Made by a program: the position numbers and the translations under genes. A stretch of DNA of 64,000 bases from Heptranchias perlo (lineage: Eukaryota), in the NCBI RefSeq assembly GCF_035084215.1, contig NC_090356.1:10292001-10356000 (forward strand), in the 5' to 3' direction. Positions 1-64,000 of the stretch are shown here, piece by piece. The stretch's first letter is position 1. Each line of letters begins with the position of its first letter. The notes under the pieces were generated by a model. The model was not told the DNA's origin. It did no database searches and worked only from the letters and a program-made list of their open reading frames with translations.

Positions 1-11948: not shown

Positions 11949-13139
11949 TCACTGAAGAGAAGCAGCTGCTCATTGCATTAGTTGCTCTACTTCCATTTAG
12001 ATGAGGAATGCAGGGCCAGTACTAGGAATTGAGAGGGAGGGGCAGAAAGACTGAAGCCATTGTCAATGGTTGATGCTTGTGATTGATGGTCATGTACCTC
12101 AACAGTGGTCATCTCATAATAGGACCATTGAGAAGCCAACATTAGAAATCACCTTACTAATACCACCAATAATATAAACACAAACTAACATTATTTTTCT
12201 TGTTTGTTTGAAAGCTTTTTTAATCACCTAAATGTAGTACACCATTGCTAGCATAGGTATTGAGATATCATTTCTCTCAATTAAATTTATAAAAATGGTC
12301 ATTTCAATAACCCGAACCAATACAATAACTAGAAATATAAATGTTCTGTCTGTAAATTGCAAGATTTTTTTCATTTAAAAAAAATTAAAAAGTCAAAACA
12401 ATCCATTAAGTTAAAAAAAACTCCTCCAGCAACACACAGCTAAAACCTGATAAATGAGCAACTGATTTGCCAAGAAATGGGAGCCTGGATCAAGACTATT
12501 AACTACAAATAAAAACAACCAATTAGAAAACCTTTATATTACAATCCATTTAATCACTCATTCAGTCTGAACAGAAACAGAAAATATTTAAAAGCTATTT
12601 TATACATTAGTGAATAGATGAAATTCAAAAGTAGACTAACTATTTAGTCTGCGGAACCTTAAAAGAAAAAAAGATAATGGGGGACCATTTATATATAATA
12701 CGAATGAATGATTAATGGTTTTGGCACATTAGAATTCTAGGCTTAGATCAGCATTCTGCTTTGATCAGCAATGCATGTACCTGAAGTTGAAAGTACAGCC
12801 AATGCATACTACAAACCACTTGTCAAGAATAAAAAGAGAAAGTATGTCTTTTGATCTAGTGTAACCAAAAAAATATTAGATACATAATGTTGTAATGCAT
12901 TACCAAAGCACTGATTTGAGAATTCAACCACTCTTGTTAAATGCAAATCATGCAACAGAATTCTCCCTTCCCAATACATACAATTTTCCTCCCTTCCCTC
13001 CTAAAAGTTCTGACTCACACTGGAGTAATATTGCACCAATAGTGGCAGCCCTCCAGGACCTTGCCCAAGTACCTACGCAGTGAACGGCAGTGTGTTATTC
13101 AAGCACAGAAGGCATCGCAGTCTAGACAAATCCTGCCAG

Positions 13140-13575
13140 AGGTGGAGAAGTGAAGAGGTTATGGAAGAGAATTATGGATCATAGGCATAACTGGCTGAAG
13201 GCATGGCCATTAATGGTGGAACAAAGTGGAGGAAGGAAATCCATAAGACGCCAGAGTCGGAAGAACGGAGTGTTCTGTGGGGATTGTAAGGCTGGAGGAG
13301 GTTACTGTGTTCGGGAGGGGTGAGGCCATGAAGGAATTTAAACAAAAGGATGAGAATTTTAAATTAGAGACATTGAGAGACCAGAAGCCAATGTAGATCA
13401 GCAAAAACAACAGAAATGGTCAGCAGTACAGGATACTGGCAGCAGAATTTTAGATGAGCTGAAGTTTATAGATGGTGAAGGATGGGAGGTGGGCCAAGAG
13501 AGCATTGGAATAATGCAGTCTGGCGGTTATGAATGAGGGTTTCCAGCAACTTATGGGTTGAGGCAAAAGGTGGAA
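13140..13575 (-). mobile_element. L2 LINE fragment
   Basis: Colinear with about 43100-43530 (GAAGGCATGGCC...GGCTGGAGGAGGTTAC...GAGGCCATG...GCCAATGTAGATCAG...GGCAGCAGAATTTT). Confidence 0.75.
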
Positions 13576-13939
13576 GACTTTGGGGAAGTATATTGAACAA
13601 AAGGGACTTCCTCCAAGCTATCCGTCTGCTTTAAGGTACATCAGTCATGGCAACTTTAACTGGTCGATCATGTCATTTGGTTCTCACATCCTGATTCCAA
13701 TTAATTTAACATTAAAGTAGTATTAACAATGTGGATTTACTGACAAATGTAAAGATAATCATTTTAGCAACTCAGTCCACATTTGTTCCCTTCAAAATTA
13801 AACAAAATTCCAGATTTAACAATCAATGAACCATGAAATGTACATGAGGCCAATTGCTGCATGTACACTCGGACAATTATCTGTTGTCAACAACTAAAAG
13901 GGAGTGACTGAAAGTGAGGCGATTCATTTAATTTTTATT

Positions 13940-14090
13940 TTGTTGCTGTTCATTAGCATTGGCATCTGTTTGTGTGCAAATTGGGTGCCTCACTTCCTAC
14001 ATTACAACAGTGACTACACTTCAAAAACGCTTCATTGTCTATAAAGCGCTTTGGGACATAAAGGCGCTATGTAAATGCACGTCTGTTTTA
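13940..14090 (+). mobile_element. DeuSINE 3' fragment
   Basis: GTGTGCAAATTGG...CCTACATTACAACAGTGACTACACTTCAAAA...AAAGCGCTTTGGGACA...GGCGCTATGTAAATGCA. Confidence 0.75.
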
Positions 14091-14386
14091 ATCTTTCTGT
14101 GATGACCTTATGGGGCTATGCACATGTCCCCAATGATTTAAAAGACCTTGCAACCACCTTTACAGATCTTGGCTGAATATGAAGCGTTAAGTGATTAGGA
14201 ATTCTAAATACTGGTTTCTTTCTGCTGACACTTGATTTCTCTCCTTTTTGGTTCTGAGTGTGTAAAACCAAGAATTTTAAAAAACTATAGTGGTGACTGC
14301 TCACATAAGACAACAGTCATCATGCAATAAGCTATCTGCCGAAGGCATCAAATTAAGACTCTGTATAGACAGCCATAATATAGATA

Positions 14387-14629
14387 TGATGTGGAGATGC
14401 CGGTGATGGACTGGGGTTGACAATTGTAAACAATTTTACAACACCAAGTTATAGTCCAGCAATTTTATTTTAAATTCACAAGCTTTCGGAGGCTTCCCCC
14501 TTCATCAGGTGATAGAACTAAATAGAACTGCTTCACATCGTTCACCTGACGAAGGGGGAAGCCTCCGAAAGCTTGTGAATTTAAAATAAAATTGCTGGAC
14601 TATAACTTGGTGTTGTAAAATTGTTTACA
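14387..14629. mobile_element. Palindromic Penelope-like element insertion #4 with short templated loop
   Basis: 12-bp TSD ATAATATAGATA at 14375-14386 and 14630-14641; tail on the left. The loop contains AACTAAATAGAACTGCT, identical to 15203-15219. Confidence 0.92.
14541..14579 (+). ncRNA. Minimal hammerhead motif; mirror copy on the minus strand in the left arm
   Basis: Same motif as insertion #1. The minus-strand copy has CUGAUGA and is clipped by one base at the outer end of stem I. Confidence 0.72.
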
Positions 14630-15289
14630 ATAATATAGATACGCTTTGCCCCATTTGGAGCCCATCAGCTATAGTAAACTGAAATCAAACTTAGGAACTA
14701 TATCTTTCGAGGCAAAGCCTGAACCATTTGGTCATTTATTGGAGGGCTACGTTTTTCACTCAGGGAGACAGTTATTCCAATTAACAATGTTAGGTTCCTT
14801 CATTTAATCAGACAAATAGTCTGTGGTTAGAGGATCTGCCTGGAAATATAAGCGATCAGAGTGCAGTTTCAACTACATGGAGCTAATGAGCACCAAACAG
14901 CAAGAAACACAAGCAGGACTTTTGTGTGTACACAGATGTATATTCATGCAGCATCTGCCAAGTGTTCTTTACACAAAGAAACATTTCTCAATATGTCAAA
15001 AAATACATTTTGAAAATATATATGTCCCGTGTGCAACATTTGGGCACTTATGCAATGTTGACATGTACTCAAACTTATTTTCTGGTGATACACTGCTAAT
15101 CAATCGACCATCACAAGTTCACATCATAATTGTTAAACCTCAGCAGCTTAGAGAATCCTGGTCAATAACAATAATGGACTTCCATTTCTAGCAATAAAAG
15201 TAAACTAAATAGAACTGCTCCACATTGGGCTATTGTTTAAAAGATTAGATCCGATTTTTCCAATGGCTTAATGACATTATTCAGAAAGT

Positions 15290-15460
15290 AATTGTGTTGT
15301 CTGAACCAGGAAAGTTTTGATACCCAGTCTTTATCTCGATAATTGATCTCAGCTAGGGTAGTGGTAGGGGCGACAACTGGCCTCAGTGTCTCTGAGTTAA
15401 AGAGTGCAAAAATGGCCCCAATTACTGCTCCCAATTGCTATCCAGCAACTTTTACTGGAA
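15290..15460 (+). mobile_element. Old dispersed repeat, probably a tRNA-derived SINE (family not assigned)
   Basis: GATCTCAGCTAGGG...ACAACTGGCCTCAGTGTC...GCTCCCAATTGCTATCCAG; similar segments at about 22235-22410 (+) and 55070-55250 (+). Confidence 0.5.
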
Positions 15461-15849
15461 GTGGACAGTGGACAGTGGACAAAGACAGCAACAAACTGGG
15501 TACGATACCTCTGTCACCGAACAGCTTGCCAATATACTCACCAAACACCTTTTCAGTTCATCCCGGGCTATCCTCTAACCAAAAAAAGCCTGCTCCCAGA
15601 TTTCTGCCATTGCCACTCAAGTATGCAAAAGTAGTCCCAAGGTAATCTCCCCTCCTATTTGCCTCTATCCTTACAGCTGAACCCTGGCACATCCCGGACT
15701 GTATATCAACATGAACCTGAGAATATTAACGTGAGGCACAGCAGCTGCACCACCATCCCAACTCAGATAAATATTTTTCTCAACTGATCCAGAAATGGAT
15801 CGTTGTCTCAACAATTTTCTCCCTTCATATCCAGAAGGCTCTGGGATAT

Positions 15850-16170
15850 GATTACATGGGCTTCAGGTCCCCTTCTATATCTAGTTCAAGTAATTAGTCT
15901 TGTGTATTCCTTGGCAGCAAGCGTCAAAAACCTATTCGACTACTGGCCAGCAGCAAAGCAGTGCCCAATTCTGCCCTCACCTGACATAAATACATGCACA
16001 ATTATTAGCAGGAGCTATAACCGTGGTCAATTTTCTCCTTACCAATCTTGGGGAGCCAGGCCAACTGTGGCATCTCCATCAATGCTCCAGCTAAGCTCAG
16101 CTAACTCAGCACCGGCTAAGGATCGAAATCTAGGAACTTCCTGGTCTATGTGGCTCACTTCATAAACACA
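15850..16170 (-). mobile_element. Old dispersed repeat, same probable SINE family, opposite orientation
   Basis: CTCAGCTAACTCAGCAC...GGATCGAA...CCTGGTCTATGTGGCTCA (B-box-like TTCGATCC on the minus strand); similar segments at about 31000-31345 (-) and 58300-58480 (-). Confidence 0.5.
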
Positions 16171-16505
16171 CAGCCCATGGGGGGAGGGGGACAAAAATGG
16201 AACTTAACAAAAAATTGTGCTTTTTCCCCTGAAGCCATATAACTATAGGCACTTTTACTTTACTCCATTGACTCTCAACATGTGGGTCATGCAGAGTTAA
16301 TGCATTCACAAATGGAAGCATGCCAAACTTCACACTTTTGGTAGTGCAGACCCACTTTTTTTGTTATTTTCCCTATCTGCTGTGTAAAAATGGCCTCTCC
16401 CATTTGACCTGTTAAACATACTAAAATGTCATGGCATGAGCACACTGATGCAAGCAACAGCTCAGTCTCAGATTACCAGCCAGGCCCACTACATATTTGC
16501 ACAAT

Positions 16506-16733
16506 TGTAAACAATTTTACAACACCAAGTTATAGTCCAGCAATTTTATTTTAAATTTACAAGCTTTCGGAGGCTTCCCCCTTCGTCAGGTGAACGATGT
16601 GAAAATCGTTCACCTGACGAAGGGGGAAGCCTCCGAAAGCTTGTGAATTTAAAATAAAATTGCTGGACTATAACTTGGTGTTGTAAAATTGTTTACAATT
16701 GTCAACCCCAGTCCATCACCGGCATCTCCACAT
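16506..16733. mobile_element. Palindromic Penelope-like element insertion #5
   Basis: Inverted arms of about 95 bp; 14-bp TSD CATATTTGCACAAT at 16492-16505 and 16734-16747; tail on the right. Confidence 0.92.
16609..16647 (+). ncRNA. Minimal hammerhead motif; mirror copy on the minus strand in the left arm
   Basis: Same motif as insertion #1. The minus-strand copy has one stem I mismatch. Confidence 0.72.
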
Positions 16734-19700
16734 CATATTTGCACAATGACAATTATGCACCTGCAAAGCACCAACTGTCTCAGTACCAACATACTGGAAA
16801 CCATGCATGTGTGGAACAGGTGGTTTTCGATTCCAAAGCCAAAAACAGTTCACAATCTAAACCTGGGAGAGTGGCCTGTATAGGTCATTTTGTAATTACT
16901 CATCCAACACCTGGACAAAGTAAAAATATAAAAGCCATTTGGTTAAAACCGCCACCCTTCTTTGCAGCAGAGCACCTAGGTTCCAACATGCAATTCCATT
17001 TCTGCCTCCATCCTTGTTTTGTTGAGCTGCACAACATTGGTATTTTGATAGCTCAAGTTATTTTATGGCATATCATTTTCTTCCTCCAACATCAACTAGA
17101 TTTTAGGGGACGATGGGGGCCAAGACAAATTTCTGTGTGTGAAAGCAGCCTCCAATTGGGAATGTGGTTTTGGATTTTTCATCCTTCAGCTGCCTCAGAT
17201 GATTACTTTTCTACCTGCTTAATTATTCAAAGGGTTTTTCAATGAGAAGAAACAGATGCAGATAAACTTCCTACAAAGAGCCGCAATTTGAATATAAAAT
17301 GGAAAATGTTTTAAATTGCTCTCTCATCAACTCCTCACATTTTTTTAAATTGGCTTAAATTATCACAGACCCTGAAAGCTTAATATGAGTATTCTCCACA
17401 ATCCATCTATATAGCCATACAAAAAAGAATAATTCTGAGTCATAAAAATGTAAGATACTGTAGTTACATCTGTAACACAGGAATAGAAGATACCCACATC
17501 TTCTCAACTCCGTTAAAGCTCATTTTAATTGAAATTCCCTTTTAAATATTATTTTCTAGAGCTTTGACAAATGTAATACACATATTAAATCTAATTTATA
17601 CAAGCATTGAGGCATGTAACCAGTGTCAAAACTTAACTAATTATAGCACAGCTATGTAATACTCTGTACAGGTATAATAAACACTGAATGCAGTGATGGT
17701 TTTCTAATCCACAAAACGTAAATAATTCATTAATGCCCACTTTCCTTCAGCATAATAGATTAGCCCACAATAATCCTCTTTAGTTTCATGCTATTGTATG
17801 TTTAAATGCAAGAGATCAAAACATGAACTGGAACCAAGTCCTAAGCCCTGAATTTATCAATGAGGCATCAATCACAAGAGGGCTGTTTGTTTTCTTTGTT
17901 CCTTTATAAATTTTCGAATAACCCAGCAATGTTTCCTGTGTAACAGGCATTTACAGTACATGTTATATAGCACATTCCGAGGGAAATTGTGGAATACAGA
18001 AATGATCCCACAAGCAAGGAAAACCTAGTGCCTCCAGTGACTTGTCACGGTGGTCCTCCCAACTGAAATAAATTCTGTATTTTCAAGTTGCCTGCTTCTG
18101 CAAAGTATGACGATTTTATAAGGCAAATGAGGCTCATTATCAGCCTCAAATATGGTTACAAACACCTCCATATATCACCAAGACGAGCTTTCACCTTTCT
18201 CTTACAATATGTGGCTGTGTTGAAAACTGCTTTGGTACAGTTGAAAAATGAAATTCAATACTTACTTAACTCAGTCCAAAACAAAAAGCAGAATGCAAAG
18301 ACAGATAGGATGAGGTGCTTTCATTGGTGACTCATACAAGAGGTAATGTAACTTTTTTCCCTACAGGTAATGTAGTATGGAATTAAAATGTGCCATTTCC
18401 TTTTTCAATTGCACCCTGTAGCTGAACTCCAATTTTTAAAAAGTATTCCATTTAACAATGTATCATAACTTCATGACTTGCAGTTCAAAAACCTTGGGCC
18501 ATGTGAATTTGAGTCTTCAAATCCATTTGGGTGGACTGATTTTCTTTTAATATTTAAAACTGATAGCCAAGAAGATGCCTTGAATATTTTGTGCAACTGT
18601 TGGAGCCAACACATGCCCAAAAATGTTATCTCTTGTACATAAAATGGCATATTACATACACATAGATGTGACAAGTACAGATTTGAGGGATACTGATAGT
18701 ATTTATCCAATAGATAAAGCAGACCAGGTGTGCTGCAAGCAGCAAAGATGTGAAAGCAGCCTCCTCCCCCTCCCACAATACAAAAAACCTTTAACACTGA
18801 TCCTGAATTAATAAGCTACGGCTGTATGTTGTATTCTGTACATATGCTTCACAACATACAACATTTTTTAAACTATCTACTGAAAAAGATTTGGTACAGA
18901 TGGAGTTAACATGAGTTCTATATGGCATTATATACAAATAACCTATTTCCCAAAGTCACAGCATTCTTTTATCTGAAACACAAGCACGTTACAGCAAATT
19001 TATTTTAATTACTATAGTCTTTATCCTATTAATGTTAAAGACAATAATCTAACACTACTTCAAAATAACCTTACATGGCCTTCACAAAAGACAATATAGA
19101 AGTCCTAATAAATATATTAATGATGCAACACAAGAAGAAGCTACTGGTCTTCAATTTAGGTTCAGATCCTGATCTTGTAGCAGTGACTAACATGATCATG
19201 TCACTTTTCTCTAAATGGTTGCACAGGGTCATAAAGGAAAATAATTCTGTCAGTCCCTACCAGGAACAGTGGATATAAATTGACAGCACAAGAAATATTC
19301 TAGATTCATTAAACTGCTGACAAAAGAAATGTCACCTAGCAAAGCAAATCAACTTCTTCTGAAGCCAGGATGTAGTGTGAGCTGCTGTTTTGACAACTTG
19401 TTTTTTTTACTCTCCACTTCTTTCACTATCTCGGTGATACGTACCAGTGTCCAACAAGCAGCCTATTCCCACGCTTAAACTAATGCTGTTCTGTTTTGAA
19501 ATCAGTTGCTGAAGCTATACCAAGGATAATTCCACCATCTTTTCCCTCCCTCCAAAGACGATTCAAGCTCCTGTTACTTCAACAAAATCAAGAACTTGAT
19601 TGGAAAATTGTGCGTGCAAGTCTGTATCTCCTAGTAGGCAGTACAATCCTGAATTACCGAGCAACAATACTTTTTCCAAAATCAATAGACATGACTGAGG

Positions 19701-19781
19701 AATATGCAAGTTTTTACAATACCAAAAGGAAAGAAAACTTGATGCGAGTAGATTCTATTTTTTGCCTCTCCCAGGAGATTA

Positions 19782-19895
19782 AATGACTGGTGGGGCAGAT
19801 GGGATTGATGGTGTGTAGCAGTCACACCATGACAGTATAGATCAGGCTGGATGGACCAGCTGGTCTTTTTCTGTCCTTCATTTTTGTTTGTTTGT
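19782..19895 (+). mobile_element. CR1-type 3' tail fragment (CR1 or CR1-mobilised SINE)
   Basis: CAGGCTGGATGGACCAGCTGGTCTTTTTCTGTCC...TTTGTTTGT. Confidence 0.55.
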
Positions 19896-20226
19896 ACTTA
19901 ACTCCAAGGATGAACACAAAAGACATAAAATGAATACAAAACTAACAAGCTTCAAGCAACACTTGAGATTAGGATTCTTCCAGCTCCCCCCATGTGGTGG
20001 ATGTATTTGCCACATTTCAACCTAAAGCTGTTAATGATAGGTCAATTAATACCTATTAAAAAAAAAAATCTGGTTAGGAATGGGATGGAGCGTTATAAGG
20101 AAATAAAGAGAGGGATGAAAGAATGCTGTTTGAAATGAAGGTTCACAAGCTGTTGGAACTATTGAACTATCATGAAGAAAGACAAATCAGTTAAGAATGA
20201 GTAACTTCGGATGTAAGATTAAATAA

Positions 20227-20392
20227 ATTTTTTCTTATTCATTCTCAGGATATCGGCGTCACTCACAAGGCCAGTAATTATTGCCCATCCCTAGTTGCCC
20301 TTGAAGGTGGTGGTTCTTGAGCCACTGCAGTCTGTGAATTGAAGGTACTCCCACAACGCTCTTAGATAGGGAGTTCTAGGATTGTGACCCTG
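20227..20392 (-). mobile_element. 3' end fragment of the 60686-type LINE
   Basis: TTATTCATTCTCAGGATATCGGCGTCACT...ATTGCCCATCCCTAGTTGCCCTTGAAGGTGGTGG, matching 60690-60860. Confidence 0.78.
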
Positions 20393-20569
20393 GATATTAG
20401 AAATTCTGGAATCTGGTTTGATTTACCTGCATGGAGGGTGGGGGGGGAGGGGGGCAGTGGAGAAGAGGAGAGGGAGGGCAAAACTTTTCTTCAGTAGAAG
20501 AAATGGGTTGGACAGAGTCCATAATAGAATGCATTATTTTAACGTACACAATCTGTGAAAGGGGTGTTC

Positions 20570-20958
20570 TCACCCCTCATGTATTAATTTCAAACTCCTC
20601 ATCCTAGTCTACAAAGCCCTCCATGGCCTTTCACCACCCTACCCCTGTAACCTTCACCAGCCTATGGCCAAGACCATAACCTCCATTCTTCCAGTTTTAG
20701 ACCTCTGCGCTCTGACCTGTCTCCTAATCCATTAATGGCAAGGTCTTCAGTCATCATATGCCTATACAGGAACTCCCTTCATAAACCTATACAGTTTGCC
20801 ACACCTGTCCCCATCTTCAAAAAGCTCTTCAAAGCACACCTCTTCAACTATGCCTTCAGTCATGTACCCTATTTCCTGTTCAGTAGCCAATCTATCAGCT
20901 TTTTATAAAGCATCCACTGGGATGTTTCACTGCTTGAAAAGGTGCTGGTTGTTGTTGC
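20570..20958 (+). mobile_element. L2 LINE 3' fragment
   Basis: TTCAAACTCCTCATCCTAGTCTACAAAGCCCTCCATGGCCT (FKLLILVYKALHGL) and a (TTG)n tail. Confidence 0.72.
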
Positions 20959-22598
20959 TGATGAAAAACTGAATAATCCACGCTTTCTTACTCAAAAACC
21001 TCACCATCACCCTGAACTTTCAAAAAAAATCTGCACAAGAAAAAGATTATATATACTGTCTAAAAATCATTGGTCAACTGTGAATGGAAGATACAATCTC
21101 AACAACACTCTAAAAGCAAAATTTATTCTTAGGAAGCTCCTAATTTGAATTATCAAAATAGAACAACAGTAAAACTATTATTTTATATCTAGTTAAGTTT
21201 AAATGTCAACTGTGCTTAAACAGTTTTTAAATACAGGCATAATTTCTGGTATCTCTCTCAGTCTTGCATTTCATTATTCGATCTATAGTCTCAAAATACA
21301 ATTCTCAGAGCCTTCCCAATCACCCTAGGTATCCCTCTTGCGTTGAATGCTCTCTGCTGAAACAAATCCCTGGTTTTTCCTAACAGCTTAAACCGGCTAC
21401 TGGAAAATGTTTGCAGAACCAGCTTCAGGCACTATAGCAGTGTGTCATGCAGGACCGACCTCCATGCACTCACATCAATCAACATAAATGTTTCCTCTGT
21501 AGTTGAATCTTCTTGAGCAGGAGACCATTAGACTACTACTTTCGTCAACTGTTGTTAAAAAAGAGATGAAAACCACAAGTTACTAGTGCCTGAAATAGTG
21601 TCTACACATTAAAACTGTTTACACCAATGGCATGAGACACTCTTTCTGCTTGGGTGGTCAATGTAACATACAAACCATGCAGGCTGACAGTACAGCAGAC
21701 TTTTCAGATCCATAACAAAGATGCTCGAGTGAGGGAGTTGCACAGGTCCTTACCAGCTTAAAAAAATATGGATTGAAAGGACACCAAAATGGCAAATGCC
21801 CCCACTCCCACACTATAAACAACATTAAAGTTGCCAATGCCAACCAGATTTTTGCTATCTTGTTGACAAAATGACAATGTCATGGAACGCATCATAATTC
21901 ACACTATTCCTGCAGCAATTAAGATTAATCATCAGGCTGCAAACATATCGCCAATGATGGTAATTGATGATTAATATCCAAGATATAAAGATGTTGGTGA
22001 AGCTGGTCAATATTAAGTCATGGTCAGCACTTATTGGGAAAAACTCTTGATACATCTAATGTCTTCAAAACTGTTTTTTTCTTTTCTCTTAAAAAAAAAT
22101 GGATACAATGGAGCTTCATTCTAAACTTCTGTCACGAGTAAAATTTTCCCTAGGAAAGCTCCATCTCCATTATACCTCTTAGCAAACTCCACAGTAGCAC
22201 TGTTTAAAACCACACTGTTTAGCTGAACTAACTGTTCTCAACGTGGACATTACAACTACCCTTAGCACCCCTATACCAAGTGAGGGAGGAGGAAGAGCAG
22301 GGATAAAAAATAGTCAGCCAGGTTTCTTGCTACTCACCACTATCTCGTTACTCCTGCTGGAAAGTAGATATGGACATTGGAAGAGGATACAATCAGACTT
22401 GGCTGTGGCAGTCCACCCCCCTCCACCCACCCCTCAACTTACGTTCAAGAGATTTTGTACTTGTTAGACATTTTGACCCAGAGGACGTAGGTAACAATCT
22501 AAAATTTTACATCAAGCTAGAAAAACAAGATAGACATTGCAACATAAAAATGTAAAATATTCAAACAAATCAACAGTACTAAATTGTCGCATGTTTTA

Positions 22599-22742
<144 letters not shown>

Positions 22743-23429
22743 TTAAATATACCACTTTCAGGGACAAAGAGAATCATTGCAAATACCTAGGATACTTTTT
22801 GTGTACTTTACGTTCTACAAGGCAAGGGAATTTAGCAGTGTGTCATTTTTCATTTTCCACACCAGCCATCCAGTAGGCTGTTTGAGAGAGATTGTCAATT
22901 TAGTGGCAAATTATGGGCAGTTTTGTGCTGTGGACTCATACCCAGGAAACTACCCAAGCTCATTTCACATTGGTGTTACAGCTGATTTCAGGGACTTGCA
23001 TCTCATCAGCCTGGGCTGGATTAGATCCCAGAATCAGGGGTCATTAGGGAATTCGGCAGATTCTCCTGTGAATAATTCCATAGCTGTATTATCGGCCCCC
23101 TTTATCCGTGAGAATCCCGTGCCTTTCGGTGGAGCCAGTCTGTTCCTGCCGAGATCCGAAAGATGAAAAGCCTGCCTATTGACAATCGACACCATCCAAT
23201 CCCTCCCTTTTTCAAGTTTTCCTCTTTTTATTCCGCCATCCGTTTTCACTCGGCTCTCCCCAATCATCATTAAAAAAAATCTCCTCCAACGAGGCATCAG
23301 ATCTGACTTAGTTCCCAACAAACTGAAATGTATGAAATGTCAAAATGTTGTGTGTATATGTATGGGAAGTTGCTGTATTCTCCATTCATCAGAAAAGCAA
23401 TAGGAGTCATCAATATTGCCAGCAAGTGA

Positions 23430-24520
23430 CGGCTATTCACCAATAATCTGCTCACTGATTACCAGTTCAGATTACGCCCCTAATGACTTGGCTCCAGACT
23501 TCATCACAGCCTTTATCCAGACATGGATGCAAGAACTGAATGCCAGAGGAGCAGCTGCCATCAACATCATGGCAACATTCAACAGAGCTTGGTACCAAGA
23601 GGCCTTCGCAAAACTGAAGTCAATGGGGCAACTCTGCAATGGCTGGAGTCATAGCTGACACAGAGAGAGAATGTTGTGGCAGTCAGAGGCCAGGCATTGC
23701 AACCCCAGGACATTAATGCAGAGGCTCCTGAGGAAATGCTCTCAGCTCAACTATCTTCAGCTGCTTCATCAATGACCTTCCCACTGTCACAAGGTCAGGA
23801 GTGGCCTGCTTGCAATGTTCATCTCCATTCACAAATCCTGTGATAATGAAACAGCCCATGACACCTTACAGCAGAATCTGGATAACAGGTAACAAGTAAC
23901 ATTCACGCCACATAAGTACCAGACAATGACCAACCTGAACGAGAGCAAGCCCAGCCATCTCCCCCGCTTTCAATAGTGCCACCACTGCTGAGTCCCCCAC
24001 CATAACATATTGAGGATCACCATTAATCTAAACTTGACTGGATCAGCCATATCAACTGCAAGAGCAGTACACAGGCTGGGTAATTTGTGACAAAGACTCA
24101 AAGCCTCTTGACCATCTACAAATCAGGGATGTGATGGAATTCTCACCACCACTGGGTCAGTCAAACACAACACTCAAAAAGCTTGAGATCATCCAGGACA
24201 CAGCAGTTCGCTTGATCAGCACCACTGCCATTAGACTCAATATCCGACCCCATATGCAGTATGTATGATCGACAGGATGAACTGCAGCAACTCACTAAGC
24301 CTATTTCGACAACACCTCCCTCGCCAGCTATGTGTGCCACACAAAAGGACAAGAGCAGAAATGTTGCAGGAACACTATCACCTTCAAATCACACACCATC
24401 CTTACTTGGATATATACCGCTGTTCTTAGTTGTCGCTGGGTCAATATTGTGGAATTCCCTACCATTGTGGGAGCACTATCAGCACAAAGACTGCAGTGGT
24501 TCAAAGGCAACAAATGCACT
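23430..24520 (+). mobile_element. Older copy of the same LINE family as 60686-61602
   Basis: APDFITAFIQTWMQELN...ATFNRAWYQEAFAKLKSMG, FSCFINDLP; 3' part colinear with the reverse complement of about 60780-61600. Confidence 0.8.
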
Positions 24521-26470
24521 TAACAAAGTTACCAAAATCACAAGAACAAATCAAAAAAGTGAAATTTATCTTTTTTTAAAAAGTGTCCATTACAGGTTTG
24601 AAGGGGTAGAATGCAAATTATTGCGCAATCTATTCCTCTTAATTCAAAAGTTGCTCAATTCAAATTATCTGTTATTCTTCAAGGCAACTAAATTGTGCAA
24701 AAAAACTTCCTGCATGGTTTCATTAAAATTGCTTAATTTATATTATTGGATAATTTGTATTTTTTTCTAGCAAAAATTGACTTTCAATTAACAAGAGTAT
24801 ACTGTATATATAACAAATCTAATCACCTATTTTCCTGCCTAACGAGGTGTATATCAAGCAAAATGTTCTTTGTACTATCCGTCATTTATAACATATAGTT
24901 GGGACAGGTATGAATTACTTTTTTTTAAAAATGGTTCCCACAGATAACCGAGCAGAAGGCTGTATTTAGATGAACTCTTTGTCACTGTCTCAAATCTGCC
25001 TCACTGGATTAAAAAGTTTTCACAACTGCTTTAGTCCTCAGCAGCTGACAACATTTTTCTATAAGAGGAGGAGACATACCAGAGCAATAAAGATGGAACC
25101 AGCAGACCACAAATTAGATCATTCTTATTCTTAGTTCATTGGTCCCTTAAGTGTGGAACTCGCCACTTCCAGGCTAGATCATTTCATTGGAGGAAATCAG
25201 GGCTTGTTAAAAAAAATGTAATACTTGTAGGTGGCAGAATATAATTTTTAAAGAAAAATACACCCAGCGCTCACCTGATACACGAATTAAGAGATTTTAT
25301 TATTATACAGTATTAATTTGGAAGGAGCAAATAAGCTTATCATTAAAAAAATTAACAAGTGACCCAAAGTTTTAGGTATTGTACAAGGCCATATATTGTT
25401 TATGGGTATTCACAATTTAAATTTTTTAAAAGTAATAATTTTAACAGCATCACGTACCAAAATTTTAAAGGGAAGTATGTTCAGAAATTTATAGCTTGAA
25501 TGCCAAAATGTGCTGTATATAAACAGGCTTTCAAGCGTAGTCTGCAGGTTTATAATGTACCTTTGGCTTAAGGGGTATAGCATTTCTTTCATTAGTTACG
25601 TGAATATGAAGGACGCCATATTCTCATTATGAAAATGTTATGGGTGGGAAAAAACTTCCTTGAATAACTCAGGTCTAATCACAAGTAAATGATTTGGGAC
25701 ACGGAAATAAGCATTGTTTATTAACGTGATAAAAATTGAATTAAACTGCTGCTATCACCTGTCAAAGTCTCCTGAGCCCATTTCTCACACAGACCGACCA
25801 GTGCAGAAAGCCCAAAACTAATGCACTCTGACTGATTAAACTGTTGAGAAAATACATTATTTTTTTTAAATTCAGAAAGAAATCCAGGAGCCTATTTAAA
25901 GATAAATTAATTTGGTCTGCTTGGCTGGCCACTTAAACATTCCTAAATCACATTTGACAGTGATTTTGAATGTTTATCAACTTGTATCACAACCAAGAAA
26001 AAATCAAACTACAATATTTACCAGATATTAGTGGAGGTCAGCTTAACTGATGAGGGGTGGGAATTTAAATTCCTCCCAATACTTTGTTACTTTTCTATAA
26101 AGGAAATCCTTTACCAGGTAAACACTGGCATTCACCCAGTAAATAGAAATACAGGGACAATTTGCACTGCCTCATGAGTCTTCCACAGCAGACACTGACC
26201 CATCCAATAGAGAAAGAGAAAGAGAAACAGCACTTGTTTTGGAGTAGTACTACAATAGGTGATTTCCCTTTTTTTCAGTAAATCAAATTATCTGCACAAA
26301 ATTAAGCAGACTACCAAAGACTAACCTAGTTTTCGCAGGGGGATATCAAACAGAGAAAGTAAAGAAAACCATAAAAATGTACGTATGATTTCCATCCTTC
26401 AGCGAAACAGTGGGCTATTCTGCCTAAGAGAACAGACTGGCATTTACAGCAACAAATATTGACTTAATTT

Positions 26471-26944
26471 AAAGAAAGAAAGAAGAACTTGCATTTATAT
26501 AGCACCTTTCATGGCCCTCAGGATGTCCCAAGGCGCTTTACAGCCAGTGAAGAACTTTTGAAGCGTAGTCACTGTTGTAATGTAAAAATCGCGACAGCCA
26601 ATTTGCACACAGCAAGGTCCCACAAACAGCAATGAGATAAATGATCAGATAACCTGTTTTTACTGATGTTTGCGAAGGGATAAATATTGGCCAAAACCCC
26701 GAGGAGAACTCCCCTGCTCTTCTTCGAAATAGTGCTGTGGGATCTTTAACGTCCACTTGAGAGGGCAGATAGGGCCTCGGTTTAACATCTCATCTGAAAG
26801 ACGGCACTCCTGACAATGCAGCACTCCTTCAGTACTGCACTGGAATGTCAGCCGGGATTTTGTGCTCAAGTCTCTGGAGTGGGGCTTGAACCCATGACCT
26901 TCTGACTCAGAGGCGAGAGTGCTGCCACTGATCCACAGCTGACA
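26471..26944 (-). mobile_element. Near full-length tRNA-derived DeuSINE (SacSINE1/AmnSINE1-like)
   Basis: Minus strand has a tRNA-like head with B box (GGTTCAAGCCC), the Deu-type core (GTGCTGCATTGTC...GATGAGATGTTAAACCGAGGCCC...GAAGAAGAGCAGGGGAGTTCTCC...CATTGCTGTTTGTGGGACCTTGCTGTG), and an L2-like tail GCTATATAAATGCAAG followed by (TTTC)n. Confidence 0.88.
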
Positions 26945-29900
26945 GGTAAGTATTTTTGGTCGGTGTCAAAATTTACAGAAAGAAAAAGATAGGTTTCAGA
27001 ACCTTAAAACCATTATGCTAAAATCCTGGATATAAATTTTACCATCACCTTATCCTTCACAATCTGGATGAAAAGTAAGGTCAATGACAAATACTCACCA
27101 AGTTGCTTAACCAAAATTGCATACAAGGTATAACAATTTTAATCCACCAGTATAGTGGATGATGGAATACAAACATATGAAAAGAAGAGCAAAAAAAGCC
27201 CATTAGGCCTCAACCTCCTAGTAATGTTAACCCCTGGGGGAGGCAAATAAATGACTGCCACATTTAACCTTTTAAAAGAGACACAAATCCAGAATCAGAA
27301 CATAAAACTATTCTGTTCTACTGATCTGACACAGTACCACAACAATAACTAGATTCCATTTACCTGACAGACCTTTTAATGGATAAAGAGAATTAGAACC
27401 CTGGTCATTCAAATTAGCCAACTCACATTACTAAATGGCTCAAACTGGGGTGAAAAAGTTGATGTCCCACCTGAGATAGCAGATTCCCAATCTATATGAG
27501 GCAACAAGCAATGCGGCTGCCAAGCCCAGAAAGTCTATGATTTATCACTTCCTGGCCAGTATGGTTCCAATAGAATGATTCACCAGAATAACAAGGGTCA
27601 GAGAGAATTTGAAGGAAGGAGTGTGGTGATATTGGTGTCATCAACAATGACTCAACTAAGTGATCTACCTGCAGACAGTTCAACTGAACATGTCTAGGAC
27701 AGAACATGGGCATCGGAAAGTCTTCTGTTGTCAAATAAAAACACAAATAATAAAATATGACGTGAGCTTCAAAAAGATTTATCAAACTACTGACCTGAAA
27801 AGAGCCGTAGTGTGGCTAGACCTCAAAGTATCTCAGAATAGGCTGAGAAGTTAAATGGGTGACATATCAATTGAACCTGCCTTTCAAAGGTATCAAAATA
27901 TGGTTAACTGACAGAATAGCAATTATCTTATGCCCTTTTTTTGGTCAATGTCTGACACCTCAAAGGCCAGAAATGTTTTCTGAAATATAAACTGTATTAT
28001 TTCAGACAGCTTGAAAACCCTCTCCTGCTCCAGTCATCCAACCAGAATTGCCTGATGCATCAAATGGGTTCTTTGCTCAAGGAAAAAACTTTGTAACCAA
28101 TACCAACAGAGGAACTTGGTTTGAGAGAAAGTATCCTGAAGTAAATTGTAAGGTTGGTCATCTTAACAATGGCAGTTTTGAACATTACAATCTACTGATG
28201 AAGTGGAGTTGCCAAAGTAAGAGGCAATAGACTTGCATGTTATGTAGCAATGTATATGTAGAGTAGACTGTCTATTAGTCATGCTCCTGGGAGAAAAAGC
28301 CTGACCTTCAAACATAGCAATAAAAAGTGATCTTTAAGAAGCAGCACTATGCTTGTGCTTAAGAACCCTACCCTGCACAAAGTAACTTTATAAGTAAAAC
28401 TGTGGCTTTTGGGAGGGGGGGAAAGTGGCAACTCAACAGTAATGGAGGTTGATTTTCATATTCACAGTCCGAGATGGATGAGGGATGATAGTTTCTGGAA
28501 GGAAAGGGATCTGGGTTGAAATCCAAAATAGTCCTGAGTTTCATTTAGAACTCATGATTTCAAAAAATCTCATTGTACTGGGTCATAAGAGCTGAACAAA
28601 TCACACCTAAGCAGCAAAATTACCAATGTTGGTTATTTCTTGTTAATATGGAACAGATTAACTCTTACTGCATTAAGGAGGGATATCACACATGAGGGAG
28701 AGTGTACACAAAGTTGAAAATTCCTGTGTTGACTTTTCATGATCTTCTTATGCATAAGTTTTCAAATAGGAAGACCTTATGTGAAGAGCAGGTGATCAAT
28801 CCTGCAAGCAAAGGACTCAGACATGATTCCTGCTCAAGTTGAGTAATATTCAAATGGAAAACCTCACTGATGAGATAAGTCAACATCAGTGTTATTTTTT
28901 AATGCATTTCTGCAGTGTGGTAACAAACTATTTTAAATGCACGATGTCTGTCAAAAGCAATTTTATATATTTAAGAATCAAGCTAACATAGTACAGCAAC
29001 CACAGCCCCCAATCTCTACTACATTCACGTCCATCCATGGTGTGATAATCAAAAATCACACACTGTAAAATGAGGAGAGGATATGTATCTTTTCCCTTAT
29101 TTTAAAACTGTGTAACATTTCCATGAAATCTATTTTGAATTCGTCCATTCTCCCTTCACTCTCTTTATATTGCAAATTTTAAAAGTCAACATTTGCATGT
29201 TTGTAAAATCTACGCAGCCTTCCAAAATAAATTTGCTTGTCATCTTGCATTCATGGTTGAAGAACTCAGGAGGTGCCACAATGGTAGCATGCTTTGCAGA
29301 CCATAAAAGGGAGCATTTTCAATGTGGTCCCATACAACTCAAGCTGGAGTTTCTGGCTACAGAGTTAATCATTTCTTCATTCCTCAAGAATCTTCATCTA
29401 ACAACATATGTTCGAGAAGGGCCTTCCCTGACCCAGTCAGCAGATTACTGGCAACATTGAACAATTTTCATCTTATCACTGTATCATGTGGCCTGCTGCA
29501 TGGCACTGTGCTTGCCAGGAAAACAAGAAAAATACCTAGAAATATATAGGTATCTTAACCAGCACACAAGATGACAACCAGCTGCTTGTGCAGTGATAAA
29601 CATGTACATTCTTCCTTCCATATGGTTGGCAATGAGCAAACTGTTTATCTATTCAGCTAATGTCAGCTCCTGCTGAGCACATTTCAAGAAAGCTGTGGAC
29701 CCTCATTTCAAAAGGGAAAAAGACTGACATCCAAACATGACAGTAGCTAATGAATTATGTTGTTTTATGGTCTGCAAAGCAAGCTTTTATGCTGGCACCA
29801 GTATAAGGCGCAGTAGCTACACATAGTAAATAAAATGTGAAGTTTCTGCAAGTTTTGGCTCACCATTATATTTTAAGAATCATTTGAAAATATCAGCTTG

Positions 29901-32900
29901 ATCCAAGATAATTTTTTTTGCCGGAGGCCTAAATAATATATTTGAATCAATGTCGTGTGATGTGTCCAATTTAAATCAATAGTTATCTGCTCAACGTCCT
30001 AGCATTTTCTCTAAGTATTTCTATCCCATTTTCCTTTCCCCAATTAGATTCCCACTGCTACTTCCCGTGGCATGCTGTTATCCTTTATCTGGCATGACTA
30101 AACAACCTGGGATGCAAAGTTTTTTTTGAGGTAGAGGACAATGCTACTCTTATTGGTCTACAGTAATGGACTAAAAGCAGGTGAATTTCTCTAGGGTAAC
30201 AATTGGCGCTGATAATTTTTACTTTCTTGAGTTGGAATGCTCTGGAACTACTTAGTATAGACGCACCCCAAGACCGACCAAAATTTACTCATCGAGAGGA
30301 GACGAGTTGGTGTCTTCCTTCTATATTCTTGCCAAGTAAACGCTTGGGCCAATGCAAAATTGACCAAATTCAATCTGAATTAGAATTTCTCATATTATAC
30401 GGCTTCACAATACTTGACTATTTGCTATCCTATCTAAAATGAAAAGCATTTCAGGTTTCCAAAGAAACAAGCCACATTCACAGAACAGCTGTAAGCTGAA
30501 ATTTGCTCAAACATTGCACTGGCCCAAAAAGCAGTGCACCTTTGCTTAGGCCAATTGGAGTTCACAGTAATTCTGCCTTTATGATAGCCAATTTTAAATG
30601 CTAATTGGAATAACTTCTTCCTGACTCAGGCTTGAACTAACTGGGTTACTTGAATCTTGTTCTTTCTGTCCTAAAAGTCGCACCTTAGAACTTTAACTCT
30701 CTCTTTGCATCAGATGACATTCCATTCAACGTTTCCCTGATTGAATGTATATATGTTAATTATATTGGATTGGATTCAATTCAGGTCATAACAAGGTGGT
30801 TTTTAGCAGGACCCATTCTTTATAGGATTGCTCACATTAAGGTGGACGTAATGCACTCACAAATATCGTGTGGCCAAGTCAGTAACGGATAATGTTGTAA
30901 GAATCAGTCAAAATGTAACTGAAAACTACAAATGGCCACATTTCCAAAGTACCATCACTGCTGTACTATATTAACCACTTTTTTCTTCCAATTTTCTCCC
31001 CATCTCTCTTGAAGGCAATGATTCATGCTGTAATACAGCTCATGCACAGTAGAACCCTTCCAGTATCTCAACCAAGTGATCATTCTTCATACATGAAACT
31101 GGAGTGTGAATTTTGGAAGGCTATTCAATTGTCCTCACCTGACACCCATGCACGTGCTTTCCAATGGGATCACTGGCTGGGAATCAGGAGCAAGAACCCC
31201 GATTGATTTATCCCCTCACTAGCCTGGGGTACTGAAGCTAATTGTAACAACCTCACTGCTCCTGGCTATTTCTCACCAAACTCAGCACAGCCCAGATTTA
31301 TGCAGCTCAATATCACACCACAAAGTGCTTTCGCTCAGCTATCAAGGGAACCAATGTCTGAAAACATATTTAAATAAATCATTTACAAAAACATGAAAGA
31401 GTTAATTATTTTCATTAACTCATTGTACAGGGAGGCCAAGTTTCTTGGGTTATACTTCAGAATTAATGATGAGAATTATGTTCAGAAATGGTATTCAGGC
31501 AGCCCAATTAATTTTGTGAGGAATCATGAGTCCTATTACAGAAAGTCCATTGCAGGGCTTGATAAAAATCTGACGACACACTTAAGCTTTTGAGATCGTG
31601 AATTAGTATTCAGGTGAAAGCATTCAAATACAGGACACAATGCACAAATGGTCCTTAACATTTTCGAGTTCATAATCAAGCAAACAGATGATGAGAAGCA
31701 GTCAAGTTTGTAGGCAATCCAGTAATTAGTTTGAAAGCCATTAGAAGCAATAACTCTTTTGGGGAGAATTTACCTTGCTCAATAAGATATGGGCATCAAT
31801 GTTTTGCACTTCTGGTGCCTGGTGTCTATAATAAGTGATCCCAGGTCAAGTATAGCATTCACAGATGAAGAGTAAAGTTTTCTCTGTTCTGTTCTAACAA
31901 TATGTCTAATTCCCATATTTAGAGCAAACCCACATCACTGCACTAGTATCAATGTTCCACTTTCCCATAGGCAGGCCATTATGTCCTCTCTGAGTGAGAT
32001 TGATAATTCAGAGCCAAATTATGGACCGTTTTAAATTATGTACCCATGCCTATTAGGAGATTGGTTGAGACTGCCCAAACTCAATCCAGATGACTGGACA
32101 ATGTTCTCACCACCACTGCACCACACCATCCCCCAGCAATACATTCCTTCTTAAAGGTATGCCAACAAAACAGTTGAGCATGTTCATTTTGAAAATGTCC
32201 TTTCTGCTTCTCCAAAGTGTAACCCTGAAGGAGGAGAAAGGTCAACATGCTGCTAAAATTTACCTGAAAATATGGTGAGACATTTTCAGATTATTTTAAA
32301 GTCAATAGGGGCTCCCAATTTTTTTTTTATAAAATGAGTTCATGGAACACCTATACAGGTATCTCCTTACTTGGCTCATTGTCAAATTTTGTTTGATAAT
32401 GCTCCTGTGAAGCACCTTGGGACATTTTACTATGTTAAAGATGCTATATGAAAAGCAATTTCACAAGATCAATTCTTTCAGCTGACCAATTGCAATACTA
32501 ACATAACATAAAACAACGGACATGAATTTCAAAGCATCGTTCCCCTTCAGCACATTTACTATTATATGCTTAAAGGTTAAAACACACACACACACTTAAC
32601 TTCGAAATTGAGTGACCTCTTATGTTCCAGTTTGGAAGAAATGTATCATCTGCAAGTGTTACTAATAGTCCCTTTACAAAATGTAATACATGGCTGACTC
32701 TGTTGGCCTTCTATGGCACTTCAAAGTATTAGTGGTACTTTGAAGTTTGTCTGCCCTTGAATATCTCTTCAGTACTGAGTAAGATTTTTTTTGGTTTTTG
32801 CTTGCTTGCTGGGTATTTAAAAAAACATGTTTGGATACATGATAATAAATATTGATCAGCAGTGCAACACAGAATCAATGTGAATATATTAACTACTCTA

Positions 32901-33269
32901 TTTATTACAATAACCTCAACTGGGAATGTTTCCAAGAAAGGTCAGGATTTTCAAACCTATTCATTCTCAATGGTTACAAACTGGCTGCTACTTAGCCACA
33001 AAGTCCTGCATATATGCCAGATTTTCCTTGAAAGCAACAGTTTTTCATTTTGACATCTTCTTGATCAAGAAAAACTGTTTCATAGTAAGAATATTCATGA
33101 CTCAACAATTGCTGAGAGATGAAAATGAGAAATACTAATAAATAGATACTGATAAATGCCATGTCAGCAGCACATTTCCTGTTGACATATTAACATGAAA
33201 TGAGATCCTACAGCATTTGTCCATATTTTTCTGTCTTTGATTTTCTTGAAATAAAATGTAACAGGATTA

Positions 33270-36200
33270 TAATTAGAAGGCTGAAAATTAGTAAGTGAGT
33301 TTGGAAGGCAGAGGAAACAAAGGTTAGAAACTAGGCAACAAAGGAGTTTGGCAGTGCTTAATGGTATATACCTCAATGCAAGGAGTATATTGAATAAGGC
33401 AGATGAGCTAAGGGCACAGACACGTGGAAGTACGATATTAGCTATTACAGAAACATGGCTTAAACAGTGGCAGGAAAAGCAGCTCAGCGTTCCTGGTTAC
33501 AGGGTTTTCCGATGAGATAGAGAGGAGGATATAAAAGGAGGGGGGGTGGCAATATTGGTTAAAGGAACAATGACGGCTGTGAGGAGAGAATATATGTTGG
33601 AAGGATCATCAAATGAGGCTATAATCATAGAAGGTTACAGCACAGAAGGAGGCCATTCGGCCCATCGAGTCCGCGCCGGCTCTATGCATCAGCAATCCAG
33701 CTGGTCCCACTGCCCCGCCCTATCCCCGTAGCCCTGCACATCTTTTCGTTTCAAGTACTTATCCAGTTCCCTTTTGATGGCCATGATTGAATCTGCCTCC
33801 ACCACTCTCTCGGGCAGTACATTCCAGATCCTAACCACTCGCTGTGTAAAAAAGTTATTCCTCATATCACCTTTGGTACTTTTGCCAATCACCTTAAATA
33901 TATGTCCTCTGGTTCTTGACCCTTCCGCCAATGGGAACAGTTCCTCTCTATCCACTCTGTCCAGACCCTTCATGATTTTGAATGGGTTGAACTAAGGAAC
34001 AAAAAAGGGGCAGTCACACAGCTGGGAGTGTACTATAGACCCGCAAGCAGTCAAGAGATAGAAAGAAGAGCAAACATGTAGGCAAATTTCTGAGCATTCA
34101 AAAATAGTGCAGTAATAGTAGGGGATTTCAACTACCCTAATATTAACTGGGATACTATCAGTGCAAAAGATATAGAGGGTGCAGAATTCTTAAATTGCAT
34201 TCAGGAGAACTTTTTTTTAGCCAGTACCTAGCAAGCCCAACAAGAGGGGGGTGCAGTTCTGGATTTAATTTTAGGGAATAAAGCTGGGCAGGTAGAAGGA
34301 GTATCTGTGGGAGAGCATTTTGCTGGTAGTAATCATAATTCAGACAGATTTAGCATAGTTATGGAAAAGGACAGAGATAGAACAGAAGTAAAAGTTCTAA
34401 ATTGGGGAAAGGCCAATTTTACTAAGCTGAGGAGTGATTTAGCAAAAGTGGACGAAACAGCTACTTGAAGGTAAATCAGTGACAGAGCAGTGGGAGGCAT
34501 TCAAGGGGGAGATTAAAGGGGTTCAGAGTAATCACGTTCCCAAAAAGAAAAAAGGTGGGACTGCCAAATCTAGAGCCCCCTGGATGACAAGGAGCATACA
34601 GGGTAAGGTACGGCAAAAAAGGGAAGCTTATGTCAGACAACAAGAGCTCAATACTGCAGAAAGCCGAGAGGAGTATGGAACGTGCAGGGGTGAAATTAGA
34701 AAAGAAATTAGGAAAGCAAAGAAAGGGCGTGAAAAAATACTGGCAAGTAAAATTAAGAAAACCAAAAATGATTTATAAATACATAAAGATCAAGAAGATA
34801 ACTAAGGAAAGAGTAGAGCCTATTAGAGACCAAAAAGGTAACCTGTGTGTGAAGGCAGAAGATAGATGTGGGTGTGGTTGTTAATGAATACTTTGTATCA
34901 GTCTTCACAAAAGAGGGGGACAGTGCAGAGATTGTAGTTGAGGAGGAGTGTGAAATATTGGATGGGATAAACATAGTGAGAGGAAGTACAAAGGGGTTTA
35001 GCATCTTTGAAAGTAGATAAATCGCCAGGCCTGGATGAAATGTATCCCAGGCTGCTAAGAGAAGCAAGGGAGGAAATAACAGAGGCTCTGACCATCATTT
35101 TCCAATCCTCCCTGGCTACAGAAATGGTGCCAGAGGAATGGAGGACTGCTAACGTTGTACCGTTGTTTGAAGAGGGAGAAAGGGATAGACCGAGTAATTA
35201 TAGTCCAGTCAGTCTAACCTCGGGGGTGGGCAAATTATTGGAATCGATTCTGAGGGACAGCATAAATCATCATTTAAAAAGGCACGGGTTAATCAAGGAC
35301 AGTCAGCATGGATTTATTAAGGGAAGGTAGTGTCTGACTAACTTGATTGAATTTTTTGAGCAGGTAACAAGGAGGGTCGATGAAGGTAACGTGTTTGATG
35401 TAATGTACATGGGTTTTAGCAAGGTTTTTGACAAGATCCCACATGGCAGATTGGTCAAAAAAATAAAAGCCCATGGGATCCAAGCGAGAGTGGCTAGTTA
35501 GATCCAAAATTGGCTCAGTGGCAGGAAGCAAAGGGTACTGGTTGACGGGTATTTTTGTGACCGGAAGACTGTTTCCAGTGGGGTCCCACAAGGCTTAGTA
35601 CTAGGTCCCTTGCTTTTTGTGGTATATATTAATGATTTGGGCTTGAATGTGGGCGGGCTTGATCAAGAAGTTTGCAGATGATACAAAAATTGGCCGTGTG
35701 ATTAATAGTGAGGAAGCAAGCTGTGGACTGCAGGAAGATATCAAATGGCTGGTTAGGTGGGCGGAAAAGTGACAAATGGAATTCAATCCAGAGAAGTGTG
35801 AGGTAATGCTTTTGGGGAGGGTAAACAAGGTAAGGGAGTACACAATAAATGGGAGGGTACTGAGAGGTGTAAAGGAACAAACGGGCCTTGGAGTGCATGT
35901 CCACAGATCCCTGAAGGTAGAAGGACAGGTAGATAAGGTGGTTAAAAAGGCGTACAGGATACTTTCCTTTATTAGCTGAGGCATAGAATATAAATGCAGG
36001 GAGATTATACTAGAACTGTTTAAAATATTGGTTAGGCCACAGCTTGAGTACTGCGTACAGTTCTGGTCACCACGTTACAGGAAAGATGTGATTGCACTAG
36101 AAAGGCTACAGAGGAGATTTACGAGGATGCTGCAAGGCTGGAGAATTTTAGCTGTGAGAAAAGATGAGATAGGCTGGGGTTGTTTTCTTTGGAGCAAAGG

Positions 36201-36582
36201 AGGCTGAGGGGAGATTTAATTGAGGTATATAAAATTATGACAAGACTAGATAGAGTGGATAGGGAGTACCTATTTCCCTTAGCAGAGGGGTCAGTGGCCA
36301 GGGGACATAGATTTTAAGTAATTGGTAGAAGGATAAACGGGAGCAGAGAAGAAATTTTTCACCCAGAGAGTGGTGGGGGTCTGGAAGTCACTGCCTGAAA
36401 GGTAGAGGCAGAAACCCTCAACTCATTTAAAAAGTACTTGGATGTGCACTTGAAGTGCCGTAATCTATAGGGCTACGGACCAAGTGCTGGAAAGTGGGAT
36501 TAAGCGATAGCTCTTTTTCAGCCGGCACTGACACGATGGGCCGAATGGCCTCCTTCTGTGCCATAACTTTCTCTGATTCTAT
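33270..36582 (+). mobile_element. CR1 LINE, near-complete decayed ORF2 (APE endonuclease + RT) with 3' UTR
   Basis: Motifs YLNARSI, AITETW, GGGVAILVK, GVYYRP, VGDFNYP, KSPGLDEMYPRLL, NYSPVSLTS, SQHGF, GVPQG, KFADDTK, MEFNPEKCEV. CR1 3' end GATGGGCCGAATGGCCTCCTTCTGTG...GATTCTA. Many stops and frameshifts. Confidence 0.93.
33624..33982 (-). mobile_element. Younger CR1 3' fragment nested in antisense inside the CR1 endonuclease region
   Basis: Interrupts SSNEAI|WVELRN. Encodes MKGLDRVDREELFPL...TRGH...FFTQRVVRIWNVLP and ends in a CR1 3' UTR (GATGGGCCGAATGGCCTCCTTCTGTGCTGTAACCTTCTATGAT). Confidence 0.9.
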
Positions 36583-38671
36583 AACATCAAGGTAGAATAG
36601 TTTGTTGTGGCATGCTGTCATATCATGGCAGAAAATCTGGCATTGCAGTGAGTGAAGTTAAAAGAAAAAAGTTGTGTTTTAATCATTACTCACATTTCAC
36701 AAGTTATTGCAACGTAGCACAGAATGTGAAATATAAAATTTAGAAACAATTTTTAATCTAGCAATTAAATGCAGAATAGCACACAGGAATTTTGCTGGGA
36801 ACTGGAAATTACAGATCTCTACTTCATGTCACTGCTGTATTTAAGCAACATCACTGATTATTTTAACGCTTTTGATGCCTATCCTTACTCACAAGTGAAA
36901 TATATCAATGAATTACACAAAAATGAAATACACAGCATTTGATTTTCAATCAGAGAGCTACTACTTTGAATATAGCCTCCTCTGACATTTTAAATGCATA
37001 CCCAATTGGACAGATTTTATCATTTCTTGGTAAAGCCACTAGATGGAGCACCACACAGTAAAGGTATAACAAACAGTGAAAGGCCCTGTCACGTAGTAGC
37101 ACACCTGTCAGCCGATCAAGTTTACAGCCAAGAGTGCCCTGCCTTCCCAGTTGAAAGAGGAAGTGTGGCAGTGGGAGGCAGCTAGAAGCAAGGACAAAGA
37201 AAATTAAAATTACCAGCCTCACTCTACATGTGAGCTGGACGTAACTTAAGAACATGCGAAAGGATAAGACTGATATCCACAGCAGATAGTATAATTACTA
37301 TAATTTTCTGTAGTAAGTGTAACTGTCACATTTAAACGTAAAATAAGTTGCTTTGTTAACCCTCTAAGTACTGCAAACTTTATTAAGCTTTCAAAATATA
37401 TATTTTTTTCATATGTCCACAATCTCGTTTTCAACACGTTTGTAAACAGGAAAATTATGGGACCTAGAATACTGATGTACAGTATATACATGATTAAATG
37501 AGATGCTGCTCTGCTTTCTAAAAATGCAATGTTGTGCGGTGAATTAATTACACAAGACTCTCTCCAGCCTCCTTGTCTTCTGTGGATCAACCTCCTCCAG
37601 CCCCTTTCCTAAATCCTATAGGCCTTGGGTAGGCTCAGCAACATAGAAGCTTGTTTCTCCTGTGGAGTTAACCTCTCAACCTCAGCTGCTACTCATATTG
37701 CTCCTGAAGTACCATTTTTTGCAGATTTACGCCATACTGAAATGACAGACATAGGATAAAGCTGCTGCAAATTAAATAATTTTTGATGTGGGTACATTTC
37801 CCTCCATTTCTACTCTTCAAATTTATTTTCTCCTCTCTTTTCTGGTCTCTCCAGACCAGTACGAACAACAGCTGAGGGGGTTGATACGCGACCTGTTCTC
37901 GAGCCTCTTCTGGCACCAGTTGGCACTCAGTAAGAGTGGTCCTTTGACTCTTCAGCTGATTCCACCACCCTCCCATAAAACACCAGGCCTCCACTCAGCA
38001 CATGCCAAATCAGGACAACAGAGATCAACATTTCATAAGTAGAAGCACAAACCCACCTTGTTTTGCCAAAATATACAATTTCAACATGCTACATCATCCC
38101 CAAAACTTTCCATTAACTGCACTAAGGCAAGTTTACAAGCTAATTTTAATATGCAAGATGCTGAACTATAAAACTTAACAATCCACAGGATGGCTTACTG
38201 ATGAGTGTATTCAGACTTCACTAAAAGGAATTCTAAACAATTCAAAACTAATCAGAAAACAAATCATTTCCTGTTGATATTTGCAATTAACAGAACTATT
38301 AGTTTACTAGCAGTTCTCCCACAGTGTTGCTCACAGTACTTCGTTTTATTAAGGCCTGAATCATTGTACCGTGTAACACACAATGGATTATTCTGCTATT
38401 AAACCAGCTATGTGTAATGTGGTCTATTTTGTCTGACACAGTGAAGTGGCATTGGGTGCTCCAAAAGGACCAAATCCCAACAAGTGCCCCCAAGGGGAGC
38501 ACCACTAAAATAACTGGTTCTAACAAACGAAAAATGCATGTGTCAAGTTAGAACATGATATTATTATGTGTAATGTGGTGAGATCAGAAGACACCAGCTG
38601 GAAATAACTGGCTTGTTTTCTTTCCTTAATGCTAATTCTTTTATATAAAAGTGTTATGCTGAAAAAAAATA

Positions 38672-38702
<31 letters not shown>

Positions 38703-38707
38703 CACAA
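38672..38707. repeat. (AT)n/(AC)n microsatellite
   Basis: Direct read. Confidence 0.85.
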
Positions 38708-41254
38708 ACACATGCATACATATACACCCATCCACCCATACATGGATTTAGTTTTAAGTCCTTTCCTTTTTTAAGGTGTTACATAACAAAATGTTATACA
38801 AGATATACCAGGTTATAACCAGATGCTGGGTGTTTAGATGCACTGAAGTGGGACGGGCTGATGGGATTTAGCAGATCGTGGTACTGGGCTTTGGCAGTTC
38901 TGGGGCAACAGTTCTGGTATTTGGCAGCACAGGGGTGGTGGGTCCTGGAGTTTGGTGTGGGTGGGGTAGGATTGTCTTGGTTTTGCAACACTGTGGAGGG
39001 GAAACAGAGGTCCGGCAGTAATGTTTTGTAAGCTTCCAATAGGTCTTTGCAGATAGTGAATGAATTTTTTTTTTGATTGATTGCTGGAAAAATACGGTTT
39101 TCGTCAGATATCAGAGCTGCACAAATAAGCAAAGATCCTATCACTGTGTCTTTACCTCTCTGCAATAGTAAATAACAATGGCGGCTTTAAATTATTTTTA
39201 TTTTCAATCAGTAAAATTCAGGTAGCAATTTTTGTATCTCTTCGAAAGGGACAGGTTTTGCAACCAATGATCCTTGTAGATGACCAGTCTTCCTGTCAAT
39301 CACAAACACTCCCAGAAATTACCTCAAAAAATATTCACCCCAGATAAGAGTTCCAAAGCATTTTTTTGGAATTATAAACCTGAGAAATGGGTTACATTTG
39401 TTCTCAAGTTAATTATACAAAAGAAACATATTAAACATGTTCCAGGATTTTCCGCTCTACAGCAGCTCTATAAACAAATCTCATGTAAACAATAGGACTG
39501 TCTCTCTTTCAGTTTGACATGCTTCCTGAAGTAAAAAAAGTTGACAACTTTTATTTATAAGATTAGATGAAACCCTACTCAAATTTATTGTCCAGTTGAA
39601 TTCAAATCATTTTCAACAACTATACAAACTGAAATGCAGAGCCACTATGTTACCAGAAAATGAATCGATGGTTCATTATTCAAACAGAAACTGCCGTAGA
39701 TGTACAATTAGTATGGGCGGTCATGAAGTGGGTCTCTGCGTATTTCTGTTTTTTTCTCTTTTGCTCTTAACACAGAGGTTATGTGTGTGTTTTGTGCTTA
39801 TGTTTTAAAAAGACAGTTTAAACTTTACCTGAATAAAACTTCAGATGCATCCTCTACATTTTTTTTTTCAAATAATTTTGAAAAACAACCAAACAGACAT
39901 CATTAAAGATGAAGAGAAACATTGCACCAGACTAAACTCTACAGATGCTCATTGGGAACTCTCAAGACTGCAGACCTGTCGTCAGCTAACAATCTGCTTT
40001 GCACAAATTGGCTACCACGTTTGGGTACAAAACACCTTCAAAAGCAATTCAGTAGCTGAGAATATGAGGGGCTTCATAAATTTCTAGAAGAGACACAGCT
40101 CTGGGCAAAAATATCATGTCCAAACTGAGACTTTAGGGATAGGCGGAGACCTTCCAGTAGAAACATTAATGAAGGTATTCAAAAATACAAGAGGCAACTT
40201 TGTTAAATTTAATCATGTTATTGTGAAATATGTAATTTTATCAAGTCTTTACAAACCTTATTTTGGACATTAGAAAATTCAGTTACTGAGAAAAGAAATG
40301 GTGGCTGAAAATGTTTTCCAAGAAAGTTTTGAATGATTTGATTGGATCATCTTCTCCTTCCTTTGGATTCTTCTGATTGATCACAGGATTGATGCTTTCA
40401 TATATCCTTAGTAGCTGCTTACTGGTAGTTTTCTAACCACTTTCCTCACTTCTGATTCCTATCTTCCCTACCTCTTCAGTTCTGATTTGCTGTTATTTTA
40501 CTTTGAGCCAATCAACAAAATGTGACAGTAAAAGTGCGCTGGGTGGAGGTGAAAGTGCCAATCTGTCGTGGCAAAAGTGTAACATAACAGTGAAACAATG
40601 ATGTGACAGGATTTAAGTGTTACACAACCGGATTTGTATACAGGCACAAGATTTTCAATATATTAAATTAATTTGCTCTGCCTATTTATTGCTGTCAGGT
40701 GCATTAGTTTTCGGAAGTGCAACTCATTTCAAGAGGAAGAAGCATTTCTGCCCATTTTATTAAATAGCAAAGGAGCCAGAAGTAGTTTAAAATGAAATTA
40801 ATGCAATAAATTTAGAAAGGGCAGGAATGTGAGGATCTACGTGTTTTACAGACAATGATATAGTTCTATTTTATTTGTTTTGGTTCAGTGTTGAGGTTCA
40901 CAGCAGGTATTAGTGAATTGATCTGTGCTTCGGGCAGTGAACGCTGCTGGTGATACTATTTATATTATTTTTGCCACGTGCTGTTGGAAGCAGCCCAGGT
41001 TTTGACAGTGCCGAAACAAACTATCTTTAAATTACAGTAAATTAATTTTGAGTGACTTAATATAAAGTACAATGTATTGGGAGTTACTATAAAAGTAACT
41101 TGCTGCAGTTTCATTTCACATGCTGTAAAGTACAACGGGAAAAAAAACATTAATTTCTTTGCTACCTCTGAGGCTCTTCCATTTTTATGGAGGTTCCTGG
41201 CCGACCTGTTGGAATTCTCTGCCTCCATAAATCGTTTCCGCCTCCATCTCTCTC

Positions 41255-41430
41255 CCAACACTTAAAGGCCTCCTTAAAGCCCATCTTTTCAACCAAGCTT
41301 TTGTTCACCTTTCTTAACTCTCCCAACATTGCTCGGCGTTCATTCCTTTATTTTTTAAATTTTTCTCCGTAAATTATCTTGGGACATTTTTCTTCATTAA
41401 CGATGCAATATAGATGCAAGTTGTTGTTGC
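41255..41430 (+). mobile_element. L2 3' tail fragment
   Basis: CCTCCTTAAAGCCCATCTTTT...CTTGGGACATTTT...ATATAGATGCAAGTTGTTGTTG. Confidence 0.65.
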
Positions 41431-41864
41431 ATTCAAATTTCATTTGGTTGCAACTTGTGAAAATGGGTAGGGAAGTATTCAAGGAGGCTCAGCCATGCAA
41501 CAAAGTATTGGACACAGCTTGCACTGAGGCTTCGGCACCAGTTCTAGCAGTAGGCCTCACAGGGAAAATGTTTTCAACGGATTTAATACACTGTTCAAAT
41601 AAGCATGAGTGGCAAAATGAATTTTATTTAGAACTGGTTAACTTTTAATCAGCTTGCTTAATATAATTGTTAGTTTTTAAAAACAGTAAATTTCCTCATT
41701 GTGCTTTCTTAGTATCATGAAAATTAAGAAATGTGTACTGCAAGCCAATCAGATGTATGAGAAATATATTTGCCCACAGTTAAATATGAGAGAGAAAAAA
41801 GTGTGACACAGAAAGTGTTATGTGATGGACAAGAAATGCATGCACTTGTACCTTTTTATATGAT

Positions 41865-41973
41865 AGCTTGCAGGGCTATGGGGAAAGGGACTAATTGGAG
41901 AGCTCCATCAAAGAGTTGGCACAGGAATGATGGGCCGAATGGCCGCCTTCTGTGCTGTCTCATTCTATGATTC
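41865..41973 (+). mobile_element. CR1 3' UTR fragment
   Basis: GCAGGGCTATGGGGAAAG...GATGGGCCGAATGGCCGCCTTCTGTGCTGT...TTCTATGATTCT. Confidence 0.75.
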
Positions 41974-42935
41974 TCTCATGGTGTTGCTCAAGGTGAGTCA
42001 ATGGTTACACTTTGCAAGGGGGAGTTACGAGGGTGAGGAAGAGGGGAGGGGTACTCAAAAGTGAAAGAATTCGGAAGGAAGTACTTCGGACTTCTGCCCA
42101 GAGATCGCAACAGAACCAACTGTTCTTTTTGATTGGTTCTTGGAAACTAAATTAGAGTTTCCCACAACCCGCAACTGTTAAGCAGCTGGCACCGCTACAT
42201 AATTAAAACTTTCTGCAAACAATTATTGTTTTTGAATTCTCAGTACAAACAAAATAAACTACTAGTGATCTAATCATCTTAGTCACTTCCCTCTTCAATT
42301 CCTCCCTCACACCGCATTCCCCCCCATCCCCCGCACCGATATGATCTTTCTTTGAAGTAAAAAAATAAGCACTGGACAATAGTTTTCCTGCCAAATATCA
42401 AAAAGCTACCAAAAATCACCTTCGAGATCCTTTTCAGATCATTTGGAAAAATAAACTAAAATATTGTTACAGCCTGAAAAAAGACAAACTTCAACACCGA
42501 GAAAAATAAATAACCTTTCTATAAAGTCAAATGAATCAACTTGCGGCAAGAAATTTATAACCGAGAATGTGTGGCACCCGAAATGCGAGTGATAGAAAGT
42601 GCATACTGATACACCAAAAGATATAAAATCTATAAATTGGCACTTCAATGGATAGATGCATCATGCAGTGTGTTACTGAGTAAAACAGGAGAGCTCTGTC
42701 CCTGGTTACATTTTCTTAGCTGGTTTGATTGTGCTACAAATGGTAAATTTACCAACTCTACCACATTGGCATGAGCCTCACACAAGATCAATATTGACCC
42801 TCCAGCCTCCTGCTTAGGGTTAGGAACTCAATCTTCTTCAAACTGCCAGCTTACCTACACAACTCCGTATCAGCAACCTAGGAAGTACACTTAACATTGA
42901 AAGTACGACCTACAACAGTCTTGTTGAAATGACTG

Positions 42936-44715
42936 CAACAATAACAACTTGCATTTATACTGCGCTTTTATTATAGAAAAAAGGACACAGCGTAATTAGA
43001 TAAAAAAACAACACTGAGCCAAAAAAGGAGATATTAGATGGGGATATTAAATGCTTGGTCAAAGAGTTGGGTTTTAAGGAGGGTCTTAAATAAGGAGAGA
43101 GGTGGAGAGGTTTATGAAAGGAATTCTAGAGCTTAGGGCCTTGACGCCTGAAGGCACAGCCAGCAACAATGGGGAGATGGGAGAGGGGGATCCACATGAG
43201 GCTGGAGTTGGAGAAACACAGAGTTCTCAGAAAGCTATAGGGCTGGAGAAGGTTACAGAGATAGGGCGAGGCAAGGCCATAGGTGGATCTGAAGACAAGG
43301 AAGAACATTTTGAATTTGAAGTGCTGGGGGACCAGGAGCCAATGTAGATCAGGGAGCACAGGGGTGATAGGTGAGCAGAACTAGGATATGGGCAGCAGAG
43401 TTTTGGATGAGCTTAATTTTAAGGAGGGTGGAACATGGGAAGCCAGCCAGAATAGCCCTGGAATAGTTGATATTGGGGGTGACAAAGGCATGGATGAGGA
43501 TTTCTGCAGCACATGGACCAAGGCAGAGGCAGATGGTGTTACGGTGGTGGAAGTAAGCGGTCTATGTTATGGAGGGTATATGTGGTCAGAAATTCAGCTT
43601 GGGGTCAAACGGGACACAGAGGTGGCAGTCTGGTTCAACCTGAGACGGTAGCCGGGGACGGGGATGGAATCAGTAGCAAGAGTACGGAATTTGTGGCGGG
43701 GGCCGATGACAATAGCTTCGGTCTTCCCAATGTTTAACTGGAGAAAATTGCGGCTCATCCAGGGCTGGATGTCAAAGAAGCAGGCTGACAACAGAGGCAG
43801 TGGGGGGGGCAAGAGAGGTGATGGAAAGGTAGAGCTGAATGTCATCAGCGTACACGGTGGAAACTGACGTCATGTCTGTGGGTGATGTTGCCAAGGGGAA
43901 GTATGCAGGCAAAGAAGAGGAACAGGCCAAGATAGATCCTTGAGGAACTCCAGAGGTAATGGTGTGGAGAAGGAAGAGAAGCCATTGCTGGAGATGCTCT
44001 GGCTACGAATGGATAGGTAAGAGGGGAACCAGCAAGGGCGGTCCCATTCAGCTAGACAATGGAAGTAAGGCATTGGAGGAGGATGGTGTGGTCGACTGTG
44101 TCAAAGGCTGCAGAAAGGTTGAGAAGAACGAGGAGGGATAGTCCATCATGATCACAGTCACAAGGACATCATTTATGATTTTGACTGGGGTCATTTCAGT
44201 GCTGGGAATGGGCTGGAAACCAGATTTCTGAGATTCAAACATGGAGCTGCGGGAAAGATGGGAATGAATTTGGGAGGTGACAACATTATCAACGACTGGA
44301 GAGGAAAGGGAGGCAGGAGATAGGGCAGTAGTTTGCAAGAAAGAGGGGTCATTGGTGGGGTTTTTTTTGAGGAGGGGGAGTGATGATGGTGGTTTTGAAA
44401 AGGAGGAGGGCAGTCCCTGAAAAGAGGGAACCATTTAAAATCTCAGCCAGCATGGGGGCCAGGCAGGGAAGTTGAGCGGTCAGCAGTTTTACAGGAATGG
44501 AGTGAAGAGAGCAGGAGGTGGGTCTTTTGGACAAGGTGAACTTAGAAAGGGCATATGGGAAGATACCAGAATAAGATGAGGATTCAGGGTTAGGGCAGGG
44601 GGCAATTCCAGGAAAGATTTGGCTTGGTGGGCACTGGTAAATGTTATGCTTGGCCAGGACCGTTCTGGGGAAGGGATGGAGGAGAGGATGACTGCCAATG
44701 GTCAAGAGTTGCCAA
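42936..44715 (-). mobile_element. L2-clade LINE, 5'-truncated and decayed
   Basis: Fragments SCSLHSIPVKLL, QKSGFQPIPSTE, DIQPWMSRNFLQLNIGKTEAIVIG, LHWLLVPQHFKFK...GLASPYL; tail GTATAAATGCAAGTTGTTATTGTTG. Confidence 0.88.
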
Positions 44716-44744
44716 ATAAAAATTACCACCATTGATGATTAATC

Positions 44745-45135
44745 TTGGTTTCCTATTCTGTCGTCAATAATCTCAATTTTTAACATCCTAATAGATCCCA
44801 ATACATTTCGCTTTGACCATAAGCTTTATATGAAGGACCTTATAAAAATACTTCTTGAAAGTCAAAGCATGCTATCCACCGAGTTACCATCATTCATCCA
44901 CAATGGTACATCTTCAAAATAACTGCAAAAAATTTCACCCGAGCCTGCCTTTCATAAATCCAGGTTGGCTCTGATTTACTACCTTTACTCCAAATAATGC
45001 TTTTCAAATATATATATTCTCACCATCTATGTCAAGCGAAGTCCTGTAACTCCCTGGATTTTGCTTCTGACCTTTTAAAGCTGAGATCACATTAACTATC
45101 TTACAGTCTTGCTGTATCACCCTTATGTTCAATGA
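44745..45135 (-). mobile_element. Very old CR1-like RT fragment
   Basis: Decayed reverse complements of the DFQ...DKV, GFMKG and YRxSLT motifs (CTTGAAAGTCAA, CCTGCCTTTCATAAATCC, CCTGTAACTCCCTGG). Confidence 0.5.
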
Positions 45136-45999
45136 GACAGTTTAAGTTCAACAGTTTAAGTGCACTCCTTACTCTATTTTAAGAAGCATTTGATATGGGC
45201 CAGGTCCTACGAACTTCAAGTACTCCAGTTTCTTAACAATAATTTCATTACCGACCACTATATTTTCCAAAACTGATGAATTCTTCCATTAATTTTGGGA
45301 ATACTACCAGCATCTTTTATAAAGGGGGGGTGGGGGGGGGGGGGTGCGCATGCGCAAGCACACATCTGTGTGTATGTGCAAGCAACAGAAAGAGAACCAT
45401 GCATAAAAGCCCAACTTTACTCTCCCATTATCAAATCTCCATCAGCTGTAAATGACTGCACTTTCTTCACTATTTGGATTGCAACAAACATTGTCAACTA
45501 GTCTCTTCATTTCCTCCAAAGTTTGTTGCAATTTATTTTAAGTTCTCTTAATTTTAGAATATCTTGTACTAATTTCCAATCTTCCTCCTTATCCATTTTT
45601 AAATCATTTCAAAACATTTTTCTTTTTCCTTCATGCTTATTCTAACCCCTGCATTAGATCTACATTTTGGATATTTGGTGTGCTGATAGTAAGCCATACA
45701 AGCCGTATAATGGGGAAGCTTAGTGTCATGCGTGAATACAATTTATGATCCATAGAGCCAATCATTCTGATACCTGCCTCTGGAGGGAGGGGGTTACATA
45801 ACAATTTGACTTGTTGCCTACTGAAGACAATAAATGGGACAATGAATGAATTTACCAGAGAAGGAAAATGAAGAATTAAATATCACTTTGAAGCCTCTGC
45901 AAAACATTTAGCTACTTAATTGTATTAAGCCAAGTGTGTGGATGGATACTACTATGTTTCCTTAGTTGGACTGTACACTAACTTAACAGAAAATGCAGA

Positions 46000-46600
46000 G
46001 CACTCATCAGCTGACAATGATTGAAAAGCATTTCTGGAAAAGGAAAGATTATCTGCAAAAGCAAGCAGCTTCAACCTACATGGCTGTGGTCGTTTCTAGA
46101 ACAAGACCTGCTGATTCATGCATGAATGATGATGGATTCAGTGTCCAACCTGAAGTAATGGACGACGGCAGGTCAACACAATTTCTCCATTTATACCTAT
46201 GAAGAAGAACCTCAAGTCCGTCCATAGTTTGAGTCTCATCATTCTCGTCTTAAATGACCTGGTGAACGTCATCAAAAGTGGCAAGTCTCTTGCTGATGAT
46301 AGCACCCTCTGCAAAGTTCTTAGTCATCACTCCCTTTCTGAAAGGAAACCAGCAACCAAATCACGGCAAGCACAAAGACAGAACTGGACAGTGAGCATCA
46401 AGTCAATAACCATCAAAAAAAAAGGCTGACCAAGTTGCTGCCAACTCACATCTATCCTAAAGATGGAAAACTATCTTCAATTACAAACATTCAGATCCAT
46501 ATTTAATTTTATTTAACACAGACAAAGAAGTGGTGAATCTGGCTAAAAAGCTGGAAGAAAAGTGAAAATCCTCAAGAAGGCTGAACCCCACAGGTCACTA
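46000..46600 (+). mobile_element. Very old LINE RT fragment
   Basis: ORF 46199-46429 contains ILVLNDLVNVIKSGKSLADDSTL, resembling F.IFINDL...YADD. Confidence 0.5.
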
Positions 46601-46609
46601 TTAACAACT

Positions 46610-48345
46610 TTAGGAACAGGAGTAGGCCATTTAGCCCCTCAAGCCTCTTCCGCCATTCAATGAGACCATGGCTGATCTGTGACCTAACTCCATATACCCG
46701 CCTTAGCTCCATATCCCTTAATACCTTTGGTTAACAAAAATCTGATCAATCCCAAATTTAAAATTAACAATTGAGCTAGCATCAACTGCCGTTTGCAGAA
46801 GACAGTTCAAAATTTCTACCACCCGTTGCATGTAGAACGGTTTCCGAATTTCACTCCTGAAAGTCCTGGCTAATTTTTAGGCTATGTCCCCCAGTCCTAG
46901 ACTCCCCAACCATCAGAAATAGTTTCTCTCCATCTACCCTATCAGTTCCCTTAATATCTTGAAAACTTCAGTCAAATCACCCCATAAATCTTCTAAATTC
47001 CAGGGAATACAACCCTAGTTTGTGTAATCTCTCCTCGTAATTTAACCCTAGGAGTCCAGGTATCTTTCTAGTAAATCTACTCTGCACTCCCTCCAAGGCC
47101 AATATATCCATCCCAAGGTGCAGTGCCCAGAACTGAACACAGTACTCCAGGTGTGGTCCAACCAGGGCTTTGTATAGCTGTAGCATAACTTCGATCCCCT
47201 TACATTCAAGTCCTCTAGGTTAGGGTTAGGGTTAGAGACATAAGGATCCATGACATATTAATGATCTATGTACATGGACCCTTATGTCTCTTTGGACCTC
47301 CACTGTTTCAAGCTTCTCACCATTTAGAAAGTACTCTGGTCTTTCCTTTATAGGTCCAAAGTGGATGACCTCATACTTGCCTACATTGAAATCCATTTGT
47401 CACATTTTGTCCATTCACTTAATCTATTAATATCTCTCTGTAATTTTATGCTTCCATCTACAATGTTGCCTATCTTTATGTCATGGGCAAACTTGGATAT
47501 GTGGCTCTCTATCCCGTCATCCAAGTCATTAATAAATACAGTGAATAGTTGAGGCCCAAACACAGATCCCTGTGGGATACCACTAGTCACATCCTGCCAA
47601 TTTGCAAACCTGCCCATTATCCCTAATCTCTGTCTCCTGCCACTCAGCCAACTTCCTAACCAGGTCAATAATTTGCCCTTAATTCCATGAGCTTCAACTT
47701 TAGCTAACAATCATTTATGAGGGACTTTATCGAATGCCTTCTGAAAGTCCATATAAACAACATCCATAGACATTCCCCTGTCCACCTCTTCAAAAAATTC
47801 AATCAGGTTCGCCAGGCATGACCTACCCTTTCCAAATCCATGCTGGTGCTCTCTGATCAGCTGAAAATTTTCAAGATGTTCAGTCACTCTATTCTTCTTA
47901 ATAGACTCTAGTAATTTCCCGACAACCGATGTTAAGCTAACTGGTCTATAATTCCCTGGTTTTCCTCTCAACTTTCTTAAATAGCAGAGCGACATGTGCA
48001 AATTTCCAATCTAAAGGAACGGTCCCTGAATCGAGAGAACTTTGAAAGATTATAGTTAGGGCATCTGCAATGTTCTCACCTACTTCCTTTAAAACCCTGG
48101 GATTGAAACCATCTAGTCCTGGGGATGTGTCACTCTTAAGTGCCATTATTTTCTTCGTTACAGTTAATTTGCTTACGTTAATTATGATTAGACCCCATCC
48201 CTGATTCAAAATTAGTTTTCTTGGGGCGTCCAGCATGCTATCCTCTTCCTCGACTGTAAATACTGATGCTATGTAATTATTTAACATGTCTGCCATTTCC
48301 TTCTTTTCATTTACAATATTATCAGTTTTTAAGGGGCCCACACTG
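46610..48345 (-). mobile_element. 5'-truncated CR1 LINE (RT region and 3' UTR), decayed
   Basis: ORF fragments SPGLDGFNPRVLKE, NYRPVSLTSVVGKLLE, DFQKAFDKVPH, SGIPQGSVFGP, KFAHD, LYKALVGPHLEYCVQFW; CR1 3' end at about 46610. Confidence 0.92.
47218..47235 (+). repeat. Short interstitial telomeric repeat (GGTTAG)3 inside CR1
   Basis: Exact GGTTAGGGTTAGGGTTAG, followed by a 12-bp inverted copy of 47280-47291. Confidence 0.85.
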
Positions 48346-48439
48346 CTCTTTATTGTTCTACAAAGTCTACGTGCATACAGTGATCAAATATTGTATCTTA
48401 TCTGACCGACGGCAAAGAAACACCGTCTTTTGCTTTGTA

Positions 48440-48780
48440 GAATTTCATAGAAATTACAACATGAGAAAGGATAGTCGACCCAACCAGTCTGTGTTTATCC
48501 TGCACATGAGCAATAGTCTTAATCTCATGTGCCCACCCTGTTCCCATCTCCCTTTATTTCCCCTTTCCTTCAACCACCTATGTAACCTATTCTTCAATTT
48601 GACATGGTCTCTGCTTCAATCACTAACTCCGGTACTGCTTTCCGCAACCAAACAACCTTCTGTGTGAAAGCTTCTCCTGCTCTCTGTCCAAAATCTCTTG
48701 CATTTGAATCTCTTACATCTATGTCCCCTCATGCCAAACAAATGCAGCACTGAACACAGACTGTTTCTATCTACTATGTG
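48440..48780 (-). mobile_element. Old CR1 3' fragment
   Basis: CATAGAAATTACAACA...AACCTTCTGTGTGAA...CTGTTTCTATCTAC, similar to the CR1 3' ends above. Confidence 0.6.
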
Positions 48781-51446
48781 CCAGGAGACTTGATGAGATA
48801 GTCCATTTCATGCTAAAACCCATCCTCTATAAAACTGAAGAGATGCAGGCGGGCCTGTCAGGCTGCTGCAAGAATGTGACGAGAACAGCATCACAAGACC
48901 TTCTTGTGCTTGAACCAGATCTCTGTGTTTTTGCCAGGAGCACAACAGCTGACATGTCTTCACCTCAACATTCTGAATCAATCCAAAGCCCACGGATAGT
49001 CCTAACTGTTAATTGTATCCATATGATTTATATCAATTAGTGTTAATTGTATTTAGGTGGTGCATATCAATTAGGGAACTCTCCTATCCATTTGCAAGAG
49101 AGCTTACCGAGGGTGTGATGTGGGTAATGTGGATCTCTGTGAATAAAGGATTAGAAGCCACTGAAGATCAGGCTCTAGTATTCTATCCTTCACCACCAAT
49201 TTATTACACTAACACCCAGAATTCCAAACCTTACCAGCAGAAATGTAAATGCAGAGATCGTTTGCTGGACCATGGTTGCATTTGGCCTGGACAAATCTAT
49301 GATTTACCCACCAATACTCCAATTTAATTTAACCCAACTCTTTGTGGTTCCAGGAACCACCAGAGTCAGATTCATAAGGTATCTGTCCTGGTTATGGTTA
49401 TCGCCAGCTCCACCCTGTTATCCCACCGAGTAAAAAAAAACAGAGTTCTCAGAATAACCAGCTGAGCCAATGCCATATTTATGAATTTTATAGAGTGAGA
49501 GGAGAAACCTTATGACCGAGATGTGTTTTTGATCGTCTAGTCAGGTGCACAAGTTAAATTAAACCCAGAAGAGTCAGTGGTCAAACAAATGAAACCATTT
49601 GAGCAAGATTTATTGTTTATATTGAAAGCACTTCAGTTTTGACATTTTTCTTCAATTGGTACAGTACTAAAGAGTCTAAGGAGCATGCAACTTGAAGCTG
49701 GTTTTAAAATTGGTTAGTACAGAATCACAGGATAAAATTACACAGACTAATTATAGTTCCTGGAATTTGTTGAATTACAGTATTCGAATTGTACCACTTG
49801 GACCTGAACTACATCATCATAAAAGAACCAGCCCTGTTCAGCAAAACAACATCATCCAATAATCACAAAAATGGTTTAAACAGAAGAGATCTTCTGCGTA
49901 GGCTTGTGTTATTACCAAAATAAAATGTGAGCATGACATGCTTAAATACCATATTAGCTACACTAAAGAATAGCTTCATTATGTTAACCCCTGGGGTATC
50001 TTAACTGTAGAGCAGACTTCATCCAAACCTTAAATTACAAAAACCAATGAATAAAACCAAACAAGAGTATTCTTGTTTGCAGCAATGTGATGTACGACAT
50101 CTTGTATGGCTAGATGACATCTTATCTGCGTTATGCGATTAAATATTTTCAGTCTTTTGATATTTCTGACATTTTAATGGTTTGGTGGGCTGAGCCGAAA
50201 AGGACGGGAACATGACTGAACTGCAAATATGTTTCTATTTTACATTTCAAATAGCACAGAAAACTGAAGATTTAGGTGCTAATGAATGGGAATGTGTGCA
50301 TTTTAAATACACCAGAGACAATTCCAGCATGCAGCAAAACAGTAGAGTGAAACAGATCCTGTGAGTGGAAGTCTAGACATACACACATTGGTCTATTATT
50401 AGAATGATGCATGTATTCATTTTTCTTTGACAAAATATATTTTTGTTATCATTCATTATTTGGTTTACTTCACTGTGGTGACAGTTGAGTCATAGAATGG
50501 AAGTTTCTGTTGCAAGATCAAATCAAGCATTTACTGTGGGGTTTTAAACATTTTACAATTATATACATATACATTTTATAATGCTATAATAATTATGCTA
50601 ACCAATAGCCTAATTTTAAATTAGTAGCCAAACAAACAATCTAAAGCAACTGTCGTCCTTTCCTAATGATTGTCTCACCTCTTTCCCAACAAAAGAGGCA
50701 ATCTACCTATATTAAAAGTGTAGTGTGTAACGCACACTTCTTGTAGGTGTCACACTCACTCAAACACTTTTCCAATTACTCTTTGTTCATTTGATGGAGC
50801 AGCATTCAACTTATTCCATCACTGTAAATCAGTAGTCCTGATAATACATTGTGCATTACATAGCACAACATCCCTGTTGTTACAAAACTGTGTATCCTCC
50901 AACTCACCATGAATGATTGTAAACAATTTTACAACACCAAGTTATAGTCCAACGATTTTATTTGAAATCTACAAGCTTTCGGAGGCTTCCTCCTTCCTCA
51001 GGTAAATGCGAGGAACTCCTCGAAGCCTACGCATTTATAAATCACAGAACAATACATGGTGATTACAGACAGCCTTTGCAACTGCCTGTTGCCAAGGCAA
51101 TCACCGTGTTCAGACAGAGAGGTGTTACCTACAGAACCCCCGAATATACATTCAACAAAAAAAACAAACAGGAAAAAAAAAAGAGAGAGAGAGAGGCAGA
51201 AACATCCGGAAGGCAGAGAAAGCCAGCAAATGACCCGTTAGATTCAAAACAGATAGCTTTTGTTCGCTGGTGGGCTTACGTGTAGCGTGACATGAACCCA
51301 AGATCCCGGTTGAGGCCGTCCTCATGGGTGCGGAACTTGGCTATCAATTTCTGCTCGACGATTTTGCGTTGTCGTGTATCTCGAAGGCCGCCTTGGAGTA
51401 CACTTACCCGAAGGTCGTGGCTGAATGTCCCTGACTGCTGAAGGAT

Positions 51447-51596
51447 TCAGCCACCGACCTTCGGGTAAGCGTACTCCAAGGCGGCCTTCGAGACACACGA
51501 CAACGTAAAATCATCGAGCAGAAATTGATAGCCAAGTTCCGCACCCATGAGGACGGCCTCAACCGGGATCTTGGGTTCATGTCACGCTACACGTAA
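51447..51596 (+). pseudogene. C-terminal fragment of PLE ORF (GIY-YIG endonuclease end)
   Basis: Hand translation SATDLRVSVLQGGLRDTRQRKIIEQKLIAKFRTHEDGLNRDLGFMSRYT*. The R..E..I..F.T...GLN.D pattern is typical of PLE GIY-YIG C-termini. A mirror copy at about 51276-51442 (-) adds FSSQGH and has a 1-nt deletion. Confidence 0.85.
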
Positions 51597-51861
51597 GCCC
51601 ACCAGCGAACAAAAGCTATCTGTTTTTAATATAACGGGTCATTTGCTGGCTTTCTCTGCCTTCCGGATGTTTCTGCCTCTCTCTCTCTGTTTTTTTTTTC
51701 CTGCTTTTTTTTGTTGAATGTATATTCGGGGGTTCTGTAGGTAACACCTCTCTGTCTGAACACGGTGATTGCCTTGGCAACGGGCAGTTGCAAAGGCTGT
51801 CTGTAATCACCATGTATTGTTCTGTGATTTATAAATGCGTAGGCTTCGAGGAGTTCCTGAC

Positions 51862-51902
51862 ATTTACCTGAAGAAGGAGGAAGCCTCCGAAAGCTTGTAG
51901 AT
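51862..51902 (+). ncRNA. Minimal hammerhead motif (variant subfamily); mirror copy near 50966-51006 (-)
   Basis: AUUUAC-CUGAAGA-A-GGAGG(AAG)CCUCC-GAAA-GCUU-GUAGAU. Stem I has a U-A pair where the other copies have C-G. Confidence 0.75.
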
Positions 51903-54900
51903 TTCAAATAAAATCGTTGGACTATAAGTTGGTGTTGTACAATTGTTTCCATTGTCAACCCCAGTCCATCACCGGCATCTCCACACCATGAATGATGCCA
52001 TTGGAGATCTGCTAGAAATTAGGGTGCCAGGAACCATTTTCAAACTGTGGAGAATTAGGATAGAAGATGCAGTGTGCTATTTATAAAATCAGTCCCCCTT
52101 ATATTTTAGAAAATTAGTCCCCTTTACAGTTGTGTGTAATTTCCTTTTATGGTACTTCTATTGCTCCAGAATACAAAAGATGAAAGGCTATTGATCTGAG
52201 GGGAGGCAGCACCCCAAGATCCTTTGCATGTTTTTGTTTGTTCCTCAAAAGGGAATAGTTAGTTATTCAGCATGACATGTTGAGAGAAAACATGTGGGCC
52301 ATGAAAAACATGTCTGCGGTTGCAGTGGACAGCTGCATCTGAAAATGCTGAAACTGTCTGACATAATTTGTGTTTTAGAAGTTGAAAAATGTTACTATGC
52401 ATGATTTACGTTTTCTTTCCCTGGGTATGAATAGGGTATGTTTGGCATTAGTAGTTTGTAGGATGAAAGTTTCCTAAGTGACAGAACTATTACCTACCTG
52501 TAGGGGCTTCTTCGTTCTATAAATTCAGGGGACCCCAAACGCTACGAGCGTACGCTGGCACAGACTTTCTGGGGCGAAATGCTACAGCGCAACCTTCCTT
52601 TGAGACTACGTGATTCCCCAGTCTGTATGAGAGGACCATGTCAATGTAACAGGTTTGTTTTAGTCAAAATAGTACTTGAAGAAAGAGAGCCCTTGAAAAG
52701 GCCTGAGTGGTCAGCCAGGTGGCAGTACAATGTAGGTTGCTTTCAATTCAAAGAATCAAGAACCTATCAAGAAGCTAACTCTTCTTTTTCTGAGCAGAGG
52801 TTCCATCCCTATGGCAGAACCTTATTGTCCAGCGCACTCTAATGTTGACGACATTGAATACCTAATTGATTGATTAGTAGCTCAGTGATATCTGTTCAGT
52901 TGTCAGTTGGATTTCAGCAACTTGTAATAGAGAACGTGTGAAATTTCTGTACTGTACTGAACTGCAAATAATTATCAAATATTGATTGTATTATTCTAAA
53001 TGTGGATTTTGTCTGAAGAGCCCATTTTTTACGCTACACAGTACCAAAGTGAAGCACTGGTGGCGGGACATTTTGAGTTGATGAATTGAAAACATCACAC
53101 CAGAGGAATAATGATACAACATTGAAGCATAATAGCTTCAGAATTGTTTCTTTACTAGCATATTGATACCAATACACTAAGTAAGCCAAGTGACAGTACT
53201 GCAGTAGATCATCCAATTCTCATGCTCACAGTTTTGCTCCAAGCTGCCCTCTGGAAATAGGAAGTCTCTGGGCAGAAATGTCAAGTAGGGTTGAGAAGGA
53301 ACACCAGCTCAGGATAGAAGGATAACAATGCTGATATAAACTTGTAAATAGAGGTGCTGATGGAGTCAAATCACCAGTCACTAGAACCTGGCATGGGTCA
53401 CAGATGTAACCTAAACACTCAAAGCTTTCTGAGCTGGACAAACCCAGAAATTGCAATGAGTGCACTGAAAACAGGCCCAAAGTGATGGGCAGATAGGAAG
53501 GGGCTTGAGAACAAGTCCTGGAATAAACATGCAGTAAAGATCTTATAATCCCTTCACTACTGCAGATTTTACACTCAAAGGAAATCTCCAGTGAAGTAAC
53601 CCAAATCCTCAAAAGTAAGATGCTCCAAATTACAAAAGTTCTAAAAGGGACCAACAGCCAACAGTAGAGTTGATGCAGAGTGAGACAAACAAGAGAACGT
53701 TCCATGAAGGTGACTAGCTGCAGCAATTGAGTGTTGTCTCTATACCGTCTCAATGCTGAGCAATGCCAGATGACAACTCACCTTATGTTGCTTCTTCAGT
53801 CCCTTAGCACTAGCTGGTACTGGGACAACCACCAGCCTCACATCAGTGTAAATGAACTGAAGCCAAAGCAAACAGAAGTCAAAAAATGGACTGGCAAAAA
53901 GATAAAAACAGTTCATTCCTATCCATACCACCAGGGCTGTAACCGCAGCATTACCACTCAAGGTCAGCTAATATTAAAAAGGCTCTGGGTGGCACCAGTT
54001 GAAGGTGACCTTGCGGCCAGCAGTATCTCTAAAGCCGGTGCTGTGTGGTTTTGGACCACCTTGATTGGTGCATGGCCAAATACAGTTCCTTTGTTTGTAC
54101 TCCTCTCTTGACTTAAGGGCCCAAGATGCATGCATGATTACTCTAAAATCTTACTCGTAACTTTCCTATTTTTGCTGTAAACCTTCACTGATGTCAGAAG
54201 ATCTCTACAGGCAAACAATGTTTAAATCTCAGAGCTCAGCCGGAATAAATGACCAATAATACATTTGGGCATCCTTTGCCACTCACAGCATTATGCCTCG
54301 GAAAGCATTCTGCCTCAAGAAGGCAGGGAACCTCCTTTCAAGGCATGCACACCTTCTCTGAAGGCCGCAGCATTGTAATATAAGTGGGGTATCAGGAGAC
54401 ATCACGTCACAACAGAAAAGGATGAATAGTTTAAACCCAGGCAAGGTGAATCAGCTTTGAGTTTTCCACTTTTCACTATTCCTGAGCTTTTCATTTTGTC
54501 TTGGAATTTCCATTTACCATTACTAGTAGCAATTTGTGCTTACCAGTGCTACTTTTTGCTGTGCTTCACTACATAATGGGTATATTTTCAAAAAATAGAG
54601 GCGATGATGATGCTAGACCAGGATTGAAATAGCAACAGCATTACAATAAACAATATATGGTTTCATTAAGCTATACCATTGTAACCACTTGCAAGGCATT
54701 TGATTTCTCAATCAATTGGGAGGTTTTCTATATTAAAAGGTGCTACATAAATGAAAGCTGTTGCAACTAATATTTAAAAATAAGATTTATTCTGAACTTC
54801 GTTCGGTGTGCACAGTGGCAGCTTTCAAACTGGAACTCATTTAATTTCAGTACAATGTGCGTAATCTGTCAAAGTTTTAGATTAGAAGTCATGGCCCGTA

Positions 54901-56320
54901 TCAAAGAGACAATAACCTGCGGCTTCCAATTACAGTACATCTGTTCCAGTGAAAAAACTTGAAAACTGCAAACATAAAACCTATCTTGAGCATAATGTAT
55001 TAGAAATAGTTCCTAAAACATACTGAGTGGCATACTGTCCTTTCACCCCTGACCTTGACAGCAGTAGAAGCACTACAGTTAATCTCGATGTCCCTGAATT
55101 AAATCGGCCAGTGCCCCCATTCCTGATCTCTAGCCAGTGACCCCTGCTGAATAGAGCAGGTGTGTGGACATTGAGGATTGATTGAATCATGCTCAGCTGT
55201 GATGCTTCCCACAGCCAAATCAGCAGCTGATTTTCTAGGCTCACATATTAAATGGTGACTTCGATAAGCTGCTGGAGGGTATCTTCTTTCCCATCTAGAA
55301 GAAGTGGTTTCAGGACAGGAAGGGAGAAAACAGAACAAAATTAGAAGAAATAAAGCGTTTGAACAATTTTGAGCCCTTGTTCCTAGTGATGTGGATCCAC
55401 AGCTCAGTACAAGTTAGCATTTATGCACAGAAGGTAGGGTGGACAGTGACAAGTGTAAAATTCACACTGGTGCAGCATTCGAAGGCTGGAATTAAGCAAT
55501 GTTGTTCAGACAGCAGTGCAGGGCTTTACTCTGCATTTAGCTGTGTTATATCAACTTCACAATTTCTGACGTGGACACTAGCTGCCATTCAGCTGCATTA
55601 ATATCTAACCTCAATGAGCACAAAATTCACCATAATAAATTTAAAAACATGAAACTAATAACCTGAAAAGACAATATGTGGCTCCACAATAACCTTAAAT
55701 CAGTGCTGAAACTTTGGGGGATTACATTAATGTGAAAAACTTCCAGTTTCAAACCAAAAAAACTCAATCATCTTTACATGATTCAGGATTAGAAATTAAC
55801 ACAGTGAAGACAAGGAAAAAGTCCAAGACTCCAAATTTGGCTTTCTGCCCAAAATTCTTTAACATGCCAGCAGAAAATGTGTTGAGGTAGTAGGTTTTTC
55901 TGGTATACTGGAGAGAATGCCAAATGACAATTTACTGCATTCTATTATATGATTACTAGACATAACAACATTCTAATGTTGCATTATCATTTAAGCACTG
56001 CGATATTTTCTGGGAATCAAACTGCAAAATATTTCAATAAACTGGAAGTAATTAAGTCAATTATGATTATTACACATTAACTGCATGGAGGCGATGTCAT
56101 CACAATACCGATTACTGAAGGGGAAAGAGCAACATTGAAATGATTTCAAGGCCATAATCTTAAATCAGGGGTCAAGAGAGTGCTAAAGATGGCTTAAGTT
56201 ACACTTGAAGTTTATGACATCATCTGAACTCCTTGACAAGACTGCTGCCTTGTAATCTTGGCATCCATTCTTGTTTTTTTTAAACATCATTCAGAAAATC
56301 AATCATGAAATACTACTTGC

Positions 56321-56621
56321 CTCCAGGCCTGTAGACAACATCATCCTCTGTTACAAATGAAGTTATATCACCAGTCTCTGCTCTCTCATAACGCGATTTC
56401 TTTTTAGGTGGTTTCTTTATTTTTGACTTTTTCCCAGACTCCTCATTAGTAGCACTATCTTTGTCATTTTCTTCATCTTCAGTGTGGTCGCTTTCTGCAT
56501 AATTCTTAGCACCTCCTTCTAAAGTGCAGCTGCGGCGCGGCCTGGAATGTTCATTCTCTCGTTTATCCCTCCTATCTCTCTCCTTGTCCCGATCGCGGTC
56601 TTTCTCTTTATCTGCTGTCAT
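56321..56621 (-). CDS. RERE: RERE / atrophin-2, first coding exon (aa 1-100 plus 1 nt)
   Basis: Translates [53 protein letters not shown]...[32 protein letters not shown], which I recognise as the vertebrate RERE N-terminus. ATG is at 56621-56619. The exon ends in phase 1 at G|GCAAGT. Confidence 0.97.
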
Positions 56622-56766
56622 GATTCGCCACGTTCCTTCCTCTGTCCTCTCACGGCTTGGCCTCCGTGAAAGGTAGACAGTAAGCCTGGGCTTCAGTCTT
56701 CTGAATTTAATGCTCAATTCCAGGAAAAATCCGGCCACTCCAATAACCCCAAAATGTTAGAAAAGG
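56622..56766 (-). other. RERE: 5' UTR portion of the RERE first coding exon (145 nt)
   Basis: Strong acceptor on the minus strand (tttctcttttgtttatttttccAG, with AG at 56768-56767). No ATG in the 145 nt before the start codon. Confidence 0.85.
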
Positions 56767-57458
56767 CTGGAAAAATAAACAAAAGAGAAACAGATTACAA
56801 AATTATGTTCAAAAATTACTGAGTTCTAAATACATGCTTACCCACTTTGTTTTGTTGAAGAGGAGCAGGAAAGAAAGGCGAAGTTGAGCAAACGAAAAGA
56901 TATGCTACCCCGCCATGTACCTTAAACGAGCTTTGTCAGTTAAAACTCCCCATTTTTCACACCAGCCCAAGTACCAACGATGATCAAGGTGGAGATCATT
57001 CAGGTAAACTATTGAGCTGTACAAGAGGACCCCATAACATTCTACTTTTCCCTTCCTCCCTACTGATCAATGCATCATCTTCATTCTGCTTCACAACAGT
57101 GATAAAGATTAGGAACTCAGCAAAATAAAAGGACCAAAGTTGTGTTCCAGCTCTCCTTTGCAAAGTGTGCTTACACATTAATCCACAGCACCACATTCCT
57201 ACAGCAATCAGACCTCAATGTTGCTAATCACAGCGCAGATCATTACCAATAAAAATTTTACACTCTTGCCAAATTCTAACCACTGCCTAAACATGATTTG
57301 GTGGTAGAGTCTGGTAATGGTCTATTTGATTCCACTGTCACACAGAATAAGTGTGGGGGAAATAGTCATTATGTTAATCTAATAAAAGTTTATATAGTAC
57401 TCCCTTTGGTTCTATTTTAATCGTGCTCAGATTTTATCATAGGCTAACAGTGTTGTGC

Positions 57459-57922
57459 TGTCACCTATAGTTACAGTCAGCTTGGTCGCATTCTCACCCA
57501 AGTCAGTAGGTCATGGGTTCAAACATCACACCAGGACTTGAGTATGTGGTCCAAGCTGAAACTTAGAAGGGTGTGCTGCATTGTCAGAGATGCCATCCTT
57601 CAAAGGACAGGTTAAAACAACAACCTGTCTGCCTATTTCAGTACTTCAAGTGCATAATAAAGATCCCATGGTACTATTTGAAAAGGAGCAGGGAGTTCTT
57701 CCAGAGCCCTGACCAACATTCTTCCCTCAAACCAACACCACCAAAACTAGATTAACTACTCATCTCATTGCTGTTTGTGAAACATTGCAGTGCACAAAAT
57801 GGCTGCTGCATTCATATACATAACAGTGACCTCATTTCAAAAGTGATTCATTGTATGTGAAGTGGTTTGAAACTTTACTGAGAGATGCGATAAGGCAGTA
57901 TATAAATGAACATGCATTCTTT
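57459..57922 (+). mobile_element. DeuSINE (SacSINE1-like) copy, diverged
   Basis: GGGTTCAAAC head, GTGCTGCATTGTCAGAG, AAAGATCCCATGG, CTCATTGCTGTTTGTG core, TATATAAATG tail. Confidence 0.82.
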
Positions 57923-60685
57923 CCAATTGTGTTGAAAAGCCTGTTCTTGTACTTCCATGAAGGAACTAACTAGATACCTGCCATCTTATGACTAGATGAG
58001 CAGGCCTTTTCAGGTTCAACATGTATTCTGGCTTTGTGCAAGCCCATGTGAAGTGAGGGTTCTGGGATCCTTGACATCCTGTATTATAGCATCTCTCTAT
58101 TGGTCTGTTGAGAACTCTGCAGTTAATGAATACTGCCTCTACTGATTAAAAAAAAAATGTTCTTATGGAGCTGAATTACTACCAATTGCCAGATTTTTTT
58201 TTGTTTCAAATACGAGGAAGACTGGCAGTTATAATACATTTATGTAATACAATCATCACAAGGCATTTTAGTGATCTTGTTTCCATCCCGTACAATTTTA
58301 TCCCCGCACCGCCCCAAGAAGTCCACTCTTTGCTGGGATGGTTCCATGGATCACGGGCATCCTCCAGTGCCTCATCCAATTTGCTATTAAACATATGTGA
58401 GCTTTGACAATGAAAGTCAGCAGGCTATTAAATCACTGGGGCCATCACATTGTTCAAGATTTTACCTAGTCATGAATATGTTAAGTACTTACTATTACCA
58501 GATACGACATATGTATTATAATAAAGTTCATGAATTCAGTATTAAGGCTGACGGATGACTCACGTAATGGTCACAGCATGGGTTTCAAAGATTCAAATTT
58601 ACACAGTTAAACAACTTCTAACCCATTTTGAAGTGGAATTTTCTGAAACAATATACGTTATAGGACTAATTTGTTAAACTCGCCTCACCTATTTAGCTCA
58701 GTTTCAGAAATATTTCAAACCAGAGGGAAATACAATCTGCAAAGTTTTCAGAAGCCTTCATCACATTTCTATACAATCCATACTTAAGTCTGTAATCCTA
58801 TTTTTCCATTTCCTGTAAAACTCTACATTATTGCACTCACGCTTTCCAAGAGTAAAGAAAAAGGTCATATTTTATAAACTTTCAACCACTGCTCAGCCTG
58901 TTGAAAAGAACTTGGTCATACATTCACCATTTGAAAGAAATCAAAATACACCAGCTGTTGAGAGCTGAGCAGAACAGGTAAATAAAAATATACTATGAAC
59001 ATAAATATACTTTATTTGTTAAACATATATGGAGACACCAAAATAAATCTACCTTGGCATATTCTTTAAAGCTTCTGGAGTCATAATATCAAGGACAGAA
59101 ATTACTGGTATCACACAGCCATTTTCAAAACAAAAATCTACTTACTGCAGTGCATTGTTGAATGTCAGACAAAGAATGGGATTTAAATATAATTGAATGA
59201 TTCGGATTCAGTGTGTTTATTAAATTGGTGCATAGAACTCTGTGACTGGCATGCATTGCTACATCATGTTTTTGGTAATCACATTTTGAGATAAGTTCCA
59301 TCTCTGAATATGCATGTAAGGAGTGTTGGGGCTTTTTTCCTTTTGAATGTTGTAAATAGCATCTCTGACACCAAAACTGAGGAACTATAAAAGGAACCAA
59401 CTATACAAATAGAATCCAAGCAAGTGTTCACATGTTTCTTATCATTTCTTTAATTTATAATTTTCAGTAATAGAATTAATGTTTCCTTTCCTCCTCAATA
59501 TTGTTTGGTCAGGAGAATGGGGGAATCCAGTCCAAAAACTCCAAGGCTGAAATCAACAAAAACACTTTTCAGCTGGAACCAAAGGGATCCCTTCCTGAAT
59601 CATTTTCTTCTCTCCAGCCAATTTTACCCTCAAAGGGAATGCCAAACACAAATGGCAACCGAGACAGTACAACGTTCTAGTTTTGGAACTATCAGGCCTT
59701 ATAAAATTGAAACAATGTAATTATTGAACAATGTCTGTGGCAGAACCGAAGTTCCAATTCAGAAAACTAAGAAAACTCAGTCAGACAGTTAAAGACCCCG
59801 ACCTCATCCAGCAGCAAGTAAATGTGGGGACAAATAGCAATGCCGATCAATATAAAATTTTAGTGATGTCCATTTCTTAGCGATTAGATGCATATTCATT
59901 TGAATCAGATTTAAAATGCCTGTGCCAAGCAGTGTTTATAGAAGTCTGATCTTTTCATTAATTTTAATGATTCACAAGGGTCGTAGAGTTTCCAGTGAAT
60001 ATTACTATCTGGCAGACTATCCCTTTTATTCTGGAAAATAACTAACAAAGCAGCTGGCTGTGTCGAACATAATCCAGACCGATTTTATCTGCATCGCTCA
60101 CAATCTCGGCAGGTCTACCAAAATTTATCATTCCTTACTTAAGTTAGTGTTACACATTTTACACCATTTTGTCATAGGCTTGCCTGGAACAAATTTTTAC
60201 AGCCCGTTAAATGACAGAAAGTAGTGTGTATTTATATTGCTAAAATAAATTGTGGGATATTTGAAGGCAACAGGGGGTACAGCTGGTAAAGGAGGGCCCG
60301 GGTGCAATAAAAAAAGAATCAATGTAAACAGACACCACCTCAGTGAAGAAATTTTCAAAACTATTTTTTTTCAGTACTTGAGTATGTTTTTTTCTTACAA
60401 TTACTGCTCGAGCAGAACATGTTCTGTTTAACCATGACTTTATAAACAAACCATGTGATGCAATATATCGTGCATTACCACATATTGAATGGCCTTTCTT
60501 CCACTATTGCTGGGTGGTAAGAACTCCAGTATATTTAATAGCATGTATGGGGAAAAGGGGTGGGAAGGAAATTGATCAGGATTTCATAAAAACTGGAGGA
60601 AGAGTTTATCCAGTGAATAGCTATGCCATACAATCAAAGATCCCAGGTTCAATCCCTCTTCTCTGCTGAACTGGTTAATTTCAAC

Positions 60686-61602
60686 TTTTTTTTATTATTC
60701 ATTCATAGGATGTGGGCGTCGCTGGCATGGCCAGCATTTATTGCCCATCCCTAATTGCCCTTGAGAAGGTGGTGGTGAGCCGCCTTCTTGAACCGGTACA
60801 GTCCGTGTGGGGAAGGTTCTCCCACAGTGCCGTGAGGTAGGGAGTTCCAGGATTTTGACCCAGCGACGATGAAGGAAAGGCGATAGATTTCCAAATCGGG
60901 ATGGTGTGTGACTTGGAAGGGAACGTGCAGGTGGTGTTGTTCCCATGTGCCTGCTGCCCTTGTCCTTCTAGGTGGTAGAGGTCGCTGGTTTGGGAGGTGC
61001 TGTCGAAGAAGCCGTGGCGAGTTGCTTCAGTGCATCCTGTCGATGGTACACACTGCAGCCACGGTGCACCGGTGGTGAAGGGAGTGAATGTTTAGGGTGT
61101 TGGATGGGGTGCCAATCAAGCGGGCTGTTTTGTCCTGGATGGTGTCGAGCTTCTTGAGTGTTGTTGGAGCTGCACTCATCCAGGCAAGTGGGAGAGTATT
61201 CCATCACACTCCTGACTTGTGCCTTGTAGATGGTGGAAAGACTTTGGGGAGTCAGGAGATGAGTCACTCGCTGCAGAATACCAGCCTCTGACCTGCTCTT
61301 GTAGCCACAGTATTTATGTGGCTGGTCCAGTTAAGTTTGTAGTCAACGGTGACCCCCAGGATGTTGATGGTGGGGGATTCGCGATGGTAATGCCGTTGAA
61401 TGTCAAGGGGAGGTGGTTAAACTTTCTCTTGTTGGAGATGGTCATTGCCTGGCACGAATGTTACTTGCCACTTATCAGCCCAAGCCTGGATGTTGTCCAG
61501 GTCTTGCTGCATGTGGGCACGGACTGCTTCATTATCTGAGGGGTTGCGAATGGAACTGAACACTGTGCAATCATCAGTGAACATCCCCATTTCTGACCTT
61601 AT
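60686..61602 (-). mobile_element. Young 5'-truncated CR1/Jockey-group LINE (second family; poly-A tail)
   Basis: ORF fragments EMGMFTDDCTVF...MQQDLDNIQAWADKWQVTF and LSTIYKAQVRSVMEYSP. The 3' end reads GGGCAATAAATGCTGGCC...ATGAATGAATAATAAAAAAAA on the minus strand. CpG-rich, which suggests a recent insertion. Confidence 0.88.
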
Positions 61603-62589
61603 AACTGGAGCAGCAAAAAGGATATTACAATTAGCCTGTGGGTGATGATGGAAGAAGGAAACGGTGAAGAAAAAGGGAAAAAATGGGCAGGATTCCTGCT
61701 CTTGCTCACTATCCATGAATGCCTCTTCAAAGTGCATGGCTGCATCATTGAGTGAGAACAGGACCGGGGTTGGATATGGTGCCCCTTTGGTAGAATACAA
61801 TGTCAATATTAACTGCCAAGACCTGCATATGAATAAGAAGTACCTGGGTAAGGTAGTAGAGAACAAGTGTCACAATCATAGTTCAATCTGTGGAATCATA
61901 TTCCAGCAGGGGCTCAACACCTTCATGAATAGAGAAGGGAGAAAAGTGGTAGAAAAAAATGGATAAGTCTCAAACTCATACTTGTTATTGGATTATGCAG
62001 TAGGTTAAATATTTCATTAATATTTTCCAGGTGTTCAGAAAACCTTGGCCAAATTCTTCCTTCGCCATTATATTTAACCAATAGCCATTTAATGTCTTGC
62101 CTACAATGTATAGCAATATCACTGATATGTCAATTTAATGTAACCATTGCAGTCTTTATTGTAAATTTTAGCATACTTGTTTAATCTACATCAACCACAG
62201 TTTTGTACCCTACTCTCAGGAGCCCTTTTCGGTTTGCTTGCAAACACAAAGTTGATATTTTTTGTACAATGAAACTGTATTACACTCCAGTGATATACAA
62301 ATATATCCCATTGTGTGATATCAAAATAGAATGATTTCACCCTTCCCTGATACTTCGTTAGGAATTTTTTTTTAATGCTCGAGTCAAGACCTCCTTCAAC
62401 TGCACAGAAAATGAGTAATTAGCAATTGCTTTCTCATTTAGTGTAAACAACCACTATGTGGTTTTGGTTCTCCACGAATTAATTGTATGTAGTGAAATCA
62501 AGCACTAAAAACCTAAACAACTAAATATGATACCTGGATCAGTATTTGCATATTGAAAAGCAAAAATTCAGAAGTGAGTTGTGGGGGAG

Positions 62590-62892
62590 TCCAAAACTGG
62601 GGGCTATAAATATAAGATGGTCACCAATAAATCCAATAAGGAATTCAGGAAAAACTTCTTTACTCAGAGTGGTTAGAATGTTGAACTTGCTGCCTTGTGG
62701 AGCAGTTGAGGTGAACAGCAAAGATGCATTTAAAGGGAAGCTAGATAAGTACATGGAGAAAGCAACAGAAAGATATGTTGATAGGGTGAGATGAAGTAAG
62801 ATCGGAGGAGGCTCATGTGGAATATAAACATCGGCATAGACCTGCTGGGCCACAGGTGCTGTTTCTGTGCTGTAAATACTAGGTAATACTAT
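62590..62892 (+). mobile_element. CR1 3' fragment
   Basis: AACTTCTTTACTCAGAGTGGTTAGAATG...GCATTTAAAGGGAAGCTAGATAAGTACATG...GACCTGCTGGGCC...GTTTCTGTGCTGTAA. Confidence 0.78.
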
Positions 62893-64000
62893 GTCAATGA
62901 AATTCCATGCTTTGAGCATTAATCTACTATCAATTGAATGGAACTGAACCATTATAACAGTTTGTCTTTCCAAATTAAAGCAATGAACATGAAGACATTT
63001 GAATTATTTGCATGAGTATTAAGTCAGAGTCACACATCCCTAGTTTATTGGTGAAAGTAGTATTTAAGAGCAAGACAAACCCTCAATTTAAGACTCCCAC
63101 AATCTCTTAGTTTGGGGATTTTAAAAATGGTGGCCATTTAAGCTTTGAAAAGCAGTTCAAAATGTTGAGTACTGAAGCATTTTCCTCCATCAAATCTAAG
63201 AATTTAATAGATCATTTGTATTTGGTGGGGTCCTCCTCATTCTTTTAACACATTCACATTCTTTGAATACCCTTCACACTCCATGTAGAACTCAGAACAT
63301 CTGAACGTAGAGTGCAAATGGCACGTCATAAACTAGGAATCCAAGCTATGTGGCTAACTTTTTACAATTTTTTTTTAGGATCAAAGGCAATAATGCAGGC
63401 CCTCACAAAGACAAAGGTAATATATCTTTCTTCATCATTCAGTCATTCTTAATATACTGTAAAATGCTAACCTAGAAGCATTCATTTGAGAGGGAAAATT
63501 TTTACCTTTGATCTGGCCTAAAGGCCCACATGTATAGTCAGACCATAGGATTAACAGTGCTGCAACGTGAAGATGGGAATGCCCAGGAGACTGCCTTATA
63601 TGTAATTATATGGCAACTTCAGTCTACTCCTCTTAATTCAAAGTCACAATTTAAAGTAGCTTATATTTTACATTTTTCAACACTGCTGTTACTTAAATTG
63701 CTCTATTCAAATTATTGGATAATTATTTTTTTTAAGTGCAGATGAGCTTCAACTATCCTAAACTGTAAGCTGCTCGCCAATGCTTACAATAAAATATATC
63801 CTACAAACTGCTGAACATGACGACAATAAATTGGTTTACTCCATTGGGATATCCTGAGGATGTGACAAGTTGCTGTATAAATGCAATTTTTTTTCTTCTT
63901 TTATTCAATATCCCAAAAGAATCTTTTTAAAAAGTCCTCAGTTTATGAATATCTTGGGTTTTGTCCACCTAGGAAGAGCTTAGTTTATATTGCATTCCAA

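What the first reader, a model, noticed from the sequence alone, without database searches (positions are those of the whole stretch)
14375..15225. Second local-DNA capture in PLE #4, with the same polarity as #2
Seen in sequence: the loop of #4 has about 20 nt of non-element sequence, (A)TAGAACTAAATAGAACTGCT. Positions 14516-14532 match 15203-15219 exactly (17 bp, about 570 bp away), and the preceding ATAGAACT repeats 15209-15216, which looks like two rounds of copying from one donor. The donor continues CCACAT, close to the element's TCACAT where the junction resolves. Element #4 is flipped relative to #2 (tail on the left) and its donor is on the right. In both cases the donor lies on the tail-less short-arm side and in direct orientation. 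Inference: capture is tied to the integration mechanism, and the stuttered copy resembles polymerase-theta templated insertions. With only two cases the polarity could be chance.
Basis: partly seen in the sequence, partly recalled or inferred. Interest (0 to 1): 0.75.

Follow-up and report, generated by a model that had tools for sequence, protein, structure and literature searches.

The report
Penelope insertions capture nearby host DNA
Some head-to-head Penelope retrotransposon insertions in this genome carry, at their centre, a copy of host DNA from a few hundred bases away, taken from either side and in either orientation (so the proposed one-sided rule is wrong), likely picked up while the two cDNA ends were being joined during integration.

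Summary
The 17-bp match is real (14516-14532 = 15203-15219; 0 of 3000 simulated and 0 of 270 other flanks reach it). The element is a head-to-head Penelope-like insertion with a one-sided tail and a 12-bp target-site duplication. The polarity claim fails. Of 86 further captures found with searches blind to tail and donor, only 24 are short-arm side and direct; side is 36:50 (p=0.16) and orientation 46:40 (p=0.59). The capture itself is general: 88 of 113 non-element loops have a local donor, against 76 of 6780 swapped-flank controls. An unselected sample gives about 4% of insertions (2 of 50). Donors lie far out (near end median 406 bp; 3 of 88 within 50 bp), unlike L1 or Pol-theta templated insertions. 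Microhomology favours the donor's far end (46/95 vs 21/79), and 9 inserts join both arms to a far end against 1 to near ends, which suggests copying runs toward the insertion site. Insert-donor divergence equals arm-arm divergence (0.54% vs 0.52%), consistent with capture at integration. The stutter in #4 rests on 3 bases; Pol theta is untested.

The parts
14375..14386 (.). Left copy of 12-bp target-site duplication
   Evidence: identical to 14630-14641
14387..14512 (-). Long (tailed) arm of element #4; the tail is about 14387-14422
   Evidence: 98.4% to window element #1 over 14388-14512; tail is 33-36 nt in 191 of 285 elements
14513..14532 (+). 20-nt non-element insert: 3 extra bases plus a 17-nt copy of the donor
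14533..14631 (+). Short (tail-less) arm of element #4
   Evidence: 99% to element #1 over 14532-14631
14630..14641 (.). Right copy of 12-bp target-site duplication
15203..15219 (+). Donor of the captured 17-mer, 571 bp from the short arm, direct
15221..15225 (+). 5-nt microhomology with the short-arm end (14534-14538), after one mismatch, at the donor's far end
   Evidence: read from the sequence
9270..9417 (+). 148-nt captured insert of element #2
   Evidence: 1 mismatch to 8830-8977
8830..8977 (+). Donor of the #2 insert, 194 bp from its short arm, direct
51456..51597 (+). C-terminal end of the element ORF in window element #6, used to identify the family
   Evidence: 89-98% identical to longer ORFs in L264, L132, L096, L282

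Best explanation
The insert is a copy of flanking host DNA at the central junction of a head-to-head Penelope-like insertion, with no rule for side or orientation, and was likely made during integration, when a free cDNA end probably primed by microhomology a few hundred bases out in either flank and copied toward the insertion site before the ends were joined. Shown: the captures, their sides, orientations, distances, junction microhomologies and intact duplications. Inferred, using the in vitro work of PMC11167929: both nicked strands prime reverse transcription, at the two start sites that bound the tail, giving two antisense cDNAs that cannot pair except at short palindromes. Most insertions close at such a palindrome. 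In roughly 4%, one cDNA end instead primes on the 5'-terminated strand of a flank (unwound, nicked or released during end processing), copies about 100 nt inward, and is resolved by further microhomology, slippage or fold-back. For #4 this would be the short-arm cDNA priming at 15221-15225, copying 17 nt toward the element and joining the tailed cDNA with 3 extra bases. The polymerase (Pol theta, Pol delta or the element's own RT) is not identified.
For: 88 of 113 non-element loops have a donor within 1.38 kb vs 76 of 6780 swapped-flank trials. All four side/orientation classes are filled, 24/12/22/28, stable under stricter filters. Duplication of 11-16 bp is intact in 81 of 88 events. Insert-donor divergence 47/8663 vs arm-arm 29/5602 at non-CpG sites, p=0.91. 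Microhomology of 2 nt or more at the donor's far end 46/95 vs near end 21/79, p=0.005; paired 50 vs 25, p=0.005. Both junctions at far ends in 9 events, at near ends in 1 (p=0.021). L072, L115 and L279 repeat a chimeric arm-plus-far-end junction on both arms, which fits fold-back on a strand begun at the far end. In the 2 events with donors on both flanks (L082, L235) the orientation flips across the element, as expected of a break-centred process. Arms end within 5 nt of each other in 203 of 285 elements.
Against: PMC7165422 reports that the final microhomology of Pol-theta insertions is usually the longer one (57% vs 16% over 1 bp), so the far-end excess also fits copying away from the break. 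Direction rests mainly on 10 complex events; L337 runs the other way and L276 uses both strands. Dropping one probably mis-assigned donor (L312) lowers insert-donor divergence to 0.35% vs 0.53% (p=0.14), so somewhat later capture is not excluded; per-locus divergences do not correlate (rho 0.04), though counts are tiny. 25 of 113 loops have no donor within 1.38 kb. No enzyme or intermediate was observed.
Confidence: 0.55

Rival explanations
1. Classical theta-type joining at integration: both flanks are resected, a cDNA end primes on an exposed 3' tail (own side gives inverted, opposite side gives direct), copies away from the break and then anneals to the other cDNA.
For: Gives all four classes. 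Longer microhomology at the far, then final, junction agrees with PMC7165422. L337, and the second segment of L276, copy outward. 7 of 52 short junction gaps are repeats of the insert (no chance control run).
Against: Predicts near-near double junctions; observed 1 vs 9 far-far. Published templates are typically within 30 bp and primary tracts rarely over 10 bp; here 3 of 88 donors start within 50 bp and the median tract is about 105 nt.
Confidence: 0.2
2. Capture after integration: the near-perfect palindrome extrudes or stalls a fork, breaks at its centre and is repaired with a locally templated patch.
For: 100-bp near-perfect arms are plausible fragile sites, and a centre break would expose the same 3' ends. 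Without L312, insert-donor divergence is a little below arm-arm, 0.35% vs 0.53%. PMC7999016 passages describe palindrome-associated insertions.
Against: The difference is not significant (p=0.14 without L312; 0.91 with it). Arms in capture events mostly end 13-22 nt past the anchor, at the same hotspot as other insertions, though my patterns selected for that.
Confidence: 0.15
3. The element RT jumps from its RNA to a nascent host transcript of the locus.
For: L198 holds 185 nt of RT-like element ORF in its loop with no donor within 4.7 kb, so jumps between templates can occur.
Against: One transcript would give the same orientation on both flanks; both two-flank events show opposite orientations. 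It does not explain the peak of far ends at 400-600 bp.
Confidence: 0.07
4. One reading: the donor is always on the tail-less side and direct.
For: True of #2 and #4. Among captures under 40 nt the class is the largest, 9 of 21.
Against: 24 of 86 (28%, CI 19-39%), not different from 25% (p=0.53); 62 counterexamples.
Confidence: 0.02
5. Chance match or assembly artefact at a hairpin.
For: No contig listed spans the loop itself, so the junction was not confirmed outside the assembly.
Against: Expectation 2e-6. Copies up to 303 nt recur at 88 loci with diverged bases. Contigs of three runs of the same sample join both flanks to the arms.
Confidence: 0.01

Closest known systems
Penelope/Poseidon-type PLE insertions with inverted pLTR and one-sided tail (PMC11167929, PMC3846280, PMC8557442)
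   Same: Head-to-head truncated copies, 33-36 nt tail at one end, target-site duplication, palindromic centre, C-terminal GIY-YIG ORF with two cysteines inside the motif.
   Different: The passages I read do not describe locally templated host DNA at the centre. PMC3846280 reports 0.9-1.5 kb host spacers in rotifer Pen1 without a local donor in those passages, and explains central palindromes by self-priming.
L1 templated insertions and twin priming (bioRxiv 10.1101/2024.08.27.596794; PMC11702581)
   Same: Duplication of nearby genomic DNA, mostly under 250-300 bp, inside a new insertion; two cDNAs joined by microhomology.
   Different: L1: 22 cases against 3,598 solo insertions, typically within 15 bp of the site (the authors note their pipeline did not target them). 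Here about 4% and a median of 406 bp, 1 of 88 within 15 bp.
Polymerase-theta templated insertions (PMC7165422)
   Same: Direct and inverted local copies, 2-6 nt microhomology, repeated rounds, slippage.
   Different: Templates there typically within 30 bp and primary tracts rarely over 10 bp; here hundreds of bp away and about 100 nt long, with apparent inward direction.
Templated and fold-back insertions at yeast breaks in RPA, Rad27 or Dna2 mutants (PMC11724301)
   Same: 50-300 bp copy-paste insertions, double inverted segments from one locus, fold-back synthesis then joining.
   Different: There the long donors come from across the genome and the local fold-backs are short; here donors cluster within 1 kb of a retroelement junction in a germline.

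Membership tests
Penelope-like element (C-terminal EN+) | [quoted passage not shown] | tested here: met
   L264 ORF shows the motif with both cysteines (criterion from PMC8557442). Atlas clusters at 0.96-0.97 carry PF01541 in 22-35% of members. Pfam itself gave no GIY-YIG hit and PDB none. The same 3' arm follows this ORF at 95-96% in L264 and L184.
Penelope-like element (C-terminal EN+) | Inverted 5'-truncated copy with a 30-40 bp tail at one end | tested here: met
   285 of 295 pairs have the tail on one side only; 33-36 nt in 191 of 285.
Penelope-like element (C-terminal EN+) | Target-site duplication | tested here: met
   12 bp in 143 and 13 bp in 68 of 285, chance extension included.
Penelope-like element (C-terminal EN+) | Hammerhead ribozyme motif in the pLTR | tested here: inconclusive
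   Core boxes recalled from memory are visible in both arms; Rfam gave no hammerhead hit, only generic hairpin models below gathering score.
Penelope-like element (C-terminal EN+) | RT grouping with PLE/telomerase RTs; clade assignment | not tested
   No full RT was fetched and no tree was built.
Pol-theta templated insertion | Direct or inverted copy of flanking DNA with junction microhomology | tested here: met
   Both orientations; gap-free junctions have a mean microhomology of 2.7 nt, n=91.
Pol-theta templated insertion | Template within about 30-50 bp of the break, short primary tract | tested here: not met
   3 of 88 within 50 bp of the element edge; median tract about 105 nt.
Pol-theta templated insertion | Dependence on POLQ | not testable with these tools
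   Needs de novo insertions in POLQ-null cells.
L1-type templated insertion | Donor within about 15 bp of the insertion site | tested here: not met
   1 of 88.

The most novel reading that the evidence does not exclude
Penelope integration passes through a break with two unpairable cDNA ends, and about 1 in 25 insertions records it by copying the 5'-terminated strand of a flank inward from 0.2-0.9 kb away. That would be a long-reach capture route distinct from theta-type templated insertion, leaving a germline fossil map of where end processing or looping reaches, and in vivo evidence for twin priming by PLEs.
Probability: 0.4. Interest if true: 0.75.

Novelty: new variant of a known kind. Interest (0 to 1): 0.5.

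Why it matters
How Penelope-like elements finish integration is open: PMC11167929 says the steps after priming are yet to be validated. These junction scars give a countable in vivo readout of that step in more than 2,000 insertions of one genome. They show the element duplicating 15-300 bp pieces of host DNA as it inserts. The reach and apparent inward direction differ from the L1 and Pol-theta signatures I read, and make clear predictions for cell-based insertion assays. The polarity that gave the finding its score is a two-case coincidence.

Tried and rejected
Polarity rule: rejected, also at 20 nt or more, 40 nt or more and clean-duplication filters. Side-by-orientation interaction: p=0.049 overall, 0.007 under 40 nt, 0.46 at 40 nt or more, uncorrected; kept only as a lead. 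Preference for repeat-derived or AT-rich donors: none (21 of 66 vs 25 of 66 mirror-side controls; GC 0.42 vs 0.43). Empty or alternative allele of #4: none among the joints shown, but 241 joints were not shown, the runs X1-X3 are one sample that may be the source, and no listed contig spans the loop; run X5 (share 0.05) held only an element arm and is no evidence. The loop is therefore unconfirmed by reads. Pfam and PDB did not identify the ORF; Rfam hits are generic hairpins. Tandem Repeats Finder showed nothing at the site. Earlier scan notes: none. Rows dropped: 11 loci with no parsed arm pair; 10 pairs with tail on neither or both sides and 62 duplicates; L291 skipped in the junction analysis; three donors beyond 1.38 kb (L281, L289, L292) not counted. 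11 matches were not listed and not examined.

Full report
OBSERVATION. The match is as described. 14516-14532 equals 15203-15219 and occurs only twice in the window; 14512-14519 equals 15209-15216; the donor continues CCACAT where the element reads TCACAT. Element #4 has its tailed arm at 14387-14512, a 20-nt insert, a tail-less arm at 14533-14631 and a 12-bp duplication at 14375-14386 / 14630-14641. The longest match of the insert was 12 nt in 3000 simulated flank sets and 12 nt in 270 real flank pairs of other elements; the analytic expectation of a 17-mer is 2e-6. Element #2 carries a 148-nt copy of 8830-8977 with one mismatch. The stutter is weak: only 14513-14515 lie outside the 17-mer and the arm, and a single added G explains them as well. 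Across the set, 7 of 52 junction gaps of 3-30 nt, #4 included, repeat part of the insert (no chance control), so slippage happens but is not proven here.

IDENTITY. Window element #6 ends in an ORF fragment that is 89-98% identical to longer ORFs in fetched loci. These show a GIY-YIG-type motif with two internal cysteines, the PLE hallmark given in PMC8557442, and match GIY-YIG-bearing Atlas clusters at 0.96-0.97. Pfam and PDB gave no hit. The arm sequence of #4 follows such ORFs at 95-96% in L264 and L184. Inverted copy, one-sided tail and duplication all fit a Penelope-like element. No RT tree was built.

GENOME-WIDE TEST. I searched the 3.25-Gb own genome with patterns anchored only on the two inner arm ends, so blind to tail and donor. 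I added the BLAST loci, 264 kb around the window and stretches picked from the listings by loop content alone. This set is enriched for odd loops and is not a frequency sample. Of 357 arm pairs, 295 were distinct and 285 had the tail on one side. 113 had 10 or more non-element bases in the loop, and 88 of these had an exact match of 15 nt or more within 1.38 kb that beat 60 swapped flanks (p<0.05); swapped flanks gave such a match in 76 of 6780 trials. Leaving out #2 and #4: short-side direct 24, short-side inverted 12, tail-side direct 22, tail-side inverted 28. Stricter filters give the same result. A weak interaction remains (Fisher 0.049, uncorrected): donors whose far end joins the short arm number 52 against 34 (p=0.066). 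Of the 25 loops without a donor, three have one further out and one is element ORF.

FREQUENCY. A pattern open to any gap up to 420 nt finds 2,244 elements; 2 of the first 50 in genome order carry a verified capture (CI 0.5-14%). The long loops among the 50 were fetched and are element-only; most short loops were judged from the listing. Most centres are short palindromes, and arms end within 5 nt of each other in 203 of 285 elements (partly imposed by the patterns).

GEOMETRY. Donor near ends have a median of 406 bp (10-90%: 111-773), far ends 514 bp with a peak at 400-600, tracts a median of about 105 nt and up to 303 nt. Only 3 of 88 start within 50 bp; the distribution is not uniform (p=3e-6). 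Of 49 candidate loops with over 4 kb of flank on both sides, 37 had the donor inside 1.38 kb. Microhomology of 2 nt or more sits at the far end in 46 of 95 junctions and at the near end in 21 of 79 (p=0.005), and extra bases are commoner at the near end (46 of 79 vs 37 of 95). In 87 parsed events both junctions are at far ends in 9 and at near ends in 1 (p=0.021). Several of the nine read simply as inward copying followed by fold-back on the new strand (L115, L277, L279, L311, L341), and in L277 and L314 successive segments step closer to the element. Against this: PMC7165422 finds the final microhomology is usually the longer, which lets the far end be the last junction; L337 copies outward; L276 uses both strands.

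TIMING. At non-CpG sites in 67 events, arm-arm divergence is 29/5602 and insert-donor divergence 47/8663 (p=0.91); 176 young elements without capture give 76/15128. Without the doubtful donor L312 the figures are 0.53% vs 0.35% (p=0.14). This fits capture at integration and does not exclude a somewhat later event. Contigs from the same sample join both flanks to the arms, but none listed spans the loop.

MECHANISM. PMC11167929 shows in vitro that a PLE protein nicks and extends both strands and starts at two sites that bound the tail. I infer two antisense cDNAs, one per arm, that can pair only at palindromes and must be end-joined. In a minority, one end primes on a flank. Inward copying means the template is the 5'-terminated strand, made available by unwinding, nicking or release during end processing, or by invasion of the looped duplex; my data do not separate these. 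The donor stays in place and the duplication is kept (11-16 bp in 81 of 88). I put this at 0.55, outward theta-type copying at 0.2, a later palindrome break at 0.15 and a jump to host RNA at 0.07.

COMPARISON AND NOVELTY. Templated insertions are known for L1 (22 cases, typically within 15 bp) and for Pol theta (typically within 30 bp); similar-sized copy-paste and fold-back insertions occur at yeast breaks. It works like these but fails their distance criterion, so I do not file it under either. Searches returned no paper whose listing, or whose passages where I read them, describes local capture at PLE centres. The library lacks most subscription papers and I read no supplements, so a description there is not excluded. 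What I saw: PMC11167929, parts 1-2 of 4 (abstract, main text, start of methods); PMC3846280, PMC8557442, PMC7165422, PMC11724301, PMC7999016, PMC11702581 and its later bioRxiv version, and bioRxiv 10.1101/2024.08.27.596794 as passages; PMC3280974 as abstract and outline; all others as listings only.

VERDICT. Observation confirmed; polarity refuted; capture real, recurrent and long-range. New variant of a known kind, interest 0.5.

Noticed in passing
L198:4903-5087 (minus strand): The loop is 185 nt of open, RT-like element ORF, 96% identical to L244:2812-2996, with no donor within 4.7 kb: a possible jump to an internal part of an element template.
   Followed up: partly
L266, L280, L290 loops: Loops made of 2-4 repeats of a short arm-plus-foreign unit, as if one end re-primed repeatedly; no local donor found.
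   Followed up: no
285 elements: Target-site duplication is sharply 12 bp (143 at 12, 68 at 13 with chance extension).
   Followed up: partly
window 14533 and most loci: Both arms usually stop at the same short A-run about 100 nt from the tail-less end and meet in a palindrome: a strong truncation hotspot just beyond the hammerhead-like motif.
   Followed up: partly
L004, L011, L029: Independent-looking insertions (different loops) whose flanks share the same host repeat at nearly the same position: possible target preference.
   Followed up: no
L013, L019, L067, L077, L148 and many others: Loops often hold short copies of the element's own arm, the element-templated counterpart of the flank captures.
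   Followed up: no
L243, L244, L256: Matching poly-A / poly-T runs extend both arms at the centre, suggesting slippage then fold-back.
   Followed up: no
window 50918-51990: Older head-to-head element with about 500-bp arms, 95-96% complementary, each holding the ORF C-terminus.
   Followed up: partly
window 6252-6412: Degenerate 27-nt tandem repeat, 5.9 copies.
   Followed up: no
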